A DNA stretch of 64,000 bases, taken from positions 256,001-320,000 of the forward strand of contig CBDDIJ010000003.1 in NCBI GenBank assembly GCA_965228855.1, written 5' to 3'. The stretch is from Candidatus Obscuribacterales bacterium. GTDB lineage: Bacteria > Cyanobacteriota > Vampirovibrionia > Obscuribacterales > Obscuribacteraceae. This document shows positions 1 through 64,000 of this stretch, piece by piece; the stretch's first letter is position 1; the number at the start of each line of letters is the position of its first letter. Position numbers and translations under genes: made by a program. The notes beneath the pieces are model-generated. The model searched no databases and was not told the DNA's origin. It was given only the letters and a program-made list of their open reading frames with translations.

Positions 1-281
1 TCTGTTGTCCACTCGCCATCGATATAGGATTCAGCAAATCCAATTGCGCCGTAGAGAACACTTCGTTCGTAAAATTTCGGGTCAAGCACGGTTATATGTG
101 CGTGAGCCGATTGCTTTCGTGTATCTCCGAAGCTCATCGTGTTTCCGTCTTCGAGGGTCATCCGAAGCTGGCTCTCCGACATCTTCTTGAACTGACCGAG
201 CAAAATCGTTCTGCAGATCTGTTGAATTCCTGTCTGTTTCCGTTTTTCAAGCTGGGAATACTCGGGTGCGTAATTTGTCAT
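1..281 (-). CDS. Cyclopropane-fatty-acyl-phospholipid synthase family SAM methyltransferase (UfaM/CfaS-like); 5' part only, runs off the window
   Basis: Not in the ORF track. Manual translation from ATG at 281 gives MTNYAPEYSQLEKRKQ...FYERSVLYGAIGFAESYIDGEWTT. GxIGFAESYxDGxW is the typical CFA-synthase N-terminal motif. It starts 3 nt after the DUF1365 stop. Confidence 0.8.
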   Translation of the reverse strand, partial: MTNYAPEYSQLEKRKQTGIQQICRTILLGQFKKMSESQLRMTLEDGNTMSFGDTRKQSAHAHITVLDPKFYERSVLYGAIGFAESYIDGEWTT

Positions 282-283
282 GT

Positions 284-1063
284 TTAGCTGCTTTTGGTTT
301 TGATGTAGTGCGGTTTTTGTAGATATTGATCTTCGTGTTTTTCGTGATGTGGAAAGCGTTTGATAAACAAAATCAGCGCATGGAGGTGTATTCCGAGCCA
401 TGCGACTAGGCTGCTGCATGGGTGTCGTAAGGTTCTTGTTGCCAGGGATTTGCTGGTGAGCTCGACACGTTTTGCGCGCATTCCGGCTTCAAAAGTGACG
501 GCTTCGCGTTCTCGATGGTTCACGGAAACTTCTAGCGAGTCATTCGGTTCGTTGAGCGCAAATTCAAATTGTCCATCGACCGAACTGTAGGGTGAAACAT
601 AAAATTCTTTGTCGAACGCTTGTTTGAAACCCTCTTCTCCGCCTAGGAGATAGAGCTTGCGTTCGCGAAAGGTGTTTTCAACTTCAACGACTGCGGCTAT
701 CATTCTTTCGTGCCGGTCGTAGCAGTAATAAACTGAAATCGGATTGAAAACGAAGTTCAGAAATCGCAGGTGCGTCAGAAGTTTTATACCAACAATCCGC
801 GAGGATAGGTCCGGTGAAGCTGCGGCGATGAAGGTCAAAAGCTTCTCTCGCAGGTCGCGAGGCGATGAGTCGATATGATCTTCGTTGCGTAATGAGTAGA
901 GTCGTGCCAACGGCGAGTCGACTGTCTTGTTGAATGGAGATCCTCCATTTATTTCATTTAGATCGACCAGAAACATAAATGTTGAAACATCAAAGCTGTT
1001 TCGCCTCGGTTCGCGACGAAGGTGCCATATGCTGCAGTCGTAGAGGCAGGAGGAAAGCTTCAT
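284..1063 (-). CDS. DUF1365 family protein (UfaO-like)
   Basis: Motifs HLRREP, FVFNPISVYYCYD, EVENTFRER and FDKEFYVSPY; overlaps the stop of the upstream oxidoreductase. Confidence 0.85.
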   Translation of the reverse strand: MKLSSCLYDCSIWHLRREPRRNSFDVSTFMFLVDLNEINGGSPFNKTVDSPLARLYSLRNEDHIDSSPRDLREKLLTFIAAASPDLSSRIVGIKLLTHLRFLNFVFNPISVYYCYDRHERMIAAVVEVENTFRERKLYLLGGEEGFKQAFDKEFYVSPYSSVDGQFEFALNEPNDSLEVSVNHREREAVTFEAGMRAKRVELTSKSLATRTLRHPCSSLVAWLGIHLHALILFIKRFPHHEKHEDQYLQKPHYIKTKSS

Positions 1064-2382
1064 CGCGCAACGTCCCTCAAGGTGGTATCTGCTGTGGTGA
1101 GGCGCGAATGTTTTTCGAAATGCGATGGTTGGCTCAATATATCCGCGACCGAATATGCAGACCTCAAAGCGTCTTCGTGAAAGCCGAAACCGAAATAGCT
1201 GCCGCAGAGAAAAACGTGTTGTGATGACAGATTGCTTAGCTCGAGCTGCCGCCTCGCTCTGTTTGTTGCAACGGTGAAGAGCGGATGATGATAGACCAGT
1301 TTTTGCTTGATAGTCGTTGGCTCGATTTCGTCGTCAGAGTTCAGTGAGATGAAGTAATTGGTTTTGGTATCCAGTGGCTGCAAGTTGTTCATCCAATAAT
1401 GCACGGATGACGATCCCGCAGATTCGCTCAGTCTGTAGTTCCACGACGCCCAGTTGCCGCGTGTAGTCGGCATGACGGAACCATCTGTATGGAGGCTAAC
1501 AAAATTCTTCTGGTATCTAAAGTTTTGAAGTTGCAGTTTGAAATCCGAGGAAGTTTCGTCCAGCATCGCGGCGGCCTGGTCTGCGTGCGCTGCGATTATG
1601 CACTTGTCAAATTTATGTGTTTCACCTGTGGAGGTCCGCACCAGAACCATGTTGTCTCGGATGGAAACCTGTTCTGCTGCGGTCCGAAGTTGTAGGTCTG
1701 GGACTATCTTTTGTTTGAGTTCTCTTACGTATGTTGATGCTCCTCCTGCGATTGTTTTCCACTGATACTGCCCGTACGTGTGCAATAATCCGTGTGTCTG
1801 CATGAACTTGAGTAACATGCGAATGGGAAACTTTCGCATATCATCCGTGGTGGCAGACCATAGTGATGACATCATCGGCAATATATAATCTTCAAGCGCC
1901 TTTGCATGTATTTCATTCGAGCGAACGTATTCCTCGACGCTCACATCTTCGAACATTTCATTGTCTACATCGCGAAGACCAATTTTGTTGAACTTGGCGA
2001 TGTTGAGTAGCATTTTAAAGAAGTCAGGTTTAAGTAGATTCTCGGTTCGTGCGAAGAAACGTTTGAAGCCCGTTCCCGACCATTCCACGTTGCTCTTGCG
2101 GTTTTGAACGCTGAACGACATATCCGTATCAGCGGTTCGCACTTGAAGGTGTTTCAGCAAATCAGTCAATAGTGGATAGGTGGTCTCATTGAAAACCATG
2201 AAGCCAGAGTCTATCGGGATGCACTTTCCATCCTCTTCTACATTCAAAGTGTTTGTATGACCACCGCAATAACTGTCACGCTCTAAAACCGTGATCTCGT
2301 ATAGACCGCTCAGTCGATACAGAGCTCCCAGTCCGGCGATGCCGGAGCCGATTATTGCCAGTCGTTTCTTCTCTTTGCTCAT
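1060..2382 (-). CDS. FAD-dependent oxidoreductase, amine-oxidase-like (UfaD-like)
   Basis: GSGIAGLG dinucleotide-binding motif, GGHTNT, DSGFMVFN..TYP, WASWNY and GSYFGFGFHEDAL. Confidence 0.88.
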   Translation of the reverse strand: MSKEKKRLAIIGSGIAGLGALYRLSGLYEITVLERDSYCGGHTNTLNVEEDGKCIPIDSGFMVFNETTYPLLTDLLKHLQVRTADTDMSFSVQNRKSNVEWSGTGFKRFFARTENLLKPDFFKMLLNIAKFNKIGLRDVDNEMFEDVSVEEYVRSNEIHAKALEDYILPMMSSLWSATTDDMRKFPIRMLLKFMQTHGLLHTYGQYQWKTIAGGASTYVRELKQKIVPDLQLRTAAEQVSIRDNMVLVRTSTGETHKFDKCIIAAHADQAAAMLDETSSDFKLQLQNFRYQKNFVSLHTDGSVMPTTRGNWASWNYRLSESAGSSSVHYWMNNLQPLDTKTNYFISLNSDDEIEPTTIKQKLVYHHPLFTVATNRARRQLELSNLSSQHVFLCGSYFGFGFHEDALRSAYSVADILSQPSHFEKHSRLTTADTTLRDVAR

Positions 2383-3305
2383 TGTTCGTGTTGAAGAGCC
2401 AATTGTCTTTCTCTGGTTACCGGAGCCTTTCGCAAATCCCAGATGATGCCCAGCTTTTCCATTAGCAGGAGGATGTAATAAGTGGTATCAATCTGCCACC
2501 ACTTAAGCCCCTGGCGAACAAGGTTCGGAAAGCGGTGGTGATTGTTGTGCCAGCCCTCCCCCATAGTTACGATCGCGAGGACGAAGTTGTTTTTGCTGTT
2601 GTCTGGTAGCTCGAATTCTCTATAGCCGAAGATGTGCGCAAGTGAGTTTATCGCAGCTGTCGCGTGAAAAAGGACGATAGTACTGAGGAGCCCCCAGCTC
2701 ACACATTGCCAACCTGATGTGTGGGTCGAGGGATAGAGACTGCCTACGATTTCGCCTAGAGCGTAGACTAGAAAACCCATGAGAATTGGACAAAGCCAGT
2801 CGAATCGATTCAAGAATCTGAGTTCGGCGAATTTGTTCAGATCCGAAACGCGGCTGTAGTCGGTCGGCATATTGTTGTCACTTAGAATCCAGCCGATGTG
2901 AGACCAGAAGAAACCTTCTTGAACCGGCGAATGGACATCGTTTTCCTCGTCCGAATACTTATGGTGTCTTCTGTGGTGCGCGGCCCACCACAAGGGACCT
3001 CGCTGCACGGACGTCGTGGCAAGTGCTCCGAAGATAAACTGCATGACCCGGGAGGTTTTAAATGTTCTGTGTGAAAAATATCGATGATAGAAGGCAGTCA
3101 CGAAGAACATTCGTGAGACATACAGAAAGACGGCAAGCCAGACTGAGAATGCGCTTGCGCCAGTCCACAGTACGGATAAGCTCGCGAGATGTAGGAGTAC
3201 AAAAGGCACTGCGCGACTTGGATTGACCGCGGCCTCTTTCTCAAGCACATTTTGTGCTCCTTCAGAAAAATAGTCAGCGTCAAGAAATTTCAGTGCGTTG
3301 TGCAT
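2379..3305 (-). CDS. Acyl-CoA/acyl-lipid (delta-9-type) fatty acid desaturase
   Basis: Three His boxes (HRYFSH, HRRHH, GEGWHNNHH) and TM segments. Confidence 0.92.
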   Translation of the reverse strand: MHNALKFLDADYFSEGAQNVLEKEAAVNPSRAVPFVLLHLASLSVLWTGASAFSVWLAVFLYVSRMFFVTAFYHRYFSHRTFKTSRVMQFIFGALATTSVQRGPLWWAAHHRRHHKYSDEENDVHSPVQEGFFWSHIGWILSDNNMPTDYSRVSDLNKFAELRFLNRFDWLCPILMGFLVYALGEIVGSLYPSTHTSGWQCVSWGLLSTIVLFHATAAINSLAHIFGYREFELPDNSKNNFVLAIVTMGEGWHNNHHRFPNLVRQGLKWWQIDTTYYILLLMEKLGIIWDLRKAPVTRERQLALQHEQ

Positions 3306-3396
3306 ATCGTTAGATCTTCCGTTGAAGATAATCCTAACGAAGCAAGGTGAACATCAGGTAAATGCGCCGAAACCGTTCAGGTTGTTAGCGACCAGA

Positions 3397-3990
3397 TCAG
3401 TCCAGAAGAGTGAGCGAGGATATGAAGCGATCTGCCTCGCTCGATTTTACGAAGTCGGGTTTTCCGGTGACGACAAGAGCGTAAGAGGTTTTCCCGGAAG
3501 TGGTTCCGATTAAGTAGGTACGCAACCTAAAGACCGATTGATCGTTGCCTATGGTGCCTTCGACTTCGTTGCCGATTCGTGTTGTCGCTCGGTCGCTGGA
3601 GCCGTAGTATTCGATGGGTTTGGTGGTCGAAACCTTTCCGTCGATTGATTTGACTATGCTCGCCGTGATTTCATCCAAACCGGTTTTGCTCTGTTCGGGC
3701 GTCATGAGCGTGCCGTGAGCGAGTCCGAAGATCAACTCGTACGTTCCGCTCTCGTGTCTATATAGGTACTTGCGTTTCATTATGTCATCGGTTGCGACCT
3801 CGTCTCGCGGTCCGGGCATGTTGACTTGAAACCCTGCGTGTTTGGGCTTGAATGTCTCCATTTGAGGCGTTCCACCTGCCGGAGCCTGCATGCCGAGTAC
3901 GTTGCGAAACGCTCTTGTGCAGCCGGAAGTGCAAAGCACTGTCGCTACGGAGAGCGTAACCAGAAGAGTCGAGCGCAAATGTTTCATCAA
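3397..3990 (-). CDS. Hypothetical lipoprotein
   Basis: Signal peptide with lipobox-like TSGC; C-terminal RFISSLTL as in many periplasmic PsbP-like folds. Confidence 0.6.
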   Translation of the reverse strand: MMKHLRSTLLVTLSVATVLCTSGCTRAFRNVLGMQAPAGGTPQMETFKPKHAGFQVNMPGPRDEVATDDIMKRKYLYRHESGTYELIFGLAHGTLMTPEQSKTGLDEITASIVKSIDGKVSTTKPIEYYGSSDRATTRIGNEVEGTIGNDQSVFRLRTYLIGTTSGKTSYALVVTGKPDFVKSSEADRFISSLTLLD

Positions 3991-4110
3991 ACACCTACAG
4001 TTTTGTGTGAACGTCTGAAAGTTTATGGGGCACTTTAGAGGTCTGGCGTGCGGTCTCCGAACTATTCAGCTAACATGACTCTGGTTCATAAAAGTAACGG
4101 CTCAAACTGG

Positions 4111-4383
4111 TTAGCCAAAGACTTCATTGAACCCGGCAACCCATCGCATGATTTGATCGACGCCAATCAAGGCAACGAACAGAAAAATCATTCCTGCCAA
4201 CATCACTAGAAGACCGGCGATGGATCCAATTAACCAGTGGTTGCCATCAGGGACGACACCATGTGAAAGCGAGTACGAAGCTTCCTGCACGGAGTCGGCC
4301 GACACGCGCGAGTAGCAGAACCAGCCGCCCGCAAGACCGCTGGCTAAAAGGATGGCGCCGATCAACAGTAATGTGGAATTCAT
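4111..4383 (-). CDS. Small two-TM membrane protein
   Basis: Two hydrophobic helices; GGAGG RBS just upstream of the ATG. Confidence 0.6.
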   Translation of the reverse strand: MNSTLLLIGAILLASGLAGGWFCYSRVSADSVQEASYSLSHGVVPDGNHWLIGSIAGLLVMLAGMIFLFVALIGVDQIMRWVAGFNEVFG

Positions 4384-4405
4384 GGGACCTCCATGATACG
4401 AGTTT

Positions 4406-5140
4406 CTAATATTTTACGGCGCGTCTGCCACCATAAGGTTGAAGGTCTTCTTCTGTCGGTTTCGTTACCCACTGATGGAAGAACAAACCACCGGCTGCCG
4501 CGATTGCTATGATGATTGACCAGATGCCTGATTGTCTCATGCATTCGTAGCCCTTGATCATGTCCTTTTCTGTGACGGCGTCTTCAACGTCGCCGGCGCG
4601 ATATTTGACCATCACGCGCGGTCTTACGATGTCCATTTGCTCTTCGCTGGGCGTCGCATTTTTGATCATGGTGCCAAGGCTTTTGAATTTGACCTTGTTG
4701 TCTTCACCATAATAGATGTGCTTTGTGATATCGTCCGGCGTTTTTTGCGGTGATTTGCGCTGCAACTCGATGCTCTCCTTCATCATTGTGTCGAAGGAAA
4801 CTTCTTCTTCTTCGTTAATCGCGTTGGGATCGTAGTCGCCTCGAGTTGCGAGACGCACGAACATGAGACAAAGCGGCAGTTTATCCTGCTTGACGTAGCG
4901 CTTGCCGTTGACGGTGTACGAGAATGTGATCGAAGGATCGCATAGCAAAATTTTTGGATAAGAAAACGGATTCAATACTTGGAAGTCGACGCCCTCATCG
5001 CGCTTAACGATGCGACCTTCGACTGTGTTCCAGTCCTTAGCCTTTTCGAATTTCTCGTTGTATGATCCGGCTGCAAGGATGAGCCAGACCCCGTACACGA
5101 GAAGGCAGAACATCAAGGGAAGAAATATTGATTTCAGCAC
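4406..5140 (-). CDS. DUF3592-like membrane protein
   Basis: N- and C-terminal TMs with the W.TVEGRI...PSITFSYTVNGKRY pattern. Confidence 0.6.
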   Translation of the reverse strand: MLKSIFLPLMFCLLVYGVWLILAAGSYNEKFEKAKDWNTVEGRIVKRDEGVDFQVLNPFSYPKILLCDPSITFSYTVNGKRYVKQDKLPLCLMFVRLATRGDYDPNAINEEEEVSFDTMMKESIELQRKSPQKTPDDITKHIYYGEDNKVKFKSLGTMIKNATPSEEQMDIVRPRVMVKYRAGDVEDAVTEKDMIKGYECMRQSGIWSIIIAIAAAGGLFFHQWVTKPTEEDLQPYGGRRAVKY

Positions 5141-5465
5141 GATAGACTCTCAACTTTCAGGATTTACCTGCTGCAAAAAAAGCGCCCTCGGCGATGAGGC
5201 GTTCGCTCTTTCGAATTTTGTATAAACTCAAGCACAGTGCAATTTCAACTATGATACCTTAACGCTTCTTGACAACATTCCCGTTTTAAACTTCCCTTAG
5301 CGTTTTGAGGTCGCTGAAGTAGCCTGAAATTGCTATTGTTTTTGCCCGAAACTTCTGAGACACACAGCTTCCCGGTTTTTCTGCTTTTCTTTGAAACTTG
5401 CAAGGAGCGTGGCACAAACTTTTGATATTGTTGGAGGCGGGGGCGCAGGTTTATTGGAGGGCTTA

Positions 5466-6388
5466 ATGTCCGGCGAACATTCTCATAGCCATGGCGACTT
5501 CAATGAGTTGCGCAAGAAAAGCAAGTCGTCACTAGTGATGGTGCTTATACTCACCACCGCCTATATGGTGGTAGAAGTGGTGGCAGGATTCTTTACGGGA
5601 AGCCTGGCGTTGATTGCAGACGCCGGTCATATGCTCGGCGATATCGCTGCTCTGTTATTGGCTTTGATTGCTGTGTGGTTCGCTGGAAAAACTCCCAGCG
5701 TGCAGAAGACCTACGGCTACTACAGAACTGAAATTCTTGCTGCTCTATTGAACGGCGTGGTACTCGTGGGGCTCTCCTTCTACATTCTGTTTGAGGCGTA
5801 TGAGCGTTTGTCGCAGCCGCCGGAGGTTCTTGGTGGACCAATGCTTGCCGTCGCTGTCGGTGGCCTTGTGGTCAATTTGATAGCGGTTAAAGTTCTGACA
5901 GGTTCATCCGAGAATTCTTTGAACGCGAAAGCGGCTTATCTTGAAGTCCTTGGCGATCTGCTCGGCTCGGTCGCTGTGATTATCGCCAGTTTGATCATAA
6001 TGTTTACTGATTGGAAACTTGCAGATCCGATAGTTTCCGGACTGATTGGCATAATGATTTTGCCTCGGACCTGGACCTTGATTCGAGAGTGCATTCACAT
6101 ATTAATGGAAGGCACTCCGGCTCACGTCGATTTGGAAAAACTGCGAAATAAATTGAGTTCGGTGAGCGGCGTGAAAAATGTTCATGACCTTCACGTGTGG
6201 ACAATCACATCTGGTCGCGATGCAATTTCTGCTCATGTTCTGATTGATGAAACACGACTACCGGACGATGTCTTGCGTGAGGTTACTTCGATCGCTCTTT
6301 CGGAATTCAATCTGCCGCATTCGACTTTGCAGGTCGAACAGAATGAGTGCAAATCGGAGCCCTGGGATCGCGAGCACGAGACTCACTC

Positions 6389-6392
<4 letters not shown>
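5466..6392 (+). CDS. czcD: Cation diffusion facilitator (CzcD/ZitB-like Zn/Co/Cd exporter)
   Basis: His-rich N-terminus, SLALIADAGHMLGD, TYGYYR.EILAAL and VHDLHVWTIT; ATG 5466 is preceded by GGAGG. Confidence 0.9.
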
Positions 6393-8077
<1,685 letters not shown>

Positions 8078-8162
8078 TTATTATGATTCCTGGTCGAGTG
8101 GGCGAGCGAAAGCGACGCCTATTAGGCGCGGTCTTTCAAAGATGTTTACTCAGGTCTTGGGG

Positions 8163-8804
8163 CTACTTTCTCTTAGAGCCTCGAAGTCCGTTCAAAATTA
8201 GATGCAAAAATGTTTCAACCTCAGTGTCGAATACCTTTCGGTCTGGTCGCCCTTCCTGAGGCACTGCTAAGGTTCGATCGTACGGTGGCAGATAGGCTCC
8301 GAGCATCGTTGCAATCACTTCCGTTTGAAGAGTGGTATCGGTGTCCTTTGAAATTTCGCCTTCGCCAAGTGCTGCGTCAAGGAACGACTGAATTACATTT
8401 TTCATTTCGGCGAACTTGTGATGGGCGCGGCTTCGAATTCGTGCGCTTACATAGACCAGTGTGTCAGGTGTGCGCACGCTGCTGGACTCTTCGTACACCG
8501 AGCCGACGAACTTCTTCAATGTGGTTTGTAGCGCTGGAAGGAAATCTGAATCTGTTTTTTCCAAAATGCTACGCATCATTTTAACCATGCTTGCGCAGTG
8601 ACTTTCGCATATCGTGAGAAGGATATCTTCTTTGTTGGGAAACACCGTATATAGTGTCGCCTTGCTCATTGGTACGGCACGAGCGATCTCTTCCATTGTG
8701 GTTTTCTCGAAACCATTTTCGTGAAACAGTTTGCGTGCTGCATCGACAATCTTTTCGATTTTTGCGTCGGCTTTGGAATCGGCCTTTGTTTCGGCTGGGA
8801 CCAT
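8163..8804 (-). CDS. TetR/AcrR family transcriptional regulator
   Basis: HTH segment IVDAARKLFHENGFEKTTMEEIARAVPMSKATLYTVFPNKEDIL. The likely start is ATG 8804 with a GGAGGT RBS; the ORF-track start at 8969 is probably too long. Confidence 0.9.
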   Translation of the reverse strand: MVPAETKADSKADAKIEKIVDAARKLFHENGFEKTTMEEIARAVPMSKATLYTVFPNKEDILLTICESHCASMVKMMRSILEKTDSDFLPALQTTLKKFVGSVYEESSSVRTPDTLVYVSARIRSRAHHKFAEMKNVIQSFLDAALGEGEISKDTDTTLQTEVIATMLGAYLPPYDRTLAVPQEGRPDRKVFDTEVETFLHLILNGLRGSKRK

Positions 8805-8900
8805 TGTTACCTCCGGAGGCAAACGCGCTGCGCTGGGAGCTGGAGTGCGACTCGTCGAGGGACGATGACTCGCGTGGAGCCTCCAGGCAGTTTTCTGACT

Positions 8901-8945
8901 TTTACTATAGTAAACGATTGAACGATTTTTGTTTAGTCGTTCAAT
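8901..8945. promoter_or_regulatory. Candidate TetR operator / tetR promoter
   Basis: Perfect palindrome TTTACTATAGTAAA (8901-8914) and inverted repeat ATTGAACGA-N11-TCGTTCAAT (8917-8945), overlapping a TAAACA-17-TACTAT promoter-like pair on the - strand. Confidence 0.55.
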
Positions 8946-8969
8946 GTTAAATCGACATAAGTCGCCCAA

Positions 8970-9292
8970 CTTCTCCGCTCTCGTCCGCGCCGACCGCCCG
9001 CTGCCCCCTTGCTCCCCTGCTCCGCTACTCCGCTACTCCGCTACTCCGCTACTGCGCCTATTCTCCTCTCGGTATGTTTAGAAGGGATTTCGTATGCCGC
9101 CTGCGGAATGGGTTCCAGAGGTATTCCTCCCGAAGTATCAAATTCGCCTCGGTCTAATACTGCCAGCGGAATAGTGGAGAGCGGAGAAGGAGTTGCTGGT
9201 GAGCGGAGAAGGAGTGGTGGAGAGGGAGAAGGAGTTGCTGGTGAGTGGAGAAGGAGTGGTGGAGTCCGCGGAGGTAGGGGAGGAAGGGGAGG
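8970..9292. repeat. Low-complexity C-rich/G-rich foldback region with short tandem repeats
   Basis: (GCTACTCC)~4 at ~9016-9052; 42-bp direct repeat GGAGAAGGAGTTGCTGGTGAG.GGAGAAGGAGTGGTGGAG at 9183 and 9225; 13-bp perfect inverted repeat 8970-8982/9177-9189. Confidence 0.75.
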
Positions 9293-9501
9293 TACGCGCT
9301 TTTGTCGTTGTGATCGGCGCGTGTCGAAACTGCCAATAAAGAGGATTAGGCAAACAGTTGTCGAGTGATTTCCGCTTTTGGGAATTTGCACGGCGTTTGG
9401 AGTTGAATTCGCTGACTGGCACGGCGCTTTCGGTGTTTTGTAGTTTGGGCGACCAAACCTCGAAAGAACTGGACGCCCATCGAAAACTTGGATATGATTG
9501 A

Positions 9502-9691
9502 TATTGATACCAATAACAGATGCACAGGACTACCTGCGGTGGTCCACAACAATTGTCTGGCACGAGGCATTTAGACCCTCGTTAATAGGTAGAAATTGAG
9601 CGGAGATTGCACGGCAACCTCCGTTGATGGTGGCGCATTTAGTACCACTACAACGGGTTGTCGGCTTTGCGTTGAGTGGCTGTCCATGCGA
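9502..9691 (+). ncRNA. Unrecognised structured element B, copy 1
   Basis: Closely similar to 10171-10361; series of hairpins with compensatory changes; G-U pairs favour the + strand; TATGAT -10 at 9493-9498. Confidence 0.6.
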
Positions 9692-9848
9692 ATCTTCGTG
9701 AAATCGCTGATAAAAATGCTGTAACTGTTCCAGTGCAGAATTGGCTTGTGGTTCCGGGTTTTTGATGTTTGTCTGGCTGGTCTTCTCTCCGATGGATAGC
9801 GGCTTTCGTCGGACGCTAAAAAATTTTCTTAAAACAAAAATGGGGGAC

Positions 9849-9877
9849 TTCCGCGCGGGGAATTCTGTTGGTATATT
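9849..9877 (+). promoter_or_regulatory. Sigma70-type promoter of element A copy 1
   Basis: TTCCGC-17-TATATT with a TG extended -10 and an upstream A-tract. Confidence 0.6.
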
Positions 9878-9880
9878 AGT

Positions 9881-10092
9881 AAATGAAGACGGTGAGTGAC
9901 TTGAAACGAAGCCACTTTGAGCCGAGGGGCAATGCGGAAACGGCAGGTTGGCGCCCAACCGGATACGACAGCAAGCAGCCCGCTAAGCGTGAAGGACTAG
10001 CTGAAGCGCTTTGAAATACTGAGCCTGTGCAACAGGCAGCTAGACGGTAGCTTGAGCACCACTGCAACGTAAGTTGGGTGGTGTTTTTGTTT
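9881..10092 (+). ncRNA. Unrecognised structured element A, copy 1
   Basis: ~95% identical to copy 2 by manual count; own promoter; multiple hairpins; 3' intrinsic terminator at 10056-10092. Confidence 0.75.
10056..10092 (+). terminator. Intrinsic terminator of A1
   Basis: GCACCACTGCAAC-GTAA-GTTGGGTGGTGT followed by TTTTGTTT. Confidence 0.8.
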
Positions 10093-10138
10093 GCGGATCT
10101 TTCTCAAAAAAATATGGTGCCAAGATGTGCAAAAGTCG

Positions 10139-10167
10139 TTTACCAGCGGCATGTTGTTGGGTATGAT
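10139..10167 (+). promoter_or_regulatory. Sigma70-type promoter of element B copy 2
   Basis: TTTACC-17-TATGAT; the -10 is identical to the one upstream of B1. Confidence 0.55.
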
Positions 10168-10170
10168 AGT

Positions 10171-10361
10171 TATTGATACCAATAACAGATGCACCGGACT
10201 GCCTGCGGCGGTCCAAAATAATTGTCTGGAACGGGCATTCTAAATCCCGTTGAAATAGGTAGAAATTGAGCGGAGTTTGCACGGCAATCTCTGTTGATAG
10301 TGGCGCATTTAGTACCACTAAGACAGGTTGTCGGCTTTGCGTTGTCTGGCTATTCATGCGA
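10171..10361 (+). ncRNA. Unrecognised structured element B, copy 2
   Basis: Repeat of 9502-9691 at an offset of 669-670 nt, with structure-preserving substitutions. Confidence 0.6.
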
Positions 10362-10518
10362 CTCTCGAAGATCTGTGGTGTCGAATGTGGTGCGTATTTC
10401 TCCTGCCGGTGCAGTGCTGTTGTTCAAGCGTTCGCTGGCGGTTTGAAAAATATAGAAGCGCATGGATACTCATACTTGGCTTGCTCAAAAAAGTTTTTCA
10501 AAAACAAAAAAGGGGGTC

Positions 10519-10547
10519 TTCCCATGTGCATGATTCGTTGATATAGT
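10519..10547 (+). promoter_or_regulatory. Sigma70-type promoter of element A copy 2
   Basis: TTCCCA-17-TATAGT, TG extended -10, and an AAAACAAAAAA UP-like tract. Confidence 0.65.
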
Positions 10548-10550
10548 TAT

Positions 10551-10763
10551 AAATGAAGACGGTGAGTGACCTGAAACGAGGTCACGTTGAGCCGAGGGGC
10601 AATGCGGAAACGGCAGGTTGGCGCCCAACCGGATACGACAGCAAGCAGCCCGCTAAACGTGAAGGACTAGCTGAAGCGTTTTGAAATACTGAGCCTGTGC
10701 AACAGGCAGCTAGACAGTAGCTAAAGCACCGCTGCAACGCAAGTTGGGTGGTGTTTTTGTTTT
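10551..10763 (+). ncRNA. Unrecognised structured element A, copy 2
   Basis: Repeat of A1; terminator GCACCGCTGCAAC-GCAA-GTTGGGTGGTGT-TTTT at 10726-10763. Confidence 0.75.
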
Positions 10764-10996
10764 GGAAAGTTTTTCTGAGTCACCGCTGACGGTGCGCGCC
10801 GCCAGGCGTCGCTGCTCCCGTCTCCTGGCTTGCTGAGCGCTTCTTGGCAGGCGAGACTGGATTCACGTGAGAAGGTTCGAGCAGCAATACTGGTCTGTTG
10901 TTCAATGGATGCGAGAACAACTGCGTTTCCGAAACCCTTATGGATAGCTCTTATACATGGTTCCAGAAAGATTTTCTGAAAACAAAAAAGGGGGTC

Positions 10997-11025
10997 TTCC
11001 CACACGCATGATTCGTTGATATAGT
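10997..11025 (+). promoter_or_regulatory. Sigma70-type promoter of element A copy 3
   Basis: TTCCCA-17-TATAGT, TG extended -10, upstream A-tract. Confidence 0.65.
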
Positions 11026-11028
11026 TAT

Positions 11029-11241
11029 AAATGAAGACGGTGAGCGACTTGAAATGAGGTCGCTTTGAGCCGAGGGGCAATGCGGAAACGGCAGGTTGGC
11101 GCCCAACCGGATACGACAGCAAGCAGCCCGCTTAGCGTGAAGGACTAGCTGAAGCGCTTCGAAATACTGAGCCTGTGCAACAGGCAGCTAGACGGTAGCT
11201 TAAGCACCACGGCAACGCAAGTTGAGTGGTGTTTTTGTTTT
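11029..11241 (+). ncRNA. Unrecognised structured element A, copy 3
   Basis: Repeat of A1/A2; terminator GCACCACGGCAAC-GCAA-GTTGAGTGGTGT-TTTT at 11204-11241. Confidence 0.75.
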
Positions 11242-11529
11242 GGCAGAGTTTTTTGTTCTGTGGAGTTTTCGTGTCAGCGACATTATTTGTGTCGGCGGAG
11301 TTTTCGTATCCGCGCGGACCATGTTTTGCAGAGTACTTCGTTTCTCAGTACTTATATATAGGAAGACCTTCAATCGCGTTTTTCCTCTAGACGGCCATCT
11401 ACAAGCTCATAAAATTCACTTCGATTTCCATCGCTTGGAGGGTGCTAAGATCCGCGCAGTAAGCCGGTTTTTGCCTCTAATCAGTGGCAACTTTGTATAT
11501 CTGTTTTCTATATTTTTGAGGGTAAATGA

Positions 11530-12000
11530 ATGACGGACAAGCTTCAAGTGAAAGTCGAGCGACTCGCGCACTGCAAAGAACTCCCTCGCTACGCCACCCC
11601 TGGCTCTGCCGGCATGGACCTGACCTTTGCTTCGGAAGAGCCGATCACGGTAGCGCCCGGCAAGCGCGCCAAACTCGCTACCGGTATCAAGCTTGAAATC
11701 CCGTTCGGATACGAAGCGCAGATTCGTCCCCGCTCGGGTCTGGCCGCAAAGGCGGGCATCAGCCTCACGAATTGCGTCGGCACAATCGATAGCGACTACC
11801 GCGGCGAAGTGATGGTTTTGATAATCAATCATGGCGACGAACCTTATACATTCAGTCCAGGTGAGCGTATTGCCCAGATGGTGATCGTGCCGGTTCCGGT
11901 CATCGAACTTGTTCAGGTCGAACAAGTCGCAGACACTGAGCGGGGTGAAGGCGGTTTCGGTTCGACCGGCAAAACTGCTCTTGCCGCCAACGGCGCTTAA
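11530..12000 (+). CDS. dut: dUTP diphosphatase
   Basis: GSAGMDL, IRPRSGLA, GTIDSDYRGE, RIAQMV and RGEGGFGSTG (motifs I-V). Confidence 0.97.
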   Translation: MTDKLQVKVERLAHCKELPRYATPGSAGMDLTFASEEPITVAPGKRAKLATGIKLEIPFGYEAQIRPRSGLAAKAGISLTNCVGTIDSDYRGEVMVLIINHGDEPYTFSPGERIAQMVIVPVPVIELVQVEQVADTERGEGGFGSTGKTALAANGA

Positions 12001-12096
12001 CCACGAGCGATACAAAACGTTGAACTAGTCGCGGTTTGAGTATAGGATCGTTGTTTAACGCCATTTCGGGCGAAAATCAACGAGAGGAATCCAGTC

Positions 12097-12912
12097 TTGG
12101 CAGACAGGGTGAAGGTCGCAATCGCCGGTATTAACGGCAAAATGGGGCGCGCGAGTGCCAACGCCATACTTGGCGACCCCGGTCTTGAGCTGGTCGGGGC
12201 TTTCGGTCGACCGGGCTCGTCTTACGCCGGCAAAAGCATGGTCGCCGGTTTTTCAACCGAAAACAGCGTGGCGGTTATGGTATGCGACAGTATCGAAGCC
12301 TGTTTCGAGGCGTCGAAGCCGGATGTCCTTCTTGATTTTTCCATCGCCGAACCTGCGGTCAAACACGCGACCTACGCGATCGAAAATGGAGTTCGTCCTG
12401 TCATCGGCGTTTCAGGTGTCGATCCAGCTGATGTGGAAAAACTGCGCGCGCTGGCCGTGGGAAAGAATCTGGGCGCCATGATTGTTCCAAACTTCTCCAT
12501 CGGAGCCGTGCTCATGATGGAGTTTGCCAAGACTGCCGGAAAGCACTTCGGCAATGTTGAAATTGTCGAGATGCACGGTACTAAGAAGCTGGACGCGCCC
12601 TCCGGAACGGCGATGTACACCACGCGGAAGCTCGCGGAAAACGACAGGCAGTTTAATCCTAAGGAAGTTGCGGACAGAGAATTGTTGAAAGGCGCGCGTG
12701 GCGCGGTTACCGATGCCGGCGTTCGCATTCACTCGGTGCGTCTGCCTGGTTTGATTTCTCATCAAGATGTCATCTTTGGTGCCGATGGAGAGCTTCTTTC
12801 CATAAGACATGAGAGTTTCAACACGAATTGCTTCGTCAAGGGAATCATTTTGAGCATCAAGTCAGTGATGGAAATGGATGCTCTTGTTGTCGGTTTAGAA
12901 ACTTTGTTGTGA
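12097..12912 (+). CDS. dapB: 4-hydroxy-tetrahydrodipicolinate reductase
   Basis: GINGKMGR, PNFSIG, EMHGTKKLDAPSGTA and IHSVRLPG. Confidence 0.95.
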   Translation: MADRVKVAIAGINGKMGRASANAILGDPGLELVGAFGRPGSSYAGKSMVAGFSTENSVAVMVCDSIEACFEASKPDVLLDFSIAEPAVKHATYAIENGVRPVIGVSGVDPADVEKLRALAVGKNLGAMIVPNFSIGAVLMMEFAKTAGKHFGNVEIVEMHGTKKLDAPSGTAMYTTRKLAENDRQFNPKEVADRELLKGARGAVTDAGVRIHSVRLPGLISHQDVIFGADGELLSIRHESFNTNCFVKGIILSIKSVMEMDALVVGLETLL

Positions 12913-13023
12913 GTTCGATAGTTGGCTGTAAGAATCTGAATTCATCAGTATTTGCAGAGAGTTTTTATAGTACAAATCTAGTACGAATTTGATTGGTGAA
13001 GGGGTTATCCCGGAGGAACGGAA

Positions 13024-14064
13024 ATGAAAGGCAGAGCGATGCGTGTTGCGATACTCGGAGCGACCGGTCAAGTCGGACGCGAGTTTCTTCGCATTCTCGA
13101 ACAGCGCAACGAAATGGAAATCGGCGAACTACGACTGCTGGCGAGCGCTCGCTCTGCGGGTTCGACAATGGAGTTTCGCGGCAAGAAAGTCGAAGTCGTC
13201 GAAGTGAGTGAGAAAGCATTTGAAGGCGTCGACATAGTTCTCGCCTCTGCCGGTGGTGCAATCAGCAAGCAGTGGGCGCCGGTTGCGGTAAAAGCCGGCT
13301 GCGTGTTTATCGATAATTCGAGCGCCTTCAGAATGGAAGAGGGCGTGCCGCTCGTGGTGCCGGAAGTTAATGGTCATGCGTTGAAAGACCACAAAGGTCT
13401 AATCGCGAATCCTAACTGCTCCACAGCGCAACTTGTGGTCGTTCTTAAAATATTGCACGAACTCGGCGGACTAAAGCGCGTCATAGTTTCGACCTACCAG
13501 TCCGTCAGTGGCGCCGGCAAAGAAGGAATGGATGAGCTCGATCTGCAGACCAAGGCTCTTTGCAAAGACGAACAACATGCTCCCAAAAAGTTTCAAAAAC
13601 AAATTGCCTTCAATCTCATTCCTCATATCGATTCATTTGCCGATGATGGTTACACCAAGGAAGAGCTGAAGGTCGTTAACGAGAGCAGAAAAATTCTTGA
13701 GATTCCAAATCTGCCGGTCGTATGCACTGCAGTCAGAGTGCCTGTTCGCGTAGGTCACAGCGAGTCTGTCCTCGTCGACCTGGAGAAGAAGGTGAGCGTT
13801 GCGCAAGTCCGCGAATCGCTTTCCAATTCGCCGATTGTCGAAGTTTGGGACCAACCGGAAGAAAACATCTATCCTACGCCGCTTGATTGCGCAGGCGAAG
13901 ATCCGGTTTACGTCGGCAGAATCAGACCTGACACTTCGTCGGAAAACGGAATCAATCTCTGGGTCGTCGCTGACAACTTGCGAATCGGTGCGGCACTGAA
14001 TGCGGTGCGTATTGCCGAGTACATGGTTAAGCACGATCTCGTCGGTCAAAAGGTCGCCAATTAG
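13024..14064 (+). CDS. asd: Aspartate-semialdehyde dehydrogenase
   Basis: GATGQVG, DNSSAFRM, ANPNCST, TYQSVSGAG and DNLRIGAALNA. Confidence 0.97.
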   Translation: MKGRAMRVAILGATGQVGREFLRILEQRNEMEIGELRLLASARSAGSTMEFRGKKVEVVEVSEKAFEGVDIVLASAGGAISKQWAPVAVKAGCVFIDNSSAFRMEEGVPLVVPEVNGHALKDHKGLIANPNCSTAQLVVVLKILHELGGLKRVIVSTYQSVSGAGKEGMDELDLQTKALCKDEQHAPKKFQKQIAFNLIPHIDSFADDGYTKEELKVVNESRKILEIPNLPVVCTAVRVPVRVGHSESVLVDLEKKVSVAQVRESLSNSPIVEVWDQPEENIYPTPLDCAGEDPVYVGRIRPDTSSENGINLWVVADNLRIGAALNAVRIAEYMVKHDLVGQKVAN

Positions 14065-14151
14065 CTTCATCTGGCAACGGCTCGCCACGAGCCGTTCCTG
14101 CTATGGAGCGTCGGAATCAAACTTGTCTGAATGACTTAAGGGGTAAAAATA

Positions 14152-15069
14152 GTGATTGGAACAGATGGATCGTTATACGGTCGTTTGATTACGGCGATGG
14201 TGACGCCATTCGGAGACGATGGCAAAATTGACTATAAAGCGACGGAAGCTATCGCTAACCATCTGTTTAAAACTGGATCCAGCGCGATTCTCGTCTGTGG
14301 AACTACAGGCGAGTCGCCGACCTTGAGCGACGAAGAGAAGATCGACCTGCTGAAGTGCGTGAAGTCCGTCGCCAAAGGGCGTGGAAAAGTTATCTTTGGC
14401 GCCGGAAGCAACGACACTGAAAAGTCAGCGAAGTTTGCTGCACTTGCACAGAAAGAAGGTGCAGAAGGACTGCTGATTGTCGCGCCCTATTACAACAAAC
14501 CGAATCAAGCCGGGATAGAAGCACACATAAAGAAGATTGCACAAGCATCCACACTGCCTCTGATCATCTATAACATTCCCGGGCGAACTGGCATCAACAT
14601 TTTGCCGGAAACAATCGTCCGAATCGCGGAGCAATGTTCGACCGTTCACGCTCTGAAGGATTCAACCGGAAGCACGGATCAATCTGCGGAAATCGCAGGT
14701 CGAGCGCCTGGCAACTTCCGTATCTACTCCGGCGATGACTATTTGACTTTGCCGTTTCTCTCCATTGGCGCATGTGGTGTAATTAGCGTTGCCAGCCATG
14801 TTGCGGGCGAAGCGATCTCCGGAATGATGGCGAAGTTTTTCTCGGGCGATGTCGACGGACCGCGCACCATTCAATACAAATATTTGCCTTTGTTTAAAGG
14901 TCTGTTTGCAGCACCGAATCCGGTGCCGGTTAAATACGCTTTGAGCAAGCTCAATTTGTGCAAGGAAAATGTGCGCCTTCCTCTGGTTCCGATGTCGGAG
15001 GAAGAGAAAAACGTTCTCAAACAAATCCTCAAGGACACCGGAGTTCTCGAGAATTTATCCTATGTTTAG
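14152..15069 (+). CDS. dapA: 4-hydroxy-tetrahydrodipicolinate synthase
   Basis: TAMVTPF, GTTGESPTL, PYYNKP, YNIPGRTG, LKDSTG and YSGDD. Confidence 0.97.
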   Translation: MIGTDGSLYGRLITAMVTPFGDDGKIDYKATEAIANHLFKTGSSAILVCGTTGESPTLSDEEKIDLLKCVKSVAKGRGKVIFGAGSNDTEKSAKFAALAQKEGAEGLLIVAPYYNKPNQAGIEAHIKKIAQASTLPLIIYNIPGRTGINILPETIVRIAEQCSTVHALKDSTGSTDQSAEIAGRAPGNFRIYSGDDYLTLPFLSIGACGVISVASHVAGEAISGMMAKFFSGDVDGPRTIQYKYLPLFKGLFAAPNPVPVKYALSKLNLCKENVRLPLVPMSEEEKNVLKQILKDTGVLENLSYV

Positions 15070-15078
15070 TTATTAGAA

Positions 15079-16818
15079 GTGACCATCATGACAGCACTAA
15101 AAGTAATACCACTCGGCGGACTTGGTGAAATTGGAAAAAACACCATGGTCATCGCATATGGTGACGACATGATGTTGGTCGACGCCGGTTTAGCATTTCC
15201 TTCTGAAGACATGCTCGGTGTTGATATCGTATTGCCCGACATCAACTTTCTTCTCGAAAACCGAGATAAGCTCAAGGGTCTGGCCATTACCCACGGTCAC
15301 GAAGACCACATCGGCGGCATTCCATACATTCTAAAGGAAATGCCGATTCCGGTAATCTATGGTCCGGCGCTGGCCCTTGGATTACTGGAAGGAAAGTTCA
15401 AAGAAGCCGGCTTACAAGATCGCACCACACTGCGTAGTGTCAAACCTCGTCAGCGAGTAAAAATTGGCTGCTTCGAAGTCGAGTTTGTCCGCTGCACACA
15501 CTCGATCGCCGATTCATTCAGTCTTATTATCAGGACTCCTGTTGGTGTCATTATTCACACAGGCGACTTCAAATTTGATTTCACGCCTGTTGATGGCGAA
15601 CAGTTCGATATTGCCAGTTTGGCGAACGCTGCAGAAGAAGGCGTTCTCCTGCTTATGAGCGACAGCACGAATACCGAGCGACCTGGTTTTACTCCATCCG
15701 AAAAAACTGTCTGGAATAAACTGAACGAGGTATTCGCAAACGCGCGGCAGCGCATCATCGTCACGACGTTCGCCAGCAATGTTCATCGGGTGCGGCAGGT
15801 TTTGACTGCGGCGATGAAATACAATCGCAAAGTTGCAATTCTTGGTAGGTCTATGCTCAACTTCGCTAACATTTCGCGAGAGCTAGGCTACATGAGTTTC
15901 CCGGATGGGTTGCTCATATCCGTAGACCAGGTTAATGACTATCCACCCGACTGGGTCGTAATTCTCACCACGGGCAGCCAGGGCGAACCCATGTCTGCAC
16001 TCACGCGAATAGCGAATGATGAACACAAGCGCATAAAAATAGTGCCTGGCGACACTGTCGTTATTTCGGCTACTCCGATTCCTGGTAACGAACGTTCAGT
16101 TGCAAACACCATCAACGCTCTATTCTTGAGAGGCGCCAATGTTGTTTACGGCAGAGAGTCAGGTGTTCACGTTTCCGGACACGCTTGTCGCGAAGAACAA
16201 AAGCTTATGTTGAACATTTGCAAGCCGAAGTACTTCATGCCGATTCACGGTGAATACAGAATGCTTGTAAGGCATGCCGAGCTTGGTGTCGAATGCGGTA
16301 TCGAACCCGACAATGTTTTTGTCATGGAGAACGGCGATGTCCTCGAGGTTACGAAGGATAAGGCGACTCAAACTGAGCGCATCAAAGCGGGCGTAATTCT
16401 CATCGATCAAAACAGAGAATGGCACCTGGACGAAGATATCATCGAGCAGCGAAGGCACATCGCTGACGATGGTTTGATAACAGTAGTGGTACTTCTCGAC
16501 GATGCTCACAAGATTGTTGCGGGACCTGACGTGTATATGCGGGGCGTTATTTTGCCTCGAGGTTTGCCGGCCGAGGAGTTCATCATAAAAGTGCAAGAAG
16601 AAGCGAAGCGCATTCTTTCGAATACCAAGGTGATTGAGAAGATGAACGGTCAGGACTTGACCGACTTCCTGCACGGCGCGTTGTCATGCTACTTCGAGAA
16701 TGAAATGAACAGCGAGCCGCTCGTGCTGATTCACTGCAATTTTGTTGGAGATGATGAGGGCGCTGGTAAGTCACCACTCGGTCAGACGCGACCGCTTGGA
16801 ACCGAGAAGCGTGATTAG
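15079..16818 (+). CDS. rnj: Ribonuclease J
   Basis: PLGGLGEIGKN, THGHEDHIGG, HTGDFKFD, TGSQGEP and HVSGH. Confidence 0.96.
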   Translation: MTIMTALKVIPLGGLGEIGKNTMVIAYGDDMMLVDAGLAFPSEDMLGVDIVLPDINFLLENRDKLKGLAITHGHEDHIGGIPYILKEMPIPVIYGPALALGLLEGKFKEAGLQDRTTLRSVKPRQRVKIGCFEVEFVRCTHSIADSFSLIIRTPVGVIIHTGDFKFDFTPVDGEQFDIASLANAAEEGVLLLMSDSTNTERPGFTPSEKTVWNKLNEVFANARQRIIVTTFASNVHRVRQVLTAAMKYNRKVAILGRSMLNFANISRELGYMSFPDGLLISVDQVNDYPPDWVVILTTGSQGEPMSALTRIANDEHKRIKIVPGDTVVISATPIPGNERSVANTINALFLRGANVVYGRESGVHVSGHACREEQKLMLNICKPKYFMPIHGEYRMLVRHAELGVECGIEPDNVFVMENGDVLEVTKDKATQTERIKAGVILIDQNREWHLDEDIIEQRRHIADDGLITVVVLLDDAHKIVAGPDVYMRGVILPRGLPAEEFIIKVQEEAKRILSNTKVIEKMNGQDLTDFLHGALSCYFENEMNSEPLVLIHCNFVGDDEGAGKSPLGQTRPLGTEKRD

Positions 16819-16990
16819 CGAACAAACCAACTAGATAAAGATGCGATTGAGACGCCTATTATAAAGCGGCTCTAAGCTGCGGGGCGTCCGTCGGTTGCTC
16901 GCATGGCTTTTGGAGTGGTCCTGGATATCTTTTGCTTGAAAAATTAGCGCGTGCTCATTTGTGCGCTTGTCACGGTCTAATCAAAGCCCC

Positions 16991-17027
16991 AAAGTAAAAC
17001 TTCCCCCCTGCAGATGCAAGGAGGAAG
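16991..17027 (-). terminator. Intrinsic terminator on the - strand
   Basis: On -: CTTCCTCCTTGCA-TC-TGCAGGGGGGAAG followed by TTTTACTTT; the G-U pairs work only on -. Confidence 0.7.
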
Positions 17028-17059
17028 AATTATTTGTGGTGGATTAGGTAATGAGGAAA

Positions 17060-17225
17060 CACGGCAACTGGCGGGAGATACCGCCTGCTGCCATTCAGTA
17101 ATCAAATAATAGCAGCGCTGACATCCCTCTGCCGTTAAAAAACTTGAAGAGGTGGTGACTCGAACGCCAACTACCGTCAACTAAGACTTGATTAATATTG
17201 GTGGCGGATTTGATCTGGGTGATGA
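17060..17225 (-). ncRNA. Candidate 6S RNA-like rod-shaped ncRNA (ends uncertain)
   Basis: On - it folds as a long interrupted hairpin: CCGCC/GGCGG, TAATCAAGT/ATTTGATTA, GGTAG/CTGCT, TTGGCGT/ATGTCAG, CCTCT/AGAGG and apical GTT-TTTT-AAC. The 3' GGCGGTATCTC recalls the E. coli 6S 3' GGCGGCAUCUC (recalled, not searched). Confidence 0.45.
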
Positions 17226-17394
17226 GCGCTAGCTCATAAAATGTCTCTATTAACCAGGCTGTTACCCGCGGATTCGCTTTTAGCGCAGACCGAAGTTTTT
17301 GCTGGGACCGACGCAGGTCAAGGATGCTTCTTCAAAACCTGGCAATTCCTATTGCGGCTTCCGCGCTCTTCAGCGCCTGAAGCTAACTATGATA

Positions 17395-17420
17395 AAAGCC
17401 CGCTCTTTCGAACGGGCTTT
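17395..17420. terminator. Bidirectional-type terminator downstream of sepF
   Basis: AAAGCCCG-CTCTTTCGAA-CGGGCTTT. Confidence 0.7.
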
Positions 17421-17451
17421 GAACTTTGAATGTTCGTTGAACCACCAGACC

Positions 17452-18003
17452 TTAGTGGGTTGTCGGACTCTTTGTCCAAACTGACGAACCTGCTTTATTG
17501 TCGAGAAGCGAACCGCCCGGATAGAGGAAATCGAGCGCTCCGAAATCCGCTGTGGTATCACCACTGAAACCAACTTCCGCGTGAAGCGCGGTGTCGCCTT
17601 TTTCCGCAGTGATTTTGATGTTGCTCGGGCAGAAGATATAGACTTGTTCGCTCAACTTGTGGAAATCGCCGTCCAGAGCCGCTGAGGCTCCAGCGACAAA
17701 ATCAACCAAGCGACTTGCGTCAATCTTTTTCATATTCTCCAGTGAGATAGTGGTGGCAGCGCGTCCGCGCAGGCACTCTACTATGTCAATTGCCTCTTCG
17801 AAAGAGTGTGGAGAGAAAATTGAAATTTGTGTTCCGATTCTTCCTGGCGTCTGTTGCGGTTGACGCATTGACGACATTTGCATCATTCGCCGATCGGCGA
17901 GTGCTGGGAACAAATCAACAACAGGCTGCACAGACTTTGCTCTGTTGGCAATTATCGTCTTTTCGGCTACTTCTTTATGTTCGTCCATTTTTGCCCCTGC
18001 CAA
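17452..18003 (-). CDS. sepF: Cell division protein SepF
   Basis: PHSFEEA..IVECLR...ISLENM....ASRLVDFVAGA..ALDG...KLSEQVYIFCPSNI; the true start may be ATG 17988. Confidence 0.88.
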   Translation of the reverse strand: MAGAKMDEHKEVAEKTIIANRAKSVQPVVDLFPALADRRMMQMSSMRQPQQTPGRIGTQISIFSPHSFEEAIDIVECLRGRAATTISLENMKKIDASRLVDFVAGASAALDGDFHKLSEQVYIFCPSNIKITAEKGDTALHAEVGFSGDTTADFGALDFLYPGGSLLDNKAGSSVWTKSPTTH

Positions 18004-18237
18004 TCAACAACGCATAGCGTATTCACTATACGATCCGCTCGACTCGTTTTAAATTTTTGAAGGTGCCATTCCAGATGGTGCACGGCAATAAACCAATTCT
18101 AGACAATTCGTACCATTCTGCAAGTACTGCAACAGATGTCCATGATATTCAGTGTTTCGATCAATCACCGTAGACGGTGCCTTTCGAGACTTTGTACTGA
18201 ACTAATTTCCCACGAATTTAACATTGCTTGTCTGGAT

Positions 18238-18999
18238 TTACGCATCCATTATCTGACTAACAAACATATTTGAGATAGCTTCGCAAATAAGCATGTCTTC
18301 GGGCACGGTGACTTTGATGTTATATCGATCGCTATCAACAATCCTCACGCGATGCTTGGCCTGCTCAAGAATGAAGGCATCATCCGTGGCGGCAATACCA
18401 TTGCGGGCGGCTTCCTCATGTGCGCTTAGCAGCCAGTCGAACCGTCCTGCCTGAGGGGTATGCACGGCTACCAGGTTGGCTCTGTCAATGGTCTCCGCGA
18501 CTTCGCTGCTATCTACCCGTTTAATCGTATCTGAGACTGGCAGTGCCACCGTACAGGCACCGTATTTGATGACAGCCTCGATGGTGGCATCGATTATTTT
18601 GGCGCTGATAAACGGACGTGCCGCGTCGTGAATCAGCACGTAGTCAGGAGAAGGCGTTTGTTCCTTCAAATGCTTCAAACCGCAAAATACGGATTCTTGG
18701 CGAGTTGCACCGCCGGATATTACTTCAATGCTGGCAACGAGTCTGTTAACGCCCGCGATGTTTTCCGGACGAATGTATTTTTTGATTTCGCCACGAATGT
18801 CGTCGAGCACATCCTTGTGAGAAACCACAATAATTCTGGAAACACGCTCGTTTTTGAGAAACGACAAAATGCTCCACATATATAAAGGACGGCCATTGAG
18901 AAACAAGCATTGCTTATGCTTGATACTTCCGCCTGTAGCAAAACGGCTTCCGATGCCGCCAGCTGCAATAACAACCGCGATATTTGGTTCGCTAGTCAA
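18238..18999 (-). CDS. ispD: 2-C-methyl-D-erythritol 4-phosphate cytidylyltransferase
   Basis: AAGGIGSRF, GGATRQESV, VLIHDAARPF, DTIK, TPQ, TDD and NIKVT.PED. Confidence 0.95.
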   Translation of the reverse strand: MTSEPNIAVVIAAGGIGSRFATGGSIKHKQCLFLNGRPLYMWSILSFLKNERVSRIIVVSHKDVLDDIRGEIKKYIRPENIAGVNRLVASIEVISGGATRQESVFCGLKHLKEQTPSPDYVLIHDAARPFISAKIIDATIEAVIKYGACTVALPVSDTIKRVDSSEVAETIDRANLVAVHTPQAGRFDWLLSAHEEAARNGIAATDDAFILEQAKHRVRIVDSDRYNIKVTVPEDMLICEAISNMFVSQIMDA

Positions 19000-19014
19000 A
19001 ACTTCGACCTGTGA

Positions 19015-19890
19015 TTAGCTGGTACTGGTCTCGGTGGCTGAGTTTGTTTGGGATGCAATGACATCATCGGTGGTATTGACATCGGATTTGGTGCCCGTCG
19101 ACTCTTCCGCTTCCGGCTTGCTTATTGCGGGGGTCTGTTCTACAGTTTCGCCGAGTTTGCTGATTGCTTCCGTATCAGTGTCTTCCAGAATAACTTTATT
19201 CAAATCCAAGTCTTCATCGTCTGTGGTGCTCTCAACAGCCATTCCAATCGGAGGTGTGGATGGGTCGGGTGACGCATCGAAGGTATTTGCAGCCTCGACT
19301 TTCGAGTTGGACGAATCAGCTGCTGCATCTGCAATGGCGGACTCAGAAGCGCTGTTTGCATCCCCGGCATCCCCTGCGGACAGATTGACCTCTTTTGCTA
19401 ACCCGGACATTTGCTGACGAAAGGTCTTTCCATCCTTCGAAAGTCTGAAATACTCTTGAAACTTCTTAGTTGTTGTAAGAACCGGCGAGCGACCACCATC
19501 TTCGCGTTTCATGATCAGCTCACGCTCGACGAGTTCCTTTATATGATCGTAGGCACCAGCGCCTCGGATTTTGATCACTTCCGATTGCATCACGGGTTGC
19601 TTGATGGCTATTGCCGAGAGAGTCCTGATCAAAGCGGTGGGCATGTCGATTGGAACGAACTCGTCGACCAGATTTGTATATTCGTCTTTGACTTGAATGA
19701 TATACCCGTCGTCGTCAGCAACTTCCAGCCCGCCATTGCGAGCCTCGTAGTCATTTATCAACTCGAGAATCGTCTGTCTTACGAGATTTACTTCAGCATT
19801 AACGATAACAGCGACAGCCTGGGCTTTCAGAGGTTTCTCCGTCAAGAACAAAGCTGCTTCGACTTGTGCTTTTAGCAATTCGTTGGTCAT
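19015..19890 (-). CDS. scpB: SMC-Scp complex subunit ScpB with an acidic disordered C-tail
   Basis: VEAALF, TLSAIAIKQPV, IRGAGAYDHIKELVE and TTKKFQEYF. Confidence 0.93.
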   Translation of the reverse strand: MTNELLKAQVEAALFLTEKPLKAQAVAVIVNAEVNLVRQTILELINDYEARNGGLEVADDDGYIIQVKDEYTNLVDEFVPIDMPTALIRTLSAIAIKQPVMQSEVIKIRGAGAYDHIKELVERELIMKREDGGRSPVLTTTKKFQEYFRLSKDGKTFRQQMSGLAKEVNLSAGDAGDANSASESAIADAAADSSNSKVEAANTFDASPDPSTPPIGMAVESTTDDEDLDLNKVILEDTDTEAISKLGETVEQTPAISKPEAEESTGTKSDVNTTDDVIASQTNSATETSTS

Positions 19891-21752
19891 TGTGCTACCA
19901 CCGTATCTGACACCACCGACGAGCCTCCCAAACCAATGAACAGAGGTCCATAAAACTCATCTTGATATAGATCTATTTTACCGGCATTCGAAAGAAATAG
20001 CGATGCAAGGAAGGCGTCAACCCAGTCATTGTGATCGTCCAGCAACACAACCATTTGCAGGAGTTCAATTTTCTCTCCAAGCTTCAAAATCTTCGCAAGG
20101 AGGAGTTCCACTTTCTCAATGGTTGATTCGACGTCTTCATCGTGAGCCAGGTCCAGCAGGTCATCTACGCCGTCTACTTCATGCTGACCGGCCAGTTCGA
20201 TGACTGCCCGAGCCGGTTTTTTCTCTGCCCGAGTTTTCTCGATTCGCTCTGCTTCTCGCAGAGCATCGATCAGTTCTTCGAGTGTTACTTGGCGTTTTCT
20301 AACCTGTCTTCTTTGTGATCTTCGAACGATCGCCTTCTCGAGATCCTTCAAAGTGATTTGTCTGACATATGAATCGGAGTCGATGATGTCTCCGTTTTCA
20401 TCGAAATCCAGGAAATCATCTCCTGACGGATCTTCGTCGGCAGACTGGTTAAGCAGCGCCTCAGCTTTCATCCGGAGAAGAACGCAGGCGTGGAACAGAA
20501 TTTTTCCGCTCTGACGCAAGTTCTCTTTCGGAGCCGCTGCTATGAGTTTTAAAAATTTGTCGGTAACATCAATGATGTCGACGTTCTTTGGATCAATCTC
20601 GCCCTTCAACGCGAGTTGAACAAGAATTTCAATACCATCGGATGGTGCGACTTCGCGACCGCTGGCATTCTCAATCAACTGCTCAGCGTTGACCGACAGA
20701 GTAATGTCCTCGTCCGGACTTGTGCCCTCAAGCGCCTCGTCAGTGCCGACATCGCCGGAAAGGTCTTCGGTGGTCTCGCCGACAACAATTTCGTTTGATA
20801 CCGTCGATGGTTCTTTCAACGCTTCAATCGCCATCGTCGTAGATCTCTGCGTCATGCTTACGATTTTTGCGATCACAGCAGGCGTAGGATCGACAAAAGG
20901 CGGTTTCTCAACTGCAGCCTCACAGATAATAATTGGTTCTTCTGTGACGGGCTCGATCGCAATGCCTTTTGGCGACTTCTTGGTTTTACGCTTAGCGGCG
21001 CCCGCTTGCCGGTCTTCAGGAGCGCCTTTCGGAAGCGGAAGCGGCAAGGGCAGCGGCAGAACTTGTTGAATCGGAACTTCAATCGTCGGCTCTTCCGTTT
21101 GGAAAACCGTTCCGACCTGAGGAGCTTCGATAATTGGAACTTCTACGATGGGCGTGCCAACGACCGGAGTTTCAATGCCTGGAACTTCTACGATGGGCGT
21201 GTCAACGACTGAAGTTCCAATGCCTGGAACTTCTACGATGGGCGTGTCAACGACTGAAGTTTCAATGCCTGGAACTTCGACGATGGGCGTGCCAACGACC
21301 GGAGTTTCGATGATTGGAACTTCGACGATGGGCGTGCCAACTACTGAAGTTTCAATGCCTGGAACCTCGACGATTGGAAGTTCAACGATTGGCGTTGCCA
21401 CGAGAGGAACTTCCACGCTTTGTTCTGCCGACGGAATTTCTACTACTGAGTCGTTCGCGATCTGCGTTCCGACCGGCGGCGTTATCTCCGCGATGTTGTT
21501 TGATGTCAGAGTTGTTGAGTCGTCTGGCGGCGTTACATCTATAACTCCGTCAAGGTCGATTTCGCTTGCAGTCTGAGCGTCAATTTTGGCAGCCGCGTCC
21601 TCAGACACCGCCGGCGGTTGCTCACTGCCACCGCTGGACGGCTCTACCTTCTTCGCATCAGAAAGTGCCTCACCTTCCGTCACCACCACAGGTGGCACCG
21701 ACCCGCCGACATCCGGCATGTTATTCATTAGAGGTACATCTGGAAGATCCAC
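19887..21752 (-). CDS. scpA: Kleisin ScpA with a ~370-aa acidic, repeat-containing N-terminal extension
   Basis: The C-terminal ~250 aa carry GIEILVQLALKGEIDP..VDIIDVTDKFL, LRQSGKILFHACVLLRMKAEAL, RQVTLEELI and FLASLFLSNAGKIDLYQDEFYG; the gene lies between smc and scpB. Confidence 0.88.
   Translation of the reverse strand: MDLPDVPLMNNMPDVGGSVPPVVVTEGEALSDAKKVEPSSGGSEQPPAVSEDAAAKIDAQTASEIDLDGVIDVTPPDDSTTLTSNNIAEITPPVGTQIANDSVVEIPSAEQSVEVPLVATPIVELPIVEVPGIETSVVGTPIVEVPIIETPVVGTPIVEVPGIETSVVDTPIVEVPGIGTSVVDTPIVEVPGIETPVVGTPIVEVPIIEAPQVGTVFQTEEPTIEVPIQQVLPLPLPLPLPKGAPEDRQAGAAKRKTKKSPKGIAIEPVTEEPIIICEAAVEKPPFVDPTPAVIAKIVSMTQRSTTMAIEALKEPSTVSNEIVVGETTEDLSGDVGTDEALEGTSPDEDITLSVNAEQLIENASGREVAPSDGIEILVQLALKGEIDPKNVDIIDVTDKFLKLIAAAPKENLRQSGKILFHACVLLRMKAEALLNQSADEDPSGDDFLDFDENGDIIDSDSYVRQITLKDLEKAIVRRSQRRQVRKRQVTLEELIDALREAERIEKTRAEKKPARAVIELAGQHEVDGVDDLLDLAHDEDVESTIEKVELLLAKILKLGEKIELLQMVVLLDDHNDWVDAFLASLFLSNAGKIDLYQDEFYGPLFIGLGGSSVVSDTVVAQ
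21127..21400. repeat. 45-bp coding tandem repeat (~6 copies; VV[GD]TPIVEVP[GI]IET[SP]) in scpA
   Basis: Recurrent GGAACTTCTACGATGGGCGTG[CT]CAACGAC units. Confidence 0.9.
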
Positions 21753-21757
21753 GGCAC

Positions 21758-24700
21758 TTATGCCCCCACAGCGTGGGCCGGTTCAGGCGTCTCAGGAATC
21801 TTGATCTCTTGCATTCCAACAACACGAGAGTAACCATCGGCTCTAAGCGAAACACCAATCGCATGGTCGGAGTTCTCGATCATCGGACGACGCAGGGACA
21901 CTGCTACGAATTGTGCCTCTGCGGATTGTCTCTTGATCATGCGCGCAAGACGATCAGCGTTTGCACCGTCGAGCATCATGTCGACTTCGTCGAATGCGTA
22001 GAACGGCGCCGGAGCGTAGCGTTGGAAGGCGAATACGAATGAGAGTGCCGTAAGCGACTTCTCTCCGCCGGAGAGCGCCTCGATGCGTTGCATCTTCTTG
22101 TCGCGTGGTTGAGCGCGAATAACCAGTCCGCCCTCGAACGGTCTGTCCGGATGTTCGAGTTCGAGCTTTCCATGACCGTGACTGAGTTCGGCAAAAATCG
22201 CCTGGAAGTTAGCGTTGATGGCGTCATAGGCTTCCATGAACGTTCTCTTCTTCAACTCACCGTATCCTTCGATACGCTGAATGATTTCTTCCTTCTCTTG
22301 TTCGAGTGTGGCGAGATTCTCGTCGAGTTCTTGCTGACGCTGCTCTGTCGTATTGTAGTCTTCCAGCGCTTTCATGTTGACCGGCTCGAGCGAGCGCATG
22401 CGTTTTTCCAAACGGTCCACTTCACGCTTGAGTTCTTCCACCGTCTTCGTATTTGGTGGCTCGTAGTTCGGATTCTCCTGTAGGAGAACCTCGATGTCTT
22501 GTTTAACCGTCGCAAGTTCTCTCGTCACATCAAAGTGAGCCATTTGATGGCTCTTGCGTTGTTCGATAATCCGAATAACTTCCTGGTCGAGTTTCGTTTT
22601 TGAAACTTCCTGCGCGGTGACCTGATCGTGAATTTTGTCTTTGGTCTCACGCAATGACTCCAGCTCTGCCGAAATTGCGCGTGTTTTACGCTCCATCTCG
22701 GCAATCGCTTCATTCATTGCCTGGATATTTTCTTTGAAAACAGGCTCCTGGACTATAACTTCCTGAATCTCTTGCGTGACCGAATCGAGTTGCTTGACTA
22801 AACTTTCACGATTGTTGTTTTCAACAGTTTCTTCAGTTTCGATTCGATCGACAAGTCTCTGAATCTCGTTGAATTCGCTTTCAACTGCATTCAAGTCCGA
22901 GCGCACTTCTTCCGACTCTGTAATCAGTTTTTCGAGCGCGGATTGTTTGCCCTTATCTCTGATTCCGTCAAGGGATTGTTCTAGAACGCTGATGCGTCCA
23001 GCCAGCTCTTTGACTGACTCTTCAACGTTCGCCATCTCTTGATCGATTTCATCAATTTCGTCGCCCTTAGAGCGCAGCTGCGGCTTGATGTTTTCGATGG
23101 CTTCGTCCAGATCAATTGTTTGTTGGCGCTGGTTATCGATTTCAACTTTGCGTTTAGCCAGATCAGCCTTTGATTCGCTCTGTTTCTTGCGCTCTTCGGC
23201 TAAGCTCTGGGTCAATTCTTTGATTGAGTCCTTGAGCCACTTAACCTGGTCGGCGATATTTTTCGCTGACTGTTTGAGAACGCCAAGATCGGTTTCACCT
23301 TTATTGGAAAAGTGGAACCGCGATTTGTTGTCCTTACCACCTGTGATACTGCCTGATTTTTCGAATAGTTCGCCTTCGGACGTAACCATTCTTGCCTGGT
23401 TGATCATCTTCCTGGCGTTATCGATGTGATCGACGACGATTGTTCCGCCGCAGGCGTATTGAAACGCTTTGGTGAAGCGCTGATCGAAATCGACCAGGTT
23501 GTACGCGAAGTCGATTACGCCAGGTCTGTTTGGAAGCAGACCTGGTGGTTGAGAAACGATTTTATTGAGAGGAACGAATGTCGCGCGACCAGCATTGTTA
23601 TCTTTCAGATATTGAATGCATTCGCGAGCAACATGATCGTCTTCAACGACGATGTGTGTCAAACGAGGACCAATACAAGTTTCAAGTGCGACTTGATAGT
23701 CCTCATCGACTGAGCCGAGCTGTCCGATTGTGCCGTGAACACCTTTTATGCCGCTGCCGAGAATGACTTCAACAGCTTTGCCGTAACCGGTCTCGCCGGA
23801 AATATCTTTCTGCGTTTCCAACTCGATGACTCTGCGATTGACCATCTGCAGGGCGTGAGTCTTCGACTCGATTTCTTCGTTGGTCGAATCGAGTTCGGCC
23901 TCTAGCTGCTGGATCGATCTGTCAATGCCGAGAACGAGCGCTTCTTGATCGACGTACTTTCTCTCGACAAAACCTAGAGAATTCTTCAAAGCAGCCGATT
24001 TCGTAATCTTTTCGGTGGCCTGACCGCGCAAACCCTCGAGTTCTTTCTCCAAGCCGCGACGTCTGGTTTCCAGTTCTGTCTTCTTCAACGACAGAAGGTG
24101 GTTCTGTTCCCTCAGCTTCTGCAGGTCTGTATGCAGACCCGAAACCTTTTCAGATGACTTATCCTTTTCCTGGCGGTGAATTTCAATCTCCGCCATGACG
24201 GCACTGTAGGCGCCCTGTCTTTCCATCAAAACCAGCTCGACTGCCTTGCGGTCTTCGATATGCTGCTTCTTCTGTTTTGCTAGCTTATTGAGGTGTTTTT
24301 CGATAGTTTTGACCTGCTCCTGAATATTTTTCAGCAGCTTCTCTTTTTCGCCGACGACACCCTGTAAGTTGGAAAGTTTGTTTTCTTCACGTGTTAATTC
24401 GCCTCGTTTGTTGTCGAGTTCCTGGCGAATGAGAAGTTGTTCGTTGCCGCCTTTGTCTTTGATTTCCTCGTCGATCCGTCCCATCTCGGCTCGCAATTCG
24501 AGGAGATTGATTTCGGTCGTGTGAAGTTTGTCGGCTAGCTCGGACTCTTTTCCTTCAAGCCTTTCAATCTCGGCAAGCTCTTTCCTCGCCCGCTCTTCAA
24601 GCTCGATCGCGCGAACGAAAATCAAATCCTTTTCGATTGCTTCCTTCTTGGTCTTCAAATCGAGATATTTGAGCGCCTGGTCACGGTCTGCCCGAAGCAC

Positions 24701-25291
24701 TTCGAGACGCGCGATGATTTCGCTCAAAACAATGCGCTGATGATCAATCTTCTCGCCGACCGAACCCAGTTCGGTCTGAGCCTGATCGATTCTGCGATCG
24801 AAATCAGCGACACCGGCGAGCTCGTCGATAATCTTGCGGCGCTCAGTTGCGCTCATAGTTACGATTCCGGTCACGTCGCCCTGCATGATGACGTTGAATC
24901 CCGTCGGACTAACGTTATATTTCATCAGGCGATCATGGATCTCACTCAGCGTAGCGCCTTTGCCGTTGAGCAGATATGAACTGGTGTATGAATTGTCGTC
25001 TTTTACTCGGATACGCCGAGTCACTTCGATCTCGACGTTATCAGGGCTGACGAATTTGACGCGGACCTTCGCTTCCTTCCGCCCACTTAAATTATTTAGA
25101 AGATCGGGCAATCTTTCCGCCCGCATCGATCGAGTTGACGACAAACCGAGTGCAAAAAGCAGACTGTCGATGATGTTTGACTTACCGGATCCATTCGGAC
25201 CTGAGATCGTCGTAAACCCGTCCAGGAGAGGCACGAGCGTCGACTTGCCGAATGACTTGAAGTTGTCTAACTCGATTTCCTTGATTCGCAA
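21758..25291 (-). CDS. smc: Chromosome segregation protein SMC
   Basis: Walker A GPNGSGKSN, long coiled coils, hinge GRATFVPL, signature LSGGEKSL and Walker B FDEVD. Confidence 0.98.
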   Translation of the reverse strand: MRIKEIELDNFKSFGKSTLVPLLDGFTTISGPNGSGKSNIIDSLLFALGLSSTRSMRAERLPDLLNNLSGRKEAKVRVKFVSPDNVEIEVTRRIRVKDDNSYTSSYLLNGKGATLSEIHDRLMKYNVSPTGFNVIMQGDVTGIVTMSATERRKIIDELAGVADFDRRIDQAQTELGSVGEKIDHQRIVLSEIIARLEVLRADRDQALKYLDLKTKKEAIEKDLIFVRAIELEERARKELAEIERLEGKESELADKLHTTEINLLELRAEMGRIDEEIKDKGGNEQLLIRQELDNKRGELTREENKLSNLQGVVGEKEKLLKNIQEQVKTIEKHLNKLAKQKKQHIEDRKAVELVLMERQGAYSAVMAEIEIHRQEKDKSSEKVSGLHTDLQKLREQNHLLSLKKTELETRRRGLEKELEGLRGQATEKITKSAALKNSLGFVERKYVDQEALVLGIDRSIQQLEAELDSTNEEIESKTHALQMVNRRVIELETQKDISGETGYGKAVEVILGSGIKGVHGTIGQLGSVDEDYQVALETCIGPRLTHIVVEDDHVARECIQYLKDNNAGRATFVPLNKIVSQPPGLLPNRPGVIDFAYNLVDFDQRFTKAFQYACGGTIVVDHIDNARKMINQARMVTSEGELFEKSGSITGGKDNKSRFHFSNKGETDLGVLKQSAKNIADQVKWLKDSIKELTQSLAEERKKQSESKADLAKRKVEIDNQRQQTIDLDEAIENIKPQLRSKGDEIDEIDQEMANVEESVKELAGRISVLEQSLDGIRDKGKQSALEKLITESEEVRSDLNAVESEFNEIQRLVDRIETEETVENNNRESLVKQLDSVTQEIQEVIVQEPVFKENIQAMNEAIAEMERKTRAISAELESLRETKDKIHDQVTAQEVSKTKLDQEVIRIIEQRKSHQMAHFDVTRELATVKQDIEVLLQENPNYEPPNTKTVEELKREVDRLEKRMRSLEPVNMKALEDYNTTEQRQQELDENLATLEQEKEEIIQRIEGYGELKKRTFMEAYDAINANFQAIFAELSHGHGKLELEHPDRPFEGGLVIRAQPRDKKMQRIEALSGGEKSLTALSFVFAFQRYAPAPFYAFDEVDMMLDGANADRLARMIKRQSAEAQFVAVSLRRPMIENSDHAIGVSLRADGYSRVVGMQEIKIPETPEPAHAVGA

Positions 25292-25676
25292 GAGTCTTTC
25301 TCGCTCCAGTTTCCCAGCCGCATTACACTATACACTTGCAGTAGTGTCAAGCCTTAGTGGTTTCACGTTTGGTGCCTAAGTTGTTCGTCCCAACTTTGAG
25401 TATATACACGGAATGTCCATAATATGCGCTTTTCACAACGACATCGAAACAAATTTTACTGGCACCACTGGTGGTTTGTCACCACATTTGGTTCGTCTGA
25501 TAGCAGTTTGTTTTGACTGGATATAACCCAATTTTGTTGACGATCGGCTATCGATCGATCGCTGTGATCGGATCCCTTCCTCCCTCTGGAATTGATATAA
25601 AAGACATGCTACGCTAGCTTTCTGGAAATCCGATCTTTTTGTCAAAATCACTGAATTTTTACCAGCGGGTGGCGTT

Positions 25677-26906
25677 TTGCAAACACCTCGGAAAGAGAAG
25701 CAGGCTTTGATTGGCGACCTTCTGGTCCGAGCGGAGCTCATCAGCCGTCATGATCTGACTAACGCTTTGACTATCGCTAGACAGATGTCGCTACCTATCG
25801 GGCATATACTAACGGTTAATGGTTTCGTCACGGATGAGGAGCTCAATGCTGCGCTCCGAGTCCAGGCACTGGTCCGGGATAAGCTCCTTGCCGAGCAACA
25901 AGGAATTGATGCACTGACCGTGGTGCGAGAGCAGAAGAAGTCGATTGAGGACGCTCTCGATGAGCAGAACTGGCGCTCCGAATACCTGACTTTCACGAAA
26001 AATCTCGGGCAACTCTTAATTGATGCAAACGCCGTAACTCCGGATAAGCTCAAAAGCGCTCTGGCGGCCTGTCATTCATCCGGTCTTCCGCTCGGTCGCG
26101 TGCTTGTCTTGCAGGGAGCGATTTCGGAATTCGTCGCATACGCCGCCCTCACGGCTCAGGCACTCTTGCGCGACAAGAAAATTGCCAGGGACCAGGCTGT
26201 GGGTAGCTTGCGGCTCACGTCCATGCACGGCGATACAATCGAGGATTACCTCGAGTTTGGCGGTTTGCGCAAGATTCGACCCGATCATGTCTTGCGTCTT
26301 GGTGAGATGTTCGTCTTGTCCGGACTGGTTTCAGAACTCGATCTTCTCTCAGCGGTCGAAACAGGATTGATGGAAGCGCAGCCGATCGGACATATCCTCG
26401 TTCAACATAATCTTATCCGGCAAGAGGCTATTGATGCGGCTCTTCGCCTTCAAGATCTCATTAGAGAACAAAAGATAGAGCCGCTTAAGGCGGTTGACGT
26501 TTTAAAAGAATACGCTTCCCGCCAGGCTGGCAGCGGCAATTTCGAGCAGATTGTCGAACGCATCGCCAAGAAGAAAATTAAACCACCTACGTCCGGACTC
26601 GCGCAGAACGACGCTCGTTTGCTTGAAACTGTTCACGGTCTCGGTTTCGTGTCCGAAACCGAGTTGGCTGAGATTTGCAAGGAGGTCATCGGCGGAAATG
26701 TATCGGTGGTGGACTATCTGACCAGGTGTACGCGCGTCGATGATTCTAAAATCAAGACGGCAATGCGCTGTCGCGAATTGGTCGACAACGGTGCTCTGAC
26801 TATCGAGCAGGCGATTTTCGCGGTCCATATCTGGCTCTGGAGCGGTGGCGCCTTCGATGACGTACTAATGAATGTTGGGTGGCTGCCGGCGAATCAACGG
26901 TCATGA
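25677..26906 (+). CDS. Protein built from tandem MshEN/T2SSE_N-like repeats
   Basis: Repeated (R/P)[LI]GxxLVxxGx[IV]SxxxLxxALxxQ units, e.g. LIGDLLVRAELIS, PIGHILTVNGFVT, NLGQLLIDANAVT, PLGRVLVLQGAIS, RLGEMFVLSGLVS, PIGHILVQHNLIR. Confidence 0.7.
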   Translation: MQTPRKEKQALIGDLLVRAELISRHDLTNALTIARQMSLPIGHILTVNGFVTDEELNAALRVQALVRDKLLAEQQGIDALTVVREQKKSIEDALDEQNWRSEYLTFTKNLGQLLIDANAVTPDKLKSALAACHSSGLPLGRVLVLQGAISEFVAYAALTAQALLRDKKIARDQAVGSLRLTSMHGDTIEDYLEFGGLRKIRPDHVLRLGEMFVLSGLVSELDLLSAVETGLMEAQPIGHILVQHNLIRQEAIDAALRLQDLIREQKIEPLKAVDVLKEYASRQAGSGNFEQIVERIAKKKIKPPTSGLAQNDARLLETVHGLGFVSETELAEICKEVIGGNVSVVDYLTRCTRVDDSKIKTAMRCRELVDNGALTIEQAIFAVHIWLWSGGAFDDVLMNVGWLPANQRS

Positions 26907-26928
26907 GCGCTCAGAAAGGTCTATAAAC

Positions 26929-28809
26929 TTATCCGTTAGGCTCCAGCTTTTTGATCAATTCTTGAGCCGACGCACAATCACTGTCGTTGGGTGCGGCCGA
27001 AACGAAGGTTTTTAGCTCCTGAAGAGCTTCTTGATTCTTGCCGGCTTTCAGCAAAATCAAGGCAAGGTTGTAGTGAACTGAAATGAGATCGGGTTGTTGC
27101 TCTAGCGCCTTTCGATACTCGTCGATGCACTCTTGCGCGTGATCGCCCTCCAGCTGGGAGAGTATCCATGCTCGATTGTAGTGACACTCCGAGTCATCGG
27201 CATACTGCTTGACCCATTTCTTAGATGCGTCATCGGCAAGCGGCAATTTCTGCTGTGCGATGAGGAGGCGAAGAATGGCTCCCATCGCAGACTTTCGGAT
27301 GCTGCGGTTCGGCTTCAAATCCATTGTGCGTTCAAACTGCAAGCGCGCGCCATTTGCATCGCGGTTTGCGTCCAAATATTTTCCAAGCGTCATGTGTGTC
27401 GCTGGTTCGTTGGGAGCTAGTTGGGTAGCCTTTTTCGCTTGTTTAATCGCTTCATCCAGGTCTCCGATTTTTTCATTTGCGTGCGCGAGTTTCAGCGCAA
27501 GGTTGGCATTGCCTGGACTCAAAACAGACAAGCGCGCCAGTGTGCTCTTCGACTCCTTGTACTCCTTGTTTTCGAGCAATGCGTCAGCAAGCAGCAACAT
27601 CGACTGCCACTCCGCCGGAGCATCTTGCTTTAGATTCTGTGCAACTTTGAGCGCTTCTTCGGGTTGTTTGGCTTCCATGAGGGCTCGACCGTAAGCAACG
27701 CGCGCCGGTATAAGAGTGGGTTCCAACGTGACCGCTTTGGTCGCATCTGCTAACGCCTTATCCGGTTTTCCAAGTGCGATAAACAAAAATGCGCGATTCA
27801 CATATGCCGCAGTGTAAGCATTATTCTCTCTTATCGCTCGGTCAAAAAATGCGGAAGCCGCCTCATAATCGCCTTTTCCAGCTAGAACTGCGCCGAGATT
27901 GTTGTTGAGCTTCGGATTGATCGGAGCGATCTTGACAGCTTCAGAAAAATATTTTTCTGCCGCATTCATGTCGTTAGTTCCAACTTTGTCGAAACCAAGA
28001 ACGCCATTCCAAGCGGCTTTGTCGTAGTTCTTCTCTGTCGGCTCGGTGGCGTAGAGTGGTAATACAAAGCCAAGTTCGTCTACCGCAACGGAAATTTTTC
28101 CGGAGGTGACTTGTTGGGGCGCGGGCGCGTCTTTCATCTTGAGCGGCACCAGTACTGGCACTTTGAAGACGGAGACAGCGCTTATTCCAAGTCCGACTCC
28201 GCCTTTTTTGTCAGGCGACAAATTGGGACCTTGCTCTTCTCTGGTGTTGAACCACCCCAGTGAGATCATGTAAGGAAGCGGTTGTTCCGACAGATACGCG
28301 TATATATGAACGCGTTTTTGACCTTTATATTTCTCCTCTGACAATCTAACGCGGTGATCTTTATCTATACGGATGCGAACAGACGGACAGATTGCCACCC
28401 TCGTTTTCAAATCCAGTTGCTTCTTTGTTGCCGAATCGCGCTGACCTTCGGCTTCTGTTTTTGCCGCAGCAGATTCAGACTGCGCGGCCGCCGCATCGGT
28501 TTTGTTTGAAGCAGATTCCGACTGCGCGGCTGCCGCATCGGTTTTGTTTGAAGCAGTTTCCGACTGCGAGGCCGCCGCATCGGTTTTGCTTGCACCAGAT
28601 TCAGACTGCGCGGCTGCCGAATCGGTTTTGTTTGAAGCAGATTCAGGTTGTGTGGAACCTGAGTCCGTCTTGCCTTTAGCAGTATCAGGTTGTGCTGAGC
28701 CGGCTTCGGCTGCGACCGGATAAATTGACCCGCTCGATAGCATCACCAGCGCCAGAACGACAACGGCAAACGAACAATTCATTCTCAAATTTTGATTGTT
28801 ACGCATCAC
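26929..28809 (-). CDS. Exported TPR-repeat protein
   Basis: Signal peptide, Ser/Ala-rich repeat linker and many TPRs (NNLGAVL, AYVNRA, HYNLALIL). Confidence 0.85.
   Translation of the reverse strand: MMRNNQNLRMNCSFAVVVLALVMLSSGSIYPVAAEAGSAQPDTAKGKTDSGSTQPESASNKTDSAAAQSESGASKTDAAASQSETASNKTDAAAAQSESASNKTDAAAAQSESAAAKTEAEGQRDSATKKQLDLKTRVAICPSVRIRIDKDHRVRLSEEKYKGQKRVHIYAYLSEQPLPYMISLGWFNTREEQGPNLSPDKKGGVGLGISAVSVFKVPVLVPLKMKDAPAPQQVTSGKISVAVDELGFVLPLYATEPTEKNYDKAAWNGVLGFDKVGTNDMNAAEKYFSEAVKIAPINPKLNNNLGAVLAGKGDYEAASAFFDRAIRENNAYTAAYVNRAFLFIALGKPDKALADATKAVTLEPTLIPARVAYGRALMEAKQPEEALKVAQNLKQDAPAEWQSMLLLADALLENKEYKESKSTLARLSVLSPGNANLALKLAHANEKIGDLDEAIKQAKKATQLAPNEPATHMTLGKYLDANRDANGARLQFERTMDLKPNRSIRKSAMGAILRLLIAQQKLPLADDASKKWVKQYADDSECHYNRAWILSQLEGDHAQECIDEYRKALEQQPDLISVHYNLALILLKAGKNQEALQELKTFVSAAPNDSDCASAQELIKKLEPNG
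28460..28650. repeat. 42-bp coding tandem repeat (~4.5 copies; SESASNKTDAAAAQ)
   Basis: Recurrent GCATCGGTTTTGTTTGAAGCAGATTC.GACTGCG. Confidence 0.88.
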
Positions 28810-29034
28810 AACCGATTCTAACGCGCTGGAAGCCGAAGAGCCTGAAATCCGAAAATTCCCATTGAGATTTCAGTTACTTAAGAGAAAGTGAGAAGAGTAC
28901 TATCAAACAACGACTCCCTTCATCTGTCGTGAGTTCCGCTCAATCAGGTTGGTTGTCCGGAGATTAACAGAATCTTTTAGCGATTAGCATTTGAACCTTG
29001 GACATCTCTATATAAATAAGGTACGTTTGCATAA

Positions 29035-30276
<1,242 letters not shown>

Positions 30277-30288
30277 CGAAGCCTGTTG

Positions 30289-31029
30289 TTATCGGATTTC
30301 TTCGTCTTCTTTGATTTCGAGAAGAACAGCGTCGTGCTCGTCCTTGCGCTCCTGGGTGATCAGCTTTGCCCCGCCGTCTTTGCCCATGTTGCCCTTCAGA
30401 GCGAGTAATTCCATCTCGATGTCAGCCTGACCCTCGAAGCTCTTGAATTTCTTTTCCAGGGAGTCTGTGCCGAGCTCTGCCAGCGCAGCAGCGCGTGCTT
30501 CCTTCTCCGCGACCTTTGTTTCCATTCTTTCAAAAGTTGATAGTGCGCCTGACGCGGATGATTTTGAGAGAATCTCGTTTGCTTTCGATGTCGCTTGAGC
30601 GGCTTTATCTCTTGCGATAAGGACTTGCTTCTTCGTGTAAGCCTTCTGAACTTCGTTCTCCAGTTCGGTGAGACGTTGACGCAGATTGGATGTTGCCTCT
30701 TTCTGCGACTTGAGCTGAACTTCTAAATCCGCCGCAGCCTGTGCATACTGCGTCTTTCGCTGCAATGCCTGGCGAGCCAGGTCGTCATTATTTTGTTGAA
30801 CAGCCATTGCTGCTCGGTTTTGCCAGGTAGCTGCCTGGTCTTTGTTCTTCTGAAGCTGCTGTTCGAGCTGTTTTTCAGTGGCAATAGCCTGAGCGACTGC
30901 TTGTCGGACCTGAATCAGGTTAGACTGCAGCTCCTGATAAGTCTGTTCAAGCATCATCTGGGGGTCTTCGACCTTGCCCAGTAAGGCATTTACCATTGCC
31001 TTGAAAACCATCGCGATGCGATCGAACAT
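30289..31029 (-). CDS. pspA: PspA/IM30 (Vipp1) family protein
   Basis: MFDRI...VNALL..VEDPQMMLEQ, W..RA..A....DDLARQAL.RK, FERMETKV and LEKKF..E. Confidence 0.92.
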   Translation of the reverse strand: MFDRIAMVFKAMVNALLGKVEDPQMMLEQTYQELQSNLIQVRQAVAQAIATEKQLEQQLQKNKDQAATWQNRAAMAVQQNNDDLARQALQRKTQYAQAAADLEVQLKSQKEATSNLRQRLTELENEVQKAYTKKQVLIARDKAAQATSKANEILSKSSASGALSTFERMETKVAEKEARAAALAELGTDSLEKKFKSFEGQADIEMELLALKGNMGKDGGAKLITQERKDEHDAVLLEIKEDEEIR

Positions 31030-31270
31030 TCTAGAACAACTCCTTTTGGCTCGGGCTCAGAGTCCTTGGCCGCAACTTTTCACTACCAGATAATTAAGTG
31101 TATCAAATACTCAAAATTGTTATTCCCAAACTTTAATTGGTCAAGCGCATAGATAAGGTCATAAGTGAAGGTACATTAAATGTAGAGGATGCTATGAAGT
31201 GTCTGAGAACCTAATGAAACGCTTGACGAGCACACTTCAAAGTATCTTGAATGGACAGGGTTAAAAGAAG

Positions 31271-31576
31271 ATGAAAGATCTAGCGGAGGTGAAAGTGACT
31301 CAAAGTGGTGGACCTCCGATGTGGGCGGTGGCGGCGCAGTGGGGAATGGCACTGGTGGCCTACACCTGCATCTTCGGTTTCGGCGGTTATTATATCGGCG
31401 ATCACTTCATGAACAGCCGTCTCTGGGCGTTGGGGTTGATGATGTTTGGACTCGTAGGTGGCTTTAGTGCAGCTATCTTTCAAATCTTTCGTCAATCTAT
31501 GGCGATCGATCGCTCGACGCCAAATCGTGGAAAGCCTTTACCAGACGAGCCCAAGGAAGATCCCTGGGCGAAGTAA
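31271..31576 (+). CDS. AtpZ/AtpI-like small membrane protein
   Basis: Two TMs with a GYYIGD turn; first gene upstream of atpB. Confidence 0.7.
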   Translation: MKDLAEVKVTQSGGPPMWAVAAQWGMALVAYTCIFGFGGYYIGDHFMNSRLWALGLMMFGLVGGFSAAIFQIFRQSMAIDRSTPNRGKPLPDEPKEDPWAK

Positions 31577-31762
31577 AACCGTTTTCGCTTTTCGGTTGCA
31601 TCTTGGGAACGCTCGTTTAATGCCGATTCTCAAGATTCATTACCGTTCGGTTTCGCGGCCCAAAGGCGCTGCAACGCATTAATTGTTGTCTGATATCATT
31701 TCATGTCGTGTTCTATAAGCAGCTCTTAGCGCTTTAGAACCTCGAGTCGCTGTGGGGGCAAA

Positions 31763-32533
31763 ATGTTAGACAAGCACTTAAATCCGGGGCAGTTTGAGGC
31801 GCTCAAGCCGATAGGGGAGATTAACATCCCGGCACTTGGCGGGCTAGGAAATTTCTCGACTCTCCACGTTGATACCCTCGCGAGCAGCTGGCTCTGCATG
31901 GGCATCATTCTTGTCGCAGCAGCAGCAATACGCCCCACCTTGAAAAGTGACGGACCTGGTGGCGCTGGACAGGCTATCGCAGAGGGTCTCTACAACTTTA
32001 TCGACGACCTCTGTCGCAATCAGATCGGTCATGACTACAAGAAATTCTTACCGTTGATTGCGGCGATATTTATTTTTGTGTTAATGGGCAATTTGTTCGG
32101 AATCTTTCCATGGGGAGCTTTCGTGCATATTCCTGGATGGCCGCATTTACCCAATGGCCATGAGCATTTCGAAGTTGCATCACCAACCACTGACATCAAC
32201 GTAACGCTGGGCTTGGCTGTGATTGCGGTCATCACTTACGTCTGGGCCGGCTTCCAAAAACACGGAATGCATTACGGGCAGATGTATTTCACGCCGCTGG
32301 GCATCATCGAATGGATGGACTTGATTATCCGTCCAGCCACACTGACACTGCGTCTTCTGCTCGTTATCACGGCAGACGAATTGACCAGAATGGTGGCATT
32401 GCTCCTCTTGCCATGGATCGTCGCGCCAGTCGCTGTCATGGGATTCGAGATTTTCATCGCGTTGTTGCAAGCCTTCGTATTTTCGTTGTTGACTTCGATT
32501 TACATTGGCTTGGCGGTCGCAGACCACCACTAA
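31763..32533 (+). CDS. atpB: F0F1 ATP synthase subunit a
   Basis: PTTDINVTLGLA, RPATLTLRL (conserved Arg) and LLQAFVFSLLTSIYI. Confidence 0.95.
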   Translation: MLDKHLNPGQFEALKPIGEINIPALGGLGNFSTLHVDTLASSWLCMGIILVAAAAIRPTLKSDGPGGAGQAIAEGLYNFIDDLCRNQIGHDYKKFLPLIAAIFIFVLMGNLFGIFPWGAFVHIPGWPHLPNGHEHFEVASPTTDINVTLGLAVIAVITYVWAGFQKHGMHYGQMYFTPLGIIEWMDLIIRPATLTLRLLLVITADELTRMVALLLLPWIVAPVAVMGFEIFIALLQAFVFSLLTSIYIGLAVADHH

Positions 32534-32693
32534 CGTACTGATATAATCTAAGGCGTTCTTTGAAGCGAACTGGCTTGAATTCTCGAATTTCGAAGGTTCG
32601 GTTAGTACAGTTTCATGTGGCAGCACACGCTAATTATTCGAATCGGTACAAAGAAAAGTTCGTAGGTTAGCTAGTTAGTCGAGGGAGAAAAAA

Positions 32694-32990
32694 GTGGACC
32701 ACCAATTAATTGCCCAAGCAGGTACAGTTGCAGCTGATCCAGCTCAAATGGAAGTGATGATCAAAGTCGCTTCGAGAATCGGCGCAGGTATCGCCGCAGT
32801 TGGCGTTTTCGGTCCTGGAATCGGAATCGGAATCGCAGCATCGAAAGCACTCGAAGGTATGGCACGCCAACCTGAAATGACTGGTAAGCTCCTTGCAAAC
32901 GGCATCATCTTCGCCGCTTTGATGGAAGCTCTCGGTCTGTTCGCTTTCGTCGTAGCAGTTCTTCTTTACTTGTTCCCGCTCGGTTTCTAA
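32694..32990 (+). CDS. atpE: F0F1 ATP synthase subunit c (H+ type)
   Basis: GPGIGIG, ARQPE and ALMEAL; lacks the Q...ES/T Na+ signature. Confidence 0.95.
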   Translation: MDHQLIAQAGTVAADPAQMEVMIKVASRIGAGIAAVGVFGPGIGIGIAASKALEGMARQPEMTGKLLANGIIFAALMEALGLFAFVVAVLLYLFPLGF

Positions 32991-33100
32991 AAATCAAACC
33001 GAAGACCTGCATGAGCGATTTTGCATTGCTCATGCAGGGAGTTAGACAGGATCGCGAGCACAACTTGCGAGAAAAATACTGACGGAATCCGTAAGAAGAA

Positions 33101-33580
33101 ATGCTTTTTCCAAACGCAACAATCATAGTGTTCATAATCAGCTTCTTGATCTTCATGATGCTCTTGAACGAGATCTTCTTGAAACCAGTTGGAGAAGCAA
33201 TCGAGGCTCGCAATCGTAAGATCGCGGCTGGTCTCGAAGCAAGCAAAGGATCTCGCGATGAGATTCGAGCTCTCACCGATGAATACGAAAAACGTCTCGC
33301 TGCCACTCGCGAAGAAGCGCAAACCGTCATCAGCACTGCTGTGACGTCCGCGCAGACTGTTCGCAACAAAGAGCTGGGAGCTATGAAAGATCGTGCTCGT
33401 AAACGTCTTGATGAGTCACGAGAACAACTGCAGTCTGAAAAGACCGTTCTCATCGATAACCTTGTCACCGAAGAAGCGCAGCTGGTGTCGCAAATCGTCG
33501 GTAAGGTCCTGAACGACCCGAGTAAATCGGTCGAAGTCAATTCGCAATCGGTTAAACAAGCACTGGAGGGAGCAGTCTGA
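33101..33580 (+). CDS. atpF2: F0F1 ATP synthase subunit b'
   Basis: NATII..ISFLIFM.LLN.IFLKPV...I..R followed by coiled coil. Confidence 0.88.
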   Translation: MLFPNATIIVFIISFLIFMMLLNEIFLKPVGEAIEARNRKIAAGLEASKGSRDEIRALTDEYEKRLAATREEAQTVISTAVTSAQTVRNKELGAMKDRARKRLDESREQLQSEKTVLIDNLVTEEAQLVSQIVGKVLNDPSKSVEVNSQSVKQALEGAV

Positions 33581-34161
33581 TGTTCTTCTTTGCCACAGAA
33601 ACAGCTCACCACCAGATGGGTCTCATAGATGTCATCCTGGATTGGAAACTCAATGTAATCAACTGGTTATTGTTGGTTGCATTTCTTGTTTATGGATGGA
33701 ACAAATTGGTTCCACCGAAACTGGCTCAGAGAGAGCAATCAATTAACGAGGCTCTGACTGTTGCCGAGCGTTCCAAACAAGAAGCTGACGCTCTTCTTGC
33801 TGAACAGAAGGACAGACTCGCTGACGCTGAGAAAGAAAGAGAGAAAATCGTCGACGAAGCCAAGGCAGTCGCAAAGCAACTGCAAGCAGATATCGAGTCT
33901 CAAACCAAGCGTGAAGTAGCGGATCTCGAGAAGAAAATGGAATCGGCGATTGCCAACGAAAGGCAGTTGATCATTACCGAAGTTCGCACTGCCGCAGTCA
34001 AAGCTGCGATGCAACTTTCCAGGCATCATCTCGAACAAAGCGTCACGGAAGCGGACAACAAGCGCTTGCTCACGCAATTTATGCAAGAGCTCGACAGCTT
34101 GGATAGCGGAAAATCGTATCCTCCGGGCACCGCAGTTGGTGCGACCGGAAGAAGCGAATAA
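33580..34161 (+). CDS. atpF: F0F1 ATP synthase subunit b
   Basis: LNVINWLLLV TM followed by coiled coil; position in the operon. Confidence 0.9.
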   Translation: MFFFATETAHHQMGLIDVILDWKLNVINWLLLVAFLVYGWNKLVPPKLAQREQSINEALTVAERSKQEADALLAEQKDRLADAEKEREKIVDEAKAVAKQLQADIESQTKREVADLEKKMESAIANERQLIITEVRTAAVKAAMQLSRHHLEQSVTEADNKRLLTQFMQELDSLDSGKSYPPGTAVGATGRSE

Positions 34162-34185
34162 TTTAGTCGGAGGCACTGTAACTAA

Positions 34186-34737
34186 ATGAAGGGTGAGTTG
34201 GCAGCAGTCGCAGCACAGTATGCAGAAGCAGTACTGGAACTCGCGGAGCAAGCTGGTCAGGGAGCTGACGAAAAGGTTCTCGACGATCTTAAACTTATAA
34301 ATGCAGTGCTCGAACAAACTCCTGATCTCGTGGTGATCTTGAATCATCCGGCGATTGACGGAGAGCAGAAATCCCAACTGCTTCTTAAATCATTCGAAGG
34401 CAAAATCAGTGAAACCACTCAGCGGATGCTGCGCCTGCTCGCAGACCGCCGCCGTCTGGATACGCTGAAGCCGCTGGAAGAAAAGTACGCAGAACTTTTG
34501 AGAGCCCGCAAAAATATCGTGAGCGCAAAACTCACAAGTTCAAAAGAGTTGAGCCAATCGGAAGTCGCCGATATCAAGGCAAGACTCACCGAACACCTCG
34601 GTAAGAAATTGGAACTTGAAGTCGAAGTCGACAAAAGTCTTTTGGGCGGAGTCGTTCTTCGTCTCGGAGACCAGGTTATAGACGGAAGCTTGAAAGGCAA
34701 ACTCGCAGTCATCGAAAAACAATTGACAGCGGTTTAA
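34186..34737 (+). CDS. atpH: F0F1 ATP synthase subunit delta
   Basis: AAQYAEAVLELA and VDKSLLGGVVLRLGDQVIDGS. Confidence 0.95.
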   Translation: MKGELAAVAAQYAEAVLELAEQAGQGADEKVLDDLKLINAVLEQTPDLVVILNHPAIDGEQKSQLLLKSFEGKISETTQRMLRLLADRRRLDTLKPLEEKYAELLRARKNIVSAKLTSSKELSQSEVADIKARLTEHLGKKLELEVEVDKSLLGGVVLRLGDQVIDGSLKGKLAVIEKQLTAV

Positions 34738-34819
34738 ACCGAAACAGTTTTTCAAACGCATCAGATATGGTGCAGTTTAAAGAGTAAGGACACCGAATAA
34801 CAGAGGTTAGGAAAACAAA

Positions 34820-36343
34820 ATGGCAATCAGACCCGACGAGATTACCTCGGTTTTGAAGTCACAACTGGAGCAGTACAAGTCGCAGCTCAACGTCAGCAAC
34901 GTCGGCAGCGTTCTCCAGGTAGGCGATGGTATCGCTCGTGTCTATGGCATGGAAAAAGCGATGTCGATGGAACTCGTTGAGTTCGCTGATCCGGACAAGA
35001 CCATGGGCATGGTTCTTAACCTTGAAGAAGATAACGTCGGTGTCGTTATCCTCGGTGAAGGTCGCAAAATTTATGAAGGCATGGAAGTAAAAACGACGGG
35101 TCGTATCGCTTCTATTCCCGTTGGTGAAGCCATGCTCGGCCGCGTCATCAACTCAATCGGAACACCGCTTGATGGTAAAGGACCGATTGCATCGACCGAG
35201 TTCTCACCGATGGAAATCATTGCTCCCGGTATCGTAAAACGTAAGTCGGTTCACGAACCACTGATGACCGGTCTTACTGCTATCGACGCCATGATCCCGA
35301 TTGGACGTGGTCAGCGCGAACTTATCATCGGCGACCGTCAGACAGGTAAAACTGCCATCGCCATCGATACGATTATCAACCAGAAGAATCAGCCTAACAG
35401 ACCGATTTGCATTTACGTCGCAATCGGACAAAAATCGTCGAACGTCGGTCGGATCCACAAGATTCTCGAAGACCACGGCGCCATGGAATACTCGGTTATC
35501 ATCCACGCCGCCGCGACCGATGCTCCGGCGCTGCAGTTCCTGGCACCATACGCCGGATGCGCAATCGGCGAGTACTTCATGAATAAAGGACAGCACGCTG
35601 TCGTTATCTTCGACGACTTGTCGAAGCATGCGCAAGCATACCGCGCTATGTCGCTGCTCCTCCGTCGTCCGCCAGGTCGTGAAGCGTTCCCTGGAGACGT
35701 ATTCTATCTGCACAGCCGCCTTCTCGAGCGTTCGGCTAAATTGTCCGATGCTCTGGGAGCTGGCTCCATGACCGCTCTTCCGATTGTTGAAACTCAAGCC
35801 GGCGACGTATCCGCATACATCCCGACCAACGTAATCTCAATCACAGACGGACAGATCTTCCTTGAAACCGACTTGTTCTACGCCGGTATCCGTCCTGCTA
35901 TCAACGCAGGTATCTCGGTATCCCGGGTAGGAGGCGCCGCGCAAACCAAAGCTATGAAAGCCGTAGCCGGTAAGCTTCGTCTCGACTTGGCGCAATTTAG
36001 AGAATTGGAATCGTTCGCTCAGTTCGCTTCCGACCTCGACAAAGCGACCCAAGATCAGATTCGCCGCGGGCAAAAACTGATGGAAGTTTTGAAACAGCCT
36101 CAGTTCCAACCGCTCAACCTCGCGGAACAAGTTTCGATCATCTACGCCGCTAACAACGGACTTCTCGATGATGTTGAAACCGGCAGCCTTCAGAAGTTCA
36201 AAGAAGAGTGGTTCAAGTATCTCGCTGCTCAGGCGAAAGATCTGTCTGCGAAGATCCTCACTGGCGACAAGCTCAGCGACGAAACAGAGAAAGAACTCAA
36301 AGAGCACGTCTCGAAGTTCAAGACCAATTTCTTCGTCAAATAG
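34820..36343 (+). CDS. atpA: F0F1 ATP synthase subunit alpha
   Basis: [14 protein letters not shown] and [21 protein letters not shown]. Confidence 0.99.
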
Positions 36344-36406
36344 TTAAAGAACGATTCGTTCGGCCCGGCTCTCTGAGCCGGGTTTCCTGAGGTACTCAAG
36401 AATCAA

Positions 36407-37348
36407 ATGGCAAACCTGAAAGCTATTCGTGGACGGATTAAAAGCGTCAAGTCGACGCAGAAAATTACGAAAGCAATGCAAATGGTGGCAGCTGCTCGAG
36501 TGAGAAGAGCGCAGGCGAGAACCCTTGCGACACGCCCGTTTACGAAGAAAATTATTCAGATGCTTCAGCAAGTCGTGCATGAAGCGAATGCGGTCGACTT
36601 GCAAGACATTCCGTTGTTGCATAAGCGCGAGCATATCAAACGAGTTGCCTTAGTCGTAATCTCGTCAGACCGCGGACTGTGCGGCTCTTATAACACCAAC
36701 GTTTTCAAAGCAACCATCAAACGCATTCATCAGCTCAGAGCTGAAAACAAAGAAGTTGTTTTGATCACGATCGGTTTAAAGGCGACTGGATTCTTCAAGC
36801 GCATTAAAGAAGTAGAGAGAATCAAGACATACACGAACTTGCCTGCGATTCCTACTTTTGAGACTGCAAAGATGGTGGCAGATTATGCCAACCACCTCTA
36901 CGTTCACGGTAAACCTCCGGAATCCGATCACAAGCCGGACTACGACGCTCCAGCTGATTTGAGCCAACGCGTCGATCAAGTTGAAATCATTGGAACTCGT
37001 TTCTTGAACCTCGGCAAACAAGAAACCGCCGAGTCCCAATTCTTGCCTGTACAACTTCCTGAAGGCGTCGATCACTTCCCGATGAGCGCCGAAACAATCT
37101 TCGAACCTACTCTTACCGAGTTGATGGAAGAAGAATTGATTCCCAAGTACGTCGACAACGTAATTTATCAAGCAATGCTCGAAGCTTCGGCTTCGGAGCT
37201 CGCTGCACGTATGAATGCTATGAGTAATGCAACTTCGAAAGCTTCTGAGCTGATTCAGGAGCTTACCCTTGTTTACAACAAGGCGCGTCAGGGCGATATT
37301 ACGCAACAGCTCCTCGAGATTGTCGGCGGTGCCGAGGCTCTGAAGTAG
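36407..37348 (+). CDS. atpG: F0F1 ATP synthase subunit gamma
   Basis: KITKAMQMVAAA, SDRGLCGSYN, SELAARM.AM and NKARQ..ITQ.LLEIVGGA. Confidence 0.98.
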   Translation: MANLKAIRGRIKSVKSTQKITKAMQMVAAARVRRAQARTLATRPFTKKIIQMLQQVVHEANAVDLQDIPLLHKREHIKRVALVVISSDRGLCGSYNTNVFKATIKRIHQLRAENKEVVLITIGLKATGFFKRIKEVERIKTYTNLPAIPTFETAKMVADYANHLYVHGKPPESDHKPDYDAPADLSQRVDQVEIIGTRFLNLGKQETAESQFLPVQLPEGVDHFPMSAETIFEPTLTELMEEELIPKYVDNVIYQAMLEASASELAARMNAMSNATSKASELIQELTLVYNKARQGDITQQLLEIVGGAEALK

Positions 37349-37371
37349 CCTCGAAATTGACAGAACCATGT

Positions 37372-37410
37372 AAGGCGGGCGCTCCAAGATTGGGCGCCCG
37401 TTTCGCTTTT
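37372..37410 (+). terminator. Terminator of the atp operon
   Basis: AGGCGGGCGCTC-CAAGATT-GGGCGCCCGTTT followed by CGCTTTT. Confidence 0.75.
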
Positions 37411-37467
37411 AAGAATTTAGGTACGGGGCGATGAGATTAATGTGAGATCGAATAGATATGCTGTTAT

Positions 37468-37486
37468 GATAATGAAAACGATTATC
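37468..37486. promoter_or_regulatory. Fur-family box upstream of the tonB-like gene
   Basis: GATAATGAAAACGATTATC matches GATAATGATAATCATTATC at 16/19. Confidence 0.8.
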
Positions 37487-37497
37487 ATTCTTGCCTG

Positions 37498-38064
37498 GTG
37501 TTGGTATTTTCGATGACTTTACGTCTTTCGCTATGTCGTAATTTTGGAGCCGCTTTAGCCGCCGTCTTCGCACTTTCGATGGGCTATCCAGGCGACGTAT
37601 TTGCACAGGAAGCTAGTTCTGCGACTACAGATAGGATAGAAACGTCCGCTCGAACGGTCACTTTCGGAACAGCCGCAACTACGGTTTCGGAAACCAAAAC
37701 GCCCCTTGCTGAAAACCACGCAGAATCCAGGGAGACCCCGCCTGAGCCGAAGGGAAAGACGCTAGTTTTGAAGGGCGGGACCACCGATTCGTCAAGTTAT
37801 GAAGACGCTCTTGCTATCGAAGCGCCGCAGCCGGAACTGCCTGCAGAACACAACGAGCAAGGGATTAAAACCAGCTGCTGCGCGCGATTTACAATCGAGG
37901 AAAACGGCAAGTTCTCAGTGCGGCTGGTTTCATCAACCGGCTCCCAGGAAGTTGATGACTTGGCTCTGGCTACGCTCAGGCGCTGGAAGTTCAAACCCGC
38001 GCAGTTGAACGGAAAAGCCGTAAAGTCGAGCCGCAAGATCAAGATTGAATTTGAAATTGAGTAG
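37498..38064 (+). CDS. tonB: TonB C-terminal domain protein
   Basis: RFTIEENG.....LVSSTGSQEVDDLAL..LRRWKFKPA..NGKAV......IEF. Confidence 0.85.
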   Translation: MLVFSMTLRLSLCRNFGAALAAVFALSMGYPGDVFAQEASSATTDRIETSARTVTFGTAATTVSETKTPLAENHAESRETPPEPKGKTLVLKGGTTDSSSYEDALAIEAPQPELPAEHNEQGIKTSCCARFTIEENGKFSVRLVSSTGSQEVDDLALATLRRWKFKPAQLNGKAVKSSRKIKIEFEIE

Positions 38065-38295
38065 TTTTTAGTTCTGACTACTCTTCGATTGAGCTCATGA
38101 CGCCACGCAAGCGTTGCCTGAACGTGTAGGAAGCATCTGTGCTTCTGCGGTTTAGAAACTCGGCGAACTCGAATTGTTTTCGAAGCGAATTACCTTCCGC
38201 TGCGCTCCTGGATTCCAACACTCTAGTGGACGGTTTACAAGTGCAAATCCAGGATGCGAAGGGTTGATTTGCCCGGTTTTGTGTAATATCATTTT

Positions 38296-38314
38296 GGAAA
38301 TGAAAACGATTACC
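38296..38314. promoter_or_regulatory. Fur-family box upstream of the TonB-dependent receptor
   Basis: GGAAATGAAAACGATTACC (13/19 to consensus); shares the 14-mer AATGAAAACGATTA with the 37468 box. Confidence 0.7.
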
Positions 38315-38440
38315 ATTTTAAAACAGCCGCTAAAACGTCGAACTTTTGGCTGAAAGCAATAGCAGTCGTTTTCATACGGGAGTCGATATCTCTTATGCGG
38401 ATTATTTAAATTCGCTACCAACCTGGAATCCGAAGTACTT

Positions 38441-41137
38441 ATGAATAGTCGAGCAGTAGCAGTTCTGTTTGCAACCAGTTTGTTGATTCAACAACCTGCT
38501 CTGGCTCAGGATGACGGCAAGTTCAATTCGATTTTAAACTCAACATCCGGATCTACACTGGCACCAGCTTCGGTGGCAGGTGAGCAGACAAAACCGAAGC
38601 CCGCATCAATTACGGGTAAAATTACCGACCTTACTAAAGTCTCCCCCGTGCCCGGCGCCAGGCTGCTTCTGATCAAGGAAGGTGCTGAGCATGTTCGCAA
38701 GGAAGTTGATGTCGCCAATGATGGCACTTTTCGCGCCGACGATTTAGAAGCAGGGCGTTGGGAAGTTACGATCTCTGCGCCAAATATGCTTTCGCATACA
38801 AATACAATCGATCTGTCTTCCGGCGAAATTCGCAGCATGGATGTCGCGCTCGAAGAACTCGAAGCCGAAGACGTCATGCGGATTACAGGTAAGCGCTCGC
38901 TTGTTCATCCTGAACAAATTGGGAGCAGGACAAACGTCACGCATGACATTATTTATCAATACAAATCCGGAAACAGTCTCAAAGAATTGATTGAAACTAC
39001 ACCTGGAGTTGTAAACGATAGCTTCGGCAATATCATCGTTCGTGGTGAGCACAACGCCGTCAACTACGTCCTTGATGATGTGATTCTGCCGGAGGCTGCC
39101 GGCGTTCTACAACAGACCAGTTTCGTCACGCCGCGCTCGCTGCAATCATTCGCGATGGACATTGGTGGTTACAAGGCGTCGGATGGTGGCGGACCGCTTG
39201 GAGCGGTCGCCCGCATGAAGTCTCTGCCCGTAAGTGCGAAGCCGAGCCTGACCATTGGTCAGCAACTTGGTGGACCGATGCAGGGCAACATTTACTATAA
39301 TGCCAGTGGTGCTTTTAGCCAAGATGAAACTTCGAAACTGAACAAACTGCGATTTGAAACTTCCGGCTCGTTTCGCGGAGCCGCGCTCGGGCTGCCCCCT
39401 CCGACCAGAAATTTCAAGCATGATGCACGCGCCGACATCAACGTTCTATCGAAGCTCGAGTATCAATTGTCGGAGCGCGATAGGTTTCGTTTGACTCTAG
39501 GACTGAACCATTCGTGGCTGCAGGTGCCGACTTCCAGGCTGTCGTATCGTGCTGGCGTTCGAGCCAGCCAGTACGACGCGCAAGACTATTTGATCGCAAG
39601 TTACAAACACACCTTCGAAAAATGGTTTGACGAAGCCAATCTTCATTTGGTTAACGCTTTTTACTACGAAGGCTACAAAAGCCGAAACGTCTTCGATCCC
39701 GATCCTGTGATAAACGGAGGTCAGCCTCTATGGTCAATCGCGCCGGATGCGAGTCGGTTCAATTATGCGTTTAGCGCGCAGGGAAACATCATCAAGACGT
39801 ATCGGAACACACATCGTTTGGAGGCGGGTTTCCTCTCAGAGGCACGTCCTGTGAGAACGAACTTCAGCGCAACCTATTACAACGCAGACCCTTTCAATCC
39901 TGACGTTCCGTACGGCGCAATCATCAGTCCCTTTACAGGAACGACCGCTGGTCCGCAGTTCAGTCCCGGGACCGGCAAGGTAAAGGGTTTCCGCTACCTG
40001 CAGAGTGCATATTTCCAGGATACCTGGCGACCGACGACCGGAATTCTAAAAAGACTAACTCTTGATGCGGGTGTTCGTGCGGACGTGTACCATGGCGTGT
40101 TCGGCAACACGAACCGGGTCGCGCAGACTTTGCTGACGATTCCCGATATTCCGGCTTTTTCTTCGTTCCCATTCCAAACGCAAAAAGTTACCAACGCTCA
40201 GGCAAGCGGTCGCTATGGCGGGTCGTTCGTACTGACACCAAATACGGTGCTCCGAGGATCGTTCTCGAACCTATTTATGCCACCACCCGTAGATGTGTTC
40301 GCTGTTCCTCCGGATGTGAATTCGATTGTGAACGGTGTATTTACAGGCACGTTGCGTCCGATGCAAGCAACTCGCGGCTGTCTTGCTGATACCAGTATTG
40401 AGCAGCAAATCGGACCGCGGTTTATGACGCGTACAAACTTGTTCTACAAAAAGCTGAAGAACTACGGTGACTCAGGAGTCATCGGAAACAGTCCTCTGTA
40501 CAACCGTCAAACAATCACAGGCCAGGAAGCTTATGGCGTTGAAACCCGTGTTGAGTTGAAACCGACCCGCGACGGCTATGGCTTCAACGGTTTTATCTCC
40601 AACACTTGGCAGATTGCCCTTCTACGCGGTCAAAAAGGCGTTAACGGTGGCATCTATGATCAGGCTGAAGCGCTCATTGAGGACAAATATCCGGATCACG
40701 ACAGGCGAGAAACTCTCACCGCCGCTGGTGGCTTTACTTCTCGAAGAGGTTGGTGGGTATTAGCTGACTATAAGTTCATGACTGGTCTACAGGACGGTCG
40801 CGATCCTGAACTTTACGGACCTCATCCTAAGCGCACACCGTACCTGAACATTTTTGGTGTCAGCGGTGGCTATAAGGCGCCTGAGGCGTTCACCGCAAAA
40901 CATCGTTGGATGCCGGACACCATCGATGTGCGTTTGGAAAACTTGTTCAACAATCGCCTTCCGACAAACCTGGGAAGTCCGTTCCAAGGTACTCGTTTCT
41001 TGCAGCCGTTTAATTTCCTCATAGGCTGTTCCTGGCATATAGGCAAACAACAGTACCGATTGAGCCAGAACCCGAACACGCCGACGCAACCCAAGATTGC
41101 TCAGTTGGTCTCAGGGAAAACGCTGTCATCGCCTTAG
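38441..41137 (+). CDS. TonB-dependent outer-membrane receptor with an N-terminal carboxypeptidase-regulatory-like domain
   Basis: Signal peptide, ITGKITD...VPGA...G.F....L..G.W domain, plug TTPGV..D..G.I.VRG, barrel motifs YFQDTWR, LTLDAGVR and ENLFN. Confidence 0.85.
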   Translation: MNSRAVAVLFATSLLIQQPALAQDDGKFNSILNSTSGSTLAPASVAGEQTKPKPASITGKITDLTKVSPVPGARLLLIKEGAEHVRKEVDVANDGTFRADDLEAGRWEVTISAPNMLSHTNTIDLSSGEIRSMDVALEELEAEDVMRITGKRSLVHPEQIGSRTNVTHDIIYQYKSGNSLKELIETTPGVVNDSFGNIIVRGEHNAVNYVLDDVILPEAAGVLQQTSFVTPRSLQSFAMDIGGYKASDGGGPLGAVARMKSLPVSAKPSLTIGQQLGGPMQGNIYYNASGAFSQDETSKLNKLRFETSGSFRGAALGLPPPTRNFKHDARADINVLSKLEYQLSERDRFRLTLGLNHSWLQVPTSRLSYRAGVRASQYDAQDYLIASYKHTFEKWFDEANLHLVNAFYYEGYKSRNVFDPDPVINGGQPLWSIAPDASRFNYAFSAQGNIIKTYRNTHRLEAGFLSEARPVRTNFSATYYNADPFNPDVPYGAIISPFTGTTAGPQFSPGTGKVKGFRYLQSAYFQDTWRPTTGILKRLTLDAGVRADVYHGVFGNTNRVAQTLLTIPDIPAFSSFPFQTQKVTNAQASGRYGGSFVLTPNTVLRGSFSNLFMPPPVDVFAVPPDVNSIVNGVFTGTLRPMQATRGCLADTSIEQQIGPRFMTRTNLFYKKLKNYGDSGVIGNSPLYNRQTITGQEAYGVETRVELKPTRDGYGFNGFISNTWQIALLRGQKGVNGGIYDQAEALIEDKYPDHDRRETLTAAGGFTSRRGWWVLADYKFMTGLQDGRDPELYGPHPKRTPYLNIFGVSGGYKAPEAFTAKHRWMPDTIDVRLENLFNNRLPTNLGSPFQGTRFLQPFNFLIGCSWHIGKQQYRLSQNPNTPTQPKIAQLVSGKTLSSP

Positions 41138-41418
41138 GACGCTGTATGGCCTTGGCTAAGCTTAAGAACGCTGAAATGGTCGTGGATTACTAAGATTGAA
41201 ACGCCGCCGTGGTCGTGAGAATTAAGCTTCACCACATGTAGTGGCGCTGTGGAATACAGCGATGCCGCCTGAGTACTTTGGCGTCCAATAATTGCGGAGC
41301 AAGGTTTCTTTCAATCGTGTGATGTCTGATGTATATCTTCCCGTGCGGCTCGATCCTTGGGTTTTCATAAGGTTGGCAACCTCTTCTTAATAGACGCAGG
41401 TAAAGATATAATCAAGAG

Positions 41419-43449
41419 ATGGTCGAAAGCCTCTCTTCCCACAAAGTAGTCAAAGCCCCAGCTGACGCAGACGAGTCGGATATCGTCGCTTGCATTGCTG
41501 CTGTGACGGCGTACATAAAGGCCGAGGAAGAGGAACTGGCTGCGGCGGTCAATTGCCATAAGAAGGAACAGTTGTCGCCCTGGGGGCAGGTTGCTTTGTT
41601 AGAAGGTGTTCAGCATTTCGTTGCGAGCCACGCTGTTGCAGACGTCTCGAAGTCCAATTCGAAGAGTAAGAACCTGTCTTTATGGCGTAATTTTCCGGCA
41701 ATTTTCTGGGGCGCATTGAGTCTGACCGGGTTGCTAACCGGATTCGGCGCGCAGGCTGTTTATGCCGACCCTATCGACTTGAACGCCGAACAGAGTCTCA
41801 GTGACGACGTGACCTATACGGCGCAGGTCTCGCCGCGCACAGGCTGGCGGCCGGCTTCGCCGCCTGTCGTCCCGAACAGCTTTAAATCATCTCCAGTCAT
41901 CAAAGTGGCTCTGGCTGTTGGAGTTGGTGATATCGCGATTGATGCCATCGACGGTGCCCAAGTCCTGGATATGTCATCCGGGCGACAAATCGCGCAACTG
42001 CAGCCGTTAAGCCAATGGCGGGTCGGCTCACGCACCATTAGTGGTGCACCGGCAATTGCCTTCACAGGACGTCGCGATGTCGACCAGTACCTGGTTGCTA
42101 CAGGCGATCAGTTGAAGCCTGCCACCGAAAGAAATGTAGCCTTCTTCCCATCTCAGTTTTTGGGACCGCCGGCGCTTAAAGCCTTCCAAGCCGCTCAGCA
42201 GAATGGGACGGTCGCGAAGAAAACGGCGACTGCTTCGATTGTCGTTTGCTGCGGACCCCAAGCACCAGTTGTGGTATCACCAGGAACTCAAGCGCAAAAC
42301 CTTCTGACACCAGGCGCGGTATCATCGAGTGTCGCCAACTCTGCATCCGCCGCAACGTCCCTGCCTTTCGCACCGCCTAGAACCGCAACTGCACCGCGGT
42401 CCGGTCCGGCTCTGGAAGAGGTTGAAGTCGATGATATCGACATTGATGAGGATGAGGAGCGGGCAAGCAATTCTGCCACTTCGCAGGCAGGCAACGCAGC
42501 ATCTTCCGGGCAATCTCAATTCGGTGGTATTACTAACGGTGTCATAATAACTCCCAACGTTACCGGCGCGAGTGGGTCGCAATCGGTTTTCAACCTGAAC
42601 GGCCGCTTGTATCGTGGTTCGCTATGGGTAAAACCGGAGACCGTGAAAGACAAGAACGGTGCCTCTGTGACCAGGCTCACCGCGATTAACGTCATCGACC
42701 TCGAAGACTACCTGATGTCGGTTCTGCCTTCTGAAATGCCGAGCTCTTGGCCGCGTGAGGCTCTGAAAGCGCAAGCCATCGCTGCCCGCTCCTACGCGAT
42801 CGCGAATCTCGGGAAGTATCGCTCTAAAGGATATGATGTTCAGGCGACTGTCATGGACCAGGCGTACCGCGGAGCGAGTGCGGAGACGCTCGCGAGTAAC
42901 CGCGCGGTTTCTGAGACGAACGGGATTGTCATGAAGCATGCGGGTAAAGTCGTTCCGGGCTTCTTTCACAGTTCATCTGCAGGTCACACAGACGTCGCCG
43001 AGCACGTCTGGACCAAGGAAGTACCTTATTTGAAGTCCGTGCCGGATGTAGACCACAAGTCAAAGTACGTGCTCTGGGAGCGGAAGTTCCCGATCACGCA
43101 AATCGACGGCTCTCTCGGTAAGGATGTGGGAACGGTGCTGGGGCTTTTCCCTGTGCATCGCAGCCCGGCTGGTCGCGTGAAAAACCTGCTGGTGATAGGC
43201 ACTAAAGGAAGCACATTTGTTTCAGGCACTGCTGTGCGCCAGATGTTCGCGCTTCCCAGCACGAATTTTAATGTATTGGCTTACCAGGACTCGTATCTGT
43301 TTAAGGGCCAGGGCTTTGGGCATGGTCTGGGAATGTCTCAATATGGCGCTCGGGGTCTTGCGGAGCACGGCTATAATGCGGCCCAGATTTTGACGTATTA
43401 CTATAAAGACGTAACCTTTGAGCAAATAGTCGAGACACCTGCGCTTTAA
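41419..43449 (+). CDS. SpoIID/LytB domain peptidoglycan lytic transglycosylase
   Basis: YRGSL, INVIDLEDYL.SV.PSEM..SW..EALKAQAIAARSY, DQAY and G.GFGHGLGMSQYGA. Confidence 0.92.
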   Translation: MVESLSSHKVVKAPADADESDIVACIAAVTAYIKAEEEELAAAVNCHKKEQLSPWGQVALLEGVQHFVASHAVADVSKSNSKSKNLSLWRNFPAIFWGALSLTGLLTGFGAQAVYADPIDLNAEQSLSDDVTYTAQVSPRTGWRPASPPVVPNSFKSSPVIKVALAVGVGDIAIDAIDGAQVLDMSSGRQIAQLQPLSQWRVGSRTISGAPAIAFTGRRDVDQYLVATGDQLKPATERNVAFFPSQFLGPPALKAFQAAQQNGTVAKKTATASIVVCCGPQAPVVVSPGTQAQNLLTPGAVSSSVANSASAATSLPFAPPRTATAPRSGPALEEVEVDDIDIDEDEERASNSATSQAGNAASSGQSQFGGITNGVIITPNVTGASGSQSVFNLNGRLYRGSLWVKPETVKDKNGASVTRLTAINVIDLEDYLMSVLPSEMPSSWPREALKAQAIAARSYAIANLGKYRSKGYDVQATVMDQAYRGASAETLASNRAVSETNGIVMKHAGKVVPGFFHSSSAGHTDVAEHVWTKEVPYLKSVPDVDHKSKYVLWERKFPITQIDGSLGKDVGTVLGLFPVHRSPAGRVKNLLVIGTKGSTFVSGTAVRQMFALPSTNFNVLAYQDSYLFKGQGFGHGLGMSQYGARGLAEHGYNAAQILTYYYKDVTFEQIVETPAL

Positions 43450-43523
43450 TCAGAGATACTCTATAAAAGCACTCGTAGTTGCTCGAGCTGCTATGACTTT
43501 TTTCCCTTCAGGACTCCTTGTAG

Positions 43524-44957
43524 ATGAATCTGGATTTTGTGATGTGGGTACTCGCCTGGCTCTTGATGATAGGCATCATCAGCCTTCTCGTGATTGTCCA
43601 TGAGTGCGGGCACTTTTTAGTCGCTCGATTTTTTGGTTTCCAGACGCCAGTGTTTGGCATCGGATTGCCGGTCGGACCGCACATTGTCGTCGGTCATAGG
43701 TGGGGAACCCAGTTCCGGATTCACTATGCGCTGCTCGGCGGCTATGTTGCAATCCCTGAGCTGGGCGACGAATCGCAGGTTGACGCTGAAGCTTACGGTG
43801 TTCCGCTTAAACCATTCAAAAAGTTTCCAATCTGGCAAAGAGCGCTTGTGGCAGTTGCTGGCGTAAGTTTCAATGTTCTGTTCGCATACTTAATTATGTT
43901 CATGATGCTCATGATTCAAGGCGAACCAACGTATCAAACATTCACGCCCGGCACCATCGATTCGAATCCAATCGCCAAGAACGCCGGTGTCAAGGCTAAC
44001 GACGTAATCGTCAGTATCAACGACGAGAAGGTCAACGACTCGAATGATGTTGTAAGCATCCTCGGAAGGCACAAATCTGAGCCGGTTACGCTGCATCTAT
44101 TGAGAGCAGATAAACCGATTGATATCACGCTTACACCTAATGCGAGCGGAAAAGTCGGCATGATGCTGGATGTGAAACCGCTGGGCTTCAAGCAAATCGA
44201 AAAGAGCCCGCCTGAAATCGCGGTCATGGCCGGAGACCGGCTGGGCAAGCTGACGGGCGGTATGCTTCAGGCTCTCGGCATGATGGGTCAGGGAATGTAC
44301 AACTGGGCGACTCACATCGGGCAGCCCGCCACGAAGAAAGCTGAAAATTCCGTCGGACCGGAGAACATGCACGGCATTCTTGCGGTCATGAAACTGGGCG
44401 CTGACATTGCCAAAGAGCAAGACTGGAACCAGCTTTTCGTCTTCACGATTTTGATCAGTATGGACCTTGCAATCGTTAATCTGTTGCCGTGGCCCGCACT
44501 CGATGGCGGGCACCTGGCGTTCATGTTTATAGAACTGGTACGCGGAAAGCCAATGGGAGAGCGTGCTCAGGGCGAAATCTTCAGATGGGGCTTATTGAGT
44601 CTTTTATTGTTGATGGTCGTGATTATGGTCAATGACGTAAGCGCACTTGTCACCGGAAAGCTCGATTACAAGGCTAAAGCCAAGCAAGCAGCCCAGGATA
44701 AAGCCAGGGAAGAAGCAAAAGGCAAGACGTCTTCAGGAGATGAAACGAAGGCGCCTGACGGCACTGCAGTTCCTTCAGAAGAGACAAAAGCGCCGGTTGC
44801 AGTTCCTTCTGGGGAGCCAACGGCGCCGGCTGACGGCGTGGACGCTCCATCGCAAGATCCTAAAGCTCCCGCTAATGCAGCCGACGAGCCTGCGAAAGCT
44901 GATGAAAAAGAAGACTCGGATAAGACCTCTGTCGACGCGCCAAAAGGAGCAAAATAG
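43524..44957 (+). CDS. rseP: RIP metalloprotease RseP (site-2 protease with PDZ)
   Basis: HECGH, FGIG, LGGYV, PDZ domain and NLLPWPALDGG. Confidence 0.93.
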   Translation: MNLDFVMWVLAWLLMIGIISLLVIVHECGHFLVARFFGFQTPVFGIGLPVGPHIVVGHRWGTQFRIHYALLGGYVAIPELGDESQVDAEAYGVPLKPFKKFPIWQRALVAVAGVSFNVLFAYLIMFMMLMIQGEPTYQTFTPGTIDSNPIAKNAGVKANDVIVSINDEKVNDSNDVVSILGRHKSEPVTLHLLRADKPIDITLTPNASGKVGMMLDVKPLGFKQIEKSPPEIAVMAGDRLGKLTGGMLQALGMMGQGMYNWATHIGQPATKKAENSVGPENMHGILAVMKLGADIAKEQDWNQLFVFTILISMDLAIVNLLPWPALDGGHLAFMFIELVRGKPMGERAQGEIFRWGLLSLLLLMVVIMVNDVSALVTGKLDYKAKAKQAAQDKAREEAKGKTSSGDETKAPDGTAVPSEETKAPVAVPSGEPTAPADGVDAPSQDPKAPANAADEPAKADEKEDSDKTSVDAPKGAK

Positions 44958-44959
44958 CC

Positions 44960-45202
44960 ATGCCTAGTTATGACTACCGTTGTACCGATTGCCGTGAGCC
45001 GTTTACCGTAGAACGCTCAATGAAGGATAGTACTGAAACCAATTGTGAGCACTGCGGAAGCGAGAATGTTTCCCGCATTTGGAATATGTTCATCCGCTCG
45101 AGTGGTATCACTCAAGACGTCGGGCAGGGTCGCAGTTCAGCTCCGGCTCCATCGTCGGGCGGTGGGTGCGGTTCTTGTTGCGGTGGCGGCGGCTGCTGCT
45201 AA
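44960..45202 (+). CDS. FmdB family zinc-ribbon protein
   Basis: MPSYDYRCTDC...F.........CEHCGS with a Gly/Cys-rich tail. Confidence 0.88.
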   Translation: MPSYDYRCTDCREPFTVERSMKDSTETNCEHCGSENVSRIWNMFIRSSGITQDVGQGRSSAPAPSSGGGCGSCCGGGGCC

Positions 45203-45300
45203 TCGGCGGAGCTTGTGCTTAAACACCTCATTCGCTATGTTTCACACGCATCAACGAGCGCACAAGTTTTCGCGCATCAAAACTCACACATGAGCGTGCG

Positions 45301-46047
45301 CTAGACTTTCATGACCTGAAAGTCTACGGCGCCCAACCGTTTTGCGACATTCTTTTCGTCCGTGATCAAATAGTCGAGATCCGAGATTGCGCAGAGCGTG
45401 TAATGTAGCGAGAATCCAAGTTTCTCTTTGCCTGATACGATTGCCAGCTCAGATGCTCTTTTGATAAACGCGGTCTTGACCATTGAATCCTGATAGTGGC
45501 TTACAGTAGCGCCATTCTCCCTGTTGAGTCCTTGCACGCTGATTATCGCCAGGTCGGCGGTAAATCGTTGTATGGCGGTGAGAACTTCGGGACCTTCGTT
45601 GATTAGAAGCTCGGGAACAAGAGTGCCGCCCAGGAGAATGACTTTGGACGTCCGGCAATTCGCAAAGGCGATTGCGTTTGCGGCGCTGTGTGTCACGAAT
45701 GTGGCGTTTAAACCTGCTGGTAAAAACTCGGCGATTAATTGAGTAGTAGTTCCGCCGTCGATGAAAACGAGCATGCCCGGCTGAATCAGCTTTGCTGCTT
45801 CGGACGCCATTTTTCGCTTCCCTTCGAGATTTAATTCGATGCGCGCCGAATATTCGAATGGTACAGGGCTGATCGCCATAGCGCCGCCGTGAACCTTTTT
45901 CAGTTTCCCGCTCTCCGACAGGTCTTTGAGATCTCGGCGGATGGTGTCTTCTGAGACGTTCAATTCGGAGGCGAGTTCGAACGATGAAGCTTTGCCCTTC
46001 ACATTTAAGTGGTTGAGAATCCACTGTCTGCGTTCTTCAGTGAACAT
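45301..46047 (-). CDS. DeoR/GlpR family transcriptional regulator
   Basis: ERRQWIL, VSEDTIRRDL..L...G.LKKVHGGA and FIDGGTT. Confidence 0.93.
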   Translation of the reverse strand: MFTEERRQWILNHLNVKGKASSFELASELNVSEDTIRRDLKDLSESGKLKKVHGGAMAISPVPFEYSARIELNLEGKRKMASEAAKLIQPGMLVFIDGGTTTQLIAEFLPAGLNATFVTHSAANAIAFANCRTSKVILLGGTLVPELLINEGPEVLTAIQRFTADLAIISVQGLNRENGATVSHYQDSMVKTAFIKRASELAIVSGKEKLGFSLHYTLCAISDLDYLITDEKNVAKRLGAVDFQVMKV

Positions 46048-46125
46048 GCGCCTTCACATACCCTTGCGTTTTTGTGCCGATTTGTGCATGATTATACACG
46101 AAATGTGCACGAACGGGAGGCAAAT

Positions 46126-46683
46126 ATGAAAAGAATAGCGATCGATATGGACGAGGTCATTACGGACGCTCTTTCCAAGCACGTTCGTCTTTACAACGAG
46201 CACTTCAATAAGCAGGTAATCATTGATGAACACCTGGTTGGTCTATCGCTTCGCGAATTTGCCGAAGAGCATGAACGCCTTAAAGTGCGCGAATTTGTCG
46301 ATGATGAAATGTTCTTCGCTGAAATGGACGTTTTGCCGGGGGCGCTTGAAACTTTGGAAGCTCTCTCTCATGAAAACGAGCTGTTCATCACAACTGCGGC
46401 CATGGAAGTTCCTTACTCATTTCGCGCAAAGTATGAGTGGCTTTTGAAGCACACACCATTCATCGACCCTATGAATTTTGTCTTTTGCGGCGACAAATCG
46501 ATCGTGCAGGCCGATTTCTTGATCGACGATAATGTCCGTCACTTCAAGCGTTTCAAAGGCACCGGCTTGCTTTTCGATGCACCGCACAATAGATATGTCG
46601 ATTACAATCCTCGCATGCTTGGCTGGTCGGATGTGGCAAAATTTTTTGGCGTGAGCGTCAAAGAAAAAGCGGTTTGCTCTTAA
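46126..46683 (+). CDS. 5'(3')-deoxyribonucleotidase (HAD, NT5C family)
   Basis: IAIDMDEVI, KYEWL..H.PF, FCGDKS, DFLIDDN and F.APHN; ATG 46126 has a GGAGG RBS. Confidence 0.9.
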   Translation: MKRIAIDMDEVITDALSKHVRLYNEHFNKQVIIDEHLVGLSLREFAEEHERLKVREFVDDEMFFAEMDVLPGALETLEALSHENELFITTAAMEVPYSFRAKYEWLLKHTPFIDPMNFVFCGDKSIVQADFLIDDNVRHFKRFKGTGLLFDAPHNRYVDYNPRMLGWSDVAKFFGVSVKEKAVCS

Positions 46684-46806
46684 GTTTTGCCTTGAACTTT
46701 GTTAGAGTGATTATGTCGCTGGGAGCTTTTTTGAAGTCTGGGAACTTCCTCAAAACGAGCAGCGTCGTAACGACTCAATTGTAGAAACTGCTTTCTCAAG
46801 TTGGTC

Positions 46807-47199
46807 ATGAAGCGGATTATCAAACAAGCAATCAATATGCTACTCAGCGCTGCATTTGCGCTGAGTTCGATTGCTGTTGGAAGCGCGTCCGCCTGCTCCG
46901 TGTCTGGTGCCGCCGTTGTTGCTGAGAAGATGACGATGGCGTGTTGCATGCAGCATAAAACGACAGGCATGAATAATGTTTGTCATTGCAGCATGAAGCA
47001 GGCGCCCGCCAGTGCTCCGCAGACCATAAGCACCACGCAAAGCATTGATGCGCATCTTCCCGCAGTCGAAGCGCCGGCACCAAAATCGTTTGTCGCGTTT
47101 CGTCAGGAGCCGCTCAACTCACAGTGGCTCGCACTGGATTGCCGGTTGCGCGCGCCACCACCACGGCTTTATATATTGAACTGTGCCTTCCTGAGTTAA
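46807..47199 (+). CDS. DUF2946-like Cys/His/Met-rich exported leader protein with a C-terminal RAPP motif
   Basis: Signal-like N-terminus, MACCMQH and CHCSM, ending LRAPPPRLYILNCAFLS; directly upstream of a copper-storage gene. Confidence 0.6.
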   Translation: MKRIIKQAINMLLSAAFALSSIAVGSASACSVSGAAVVAEKMTMACCMQHKTTGMNNVCHCSMKQAPASAPQTISTTQSIDAHLPAVEAPAPKSFVAFRQEPLNSQWLALDCRLRAPPPRLYILNCAFLS

Positions 47200-47277
47200 A
47201 TCATGGGTGTAAATCGCTGAGCCAGTGAGCTTTAGCGAGATCGTCGTACCCATATTTAATTTCAGGAGTATTTCTAT

Positions 47278-47736
47278 ATGAAACGTATTATTTTTTCGTT
47301 GCTCGTTATTTTGTCCTTTCTCGCCTTCAATCCGATGTTGAATGCCGCGACCGCAGCTGACAAAGCTAAGACCGGCGCTGCATGCAGTCACAGTGACACA
47401 TGCAAGAGCTGTCAAAAAAGTTGCGAAGATGCATTGAAGTATTGCCTTTCAAAAGGCGGTAAGCATGCTGAGAAAGCGCATATCGACGCCTTGAAAGATT
47501 GCATCGCGATGTGCAAAGTCTCTGCTGACCTCGGTTCTCGTAACTCGAGTTTGCTTCCGAAGATCAGAGAAGTCTGTGCTGAGGCGTGCAAAAAGTGCGC
47601 TGCAAGCTGTGAAGCTCTCAACGATCCCAAGTTGAAGGATTGCGTCACTGCCTGCAACGAATGCGAGAAATCCTGCACCAGCAGCACAGGATCGTCGTGC
47701 TGCACTGATGGCAAGGACAGTAAAAAAGCGAAGTAG
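47278..47736 (+). CDS. Four-helix-bundle copper storage protein (Csp/DUF326-like), exported
   Basis: CxxCxxxC repeats: CKSCQKSCEDALKYC, DCIAMC, CAEACKKCAASC and CVTACNECEKSC; signal peptide. Confidence 0.85.
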   Translation: MKRIIFSLLVILSFLAFNPMLNAATAADKAKTGAACSHSDTCKSCQKSCEDALKYCLSKGGKHAEKAHIDALKDCIAMCKVSADLGSRNSSLLPKIREVCAEACKKCAASCEALNDPKLKDCVTACNECEKSCTSSTGSSCCTDGKDSKKAK

Positions 47737-47762
47737 TTAACTATTTCAAAAAACACGACAAA

Positions 47763-47790
47763 TCGGGAGTGCGATAAACACTCCCGGTTT
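47763..47790 (+). terminator. Terminator after the csp-like gene
   Basis: TCGGGAGTG-CGATAAA-CACTCCCGG followed by TTTT. Confidence 0.75.
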
Positions 47791-47917
47791 TCGCGTGCGC
47801 GGTCCAAGTTCGTTGAAAAAGGCGGCACCGGATATGGTGTCGCCGATTCGCTCGATGAGTTTTGATGCGCGCAATTCTAATAGCGCTGCCGGTACTGCTT
47901 AGACGCGATATTGCTGT

Positions 47918-48499
47918 CTAGCCCTGGCGTGCTTCGTTTACTAGCACTCGCCAGCGAGCCGATTCTTTGAGATTTTTGACGGTGCCGGTTCCCGCCTCAT
48001 AGAACTTTGCGATCTTATCTTGCGCTTCAATTACGCCCTGCTCTGCAGAAAGTTTGTACCAGTCGAATGCTTCGTGTAAGTCTCTTTCGACTCCGGAACC
48101 ATCTTCGAATAATTTTCCAAGCAAGCATTGAGCGCCAGGGTCTGAAGACATGGAGAGCGCGAGCTTGTACGCTTCGTTGTATTGACCCTTTTCATATGCA
48201 TTGTAGGCGTCATAAAGCAGTTTTACCGGCGCAATTGCACGCAGCAGGCGCGGTCTTGTGCGCAGGTCCACGGTCGGCGAAGTTGTAAGCAAGAGCCCGT
48301 CTTCGTCTGAGCCGATAATATTTACCTCGACCTGTTCGCCTCGTTGAAAGACGTGGTCAGATGGCAAAAAGCCGTGGCGCGGGTCCTCAGGCAGCGAAAG
48401 CCGGTATCCGCCAATGTCGGTGGCCTTCACCGTTCCGGTGATGGACTGCCCTGGCTTGTAATTTGGTAGGGGTTTGGGATTCCTGGTATTTTTGGACAT
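47918..48499 (-). CDS. Protein with an N-terminal S1/OB-like domain and Sel1-like repeats
   Basis: GQSITGTV...GFLP...GEQVEVNI; Sel1 repeat AQCLLGKLFEDGSGVERDLHEAFDWYKLSAEQG. Confidence 0.75.
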   Translation of the reverse strand: MSKNTRNPKPLPNYKPGQSITGTVKATDIGGYRLSLPEDPRHGFLPSDHVFQRGEQVEVNIIGSDEDGLLLTTSPTVDLRTRPRLLRAIAPVKLLYDAYNAYEKGQYNEAYKLALSMSSDPGAQCLLGKLFEDGSGVERDLHEAFDWYKLSAEQGVIEAQDKIAKFYEAGTGTVKNLKESARWRVLVNEARQG

Positions 48500-48677
48500 T
48501 TATTTCAACTTTGAATTCTGGACATAGAGATCCTTCCCCGTAAATCGAATAGGTAAGCGTTAATCTGCGGACAGTGTTGCTCAGGCAACGTTTTCCAAGG
48601 CGCGATATCATGAACGTTGTCGTATGGTTTATATTGGCAACCCGGCGCTCGGGTGATTTTCGATAAAGAGGAATGCA

Positions 48678-50198
48678 ATGAACCTTTTCCGGTTTGAACG
48701 GAACCCGCATACCATCAACTTTTCCGATGTATCGAGGTGCGCGTTGAAAACGGCAGGCGTTTTTGTTTTTGCTCTAATAATGATGGTGAATTCGATCGCG
48801 TTCGCTCAGCAATACAACAACCCCAATGCGGGCGGGCAGAATCCGGGGAAGGCCCAGGAAATTTTTCAGAAAGCGAAACAGGCTTTTGCTGCCGGCGATT
48901 ATGCGGCGGCAGTAAATTTGCTGGAACTCGCCAAGAATTACAATCATTCCGATAAAAACGTCATACATATGCTCGCGCTCGCGTACGCTGAGCAGGGCGA
49001 CAATTACAATGCGATGCTATGGTTTAGATCGGCTCTCAGTCTCGATTACAACTTTCTCGAGGCTCGCAACAATTACGGCATCTTTCTGAATAAAACCGGA
49101 AAGCAGAAGGAAGCTAAAAAAGAATTCGAGACCTGCATTCAGATAAACCCAAACTATGCAAACGCTCATTATGGGCGGGGTTCCATCCTTAAAGATCAGG
49201 GTGATCTGGATGGTGCGATTGAAGAATTTCGTACGGCGATTCGTTTGCGCCCGCAATATTACGAGGCGAGGCGCGATCTCGGTTTATGCGTCTATGAGAA
49301 GTACAACAGTGGTGCGCTGAAGGACATCAGCGAGTCGGTCGAACAGTTGCGAAGCGCCGCGAAGCTGGTCCCGCGCAGTCCTATGATTCACTACTACCTG
49401 GGCACTATCTGGTGTGCGCAGGGAAATCTGGATGAGGCTGAGAAGGAATTCCGAGTAACGCTGATGAACGATCCGCAGCATGGCGCCGGGCATTATGAGC
49501 TCGGGAAGCTGCGTTACTTGCGCGGCGACATCGATCGTTGTATGGATGAAATGGGCGCGGCTCTCAAGGTAAACCCGACGTACACTGAATCTAAGCAGTA
49601 TCCGAACATCAATCGCAAGGAAACGAAGACGTATCTCGCCAAGTGTAAGGAGCTGAAACACTATTATCCGGCGGCGATTCGCGATTGGACCGAAGTCGCA
49701 TCGCAGACGAAATCAAACAGTGAAATCTTGTCTCACATCAAAGAACTACAGCGCCTCGAGCAGCGCAAGCAGAAGGCTAGTGGCAAGAAAAACGCGCCGG
49801 TGTTTGACGAGGATGAGGTCAATTCTCTGATTATCCGCGGTACCGAGGAAGTCGACGAGGGGAACTATCAGGGCGCCAAGGCGACCTTTAACCGCGCCCT
49901 TGAGATCAATCCTAATTGCTGGGAGGCGTATCAGCATCTGGGCGGAATTTTGGAACAGGAGGGCGATCTGACTCGCGCTTCCCAGAGTTATCAGAAGGCG
50001 ATGGAACTTGAACCGGCTTGTTGCGGGCTTTATTACAACATGGGTTATGTGCTGGAAAAGATGCGCCTGCCTGTGGAAGCGGGACGGATGTATAAGCGTT
50101 ATCACGATTGTGACGGTCGTTATCCTTACGACCCTAAGCACATCACGCAGCTTCAACTGGAAGATGTTCGTCAGCAAATGCGTGAGCGCTCGAAATAA
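48678..50198 (+). CDS. Exported TPR-repeat protein
   Basis: Signal/TM segment followed by many TPRs (ARNNYG, AHYGRG, HYYLG, YYNMG). Confidence 0.85.
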   Translation: MNLFRFERNPHTINFSDVSRCALKTAGVFVFALIMMVNSIAFAQQYNNPNAGGQNPGKAQEIFQKAKQAFAAGDYAAAVNLLELAKNYNHSDKNVIHMLALAYAEQGDNYNAMLWFRSALSLDYNFLEARNNYGIFLNKTGKQKEAKKEFETCIQINPNYANAHYGRGSILKDQGDLDGAIEEFRTAIRLRPQYYEARRDLGLCVYEKYNSGALKDISESVEQLRSAAKLVPRSPMIHYYLGTIWCAQGNLDEAEKEFRVTLMNDPQHGAGHYELGKLRYLRGDIDRCMDEMGAALKVNPTYTESKQYPNINRKETKTYLAKCKELKHYYPAAIRDWTEVASQTKSNSEILSHIKELQRLEQRKQKASGKKNAPVFDEDEVNSLIIRGTEEVDEGNYQGAKATFNRALEINPNCWEAYQHLGGILEQEGDLTRASQSYQKAMELEPACCGLYYNMGYVLEKMRLPVEAGRMYKRYHDCDGRYPYDPKHITQLQLEDVRQQMRERSK

Positions 50199-50336
50199 AT
50201 CGCTGCATCCATCGCCACTTTATTGGTTCGCCTGCTATCATTTGCGAAGATCATGATTTCTCATGACATCGGTTGTTCGGTCTGACACAGTTAGATTCGG
50301 CGGAACGCTCGAATCCTCATCTGGAGATTTCGCTAC

Positions 50337-51200
50337 ATGGGCAAAGCCGTCTCAACGCTGACGCTGCAGAAGTACAAAGAAGATGGTCGCAAGATTGTTT
50401 GCCTGACCGCCTACGATTATTCGACCGCGAAGATTTTGGATCGCGCGGGCGTGGATGTAATCCTCGTCGGCGACAGTCTTGCCATGGTGGCTCTTGGGCA
50501 TAAAACCACTCACGCCGTCACCGTCGAAGAGATGTTGCACCACACCAAGGCGGTGACCAGAGGCGCTGAATTCGCGCTTGTGGTGGCTGATTTGCCGTTC
50601 ATGAGCTATCAAGTCGACATCACTCAAGCGATCACGAACGCCGGCCGCTTTGTCAAAGAGGCTCAGGCACAGGCTGTTAAGCTGGAAGGTGCCAGCGAAC
50701 ATAATCTTCAAATTATCGAACGTCTTGTTGGAATGGGTATCCCCGTGATGGGGCACCTGGGCTTTACTCCTCAGTCTATTCATGGACTGGGTGGAACGCG
50801 AGTTCAGGCGCGCAATGCCGATGACGCGCTTAAGTTACTTGCTGAAGCAAAGGCTCTGGAAAAAGCGGGTGTCTTCGCAGTCGTTTTGGAGATGGTACCA
50901 ACCGCGGTGGCGCGCGCAATAGCTAAGCGCTTAACGATTCCAGTCATCGGAATCGGTGCCGGAGTAGACTGCGACGGACAAATTCTTGTGACAGACGACT
51001 TGCTGGGCAAGTACGTTGATTTTAAACCGCGTTTTGTTCGGCGTTATGCAAGTCTCGATGAAGTCTGCACTGAAGCGATTCGCTCATATGCGCAGGATGT
51101 GATGAGCAGCGCGTTTCCGACCGATACTGAATCATTCGCTTTCCCGGAAGAAGAAGAAAAGGTGTTGCTGAAGAAGTTGGATGCTCAGCCAGTCGGCTAA
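50337..51200 (+). CDS. panB: 3-methyl-2-oxobutanoate hydroxymethyltransferase
   Basis: LTAYD, ILVGDSL, ADLPFMSY, AVKLEG, GHLGFTPQS and IGIGAG..CDGQILV. Confidence 0.97.
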   Translation: MGKAVSTLTLQKYKEDGRKIVCLTAYDYSTAKILDRAGVDVILVGDSLAMVALGHKTTHAVTVEEMLHHTKAVTRGAEFALVVADLPFMSYQVDITQAITNAGRFVKEAQAQAVKLEGASEHNLQIIERLVGMGIPVMGHLGFTPQSIHGLGGTRVQARNADDALKLLAEAKALEKAGVFAVVLEMVPTAVARAIAKRLTIPVIGIGAGVDCDGQILVTDDLLGKYVDFKPRFVRRYASLDEVCTEAIRSYAQDVMSSAFPTDTESFAFPEEEEKVLLKKLDAQPVG

Positions 51201-51483
51201 GAACGTCGCACGCCCTTGTTTTCCGCTGCTTTCATTATCCTCTTATTCCTGAGCAGCATAAGTCTCAAAATTTGATTCCGCATGGGAATTTCGGATACCT
51301 AATCAGAATCCGGGAGATACACGAGCCACAAGCCACGAGCCAGAATCGGTCTCATATGCCGGAAGCGTCCTCGGTCGGCAGATGGCGTCCTCGGTGGTGG
51401 CTCGGTCGGCAACGGCGTCTCGAGCGGCTTCCTCGCATGGTGGCTCGGTCGGCAACGGTGTCCTTCGGCGTGGCGGGCGCTAG

Positions 51484-54400
51484 CTATTTTCGTAGGCCTT
51501 CGCCTTGTTGTTGCATGCGGCGGAGTTCGTTGTAGTCGATGGTCGATGGTTTGCGGTCGCTGAGACCTTTCATCCAAGGATCGACTGGTTTCGGAATGTC
51601 ACGCGGGCTGCCTGCGTTCTTGCCATCGCCGTTCGGAACGACGACTTTGTCGGCAGGGAGATCGACCGGACGACCTTTGGTGTCTCGATTTGGATCTTGC
51701 GCCTCGACAGGAGCGATGCCACCACCTGTAGCATCAGCCGCGACTGGCGTTGCGCCGGCTTGTTTGCGTCCTTCGTTGATTAGCGATTGTACTTGAGAGC
51801 CCGGAACATAGGTCGAGAACATATCTCTTCCCAGAGCCATTCCGCCGTAGCCGTAGATAAAGCGGTCCCGTCCGGACCAATCGCGTACTCCCGAGATTGC
51901 GCTGCTCAAACTCTTTCCAGTGTGGCGGGCAGCAAGCGATGGATTGAGAGCCAGTTGAGAAATGGACGGTTTTGCATTGATCGGTGCGATGTGCGGGTCA
52001 CCTTTGGTGTGGAATTGCAGTTCCAGGTAATCTGACACACGGTTCACTTCGGCGTTGACTTGTTCTGCTGTCATGCCTTTGTCCATGAGCCGCAGAGCTG
52101 TAGGCATGGCTGAATTCTGCAGCTGAATCATGGTGTAGTCTTGTGTGTTGAATGAAATGGACTCCAGTGGTTTCTTGTTCACGATCACATCGACCATGAG
52201 GCTGGACAACTGATCCATCTTCTTCATCTCAGTGGGCAAATGCGGCAGGATGTCCGCGAAGGTCTTGCCTTTGAGCGCGTCCAGAGGCGTGTTCAGCTGG
52301 GCACTTACGAGGTGAGGAATAACCGCGTCGAGTTCCGCCCGCGAGATTGTAATCTTCTGACCGGGGTTGTCGATACTCGCCCAGACGTAGTCTTTTTCGC
52401 CACGTGATCCGACTTCGGCATAAGCGTCAAGCTGTTTGGCGTATTCCATGATGAGCGGATCGCCTTCGCCGCGCTGGCGTAAAACTTCGGCTATCAGCTT
52501 CGGTCTGAAGGTGTCGATGGAGTGAACCTCGATTCCCATCGGGTTTTCGGCGCTAGCCATTTCTTTACCGAAAACGTTTCTCGTCTCTAGCTTGCCATCT
52601 TGACGCAGAGCCTGGAGCAAGACACCGAGGGTGGTGCCGCCGTTGGGTCCGGTATAGGCAGCGCCGCCGATATCTGCCGTGTTCTCGTTGGCTTGCGCTT
52701 TGAGGATACCGATGACCAGGTCGAGTTTCGACATTTTGCCATGACCTGGCACATCGACCATCTCGCCGGACTTGTCTCCGAGCGCTTTGCGAACGGTTCC
52801 TTCGATGACTTGCTCCCGGATTGAATCGGGGAAACGCATGATGCCACCATACTGGTTGTGATTGTTTTCGTGACCGTTGATGCCGGCACGCAGCATCCGC
52901 AGGTTTTGCATGTTGCGCGGCCATTGCACGAGGTCGACGTCCCAGACGCCCTGGATTTCCGGAATCGTGTGCGGACCTGCTCCGTTGTCGCGCGCGACCA
53001 GATTGAGCGGCGGGTTTTTGGCAGACAACACTTCGTCTGCCGGAATATTTTTCTGGTTCATTCTTGTCTTGGAACCGGTGTAGAGTTCCAAACTGAACAA
53101 GTTCATGCTGTGAACATTCGCGCCTGTAGGACCGAGATCCGCAGACATCTGTCCAATAGCTGCATCTCTTCCGCGGAAAAACAGCGGCGCTACTTGTTGA
53201 AGTTTTTGCGTATCGCCACCGACTTCGTTGGCAAGTCCGACCATCTGGGTGAGCCATTCTCGGTAGCCCGGGTCAAGCGCCTTGTGGTTCGGATTGAGCG
53301 CGGCATGAACCGGTCCGACCGATCCTTCAACAAGATCTATGACTTGTTGCTGCTCATCGGTGAGCTTGTTCATCTCGTCTTTCGCCATCTTCGCGAGCAA
53401 TTCGATATTTTTCGGATTGACCTCGGCCGCGATGCGCGCTGCCAGTTCCGGTGTGCTTCCGGGAACCGGAGTGTTGTCCGTGGGTTTCGCGGTAGCGTCT
53501 GCCGATTTCGGTTTAGCCGCTGAGGCCTCGCCTTCCGCTTTCACGAATTCCGAAATCTGCTCGGACGTCATCTTCCGCGGATCTTTTCCGGCGAGGAAGA
53601 TGCCGATGGTCTGGTCGAAGCCGATTTCTTTGCCGTCGGTCGTTCTGATTCCATGCTTATGCATGTTGTGGCTGTGAAGGATGCCTTCGTACTCACCATG
53701 CGCCTCCTGGGCCTTCGCCATTTTTTGCTCGAAGGTCAAAGGATTTTCTTTTGCCGAATTCAGTCTGCCGGATAGTTTGTCGGCGAGCGTTTGCGTGCCT
53801 TTGTCGACTGCGTTGCCCAGGCGGTTGATTTGCCTGCCGAAGAAATATTTATCGCTGCCGAGATAATCACCCTTGGCGGTTTCGAAAGCGTTGAACTTTT
53901 GTTCGCCCAGTATGCCCTTCATGCCCTTCTCGCCGAGGCGCTCGCCGTGCATGGCGATCTTCATGCCCCAGTATGAATCCCAGGCAAACATGCCGAGTCC
54001 GTCGCCCATCTTTTGAGCGGCGGCGTTGACCTGTGCGTGGTCTTTAGCGTCCCATGCTTCGGAAAAACCTTTTGCGACCGGAACTGCTGCATCGCGAACC
54101 ATAAAGTAGGTGAACGCTGTTGCCGCGGCGGCTCTTGCCGCGCCTGCTTTCGGCAGTGCGATTCTCATGGCCACACCGAGTGCAAGAGCGGTGCTGCCTT
54201 TTTCGATCGCTTGCACCGGATGCGTAATGTCATGCAGAGCTGTGTTGACTACACCGGGAACCGCATATCCTGCGCCTTCGACGGTGAGGAGTCCGAGGCG
54301 GGCTAAGCGGTTGTTTTCAACAATGTGATCTAGAGCGGTTGTTTTCGGGTCTACTGGGGCGACATTGCCATCGAGCCCGTTGGCTCGCAAAATGTTTTGA

Positions 54401-54552
54401 ACGCGGTCGCCTTCCGGGCGAACATTCAGCAGCAGATCATTTGCTTGCGCCTGCAGGGCGTTGGGCTGCGCGTCCTTCGCGTCGTTGCCGCCCATCAATA
54501 CTTCCTGCGATCGACTCTTGCTCGTGGTTGCCGTGTCTCCAGTGTCACCCAT
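51484..54552 (-). CDS. Large hypothetical protein with a gluzincin (M13-like) metallopeptidase motif set
   Basis: 1022-aa ORF with AAGGAG RBS; contains GINGHENNH, ENTADIGG and HSIDTFR. Confidence 0.7.
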   Translation of the reverse strand: MGDTGDTATTSKSRSQEVLMGGNDAKDAQPNALQAQANDLLLNVRPEGDRVQNILRANGLDGNVAPVDPKTTALDHIVENNRLARLGLLTVEGAGYAVPGVVNTALHDITHPVQAIEKGSTALALGVAMRIALPKAGAARAAAATAFTYFMVRDAAVPVAKGFSEAWDAKDHAQVNAAAQKMGDGLGMFAWDSYWGMKIAMHGERLGEKGMKGILGEQKFNAFETAKGDYLGSDKYFFGRQINRLGNAVDKGTQTLADKLSGRLNSAKENPLTFEQKMAKAQEAHGEYEGILHSHNMHKHGIRTTDGKEIGFDQTIGIFLAGKDPRKMTSEQISEFVKAEGEASAAKPKSADATAKPTDNTPVPGSTPELAARIAAEVNPKNIELLAKMAKDEMNKLTDEQQQVIDLVEGSVGPVHAALNPNHKALDPGYREWLTQMVGLANEVGGDTQKLQQVAPLFFRGRDAAIGQMSADLGPTGANVHSMNLFSLELYTGSKTRMNQKNIPADEVLSAKNPPLNLVARDNGAGPHTIPEIQGVWDVDLVQWPRNMQNLRMLRAGINGHENNHNQYGGIMRFPDSIREQVIEGTVRKALGDKSGEMVDVPGHGKMSKLDLVIGILKAQANENTADIGGAAYTGPNGGTTLGVLLQALRQDGKLETRNVFGKEMASAENPMGIEVHSIDTFRPKLIAEVLRQRGEGDPLIMEYAKQLDAYAEVGSRGEKDYVWASIDNPGQKITISRAELDAVIPHLVSAQLNTPLDALKGKTFADILPHLPTEMKKMDQLSSLMVDVIVNKKPLESISFNTQDYTMIQLQNSAMPTALRLMDKGMTAEQVNAEVNRVSDYLELQFHTKGDPHIAPINAKPSISQLALNPSLAARHTGKSLSSAISGVRDWSGRDRFIYGYGGMALGRDMFSTYVPGSQVQSLINEGRKQAGATPVAADATGGGIAPVEAQDPNRDTKGRPVDLPADKVVVPNGDGKNAGSPRDIPKPVDPWMKGLSDRKPSTIDYNELRRMQQQGEGLRK

Positions 54553-54965
54553 CTATAAGCACTCCTTGGCGATTCCATAAAAGCATGCGAACACGGACGG
54601 CGCACCCGTCCTGTCTCAGCGGTTCCCCGCCGTTCATACTAATAAGTTAATTGAAGCGCCCCCTGTTGGAAAGGGGGGGAACTACGAATGAAGTCGTAGA
54701 ACCCGCACGAATTAATTAGCGATATGGAAATTCAGCGCTGGATACGATCGCGCCCGATTAATCACGTTGCCCAAAGAAGCTGGCATAATTCTCATTTGTA
54801 ATCTGCCAACCCGGGTCGTTGACAAGGGTTTTGGGATTTCTTCGGGGGTTGCATCGTTTTCCTGTTGAAAACGACTTCTGGAGATTCTGCGGCGACGGGC
54901 TTTTTTCGGCCGGCGAAGGCTGTTCGGGTCGACCGACAAAAGTCTTTCAATACATAGGATTGAGG

Positions 54966-55961
54966 GTGAGTGAATTGACGGAAAAGAAGCTTACGGAAGA
55001 AATGAAGGATCGCCTGCGAGGCGCCATCTGGGGGGCTTGCGTGGGTAGCTCGCTGGGCGGGAGCTGTGTTGGGCTCAACCACAAAGAAATTCTTGCTACG
55101 GCGGGGATTTCGGTGCTTCGGGACTTCGTTCCTGGGCTTTCGAAGAGCCAGATGCCGGACCACAAGCCAGGCGATATCCACGCCGACGCAGAGCTGGGGC
55201 TAGCTCTGGCGGAAACACTCATCGCTTCAGGTGGGAAGCTGCCGCCCGAAAGTCTCAAGGGGCGATACACTCAGCTCCTCGAGTGCAATGATTTTCTGGA
55301 AGGGGGACCTGGTCCACTCTGTCTGGCTGCGCTTCGGCGTATGGCGGACGACAGCCCGCTCGTCGATGACGAACCGGAAAGCACCCATGTAAGCGGTGCC
55401 GCGCGAGCCTTTCCGATTGGCTGCCTGCCGATTGACGACGATGCTCGCAAAGAAATTGCCATGACGCAAGCGGGGATGTCACACAGGCACCATGCGGTTT
55501 CGGCCGCGGCAGCCGTCATAGCCGATATCATTCATCACTTCATCTGCGGTCAGCGACTGGATTCGGTCGATGAAGTGCGTGAATTCGTATCTAAGGAATT
55601 CGCGCTTGCAAAGGGTATCGATGAACGCTTCGCCGACTTCTGGGACGATATCGCCCCTGACCTTGATTACACGAAGCCGGCTGATGACCTTCCGTACTCG
55701 CTTGTTAACGTGCAATCCAGCGTTAACGAATGCGTCCCCACCTCTGTCGGCATTTTTCTTATCTTCCGCCACGATCTGGAAGAGGCTGTTTGCGCAGCGG
55801 CCCGCGTAGGTGGCGACACCGATACTGCTGCGTGCATTGTGGGCGCGCTTTCAGGTGCCTACCATGGCGCCAAGAAGATTCCGGCCCGCTGGATGGAGCA
55901 AATAAAGGAACGCGATCGAATCGAAGCCGTAGTTAACGGTTTGATAGATTTATGGGATTAA
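54966..55961 (+). CDS. ADP-ribosylglycohydrolase family protein (partly degenerate motifs)
   Basis: DRLRGAIWGACVG..LG, SGAARAFPIG and GGDTDT.A.I.GALSGAYHG...IP.RW; probable start GTG 54966. Confidence 0.85.
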   Translation: MSELTEKKLTEEMKDRLRGAIWGACVGSSLGGSCVGLNHKEILATAGISVLRDFVPGLSKSQMPDHKPGDIHADAELGLALAETLIASGGKLPPESLKGRYTQLLECNDFLEGGPGPLCLAALRRMADDSPLVDDEPESTHVSGAARAFPIGCLPIDDDARKEIAMTQAGMSHRHHAVSAAAAVIADIIHHFICGQRLDSVDEVREFVSKEFALAKGIDERFADFWDDIAPDLDYTKPADDLPYSLVNVQSSVNECVPTSVGIFLIFRHDLEEAVCAAARVGGDTDTAACIVGALSGAYHGAKKIPARWMEQIKERDRIEAVVNGLIDLWD

Positions 55962-56146
55962 TTAATCGCAAATCCTGACTACTGGTTTATGATTCCTAGC
56001 TTGATTGGATTCAACGCTTGAATTGGAATGTTCAATGTGACGTTGACGCATTCGATGCGCTGTTGAAACCAACGCAGAACTGGCGGTGTTTACCCACTGG
56101 TTCTCGATTTGTTTTTATCCGTACAAAATTCAAAGGATAGTGAAGT

Positions 56147-56923
56147 ATGACCACCAACACGATGCCGGTTCGCGAAGACGAACAGCTCAAACTCAAAGAT
56201 CAGGTTGCCATTATCACTGGTTCCGGAAGAGGTATTGGTCGCTCGATCGCCGAAGCGTTCCTCAGAGCCGGCGCCAAAGTGGTTATTTCCGACATTAACC
56301 AGGACACTTGTAATCAGACCGCCAAAGAACTCAAGGACCAGGGCGGTGAAACGCTTGGAGTCGTTTGCGACGTAACCAAATCCGAAAGCGTGGACGCGCT
56401 TGTTGCGGCCGTGACAAAAGAGTGGGGACGCATCGATATTCTCGTAAACAACGCGGGTATCACGCGCGACAACCTGATTATGCGTATGGGCGACGATGAG
56501 TGGCAAGCTGTCATAGACACCAACCTGACGTCGGCATTTAAAGTAAGTAAGGCTGTTCTCAAGGTGATGTCGAAGCAAAGAAGCGGTCGCATTATCAACA
56601 TCGCATCGACTACCGGTGTTCACGGAAACTTCGGTCAGGTCAACTATGCAGCAGCGAAATCCGGCTTGATTGGTTTAACCAAAACCGTAGCGCTCGAATA
56701 TGCCTCGCGCAATATCACCTGCAACGCGGTCGCTCCTGGTTTTATCGACACGGACATGACCAAAAAATTAAAAGAGGAAATTATTAACGGAATCCTCTCA
56801 AGAGTTCCGCTGGGTCGTATGGGCACACCTGATGACATCGCCAATGCGGTGCTCTTCTTTGCCGGTCCCGGCGCTTATGTTACAGGTCAAGTGCTGGAAG
56901 TCAATGGCGGACTCTATACGTAA
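56147..56923 (+). CDS. fabG: 3-oxoacyl-ACP reductase
   Basis: TGSGRGIG, NNAGITRD, GQVNYAAAK and VAPGFI.TDMT. Confidence 0.96.
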   Translation: MTTNTMPVREDEQLKLKDQVAIITGSGRGIGRSIAEAFLRAGAKVVISDINQDTCNQTAKELKDQGGETLGVVCDVTKSESVDALVAAVTKEWGRIDILVNNAGITRDNLIMRMGDDEWQAVIDTNLTSAFKVSKAVLKVMSKQRSGRIINIASTTGVHGNFGQVNYAAAKSGLIGLTKTVALEYASRNITCNAVAPGFIDTDMTKKLKEEIINGILSRVPLGRMGTPDDIANAVLFFAGPGAYVTGQVLEVNGGLYT

Positions 56924-57060
56924 AGTAGCGTAAGAAAACCAGGGGTCTCTAGAATGATAGTTCTTAGCTGACGTGATATTCTAGTTGCCCTTGGCACGCC
57001 TTAGTAGCCAGCATGATTTAACGTGCCTATTGGTTCGTAATTTTAGGGGGTTTAAAGTAC

Positions 57061-57300
57061 ATGGAAGAGAAGGATGCCTTCGAACGAGTAAAGAAGGTGG
57101 CCGTTGCCCAACTTAACGTCAATGGTGACGAAGTTACAATGGAAGCCAGCTTCACCAAAGACCTCGGCGCAGATTCACTCGACCAGGTTGAATTGGTGAT
57201 GGCTCTGGAAGAAGAATTCGGAATGGAAATTCCGGATGAAGAAGCAGAGAAGATCACGACCGTTGGCGAAGCTGTTAAATACATCTCCGGCCATCTTTAA
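57061..57300 (+). CDS. acpP: Acyl carrier protein
   Basis: [33 protein letters not shown]. Confidence 0.97.
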
Positions 57301-57411
57301 TTCGTTAACCAACGAATAAATTCGACTGGCAGATGATTACCTATAGGGGCGCGTTCACCGCGCCTTAAAGGTATCTTTGTTTGCCCTGGAATCAAGGAAT
57401 AGACCTGGTAG

Positions 57412-58665
57412 ATGTCTAAACGTCGCGTTGTTGTAACTGGTATCGGAACAGTCACGTCACTCGGAATTGGCAAAGACCAATTCTGGGATGGGATCGTCAA
57501 CTGTCGCTCCGGTATACGTCCGGTGACTTGCATCGAAGAAAAATATCGATCAGCTTGCCGGATCGCCGGTGAGATAACCGAATTCGATGCAAAAGAGTAC
57601 ATGGATTTCAAAGCGGTGAAACGATCCGATCGGTTCATTCACTTTGCGATCGCTGCTGCAAAACTTGCTGTCGAAGACGCTGCAATCGATCTGTCGAAAG
57701 ACAAGCCTGAGCGCGTCGGTGTTGTAATCGGCAGCGCTGCAGGCGGTTTCGGTTCGATCGAAACTCAGTTCAGAACTCTGACAGAAAAAGGTCCCGATCG
57801 TTGCTCACCATTTACGGTGCCAATGATCATTGTGAATATGGCCGCCGGTTGGGTGTCTATGCTTCACAACGCAAAGGGACCAAACCTGTGTCAAGTGACA
57901 GCCTGTGCGACTTCTACGCATTCAATCGGCGACGCTGCCGGTTTGATTGAGCGTAACGAAGCCGATGTGATGTTCGCCGGAGGAAGTGAAGCGCCTATCG
58001 TTTCGCTCGTGATGGCTGGCTTCGCGTCGGCTAGAACGTTGTCTACGCGTAATGACGAACCAGAGAAAGCGAGCCGACCATTCGACTCGGAGCGCGATGG
58101 ATTCGTTATGGGCGAAGGCGGTGCGGTTTTGATTCTTGAAGAATTGGAACACGCTAAAGCGCGCGGCGCAAATATCTACGCTGAGATCGTCGGCTACGGA
58201 ATGACCGGTGATGCATACGATATCGTCGCGCCTTGCGCTGACGGCGATGGTGCAGGACGTGCCATGAACATGGCTCTGTCGCAGGCTGGTATCAAGCCCG
58301 AGCAAGTTGACTACATCAATGCGCACGGAACCTCGACGCCAGTCGGTGACGTTGCTGAGACCACCGCAATCAAAACAGTATTTGGCGAACACGCCACCTC
58401 GCAAAAACTGCTCGTCAGCTCGACCAAATCGATGACCGGTCACTTGCTCGGCGCCGCAGGCGCTATCGAAGCGGCTGCAACGGTTCTTGCGATCAAACAT
58501 TCAATCGTTCCGGCGACGATCAATTTGACGAATCCGGATCCGAAATGCGATTTGAATTATGTTCCGAATAAACCGCTTGTCGGTCACGATCTGACTTACG
58601 CGATGTCCAACAGCTTTGGCTTTGGTGGACATAACGGTTGCCTGCTGTTCAAGAAATACGAATAG
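57412..58665 (+). CDS. fabF: Beta-ketoacyl-ACP synthase II
   Basis: RRVVVTG, TACAT, INAHGTST, KSMTGHLLGAAG and SNSFGFGGHN. Confidence 0.97.
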   Translation: MSKRRVVVTGIGTVTSLGIGKDQFWDGIVNCRSGIRPVTCIEEKYRSACRIAGEITEFDAKEYMDFKAVKRSDRFIHFAIAAAKLAVEDAAIDLSKDKPERVGVVIGSAAGGFGSIETQFRTLTEKGPDRCSPFTVPMIIVNMAAGWVSMLHNAKGPNLCQVTACATSTHSIGDAAGLIERNEADVMFAGGSEAPIVSLVMAGFASARTLSTRNDEPEKASRPFDSERDGFVMGEGGAVLILEELEHAKARGANIYAEIVGYGMTGDAYDIVAPCADGDGAGRAMNMALSQAGIKPEQVDYINAHGTSTPVGDVAETTAIKTVFGEHATSQKLLVSSTKSMTGHLLGAAGAIEAAATVLAIKHSIVPATINLTNPDPKCDLNYVPNKPLVGHDLTYAMSNSFGFGGHNGCLLFKKYE

Positions 58666-58670
58666 CGATT

Positions 58671-60212
58671 ATGGCAGATTTTGATTTGATCGGAAAAACA
58701 GCGTCGGAGATTCGAAAGTTAATCGGCGACAAGCAAGTTTCTGCCCGCGAAGTTGCGGTCGGTTACCTGGAGCATACGAAGCGGAATGATAAGGAAACAA
58801 ACGCGTTTCTTTGTCTGACAGAAGAGCTTGCGTTAAAACAAGCCGATGCTGTTGATAAGAAAGTAGCATCCGGAGAAGAGCTCCCAGCCTTCGCCGGAGT
58901 ACCTGTTTGTCTTAAAGACAATATTTGTGTGCCGGGATATCCCACCACTTGCGGAAGCAAAATACTCGAGGGGTTTGTACCTCCGTATCAGGCCACCGCT
59001 GCCGAAAAACTCTTCGAGGCAGGCGCCGTGCTGATCGGCAAAGGCAACCTCGACGAGTTCGCGATGGGATCGTCCAACGAAAACACCGCGTATGCTAAGC
59101 CGCACAATCCCTGGAACTTGAGCAAAGTACCAGGGGGATCATCCGGTGGACCGGCAGTGGCTGTGGCTTCCGGATATTCAGCTGTTGGACTTGGATCGGA
59201 TACCGGTGGCTCGATTAGATTGCCGGCGTCCTTCTGCGGCATCGTCGGAATGAAACCGACGTATGGGCTGGTCTCCCGATACGGGCTTGTGGCCTATGCT
59301 TCCAGCTTGGATCAGATTGGACCGTTTTCGTATTCCGTGGAAGATTGCGCGCTGACGCTTGCCACTCTATTCGGAAAGGACCCGAAGGATTCGACGTCGA
59401 TAGAGGATCCGTTCGGCAGCAAAATGAACCCCAGAAAGTTTCCAACTATGGACCTGGCATTCGCTCAGGGACTGGCGAAACACGATGGTTCTTTAAAGGG
59501 AATCAAAGTCGGAATCTTGAAGGAATTGGTCGGGGAAGGTCTCGAGCCTGAAGTCAGGGCTGCCACCGAAAACGGTATCAATGTTCTGCGGCAACTGGGC
59601 GCTGAAGTTGGCGAAGTCTCAGTCGACCACATCGATATTGCACTGCCTGTTTATTACATTATCGCCACCGCAGAAGCCAGCGCCAACCTCTCTCGCTACG
59701 ATGGTGTCAGATATGGTGTCCGAAATAAAGACGCCAAAGATTTGATGTCAATGTACACGTCGTCCCGACATGATGGTTTCGGCGATGAGGTGAAACGTCG
59801 CATCATGCTTGGAACTTACGCCTTAAGCTCCGGCTATTATGATGCCTATTATAAGAAGGCTCAGCAAGTGCGCCGCCTGCTGAAAGAATCCTTCGATCGA
59901 GCATTTGAAAAGTACGACGTTCTGGTTTGCCCGGTATCGCCAACGGTGGCGTTCGGTATGGGTGAAAAAATTGACGATCCTTTAACTATGTATCTGGGCG
60001 ACATCGCGACGGTTCCTATCAACCTCGCCGGACTGCCTGGAATTTCACTGCCGGCCGGTTTCGGTCGCGACGGTCTGCCGGTTGGATTGCAGTTGATTGG
60101 ACAACAGTTGTCTGATGCACAGTTGCTTACCGTAGCACACGCTTTCGAGAAAGCCACTGACTTCTCATCGAAACGCTCGCCAATAGTTGAAGCCCGTCAC
60201 CAGCGCGTTTAA
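58671..60212 (+). CDS. gatA: Asp/Glu-tRNA amidotransferase subunit A
   Basis: KDNI, DEFAMGSS, PGGSSGG, GSDTGGSIR and EVKRRIMLGTYALSSGYYDAYY; start ATG 58671. Confidence 0.97.
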   Translation: MADFDLIGKTASEIRKLIGDKQVSAREVAVGYLEHTKRNDKETNAFLCLTEELALKQADAVDKKVASGEELPAFAGVPVCLKDNICVPGYPTTCGSKILEGFVPPYQATAAEKLFEAGAVLIGKGNLDEFAMGSSNENTAYAKPHNPWNLSKVPGGSSGGPAVAVASGYSAVGLGSDTGGSIRLPASFCGIVGMKPTYGLVSRYGLVAYASSLDQIGPFSYSVEDCALTLATLFGKDPKDSTSIEDPFGSKMNPRKFPTMDLAFAQGLAKHDGSLKGIKVGILKELVGEGLEPEVRAATENGINVLRQLGAEVGEVSVDHIDIALPVYYIIATAEASANLSRYDGVRYGVRNKDAKDLMSMYTSSRHDGFGDEVKRRIMLGTYALSSGYYDAYYKKAQQVRRLLKESFDRAFEKYDVLVCPVSPTVAFGMGEKIDDPLTMYLGDIATVPINLAGLPGISLPAGFGRDGLPVGLQLIGQQLSDAQLLTVAHAFEKATDFSSKRSPIVEARHQRV

Positions 60213-60238
60213 CTCGCTGCAATCCACACGGTCCTAAA

Positions 60239-60434
60239 CATGCACGTGGCTGGTGCATCCAGATAGGTCGCGAGCATGCACATGGATGGTGCATCCAAGT
60301 CGGTCACGAGCATGCACATGGGTGGTGCATCCAGATAGGTCGCGAGCATGCACATGGATGGTGCATCCAGATAGGTCGCGAGCATGCACATGGATGGTGC
60401 ATCCAGATAGGTCCCGAGCATGCACATGGATGGT
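60239..60434. repeat. 36-bp intergenic tandem repeat (~5.4 copies)
   Basis: Unit GGTGCATCCAGATAGGTCGCGAGCATGCACATGGAT at 60252, 60288, 60324, 60360 and 60396. Confidence 0.95.
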
Positions 60435-60828
60435 AGCCACATCAGTCACAACCATCTTATAGTTGTTCTAGAAATAGTAGATTCGGCAATTAGCTGTTTT
60501 CCAGTCGGAGAAGTCTGAGAATCGTCGTGAAAGCTCTAAAGTGCTTGGTTTGCATTGTTCTCCCTTGCCAGAAAAAATCTACTCCTGGTAGATGGGAGCC
60601 TAAGAGGTCCGGAGCAGAGCCATCGCATTCCCGTTTCCTCGAAGGCTCTTATCAGGTGTGCCGGCGCGACAGCTTTGCGAAACAATGAGAGCTATATAAG
60701 AAATCGCCAAGTTGCAGAGCCGCGTTCAGTCGGGTAGATTGGGTTTTTCTTAGAAATATTGGGCACTTTGGAGCTACTGACATTGTCAATAATCCTCTAG
60801 ACTATGAACCGGCCTACTCAGGAGACGT

Positions 60829-61278
60829 GTGATGCAAAAGGACCGTAAACTTGCACTTACAGCCATGGTTATCGCGGCGCTTGGCGCTGGACTGCCAGCT
60901 TTCGCAGGCAGCAACGATTTCTTCGGTTCTCAGGTGCCCGAATCGTCGCCGGTGAACACACCGAAACAGACCTCCAATCCTTACGCAGACCCGACAGTGC
61001 CGCAGGGCGACTTCACTGCTGACGAAAAGCGCATGCAAAAGAAGTACAAAGCGAGTATCACGCACTGCAAAGGTTTAATCGCTAAAGGCACCAAAATGAT
61101 GGAAGCCGGTCAGCGTGGTAAAAACGACAAAGAATTCAAGAAAGGCAAGGTACTGAAGGAGATTGGTGAAAAGCAGCTTGCTGAACTCGCCGCCAATAAT
61201 CCGCTTGCTGACATACTTGATGACAAAGGCGCCGATAAAAAGAAAACTGCCGACTCTGGATCCGGTTCAACTCAGTAA
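60829..61278 (+). CDS. Hypothetical exported Lys-rich protein
   Basis: AGGAG RBS; signal peptide ending PAFA. Confidence 0.7.
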   Translation: MMQKDRKLALTAMVIAALGAGLPAFAGSNDFFGSQVPESSPVNTPKQTSNPYADPTVPQGDFTADEKRMQKKYKASITHCKGLIAKGTKMMEAGQRGKNDKEFKKGKVLKEIGEKQLAELAANNPLADILDDKGADKKKTADSGSGSTQ

Positions 61279-61390
61279 TCTGGTTGGCCGCGCTACCGAG
61301 ATTTGCATGACTCATCGGTGAAACAAGAGTTTGATTTTTACGACTACGGTTAACGTAGTCGTTTTACTAGGTTTTGAAAGAAGAAAAAGA

Positions 61391-62353
61391 ATGCGACTTG
61401 ATATTACTGACGCAATAGGCAACACACCGCTAGTTAAGCTCAACAAGCTCACCGAGGGCTTGAAAGCGACCGTAGCCGTGAAACTGGAGTCGATGAATCC
61501 GCTTGGCTCTGTCAAAGATCGAATCGGAATTTCGATGGTTCGCGAGGCGGAGAAGGATAAATTGATTCATCCTGGATCGACGCTGCTCGTTGAGCCAACC
61601 TCTGGTAACACCGGCATCGCGTTGGCTTTTGTCGCGTCGGCGCGAGGGTATCGTCTGATTCTTACGATGCCGGAAACCATGTCGCTGGAGCGCAGAAATC
61701 TCTTATCGGCTCTTGGGGCTGAGTTAGTGCTGACCCCTGGAGCGGAAGGCATGAAAGGCGCTCTGGCTAAGGCTGAAGGTCTGGTCTCTGAGAATAGCGA
61801 TGCGTTTATGCTCCAGCAGTTCAACAACAAAGCTAATCCAAAAATCCATCGCGAAACGACGGCAGAGGAGATTTGGAAAGACAGCGAAGGCAAAGTCGAC
61901 ATATTCGTTGCCGGTGTTGGAACTGGTGGTACCATTACTGGTGTCGGTCAGGTTTTGAAACAGAAAAAGCCATCGGTAAAAATCGTCGCCGTCGAGCCGA
62001 AGGATAGTCCGATCATCACGCAGAGTTTGGCTGGGCAACCGCTGAAACCGTCGGGCCACAAGATTCAGGGTATTGGTGCCGGTTTTATTCCGGGCGTGCT
62101 CGACTTGTCGGTTATCGACGAAGTGTTCCTTGTATCAAATGACGAAGCCTTCGAGATGGGGCGCAAACTTCCGCGCGTGGAAGGAATTTTGGCTGGTATC
62201 AGTAGTGGTGCCACGGTTCATGCTGCTCTTGAAATTGCGAAGCGCCCTGAAAACGAAGGGAAGCTAATTGTCACCATCGTCGCCAGCACCGGGGAACGTT
62301 ATCTTTCTACGCCGTTGTTTCAGGGACAGCCCGCTGCTACTGCGAGCGGCTAA
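61391..62353 (+). CDS. cysK: Cysteine synthase A
   Basis: [34 protein letters not shown] and [10 protein letters not shown]; start ATG 61391. Confidence 0.97.
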
Positions 62354-62357
62354 GATA

Positions 62358-62427
62358 TAGCGGCTAGAACTGTAGCGGTAGAACTGTAGCGCTAGAACTG
62401 TAGGGCTAGAACTGTAGCGGCTAGAAC
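62358..62427. repeat. 14-15-bp tandem repeat (TAGAACTGTAGCGGC, ~5 copies)
   Basis: Recurrent TAGAACTGTAG directly after the cysK stop. Confidence 0.9.
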
Positions 62428-62477
62428 TTCAAGGCCGCTATTATAAGCGGTTGTGCACCACAAAAGTTCGCATTACA

Positions 62478-62512
62478 AAACGACGCCAGGATAATCCATC
62501 CGGCGTCGTTTA
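62478..62512. terminator. Bidirectional terminator between cysK and the DHS-like gene
   Basis: AAACGACGCC-A-GGAT-AATCC-ATCC-GGCGTCGTTT. Confidence 0.7.
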
Positions 62513-62566
62513 ATTGCTTGAGTTTTCCGACTGAAACATTAGAGTTTCAATCGCTCGTTATGTGGC

Positions 62567-63592
62567 TTACTTGGTCTTTGATTTGCCCGAGACAAGCTCG
62601 CGCTCTTGAACGTGCGCACCAGAATCGAGCACGTATTGGAAGACCAGCGGAGCCACTATACTCGCGTCTGATTCAATCACGAAGCGAGGAGTTTCGGGAG
62701 TAATCTTGCCCCAGGTGATTTTCTCGTTCGGCACAGCTCCGCTATAACTTCCATAAGATGTGGTGCTATCCGAGATCTGGCAGAAGTAATCCCAGCACTT
62801 AACATGACCTTTGATGTCCTGCTCGATAAGCGGAACAACACAAATGGTGAAATCGCCCGCGATACCACCGCCAATCTGGAAGAAACCGAGCGAGTTCTTT
62901 TCGCTCTCGTCGATATACCAGTGAATCAGCTTTTCCATGGCTTCCAGACCGGACTTCATAATGCCGTAGCCTTTGATGTCTTTCTTGTAGATGTGCGACA
63001 CGAAGATGTTACCCATCGTCGAATCTTCCCAGCCCGGAGTCCAGATGGGCAGATTTTTCTCCGCTGCAGCCAGGAGCCATGAGTCTTTCGGATCAATTTG
63101 ATAGCTGTCTTTGAGCACTCCGCTCAGAAGCAGTTGATACATGTATTCGTAAGGGAAGTAGCGAGCGTTTTCTTGCTCAGCTTTCTTGTAGAGGTCCAGA
63201 AGCGGTTTTTCAACTTTTCTGAATGCGCTTTCTTCCGGAATACAAGTGTCGGTCACTCGGTTCATACCTTTGTCGCGTAACTCAACTTCCTGTTCGGCTG
63301 TCAGTTCGCGATAGTTTGGAATGCGGACATATTCATCGTGAGCGACGAGATTGAATATATCTTCTTCGAGGTTGGCGCCTGTGCAAGTGATGGCGTGAAC
63401 TTTGTCCTGCCGGATCATCTCAGCGAGCGAGACGCCGAGTTCCGCAGTACTCATTGCTCCAGCCATTGTGAGCAGCATCTTGCCGCCCTTCTCTAGGTGC
63501 GCAACATAAGCCTGGGAAGCGTCTTTCACCACAGCGGCATTGAAATGTCTGTAGTGATGATCGATAAAGGTTTTGATGTTCATTTTTTCCAT
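62567..63592 (-). CDS. Deoxyhypusine synthase-like protein
   Basis: AGAMSTAELG, TGANLEED, DSTMGN, IGGGIAGD and YSGAVPNEKITWGK (catalytic Lys region). Confidence 0.92.
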   Translation of the reverse strand: MEKMNIKTFIDHHYRHFNAAVVKDASQAYVAHLEKGGKMLLTMAGAMSTAELGVSLAEMIRQDKVHAITCTGANLEEDIFNLVAHDEYVRIPNYRELTAEQEVELRDKGMNRVTDTCIPEESAFRKVEKPLLDLYKKAEQENARYFPYEYMYQLLLSGVLKDSYQIDPKDSWLLAAAEKNLPIWTPGWEDSTMGNIFVSHIYKKDIKGYGIMKSGLEAMEKLIHWYIDESEKNSLGFFQIGGGIAGDFTICVVPLIEQDIKGHVKCWDYFCQISDSTTSYGSYSGAVPNEKITWGKITPETPRFVIESDASIVAPLVFQYVLDSGAHVQERELVSGKSKTK

Positions 63593-63733
63593 TCACCTGC
63601 AAAGTAGCTTTGACCGGGTTCAACCCAGTCGGTACATGCGTTTTACTCTGCGTATTCTATATAAAAGATGTTCTTTAGAAGGTGTTTTTGAGGAAAGTTG
63701 ACGTAACTGAATAAGACTTAATCTTTCCGAAAC

Positions 63734-64000
63734 TCACTTAGCTGGCGCAGCGCCTTGCAAATTGCCTTCAGCGAGCTTTGCGTTTTTCTCCAGAAAGCCC
63801 TTCAACCCTTCGACGTACAGTGTCCAGTCTTTCGAGAAATCATTGTGCGTGCTGTTTGGACCAATGATAAGTTGCTTGGACTCGCTGCCCTCTGCGAACA
63901 TTTTTTCACTGTGGTGGACCGGAATCATATCGTCCAATTTGCCGGCAAACAAGAGAAGAGGTGGATGTTTCCCTCTCACGTAATCTAGATTGTCCAGCGT
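63734..64000 (-). CDS. Alpha/beta hydrolase, 3' end only
   Basis: PLLLFAGKLDDMIP..HS......GPNSTHND (catalytic Asp and His); the ORF continues beyond the window. Confidence 0.75.
   Translation of the reverse strand, partial: TLDNLDYVRGKHPPLLLFAGKLDDMIPVHHSEKMFAEGSESKQLIIGPNSTHNDFSKDWTLYVEGLKGFLEKNAKLAEGNLQGAAPAK

Follow-up and report, generated by a model that had tools for sequence, protein, structure and literature searches.

Poplar-1 genes and an uncatalogued structured RNA form a tandem array upstream of dut in an Obscuribacterales genome

Introduction

Between a TetR-family regulator gene and dut, a stretch of 64,000 nucleotides from a Candidatus Obscuribacterales bacterium (contig CBDDIJ010000003.1, positions 256,001 to 320,000; the window) carries five repeated blocks in the order B-A-B-A-A. 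What do these blocks encode, and how did they come to be repeated? An earlier note on this DNA had taken them for two unrecognised, independently transcribed structured RNAs that together form a dosage-amplified two-RNA system. Here the two kinds of block are identified, compared across relatives and weighed against other explanations.

Results

Layout of the locus

A repeat search bore out the five blocks B1, A1, B2, A2 and A3 with their copies and offsets, giving three A copies and two B copies (Table 1). The A copies form a 292-nt repeat family with 86–90% identity to the A2 reference and spacings of 670 and 478, and B1 and B2 are offset by 669–670 nt. No credible ORF was found in the block interval, as had been claimed, and within B neither start codons nor reading frames are kept across 11 copies. 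In the TetR-family ORF the true start probably lies further into the ORF. That mobile genes are absent nearby holds for the seven flanking proteins of the window, the scope of the check, among which there is no transposase, integrase or other mobile-element gene. The inverted repeats that flank A in the window (I1–I6) consist of the promoter A-tract and the terminator T-tract and do not generalise.

Table 1. Features of the block array and its neighbours (positions in the window)
Feature	Position	Strand	Details
TetR-family regulator ORF	8163..8969	-	Divergent left neighbour; Pfam TetR_N, E 2.8e-16
B1 promoter	9470..9498	+	-35 TGGACG 9470-9475, 17 nt, -10 TATGAT 9493-9498
B1 RNA, undescribed, structured, ~170 nt	9505..9674	+	Ends inferred
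A1 upstream region	9677..9880	+	Motifs 9677-9690, 9747-9754, 9792-9798
A1 promoter		+	GGGG box 9842-9850 abuts -35; extended -10 9869-9877
A1 poplar-1 RNA gene	9882..10092	+	Rfam core 9916-10054, 129.3 bits
A1 parts		+	Kink-turn hairpin 9890-9924; pseudoknot 9997-10002 with 10038-10043; terminator 10056-10092
B2 promoter	10139..10167	+	-10 TATGAT 10162-10167; -35 weaker
B2 RNA, second B copy	10174..10344	+	90% identity to B1 across RNA body; ends inferred
A2 upstream region	10347..10550	+	Colinear with that of A1; box 10512-10520, -10 10539-10547
A2 poplar-1 RNA gene and terminator	10552..10763	+	Rfam core 10586-10724, 133.5 bits
A3 upstream region	10826..11028	+	Colinear with those of A1 and A2, no B before; box 10990-10998, -10 11017-11025
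A3 poplar-1 RNA gene	11030..11240	+	Rfam core 11064-11202, 129.5 bits; terminator 11204-11240
dut (dUTPase)	11530..12000	+	Conserved right neighbour; then dapB, asd

Block A is poplar-1

All three A blocks match the Rfam family poplar-1 (RF03041, typed Gene; sRNA) over model positions 1–141 and above the gathering cut-off of 110.5 bits. Block A is poplar-1, a small RNA gene that has been catalogued without being explained. The earlier note, which had called both RNAs unrecognised and had named a strong Rfam hit as what would overturn its reading, was right about B, which has no Rfam match, and wrong about A. Poplar-1 is said to come from the screen of Weinberg et al. 2017. The name is not in the main text of PMC5737381, and a literature search did not find its host order, multicopy state or promoter, though the supplement of PMC5737381 may cover hosts or a pseudoknot; on Obscuribacter small RNAs in metatranscriptomes the search likewise found nothing. 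A drinking-water metatranscriptome study names poplar-1 beside 6S among the small RNAs detected (10.1101/2025.10.18.683149).

Poplar-1 matches are present in 101 of the 107 Obscuribacterales genomes sampled (98 above the cut-off), with a median of 4 and up to 14 per genome and at least two in 95 of the 107, and in none of 118 genomes of other families (class sample) or 150 genomes of the phylum sample. Six of the 107 have no match, so poplar-1 may be dispensable. Of the six poplar-1 genes in this genome, three are found elsewhere and without B, and A3 is not immediately preceded by a B. Copy number rises with genome size (Spearman 0.56, among kin that are not independent), a trend that neutral duplication would explain as well as dosage would; dosage amplification appears plausible. 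The copies cluster on one strand. In a sample of 98 copies, enriched for the dut locus, the nearest feature on the 3′ side is a same-strand ORF (48), a convergent ORF (21), the next poplar-1 (17) or none (12), and the neighbours are unrelated among loci, which argues that poplar-1 is not a cis-leader or riboswitch. Direct matches at -260 to -200 of poplar-1 are slightly in excess (14 vs 8.8), and viral contigs gave one match to a poplar-1 pattern.

The RF03041 model covers 141 of the ~205 nt of poplar-1, leaving out the terminator and the kink-turn hairpin at the 5′ end. The structure line printed for it has no pseudoknot, which covariance models cannot hold, though the original drawing may have one. 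Beyond this core, poplar-1 has a terminator, a conserved promoter box, a covarying pseudoknot of 6 bp and a 5′ kink-turn whose pattern is present in 92 of 96 copies. The six pseudoknot pairs are kept in 96, 89, 89, 84, 92 and 84 of the 96 copies, with swaps between G-C and A-U, and when block A was tested the consensus poplar-1 stems were kept with compensatory changes. The core comprises the kink-turn hairpin, a symmetric internal loop, the loop-to-bulge pseudoknot and a GNRA-capped stem; as drawn from covariation, the loop-bulge pair could be intra- or intermolecular. Poplar-1 also carries repeated GGA/GGAAAC words.

Promoters, terminators and spacers

A scan for sigma70-like promoters scored B1, B2, A2 and A3 (8 found, against 2.7 ± 1.8 in shuffles), and the -10 of A1, TGGTATATT (9869–9877), although absent from the scan list, aligns with those of the other blocks, so that each block has the promoter-like -10 claimed for it. 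The B1 promoter is conserved among congeners and in genus g92. The terminator ascribed to each A was not listed by the terminator scan, but a hairpin and U-tract are present and the top covarying pair of the 96 poplar-1 copies lies in that hairpin. The GGGG promoter box is found in 95 of 98 copies and stands 46–48 nt 5′ of the first stem of the RNA in 86 of 94 measured; six of the nine genome-wide matches to box plus -10 are poplar-1 promoters.

The DNA between the blocks had been described as diverged almost beyond recognition. Instead, the three pre-A regions are colinear and their motifs share offsets (9677/10347/10826, 9747/10418/10896 and 9792/10462/10940); judged by this alignment, the spacers are colinear poplar-1 upstream regions rather than random DNA. 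The final ~17 nt of B as first drawn recur, degenerate, before A3, where no B stands, so this tail belongs to the A upstream region and the B RNAs are better placed at about the intervals of Table 1. Genome-wide, the B tail motif is 2.7-fold above simple expectation, with no intergenic enrichment (7/32). Own promoters, covariation and compensatory changes support, at the level of sequence, the view of A and B as independent transcription units: non-coding RNA genes that each have their own promoter and whose structure is under selection.

Block B and the slot upstream of poplar-1

Against 4227 Rfam covariance models, block B had no match at E ≤ 10 in the window, only chance hits, and the B loci of five relatives had none at E ≤ 10 either. 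B is an uncatalogued structured RNA family, its novelty being relative to Rfam 15 and the literature searches made. It occurs in 7 of the 107 genomes, belonging to two genera, as 11 copies that all lie directly upstream of poplar-1; with the B model R1, a partial hit was found only in G168 (g95, E 6e-4, contig end). B1 folds into a 5′ multi-stem domain (core hairpin 9527–9545, then a variable hairpin), an A-rich linker and a long 3′ hairpin with a U-rich tail, which is interrupted and has no scored terminator. The fold z of the 11 copies is -1.6 to -3.6 (-3.6 for B1), against +0.9 to -0.7 for five spacer and flank controls. In an alignment of nine sequences 93.7% of cells are paired and 10 of 51 pairs show two-sided changes; none of 500 shuffles was as high, a count that is not a p-value since the nine sequences are related. 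B1 folds as its reverse complement too (z -2.1), so the strand of B rests on its promoter. The 5′ outer stems are invariant in genus g1 and g92 suggests another register, leaving the 5′ part of the fold uncertain. Duplication of a B+A unit, as had been proposed, is borne out by the same array in the relative G154 and by comparison of the B copies, paralogues within a genome being closer (0.90, 0.90 and 0.70) than copies of different lineages (0.77–0.81 and 0.52–0.60).

In relatives the order is tRNA-Thr, X, poplar-1, dut, with dut as the right neighbour in many genera. In other genera the slot X is filled by different structured RNAs of 270–450 nt, by a protein gene or by nothing; of the 34 loci having both tRNA-Thr and poplar-1, 22 have a structured RNA in the slot and 12 a short gap or protein ORF. 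Among the slot RNAs of g2, g7, g13, g84 and g101 model R1 had no significant hit, and profile and pairwise comparison of the slot families, B included, gave z below 4, the 3.6–3.8 between g1 and g13 resting on a 12-nt word. A scan of the slot RNAs gave no Rfam match to ROOL, GOLLD or OLE. By eye only, the B core hairpin resembles the 5′ hairpin of g7/g83/g101 (UACC..GCGGUA), a likeness for which the profile did not score B. At this one fixed position, different genera have well-folded RNAs of at least five kinds that cannot be aligned with one another. Either this is an orthologous RNA that evolves unusually fast, or the slot is a hotspot for new RNA genes, and either reading bears on the origin of bacterial non-coding RNAs.

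Assembly and expression

Contigs of four runs (X1, X2, X5 and X8) were compared with the locus. An assembly artefact, which the earlier note had named as a danger, or chance repeats can be given next to no credence. Assemblies often break or duplicate repeats and many relatives' poplar-1 matches lie at contig ends, but the copies here differ by ~10%, with compensatory changes, the independent assembly G154 has the same B-A-B-A-A array, and contigs of X1 span the B1-A1 and A1-B2 junctions. Contigs of three RNA studies (X2, X5, X8) fall inside A blocks only, where DNA carry-over is possible, and they show no ends, strand or level of A or B. They do not cover B, which says nothing on its expression because the runs were chosen by small word shares and B is genus-specific.

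Discussion

With the family identity, distribution, covariation-based structure, gene anatomy and repeat rearrangement established, the locus as a whole is best explained, at somewhat better than an even chance, as a small accordion built from independent non-coding RNA genes of two sorts. Poplar-1 would be a self-contained unit of ~350–400 bp, kept in several copies by Obscuribacterales and composed of activator-like upstream motifs, the GGGG box, a -35 and extended -10, the ~205-nt RNA and an intrinsic terminator, and B a separate ~170-nt RNA, driven from its own promoter, that locally fills a fast-evolving RNA slot. B-A-B-A-A would have arisen by tandem duplication of B+A and then more unequal crossing-over between poplar-1 units, with repeat copies presumably homogenised within each genome. 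Genomes of genus g7 vary in which genes, and in what order, lie between same-direction poplar-1 copies at one locus. Until now a metagenomic orphan, poplar-1 becomes a gene carried by nearly every genome of one order, multicopy and with promoters of its own, and its full-length ends, kink-turn and pseudoknot open it to tests by probing, cryo-EM and pull-down.

B and the other slot RNAs might instead form a two-RNA system with poplar-1, a conserved core with a variable specificity partner, co-amplified for dosage. All 11 B copies in 7 genomes stand directly upstream of poplar-1, structured RNAs fill the slot at 22 of the 34 loci, and an RNA+poplar-1 unit was duplicated jointly in four lineages (G000/G154, G120, G165 and G157, the last with the array order X1-A-X2-A-A-A). 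Adjacency alone, however, accounts for co-duplication, and a short gap or protein ORF takes the place of the RNA at the other 12 loci. Every B lies beside an A, but most A copies have no such neighbour, with B in 7 and poplar-1 in 101 of the 107 genomes and three of the six poplar-1 genes here lying elsewhere without B. The longest B-A complement is 10 bp, against 8–15 in shuffles, and the co-folding gains of -8.4 and -10.8 kcal/mol fall inside the non-cognate range of -6.3 to -13.0. With most poplar-1 copies lacking B and no B-A pairing seen, an obligate B+A system is unsupported, and the broader partnership is rather unlikely. Quite unlikely, too, is an RNA-only or RNA-led two-part machine in which poplar-1 would self-assemble by a loop-bulge kiss, its hypervariable neighbour would be an exchangeable specificity subunit, and poplar-1 units would be recombination nodes amplifying and reshuffling the genes between them.

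The array units have sharp ends, one ~93 bp before the GGGG box and the other at the U-tract of the terminator. This would suit a DNA module that is selfish or served by a recombinase, in the manner of a MITE or an integron attachment unit, with B as cargo and the upstream motifs as recombination sites; so would an upstream motif found at -90 to -95 in 72 of the 126 copies examined, the reshuffled cargo between copies in g7, the clustering on one strand and the scaling of copy number with genome size. At the left boundary of the 126 copies, however, target-site duplications (5 vs 5.1) and terminal inverted repeats (0 vs 2.6) do not exceed those of shuffled pairs, as the earlier note would have expected of RNA genes rather than a MITE. 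Genomes hold at most 14 copies, nearly all with an intact promoter box, the tRNA-Thr/dut locus is common to many genera, the seven flanking proteins include no transposase or integrase, and gain and loss of copies through homologous recombination between ~300-bp direct repeats would suffice for the shuffled orders, making such a module distinctly improbable. Very unlikely is a cis-acting role for B as a leader or attenuator, read-through of its weak terminator into poplar-1 under some condition providing a second regulated route. B does close with a hairpin whose U-rich tail is interrupted and for which no terminator was scored, its distance to poplar-1 is fixed, and its tail motif could pair with an inverted motif ~114 nt downstream; yet every A has its own promoter, tail motif and inverse are likewise present before A3, which lacks a B, the pairing is imperfect in relatives, and B matches no riboswitch family.

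Within the preferred accordion of independent genes, poplar-1 might, at rather less than an even chance, be an abundant trans-acting RNA working by its three-dimensional shape, extra copies raising the dose; it would bind or sequester a protein, or self-assemble via loop-bulge pairing, much as has been proposed for raiA, OLE, ROOL and GOLLD RNAs. B would most likely act like poplar-1, as a lineage-specific accessory RNA. CsrB/RsmY/Z and cyanobacterial Yfr2 are multicopy protein-sequestering sRNAs. Poplar-1 likewise has several stand-alone gene copies and repeated GGA/GGAAAC words, but differs in having a tertiary core, not repeated simple hairpins, and has no Rfam match to them. The L7Ae, CsrA and TROVE/Ro60 families had no matches in this genome (95% complete; controls found); a CsrB/Rsm sponge, a Y RNA and an L7Ae-bound kink-turn RNP were rejected, their cognate proteins not being found. 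Poplar-1 and raiA are of similar size class. The raiA motif RNA is described as very abundant and present in RNPs, with a compact pseudoknotted core, a kink-turn-like bend and unknown function (PMC12968392). Poplar-1 likewise has a pseudoknotted core and a kink-turn, but raiA is single-locus per genome whereas poplar-1 reaches 14 copies in one order, and there is no Rfam match between them. ROOL, GOLLD and OLE are structured RNAs of unknown function, ROOL and GOLLD often near tRNA genes, whose covarying loop-loop pairs proved intermolecular (PMC12286853), as may also be possible for the poplar-1 loop-bulge pair. They differ in being 600–800+ nt long and, for ROOL and GOLLD, mostly phage-borne, and neither A nor B matches them.

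Several other candidates were set aside. tmRNA, RNase P RNA and SRP RNA are all present elsewhere in the genome above cut-off; the SRP RNA found is the small form, and a search for the large form came back empty. ARAGORN reported no tmRNA for this genome, its low-threshold run giving noise only, which raised the idea of a split tmRNA in A/B, and RF00023 then located tmRNA elsewhere in the genome. Likenesses to T-box, hammerhead, glmS, c-di-GMP-I and group II intron domain 5 had no Rfam support. A type I toxin-antitoxin pair was rejected as no start or frame is kept in B, both RNAs are on the same strand and there is no B-A complementarity. B resembles 6S RNA in length and in having its own sigma70-type promoter, but has no match to RF00013 and is not folded as a 5′-3′ rod with a central bubble. 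Elsewhere, at G000:C2:813651, there is a weak candidate for 6S that is distinct from B.

Composition of the array and identity of block A

No credible open reading frame was found between the divergent TetR gene and dut, both identified by Pfam, in agreement with the earlier note, and alignments reproduced the block coordinates that it had proposed. A repeat search returned three copies of the A family, as a 292-nt repeat at spacings of 670 and 478, and block B twice, at an offset of 669–670. The array is not an assembly error, since a relative's genome, G154, has the same B-A-B-A-A order and contigs of sequencing run X1 bridge both the B1-A1 and the A1-B2 junctions. Between tetR and B1 (8990–9264) lie low-complexity repeats of 8 nt and 20–42 nt that are much shorter in G154, and an MFS transporter encoded on the minus strand (6389–8077) has an N-terminal poly-glutamine run unlike that of G154 in length.

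The A RNA, which had been described as unrecognised, is poplar-1: A1, A2 and A3 each match the Rfam family (RF03041) end to end at 129–134 bits (cut-off 110.5), and these are the only gathering-level matches in the 64-kb window. The family is thus already known; the present analysis supplies a host order, the full gene anatomy and a pseudoknot absent from the Rfam line. Six copies at three loci are present in this genome. Within the order, poplar-1 is found in 101 of 107 genomes, in 98 of them above the cut-off, for 537 matches (median 4 and at most 14 per genome). Samples of 118 genomes from other families of the class and of 150 genomes from the phylum yielded none. At loci in two relatives, G116 (L045, L046) and G200 (L158), poplar-1 genes, eight or nine of them, are interleaved tail-to-tail with diverged protein-kinase-like genes at a spacing of ~2.2 kb. 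A 2.6-kb IMG/VR contig opens with most of a poplar-1 RNA (L140:1-140) followed by two long ORFs; an RNA assembly has probably joined an abundant RNA to a viral contig here.

Anatomy of the poplar-1 gene

The anatomy of the gene was derived from 98 distinct copies whose flanks are complete; 96 of these were aligned, the other two lacking an anchor motif. The aligned RNAs are about 200–215 nt long and begin with a hairpin containing a standard kink-turn (3-nt bulge, tandem G.A/A.G), a pattern seen in 92 of 96. In the pseudoknot, six nucleotides of a 15-nt loop are paired to the bulge in the final core stem; taken in turn, these pairs are conserved in 96, 89, 89, 84, 92 and 84 of the 96 copies, with G-C/A-U swaps. 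The top covarying pair in this alignment sits in the terminator stem. Of 98 copies, 95 have a GGGG box adjoining the −35, with an extended −10 after it; among 94 measured, the distance from box to first stem is 46–48 nt in 86. Genome-wide, six of the nine matches to the box plus −10 pattern are poplar-1 promoters. Poplar-1 is a stand-alone gene, as its neighbours are unrelated and in either orientation.

The spacers had been thought to have diverged almost beyond recognition; the regions before A1, A2 and A3 are instead colinear, with three motifs at identical offsets. The first of these is what had been taken for the end of B, and it recurs before A3, where B is absent, so the B RNAs are placed at the shorter intervals in the table. 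The ~205 nt downstream would then belong to the poplar-1 regulatory region. In other genera the boundaries of the repeated unit are sharp: on the left a conserved motif ~93 bp upstream of the box, on the right the U-tract.

Coordinates and occurrence of the RNA features (unprefixed coordinates refer to the window, L-prefixed ones to loci of relatives)
Feature	Position or lineage	Remark
B1 RNA	about 9505–9674	ends inferred
B2 RNA	about 10174–10344	ends inferred
Poplar-1 pseudoknot	9997–10002 with 10038–10043	
Slot RNA B	genera g1 (this genus), g92	
Slot RNA	genus g2	~300 nt
Slot RNA	genus g7	~390 nt
Slot RNA	genus g13	~440 nt as cut
Slot RNA	genus g101	~270 nt
Slot RNAs, two paralogues	G157	~345 nt; array X1-A-X2-A-A-A
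Candidate new slot RNA families	L092:844-2060, L125:1380-1650, L089:1458-1843	270–450 nt, own promoters
Further candidate slot RNA families	L031:857-1291, L024:877-1179, L127:385-760	270–450 nt, own promoters

The B RNA and the slot before poplar-1

Judged from its sequence, B is an undescribed structured RNA of narrow distribution, and the slot that it occupies is hypervariable. In the window and in the relatives' loci scanned it is covered by no Rfam family. Two copies are present in this genome, and a DNA search found B in five of seven congeners and none of 53 other relatives; a covariance model detected 11 copies across 7 of 107 genomes and brought in genus g92, whose B is longer (210–223 nt) and again forms B-A-B-A ahead of dut. 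A fixed B pattern recovered eight loci in six records (one genome per species) and three loci in two metagenome contigs. The −35 and −10 are kept among relatives; neither start codon nor reading frame is conserved across the copies. Among nine g1 sequences, which are kin and from which the structure itself was derived, so that the figures are support and not a p-value, 93.7% of cells are paired and two-sided changes occur at 10 of 51 pairs. None of the 500 shuffles and none of the slid controls reached this signal, most of which comes from the long 3′ hairpin and a variable hairpin; the two outer stems on the 5′ side are invariant and uncertain. Fold z-scores range from −1.6 to −3.6 and those of controls from +0.9 to −0.7, but the reverse strand of B1 also reaches −2.1.

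To survey the slot, 60 regions upstream of dut, taken from among 102 genomes with a dut match, and 14 further loci were compared. The order divergent tRNA-Thr(CGT), X, poplar-1, (peptidase), dut recurs across genera. Among 34 loci with both tRNA and poplar-1, 22 have a gap of 570–750 nt that contains a folded RNA and its promoter, six a short gap and six a protein ORF. One representative per lineage gave fold z of −1.9 to −5.8, and within-genus alignments contain paired changes by eye. Comparisons between slot RNA families gave z < 4, except for a 5′ hairpin common to g7, g83 and g101; a slot RNA can therefore hold one domain while the remainder turns over. No Rfam match was found for the candidates among loci scanned. 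In this genome tRNA-Thr(CGT) is 31 kb from the array, which thus became separated from it. In two genomes (L113:2583-3300 and L134:1711-3390) small gene pairs, by eye putative toxin-antitoxin modules, take the place of RNA genes in the slot after tRNA-Thr.

Origin and possible function

B paralogues are closer within one genome than between lineages and three congeners carry a single B-A, so the array appears to have undergone collapse as well as repeated duplication or gene conversion. A locus of genus g7 that is flanked by cysK-like and TldD-like genes (labelled by eye) has three or four same-direction poplar-1 genes, and the cargo between them varies in content and order among genomes. This cargo (L047, L048, L152–L155, L160, L161) includes a ~2900-aa protein, a ~360-aa family and others within fixed flanks, resembling a cassette array. 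A mobile or recombinase-served module is nevertheless improbable: neither target-site duplications nor terminal inverted repeats were found in 126 poplar-1 copies, which also speaks against a MITE, and homologous recombination between the repeats would explain the reshuffling.

Contigs of three RNA studies, one from a 1.2-million-letter assembly, match at ≥99% identity and are confined to the A blocks; ends, strand and level are unreadable from such contigs, which may include DNA. A drinking-water preprint counts both 6S and poplar-1 among the small RNAs that are enriched within cells (10.1101/2025.10.18.683149). Neither A nor B replaces tmRNA, RNase P RNA or SRP RNA, since all three are encoded elsewhere in the genome. 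The only 6S RNA candidate there is weak (contig C2:813651-813889, 28.8 bits, cut-off 46.4).

An obligate two-RNA system of B and A seems unlikely; base pairing between them is not above controls, and B is far more restricted than poplar-1. That B acts as a cis-leader is very doubtful. Short conserved loops and little free single strand would favour action through shape rather than antisense pairing. In function the nearest parallels are raiA RNA, an abundant, compact, pseudoknotted and RNP-bound molecule (PMC12968392), and ROOL, GOLLD and OLE, whose covarying loop pairs turned out to be intermolecular (PMC12286853). A protein-binding or self-assembling scaffold is tentatively proposed; CsrA, Ro60 and L7Ae were not found in this genome.

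Elsewhere in the genome, contig C3 has a 21-gene tRNA array (C3:724518-727973) and a second cluster of five genes on the minus strand (C3:1529761-1530653), and the word TATATAGG occurs 97 times genome-wide against ~36 expected, often close to promoters.

Follow-up and report, generated by a model that had tools for sequence, protein, structure and literature searches.

Element B, present in two copies directly upstream of poplar-1 RNA genes in a Candidatus Obscuribacterales genome, is, as judged from sequence comparison, an uncatalogued and narrowly distributed structured element that is tied to poplar-1 and whose 3' half conserves two alternative states. The predicted RNAs, B1 at about 9505-9672 (roughly 165-170 nt, with both ends placed by inference) and B2 at about 10174-10342 (placed by sequence and folding), lie on the plus strand of the 64,000-nucleotide stretch of DNA that was analysed (the window). 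They are 86.7% identical over 211 nt and are the only copies that BLAST and a covariance model find in the 8.2-Mb genome (G000). Fold z-scores against shuffled sequences are -3.03 and -2.73 for the two copies, and the predicted B1 RNA reaches -3.29 on the plus strand and -2.36 on the minus strand. The repeated element itself is real, and it is likely to be a folded RNA gene with a predicted transcript. Our favoured explanation, which we hold with less than even confidence, is that B may be a conditional terminator that governs whether transcription runs on across the poplar-1 promoter into poplar-1.

The downstream element A, which a first-pass annotation of the window had not recognised, belongs to the Rfam family poplar-1 (RF03041), and its three plus-strand copies, A1 (9916..10054), A2 (10586..10724) and A3 (11064..11202), score 129-134 bits against a cut-off of 110.5. 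The array sits between a TetR-family gene and dut-dapB-asd-dapA-RNase J, with dut following A3 at 11530. Poplar-1 reportedly comes from the study that deemed terminator-ended motifs outside 5' UTRs improbable as riboswitches. The conserved poplar-1 unit is about 210 nt long and exceeds the 141-position Rfam model by an extra 5' hairpin and a 3' terminator; such longer units, each with its own promoter boxes, occupy 9880-10090, 10550-10760 and 11030-11240 of the window. G000 holds six poplar-1 copies, a single unlinked one of which (L057, G000:C3:433459-433599) lies behind what appears, by eye, to be a small nucleotidyltransferase gene, and at another locus (L117, G062:C8:162000-181999) poplar-1 copies alternate every 2.2 kb or so with opposite-strand genes resembling, by eye, Ser/Thr kinases. 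Poplar-1 has been reported among the RNAs of a drinking-water metatranscriptome, the available text of which does not mention B (10.1101/2025.10.18.683149), and it is not named in the available main text of PMC5737381. A literature search on non-coding, structured or small RNA in Obscuribacter, Obscuribacterales, Vampirovibrionia and Melainabacteria, with limited coverage of subscription journals, returned no paper. Upstream of B1, the region 8970-9264 contains tandem repeats of 8 nt (8998-9053), a GGAG-rich unit of 42 nt that is duplicated (9183-9264) and two 13-nt sequences inverted relative to each other (8970-8982 and 9177-9189), and a (CAA)n run at 7943-7977 forms an in-frame glutamine-type tract near the start of a minus-strand MFS transporter gene.

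The association of B with poplar-1 is strict among its relatives. Among 104 genomes of the host family, a full model built from nine copies detects B in 7 and a 3'-half model detects it in 8, spanning three Obscuribacter-like genera, always upstream of poplar-1 near dut and with the helices kept; this covariance-model search had been proposed by the first-pass annotation, whose two copies of a structured non-coding element behind a promoter are thereby supported. Eleven full copies come from seven genomes (two each in G000, G007, G005 and G021; one each in G001, G003 and G004), and a twelfth, from the third genus (G029), is partial, being cut by a contig end. G000 and G007 are about 95% identical at the element. 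Each of the 12 copies is directly followed by a poplar-1 in the same orientation, and B and A were duplicated as a unit in four of the seven genomes with full copies, both of which favour conditional termination. Against it stand the observations that poplar-1 carries its own promoter boxes and terminator (A1 has its own upstream promoter and a hairpin with a T-run at about 10050-10090), so that B is not the leader of a promoter-dependent gene; that A3 has no B ahead of it; and that most poplar-1-bearing family genomes yielded no B: of the other family genomes searched, 55 of 60 contain poplar-1 and 7 of 103 contain B. The family-wide model searches score few candidates per genome, and distant copies may escape them; unfiltered searches upstream of dut, with the full model in 40 genomes and the 3' model at 62 loci, found only the G029 copy. 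Two genomes of the host's own genus gave no match, but in both a contig end falls some 400 bp or less from dut, and the absence of B from them is therefore not shown. The best dUTPase relative (76%, in 6 of 64 collection parts scanned) comes from a record that also carries B, a metagenome pattern scan gave three loci and no new variants, and neither viral contigs (exact pattern) nor plasmids or phages yielded a match to B.

The position occupied by B is itself a recurrent slot. In G005 and G021, B begins just past a divergent tRNA-Thr, which in G000 is about 31 kb away. In five other genera, the stretch from tRNA-Thr to poplar-1 holds other long non-coding elements that are rich in hairpins and led by a promoter (L074-L076, L078/L080/L081/L083/L084, L087, L100/L105, L110), which are conserved within the genus where several genomes were compared and one of which ends with a hairpin and six T's; further genera have only a short gap there. 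Profile searches in either direction gave no match between these elements and B, short shared words being visible by eye only. In G012, two diverged slot-element paralogues each precede a poplar-1 copy. That other genera place their own conserved, promoter-led folded elements in the same slot favours a close rival to our model, one that we consider quite possible: B would be a stand-alone, trans-acting small RNA that was merely duplicated together with poplar-1. The lack of a downstream reading frame for B to control points the same way, as does its own promoter. Exact complements of B1 segments in G000 are scattered 11-14-nt matches with no standout target, and Hfq was not found in that genome, which both weigh against a trans-acting role. 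Rho, CsrA and Ro60/TROVE likewise gave no match, in a genome that is 95% complete, so that the absence of these four proteins is not proved. G000 nevertheless contains several multi-copy small RNA genes.

B has conserved promoter boxes and, directly behind them, a strongly conserved domain. The TATGAT reported ahead of both copies is confirmed, with a -35-like hexamer 17 bp upstream in each: the predicted promoters lie at 9470..9498 for B1 (plus strand; TGGACG, 17 bp, TATGAT) and 10139..10167 for B2 (plus strand; TTTACC, 17 bp, TATGAT). Across the 11-copy alignment the -10 box reads TATGAT in ten copies and TATTAT in one, the -35 box is T(G/A)GACG-like in nine, and the spacer between the boxes varies. 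The region 8900-11550 holds seven promoter-like sites versus 2.2 in shuffles. A conserved sigma-70-type promoter is thus predicted for B, from which the RNA would start near 9505. The conserved structured domain follows immediately (9506..9559 in B1, plus strand) and consists of a GAYACCRAUA leader, hairpin 1 and UGUCU. Hairpin 1 (9527-9545 in B1, 10196-10214 in B2, both on the plus strand) is 98.9% paired over the 11 copies, with two pairs changed on both sides and its G-U pairs kept, and the A-U to G-C swap described between B1 and B2 is present. The domain could be shut by either of two alternative helices, CAGAUG/UUGUCUG or GAYA/UGUC, in registers that are 95% and 100% paired, and the choice between them is ambiguous. 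An RNAalifold closing helix, UACC/GGUA, is not claimed, because it is invariant within the genus and not evident in G021. Hairpin 2 (9562..9582 in B1, 10230-10251 in B2, plus strand) maintains its stem while its loop changes freely in sequence and length; its rewritten stem still pairs, as had been noted, through ACGAGG/CCTCGT in B1 and AACGGG/CCCGTT in B2. B presents, in sequential order, a promoter, a highly conserved 5' domain, a free linker hairpin, two exclusive helices and a U-rich tail, an arrangement like that of transcriptional switches and in favour of our model.

This architecture matches no catalogued class. On B's strand, Rfam gave no match at E values up to 10, and the only match, of 15.9 bits on the opposite strand, touches the 3' end; five homologous B loci gave only sub-threshold matches (E 1.1 and 4). 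In T-box leaders, a UGGN bulge pairs with the tRNA end. The corresponding letters in B are UGG in four of the 11 copies, UAG in five and UGA in two, which together with the missing Rfam match leads us to reject a T-box. A 6S identity is rejected as well, since a 6S RNA is one rod with paired ends and a central bubble, B has a separate 5' domain and the only 6S-model match in G000 lies elsewhere, below the cut-off; SRP and RNase P identities are also rejected. That sub-threshold locus (L113, G000:C2:813651-813889; 28.8 bits) follows a TTGACA-17-TATGAT promoter and has complementary ends, and is plausibly a divergent 6S RNA.

The first-pass annotation had emphasised a recurring loop motif and, from it, multivalent protein binding. 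The recurrence holds in G000, where GCATTTAG or GCATTCTA occurs twice per B copy, but it is lineage-specific: GCAUU(U/C)A is found in four of the 11 full copies (those of G000 and G007) and is absent from the other seven, and the apical loop also varies among copies. GCATTTAG is under-represented genome-wide (133 seen versus 235 expected from base composition). Because the motif is missing from most full copies, multivalent binding through it is unsupported, and a Csr/Rsm-type sponge is rejected on the same ground and on that of the undetected CsrA. Early hairpins are known from toxin mRNAs. They are also described for phage mRNA in the available part of PMC4615214, and this precedent, together with the doubled motif, is what speaks for a group of highly improbable readings in which B is a sponge acting through its GCAUU(U/C)A loops, the mRNA of a type I toxin, a leader-peptide attenuator or the end of a mobile element. 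These are largely refuted: no frame of at least 12 codons keeps its start and length on either strand of the 11 copies, and neither a transposase nor a reverse transcriptase is present among the 18 flanking proteins scanned. A mobile-element end, the identity that the first-pass annotation had itself raised against its proposal, and a retron RNA are both rejected in view of only two tandem copies, flanked by the TetR gene and dut, and of the lack of any plasmid, phage or viral-contig match.

Further evidence for our model comes from the 3' half, where an antiterminator-like and a terminator-like helix are mutually exclusive and both conserved, the double-sided changes coming from one lineage. 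In B1 (plus strand), the early hairpin (9599..9626) pairs X (9599-9608) with X' (9612-9626), and the late rod (9612..9663) pairs X' with X'' (9651-9663) around an apical hairpin (9628-9650); the equivalent B2 segments are X 10269-10278, X' 10282-10296, X'' 10321-10333 and an apical hairpin at 10298-10320, with the tail starting at 10334. X' is common to both pairings. The AGCGGAG/CTC(C/T)GTT and T(G/A)GTGG/CCACTA pairings that had been listed are indeed present in the sequence; the AGCGGAG hairpin is missing from the minimum-energy fold because the longer rod excludes it, a point overlooked in the first-pass annotation. X:X' is 90.9% paired over the 11 copies, a level reached by 0 of 500 shuffles and by none of the slid controls (39-58%), and the two U's that end X are invariant, their early-hairpin partners being invariant or near-invariant A's. 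X:X' has six double-sided changes, all of them in the two G005 copies and dependent on alignment register, so that the pattern amounts to one lineage's rewrite plus many one-sided changes. The X':X'' helix at the base of the rod is 98.8% paired; covariation in the rod and apical hairpin is weak, being reached by 26-367 of 500 shuffles, and this counts against the model together with the dependence of X:X' on G005.

Folding predictions, which are equilibrium folds of truncated sequences rather than kinetic simulations, are consistent with an exchange between the two states. When growing transcripts of the 3' domain alone are folded, each of the 11 copies makes the early hairpin before the rod, and the rod state is lower by 1.7-11.4 kcal/mol. 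Mid-transcript P(X:X') is 0.64-0.97 in all 11 copies. In full-length folds the rod displaces the early hairpin in ten of 11 copies; the exception, G004, remains largely in the early state (P(rod) 0.22), and G005_B1 shows a mixture of the two states (P(rod) 0.61), both of which detract from a general switch. The partial G029 copy, outside the training copies of both models, argues for the two states: its early hairpin is weaker, and the same rod is built from rewritten letters. What the conditional terminator lacks is a conserved helix joining the 5' domain to X: the mean upstream pairing of X ranges from 0.07 to 0.69 with differing partners, and G021 carries about 40-55 extra nt after hairpin 2, between the two parts. 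The missing coupling suits the stand-alone small RNA, for which the early hairpin would guide folding and the 5' domain would bind a protein or target. The rod, closed further by pairing of X with the tail, would then protect a constant 3' end arising from weak termination or trimming. X:tail pairing is possible at 90.9%, as this requires, but it lacks covariation, since 418 of 500 shuffles reach that level.

Behind the long rod, all 11 copies carry a weak U-rich tail with 4-6 T in 9 nt (9664..9674 in B1, plus strand), which can also pair back to X. It is much weaker than the poplar-1 tails, and a terminator scan called none at element B. The earlier statement that no U-tract terminator is visible therefore stands as regards any called terminator, but not as regards the weak T tract after the rod, and a tail so poor for intrinsic termination weighs against our model. 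The failure to detect Rho can be counted in its favour. The suggestion that the 3' end is processed or read through towards A keeps its plausibility as far as read-through is concerned, given the weakness of the tail and the lack of a Rho match in G000. These same two points, the imperfect rod of about 20 bp and the strict adjacency to poplar-1 also speak for an unlikely alternative in which B is the 5' part of an always-read-through B-spacer-poplar-1 precursor that is then cut, for example in the rod, and serves as a second promoter with a processing leader or as a co-made partner RNA of poplar-1. A partnership of that kind finds no consistent duplex: over nine pairs, B pairs with poplar-1 at differing sites and no better than shuffles do (2-30 of 30 shuffles as good). 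Kissing of the apical loop with the self-complementary poplar-1 loop was rejected too, as the matching letters are, by eye, not kept across copies. Nor does a constitutive precursor need an early hairpin, and the spacer that it would contain is unstructured and unconserved (fold z +1.7 to -1.5).

Beyond the tail, a conserved 19-bp block (9678..9696 in B1, 10348..10366 in B2) stands 165 bp before the -35 boxes of A1 and A2, respectively, and in 12 of 12 copies this distance is 163-166 bp, although most pairs of spacers behind the block share only 21-50% ungapped identity (two close pairs reach 62% and 70%). Such fixed spacing across diverged DNA favours the conditional terminator, and the stand-alone small RNA leaves it unexplained unless the block is an unrelated DNA site. 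The block probably does not belong to the RNA but is a DNA site that serves the poplar-1 promoter, which would place the B1 3' end near 9672. An inverted partial copy lies at 9792..9800, about 55 bp before the A1 -35 box, with similar sites at 10454-10471 and 10940-10948, and the best non-B match of the block profile in G000 is likewise inverted, 55 bp before the -35 box of the unlinked poplar-1. The apical hairpin, moreover, is similar to a repeat, read in reverse, that lies ahead of other poplar-1 copies (four matches versus 0.3 in shuffles). These two resemblances speak for regarding B mainly as a DNA control region of the poplar-1 promoter, with protein-binding repeats and incidental hairpins. 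We think this very unlikely, because G-U pairs are kept on the plus strand in hairpin 1, X:X' and the rod, hairpin 2 is rewritten yet pairs, and the 5' end keeps a conserved promoter of its own. In 82 poplar-1 promoters without B the block profile has 15 matches versus 4.2 in base shuffles, but only four fall near -165 and these belong to two genomes, and in 91 B-less promoters a 5-mer scan peaks near -140 and -100 instead; a general -165 site is therefore rejected, and these positions count against the DNA-site reading. A CACCAC direct repeat with 12-bp spacing lies about 105-125 bp before the poplar-1 -35 box at three loci (L055, L139, L154) and precedes each poplar-1 copy in an array beside a gene that looks by eye like fumarase; on the reverse strand it resembles the B apical hairpin.

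Taken together, the conserved promoter-like boxes and helices, the two exclusive pairings and the fixed position beside poplar-1 lead us to prefer, tentatively, the conditional terminator. We propose that B, which sits directly ahead of poplar-1, probably yields an RNA of about 165 nt from a promoter of its own. In this RNA, an early X:X' hairpin is predicted to give way to the X':X'' rod, growing down from the apical hairpin, once X'' has been made. If the exchange is fast, polymerase would stop at the weak U-rich tail and release a short B RNA. If the early hairpin is held by kinetics, or by a protein or ligand on the invariant 5' domain, transcription would not stop; it would cross the poplar-1 upstream sites and promoter and end at the poplar-1 terminator, giving either a B-poplar-1 transcript of about 580 nt or occlusion of the poplar-1 promoter.

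On this reading B would work like an attenuator, ligand binding being only hypothetical. It resembles strand-displacement switches, such as the ZTP riboswitch (PMC10085676) and the trp leader and SAM riboswitch (PMC4615214), as described in the available parts of those sources, in having a promoter-proximal conserved domain, an early helix and a later, displacing terminator-like hairpin. The pairing of its early helix is comparable to the 0.91 canonical pairs of the trp antiterminator given there (PMC4615214). B differs from known riboswitches and attenuators in having no Rfam aptamer match, leader peptide or conserved coupling helix, a weak U-tract and no protein-coding gene directly downstream. 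The available text of PMC5449094 offers a precedent for switch-controlled non-coding RNAs, in that B12 riboswitches control Rli55, AspocR and EutX: a terminating switch stands ahead of a non-coding RNA, as we propose for B, but with a known B12 aptamer and a promoter shared with the controlled RNA, whereas poplar-1 has a promoter of its own and the B 5' domain is of no known class. Poplar-1 itself is the constant downstream neighbour of B and was duplicated with it, yet B neither matches the poplar-1 model nor pairs with it consistently. The treatment of terminator-ended motifs outside 5' UTRs as improbable riboswitches, in the part of PMC5737381 available, is a further argument against our model. 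Since both a coupling helix and a dependent downstream gene were sought and neither was found, we do not file B as a riboswitch. A bolder possibility, which we consider improbable, is that B represents a new class of sensor RNA: its 5' domain would bind a signal and its output would be a second non-coding RNA instead of a protein, with the switch terminating right at the edge of a protein-binding site of the poplar-1 promoter and different genera swapping sensors in this slot before a constant effector.

Within this bacterial family, poplar-1 is nearly universal and present in multiple copies, and it has no known function. Should B prove to be no more than a stand-alone small RNA, it would still represent an uncatalogued family with a conserved transient helix and a narrow range of three genera. 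Its 5' domain, belonging to no known class, is a candidate, small and open to assay, for a new RNA that binds a ligand or protein, and a conserved switch ahead of poplar-1, if true, would offer a direct handle on poplar-1 control.

Follow-up and report, generated by a model that had tools for sequence, protein, structure and literature searches.

What are the three similar elements of about 210 nt, here called A1, A2, and A3, that lie in tandem upstream of dut in the genome of a Candidatus Obscuribacterales bacterium, and what might a cell do with several copies of them? A reading of the 64,000-nt window (the whole stretch of DNA analyzed here) from its letters alone, called the sequence-only reading below, had proposed a highly structured, trans-acting noncoding RNA. 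Our analysis adds to that proposal an identity in Rfam, a kink-turn, a pseudoknot, and a palindromic loop.

Family identity and host range

It is virtually certain that A1 to A3 are members of the poplar-1 family of Rfam (RF03041). All three exceed the gathering cutoff of 110.5 bits over the whole model (positions 1 to 141), and they are the sole gathering-level Rfam matches in the window. The consensus helices P2, P4, and P5 are maintained by compensatory change, and the elements are intergenic and independent of any downstream gene, in keeping with a family typed as sRNA. The poplar-1 motif was reportedly described from metagenomes, with no host given, in supplementary material to Weinberg et al. 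2017. The word "poplar" is absent from the main text of PMC5737381 and, as far as the accessible parts of these sources go, from PMC12510878 (text and two supplements) and PMC8191799. Literature searches for poplar-1, RF03041, and Obscuribacterales with noncoding RNA yielded one passing mention; a preprint on drinking-water metatranscriptomes (10.1101/2025.10.18.683149) lists poplar-1, in the part available, among the RNAs enriched inside cells and does not name the host there.

With the Rfam model, 37 of 39 genomes of the same order were positive (0 to 12 matches per genome) and none of 21 other members of the class. Our own model of 205 positions (R1) found the RNA in 31 of 32 same-order genomes, in 0 of 118 other class members, and in 0 of 150 genomes of the phylum, in surveys with stricter filters that weak homologs could escape. 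The median is 4 copies per genome, with a weak rise with genome size (rho 0.41 over 40 genomes that are related and not independent). A pattern scan of named genomes gave at least 149 loci, 135 of them true after removal of 14 chance pattern matches, and the labels among the matches listed were mostly Ca. Obscuribacterales or Melainabacteria; among metagenome loci, 107 of 128 were true. Viral contigs gave 0 matches and, with a looser pattern, 1 of 10, cut off at the contig end; the RNA is thus essentially absent from them. Nine true loci in five records are labeled as other phyla, and further loci are named as oxygenic cyanobacteria. Mislabeling or mis-binning likely accounts for the other-phylum labels, since the six of these nine loci that were placed in the tree nest within Obscuribacterales copies. 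Three genomes of the same family (86 to 97% complete) had no match even at an E value of 1, and none before dut; poplar-1 is therefore dispensable in some lineages. In sum, these sequence searches show poplar-1 to be restricted to Ca. Obscuribacterales, nonphotosynthetic relatives of cyanobacteria, and to occur in nearly all of them.

Organization of the locus

The order at the locus is tetR (minus strand), B1, A1, B2, A2, A3, and dut-dapB-asd-dapA-RNase J (Table 1). The A elements are spaced by 670 and 478 nt and are 86 to 90% identical across 292 nt; a position in A1 is converted by adding 670 for A2 and 1,148 for A3. The 68-nt core (9917 to 9984) that had been described as invariant is indeed exactly identical in the three copies. 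B and A together form a duplicated unit of 670 nt, A3 being without B, and an Rfam search with element B gave no match. The host genome has six poplar-1 copies at three loci, with 93 to 99% identity inside a locus and 66 to 78% across loci.

TABLE 1 Features of the poplar-1 locus, in positions of the window; fold elements are given for A1
Feature	Position	Strand	Remarks
Element B1	9505..9700	+	Second, separate structured RNA candidate; -10-like box at 9493-9498
Element B2	10174..10368	+	Copied with A in the 670-nt B+A unit
Upstream conserved box	9749..9758 (A2, 10421-10429; A3, 10899-10907)	+	About 92 nt before the G-rich box
A1 promoter	9829..9877	+	A-tract; G-rich box 9842-9850 abutting the -35 position; -10 hexamer 9872-9877
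A2 promoter	10512-10547	+	Sigma-70-like site
A3 promoter	10990-11025	+	Sigma-70-like site
poplar-1 RNA copy A1	9883..10092	+	Predicted transcript; Rfam model spans 9916-10054 only, 129.3 bits
A1, own 205-position model R1	9887-10088	+	189.7 bits
poplar-1 RNA copy A2	10553..10762	+	Rfam 133.5 bits at 10586-10724; R1 193.8 bits
poplar-1 RNA copy A3	11031..11240	+	Rfam 129.5 bits at 11064-11202; R1 189.0 bits
P1 hairpin, very likely with standard kink-turn	9890..9924	+	GA 9894-95; 3-nt bulge 9916-18; GA 9919-20
P2 arm	9927..9981	+	Covarying helices 9927-30/9978-81 and 9933-35/9971-73
P2 10x10 internal loop	9936-45 opposite 9961-70	+	Both strands with consensus RGAAAC-NN-YA
P2c hairpin	9946..9960, center 9950-9955	+	Self-complementary to the axis; predicted intermolecular kissing or duplex site
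P4 hairpin	9983..10013	+	Two-sided changes in 7/7 pairs; loop bases 9997-10002 are the 5' side of the pseudoknot
Pseudoknot	9997-10002 with 10038-10043	+	Two-sided changes in 6/6 pairs; 97.0% paired; holds in 309 copies
P5	10017..10049	+	Helices 10017-21/10045-49 and 10023-26/10034-37; 3' side of the pseudoknot; conserved GCAA loop end
Intrinsic terminator	10057..10092 (A2, 10727-10762; A3, 11205-11240)	+	One bulged G; two-sided changes in 9/10 pairs
dut (dUTPase)	11530..12000	+	Pfam; heads dut-dapB-asd-dapA-RNase J; commonest poplar-1 locus

The sequence-only reading had held that no gene follows any copy, which is incorrect: dut starts about 290 nt after A3 on the same strand, with a promoter-like site of its own at 11388 to 11415. 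A dut-like ORF was present at 27 loci compared (21 distinct proteins), and the commonest site of poplar-1 lies between dut and a divergent tRNA-Thr(CGT), the latter at 19 loci, some of them redundant. The gene downstream of a copy is on the same strand in 36 cases and on the opposite strand in 31, with no favored orientation or family. Among the 132 flanking ORFs scanned (134 in total; two very long ones were left out), there was no recurrent family of dedicated partners, and no inverted-repeat pair bounding a unit was found flanking the elements.

Copy numbers from 0 to 12, varied loci, tandem arrays, and the observed correlation with genome size could also come from a selfish or mobile cassette, one that duplicates and is expressed although the host gains nothing, and such a cassette would fit the three family members without poplar-1. 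However, none of the 132 flanking ORFs encodes a transposase, integrase, or reverse transcriptase, the promoter is copied too, the position before dut is conserved across genera, and purifying selection acts at the level of the helices, which leaves this explanation only a slight chance.

Transcription units

It is highly probable that each copy is an independent transcription unit with its own promoter and terminator. A G-rich box is found 5' of 175 of 177 copies, with conservation of 80 to 100% at its core positions in one count and of 95 to 100% at box positions in a count over the 175, and it is followed after 22 to 23 nt by a -10 hexamer in 169 of the 175, and the A-tract is conserved too. 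The best six matches of a promoter matrix in the genome are the six poplar-1 copies, a partly circular result for a matrix built from these families; by eye, the G-rich box was not seen 5' of rRNA, tRNA, RNase P, tmRNA, and SRP genes. The promoter contains a GT-N8-TAC-like word, 22 to 23 nt before the -10 hexamer, that may be an NtcA/CRP-like site. Its right half and spacing are conserved, and its left half is about 60% conserved and lost in A1 to A3. The host genome encodes one protein of the CRP family. Farther upstream, a conserved box lies 90 to 93 nt away in 63 of 175 copies by regular expression, and in more by inspection; we infer that it is a candidate activator site.

At the 3' end, a U-tract follows the covarying hairpin in all 122 rows of the alignment described below. 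A simple terminator scan missed this terminator, probably because of its bulged G. The change of the terminator loop from GTAA to GCAA, noted earlier, is real, but the claim that a GNRA tetraloop is kept does not extend to the family, as only 66 of 122 homologs have one. The ends given for the A1 transcript were derived from the -10 box and the U-tract. Comparison of the copies shows that complete transcription units, promoter included, have been duplicated at the DNA level; since the promoter was copied along with the RNA, RNA-templated copying is excluded.

RNA contigs from four metatranscriptome runs, of four studies, cover 9900 to 10066, 10566 to 10716, and 11103 to 11190 with 0 to 1 differences and, apart from two partial foreign matches, are absent from the 4.8-kb surroundings (element B and the flanking genes). 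The contigs show neither level, strand, nor ends, and they are a weak hint of expression, because the runs (4 of 24 listed) were picked for holding the stretch; that element B and the flanking genes lack contigs carries no weight as evidence. A coding function was rejected: a stop-free frame on the plus strand is found in only 3 of 122 rows, a conserved reading frame was not detected, and a Pfam search with two overlapping ORFs on the minus strand gave no match.

Fold and covariation

Of 233 copies, 160 were distinct and 123 were kept after removal of truncated and >95% identical ones; one aberrant copy (L112) was dropped, and three rows (L025) were swapped for the window copies. Helices were derived from mutual information on a structure-blind alignment and then counted on the resulting MAFFT alignment of 122 rows, which is structure-blind too. 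In the fold of about 205 nt, which has five helical domains, 97.1% of cells are paired, compared to 83.6% in shuffles (0 of 500 as high, in a test that is inflated by the kinship of the rows) and 30 to 39% in slid controls; together with an Rfam E value of about 1e-29, this places the three copies far beyond chance. Across the 122 rows, 44 of 52 pairs have two-sided changes and 19 positions are invariant. Hence, the proposal of a structured trans-acting noncoding RNA holds up, on the strength of helix covariation, the missing frame, the promoter and U-tract of its own, the unlinked downstream genes, and the RNA contigs over the bodies, and its conservation suggests that poplar-1 has a function.

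Within the window, the stem-1 changes in A2 and A3 and the replacement of G-C by A-U in the stem of 9985 to 10011, both taken earlier as compensatory, are present in the sequence. Two further hairpins of the sequence-only reading, TGCG-GAAA-CGGCA and AGCTA-GACRG-TAGCT, can be read in the letters of all three copies but are not conserved as helices (74.5% paired, with 498 of 500 shuffles as high) and were rejected; their bases instead form the internal loop, the pseudoknot, and helix P5.

The 5' hairpin P1 very likely contains a standard kink-turn, a motif in which two helices are separated by a bulge of three bases and, after it, tandem G-A and A-G pairs (as described in PMC8191799). The pattern is found in 121 of 122 rows and, with a stricter regular expression, in 283 of 309 copies. 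The -1b:-1n pair is C:G in 115 of 122 rows and the 3b:3n pair G:U in all, the latter outside the three rules in the accessible text of PMC8191799. Of the two P1 helices, the outer one (9890-93/9921-24) has four invariant pairs, and the inner four pairs covary. In P2, the relaxed consensus fits both strands of the internal loop in 118 of 122 rows, which makes the loop two-fold symmetric. Changes at its R and C positions are not those of Watson-Crick partners (R-C becomes A-C in 16 and 42 of 122 rows and never A-U); in most rows, both strands begin R-G-N-R-A, with an invariant G at position 2. Furthermore, it is extremely probable that six pairs between the P4 loop and the P5 internal loop form a pseudoknot.

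This fold also bears on two other roles. Poplar-1 could be a regulatory sRNA that works by base pairing, or else a leader in cis (riboswitch): a promoter and a terminator of its own are in keeping with an sRNA, and the P4 loop pseudoknot is reminiscent of the L2 pseudoknot of SAM-I. However, conserved unpaired runs do not exceed 5 nt, the downstream genes are unrelated and equally often on the opposite strand, and the top covariation list contains no covarying alternative pairing for the terminator; with neither an unpaired seed nor linked genes, antisense and leader roles are hardly credible. A ribozyme that cleaves, ligates, or modifies a substrate in trans would be consistent with the compact pseudoknotted fold and the number of invariant positions. 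It is nevertheless highly improbable: the near-identical copies suggest a stoichiometric need, whereas RNase P, tmRNA, and SRP RNA are ordinary single copies, searches up to an E value of 10 gave zero matches to ribozyme families, and a variable guide segment was not seen.

A palindromic loop and a predicted homodimer

The loop of P2c was analyzed in 317 of 334 copies extracted by regular expression (17 were missed) and in a tree of 309 near-full copies, from which 25 of the 334 (under 180 nt) and the columns of the palindrome center were left out. P2c pairs over seven positions from its center in 239 of the 317 hairpins; the window copies have one extra base and keep the six-base palindrome. 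Complementarity at both center pairs extends to all 122 rows, a level reached in 0 of 500 shuffles, and the center columns covary best with each other and not with any distant column. The inner pair, which consists of adjacent bases, is CG in 303 of the 309 copies, UA in 4 (two clades), and AU in 1, with one gapped row; parsimony requires three changes and zero single substitutions. The next pair outward is A-U in about ten clades. Across the axis, G-U is common and A-C rare, which points to a palindrome of RNA rather than DNA. Other loops are seldom self-complementary (P1, 2/122; P5b, 9/122; terminator, 7/122).

Neighboring bases cannot pair inside one chain, and the covariation of P2c therefore points toward a homodimer. 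Kretsch et al. invoked adjacent-base covariation as evidence for the intermolecular bridges that they saw by cryo-EM in OLE and GOLLD (PMC12286853). Cofolding favored the dimer by 9 to 12 kcal/mol for A1 to A3; the minimum used P2 in A1 and A2 and a region other than P2c in A3. The inner-pair evidence consists of three independent events only, and a special fold of the two-base loop is conceivable in place of a dimer. We consider a symmetric poplar-1 homodimer via the P2c loop to be likely, and the data suggest that a catalogued RNA family makes a symmetric complex of two molecules.

Possible function

In our model, a single chain would fold into a compact, protein-independent shape, and two chains would join through P2c, either as a kissing loop or as a 14-bp strand-swapped duplex, to give the symmetric homodimer. 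Many co-regulated copies imply a need for quantity, and poplar-1 would act stoichiometrically through its shape and not by antisense pairing. The dimer might then bind an abundant protein as its scaffold or decoy, much as has been proposed for OLE RNA, with the kink-turn and the invariant outer helix of P1 as the likely docking site. Taken as a single step, the scaffold or decoy role, which is drawn by analogy, seems to us about as probable as its opposite; the model as a whole, an abundant dimeric scaffold or decoy RNA that works like OLE RNA without being OLE RNA, we hold tentatively, with slightly less than even confidence.

Several candidate partners and functions were rejected. L7Ae, the partner expected for a box C/D-type RNA, is encoded in 1 of 61 genomes and not in the host genome; CsrA in 2 of 39 same-order genomes, again not in the host. 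For Ro60 and a Y RNA, TROVE proteins are found in 6 of 39 same-order genomes and not in the host, and the RNA ends form separate hairpins. An array in which nine copies alternate with kinase genes (genome G143) had raised the idea of a link to Ser/Thr kinases, which did not hold: a kinase motif lies within 2.5 kb of 6 of the 74 other copies, compared to a background of 7.7% in the host genome (12 of 80 with the array included). Substitution for a missing housekeeping RNA was dismissed, as tmRNA (137.7 bits with Rfam), SmpB, RNase P, and SRP RNA are all present; ARAGORN, unlike Rfam, reported no tmRNA. The poplar-1 locus has no match to 6S RNA. A weak 6S candidate (28.8 bits, below the cutoff) is found elsewhere, on contig C2. 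The OLE-type partner bS21 is uninformative: 59 of the 61 genomes encode it, whether they carry poplar-1 or not.

It is imaginable that poplar-1 builds a protein-free oligomer like ROOL or GOLLD, with the dimer as one of its contacts and with GAAA-type loops docked into helices that belong to other chains; the role of the oligomer would be structural, or in storage, or in binding a small ligand or ion. The invariant tandem C-G pairs of P1 and the two GAAA-containing strands would suit A-minor docking. The searches for partners (flanking ORFs, L7Ae, CsrA, and TROVE) turned up none, the palindromic loop fits such an assembly, and PMC12286853 offers a precedent for it. Yet poplar-1 is far smaller than ROOL and GOLLD, it is not phage-borne, and one intermolecular contact is evident, compared to five or more reported for those RNAs in the same source. 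We regard an RNA-only assembly of this kind as unlikely.

Alternatively, the P2 loop might be an interdigitated double T-loop that binds the tRNA elbow, so that the dimer would sequester or present tRNAs in trans. The host RNase P RNA has an AGAAA strand at what is presumably the J11/12 position, and the commonest poplar-1 locus is divergent to tRNA-Thr(CGT); tRNA genes, however, are common insertion neighbors anyway. The R-G-N-R-A starts, the invariant G at position 2, and the lack of Watson-Crick closure fit T-loop positions 2 to 5 as given in bioRxiv 2022.12.26.521914. Against this reading, position 1 is a purine and not the usual pyrimidine (same source), the second strand of the window copies has a U at position 4, an anticodon- or CCA-pairing element was not identified, and the strands could instead adopt a GAAA-tetraloop-like kink as in J1 of raiA (PMC12968392). 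We consider tRNA binding quite unlikely. In its fullest form, the proposal pictures an RNA-only homodimer with two interdigitated T-loop platforms and two kink-turns, which would bind in trans either tRNAs or a partner shaped like a tRNA, and it is very unlikely; if true, poplar-1 would be the fourth RNA class with a double T-loop and the first tRNA clamp or sponge that is both free-standing and dosage-controlled, and a single order would have it.

The predicted dimer matters beyond this locus, as natural RNA homo-oligomers are rare and their biological conservation was shown only recently (PMC12286853). The covarying palindrome leads to a specific prediction, for which in vitro transcripts would suffice as a test and culture of the host is not needed, and a self-assembling RNA of 205 nt with kink-turn and pseudoknot, if the dimer is true, is a practical target for cryo-EM. 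An order-specific RNA with a dedicated promoter could furthermore serve as a lineage marker in metatranscriptomes, and poplar-1 may open an entry to the regulatory system of a group with almost no molecular genetics.

Comparison with known RNAs

What is new here is the palindromic covariation of P2c; the RNA itself is a member of a catalogued family. The pseudoknot, the motifs, or a remark on a dimer may already be contained in supplements (PMC5737381, and PMC13085918 for the pseudoknot and motifs) or in the curated alignment. The Rfam model has the same helices P2, P4, and P5; it differs in that it includes neither the 5' kink-turn hairpin nor the terminator and takes the 3' strand of P1 to be unpaired, and its cmscan line shows no pseudoknot.

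The CsrB/RsmZ sponges are, like poplar-1, several co-regulated paralogs with a common upstream box and a terminator. However, CsrA is absent from the host and from 37 of 39 same-order genomes, and poplar-1 has only 0 to 3 ANGGA words per copy. T-box Stem I and the RNase P specificity domain resemble poplar-1 in combining a kink-turn with a T-loop pair, in poplar-1 a possible one (PMC4810234); unlike them, poplar-1 has no regulated gene downstream and no antiterminator, and RNase P RNA is present separately. The raiA motif RNA (ModT) is of a similar size class, pseudoknotted, free-standing, and abundant (PMC12968392), whereas it is a monomer (according to PMC12286853) of Bacillota and Actinomycetota, gives no Rfam match here, and contrasts with the multicopy poplar-1.

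OLE RNA differs in length (about 577 nt), in belonging to other phyla, in its membrane association, and in its six or more proteins, and there is no OLE match in Rfam here, so that the comparison is one of working alike only. With this restriction, OLE RNA comes close to our model: its homodimer is held by a palindromic loop of four nucleotides in which adjacent bases covary, a mode of pairing like that predicted for poplar-1, and a kink-turn on the OLE dimer is proposed to bind protein (both from PMC12286853).

Element B and the tRNA-Thr to dut interval

Element B is a second structured RNA candidate next to poplar-1. It has its own -10-like box, and among nine close sequences compared, two-sided changes were found at 10 of its 53 consensus pairs. 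A search against Rfam gave no matches to element B, and no clear U-tract terminator was seen at it. The element is present in five of seven genomes of the same genus and in one other genus, and in the loci seen, a poplar-1 promoter always lies directly downstream of it. The stretch that separates tetR from element B contains short tandem repeats of roughly complementary content, with 8-nt units and a 40-nt duplicate.

Other genera have, in place of element B, differing promoter-led and apparently non-coding stretches some 550 nt upstream from the dut-side copies of poplar-1 (loci L038, L062, L102, L088, L202, and L024). The interval between tRNA-Thr and the dUTPase gene dut resembles a small-RNA island. 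Poplar-1 is missing from this interval, upstream of dut, in L220 (genome G074) and L221 (genome G024). Judged by eye, the interval of G074 seems to hold a HigBA-type toxin-antitoxin pair.

Locations of element B, repeats, and other loci
Feature	Location
Element B, two stretches	window 9505-9700 and 10174-10368
Tandem repeats	window 8998-9053 and 9183-9264
6S RNA candidate (L196)	G000:C2:813651-813889
tmRNA (L208)	G000:C2:2199557-2199945
tRNA array, 21 ARAGORN calls	G000:C3:724518-727973
tRNA array, 5 ARAGORN calls	G000:C3:1529761-1530653
Poplar-1 array (L199)	G143:C8:163000-182999
Viral-contig poplar-1 (L231)	IMG/VR contig, 1-176

Other RNA genes and poplar-1 loci

A weak 6S RNA candidate (28.8 bits) in the source genome (G000) has ends that pair and a sigma-70-like promoter; its 239 nt are above the typical 6S length. 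Rfam detected the tmRNA of this genome (137.7 bits), which ARAGORN had missed. Two dense tRNA arrays, in which some anticodons are odd, possibly derive from a phage or an island.

A single poplar-1, truncated at the 5' end and diverged at the 3' end, sits at one end of a viral contig of 2.6 kb and may represent host flank. In genome G143, nine poplar-1 copies are interleaved with divergently read genes, mostly encoding Ser/Thr kinases, and the array consists of tandem units of about 2.2 kb each. In the whole source genome, a simple regular expression counted 124 Hanks-type kinase catalytic-loop motifs, a very large expansion.
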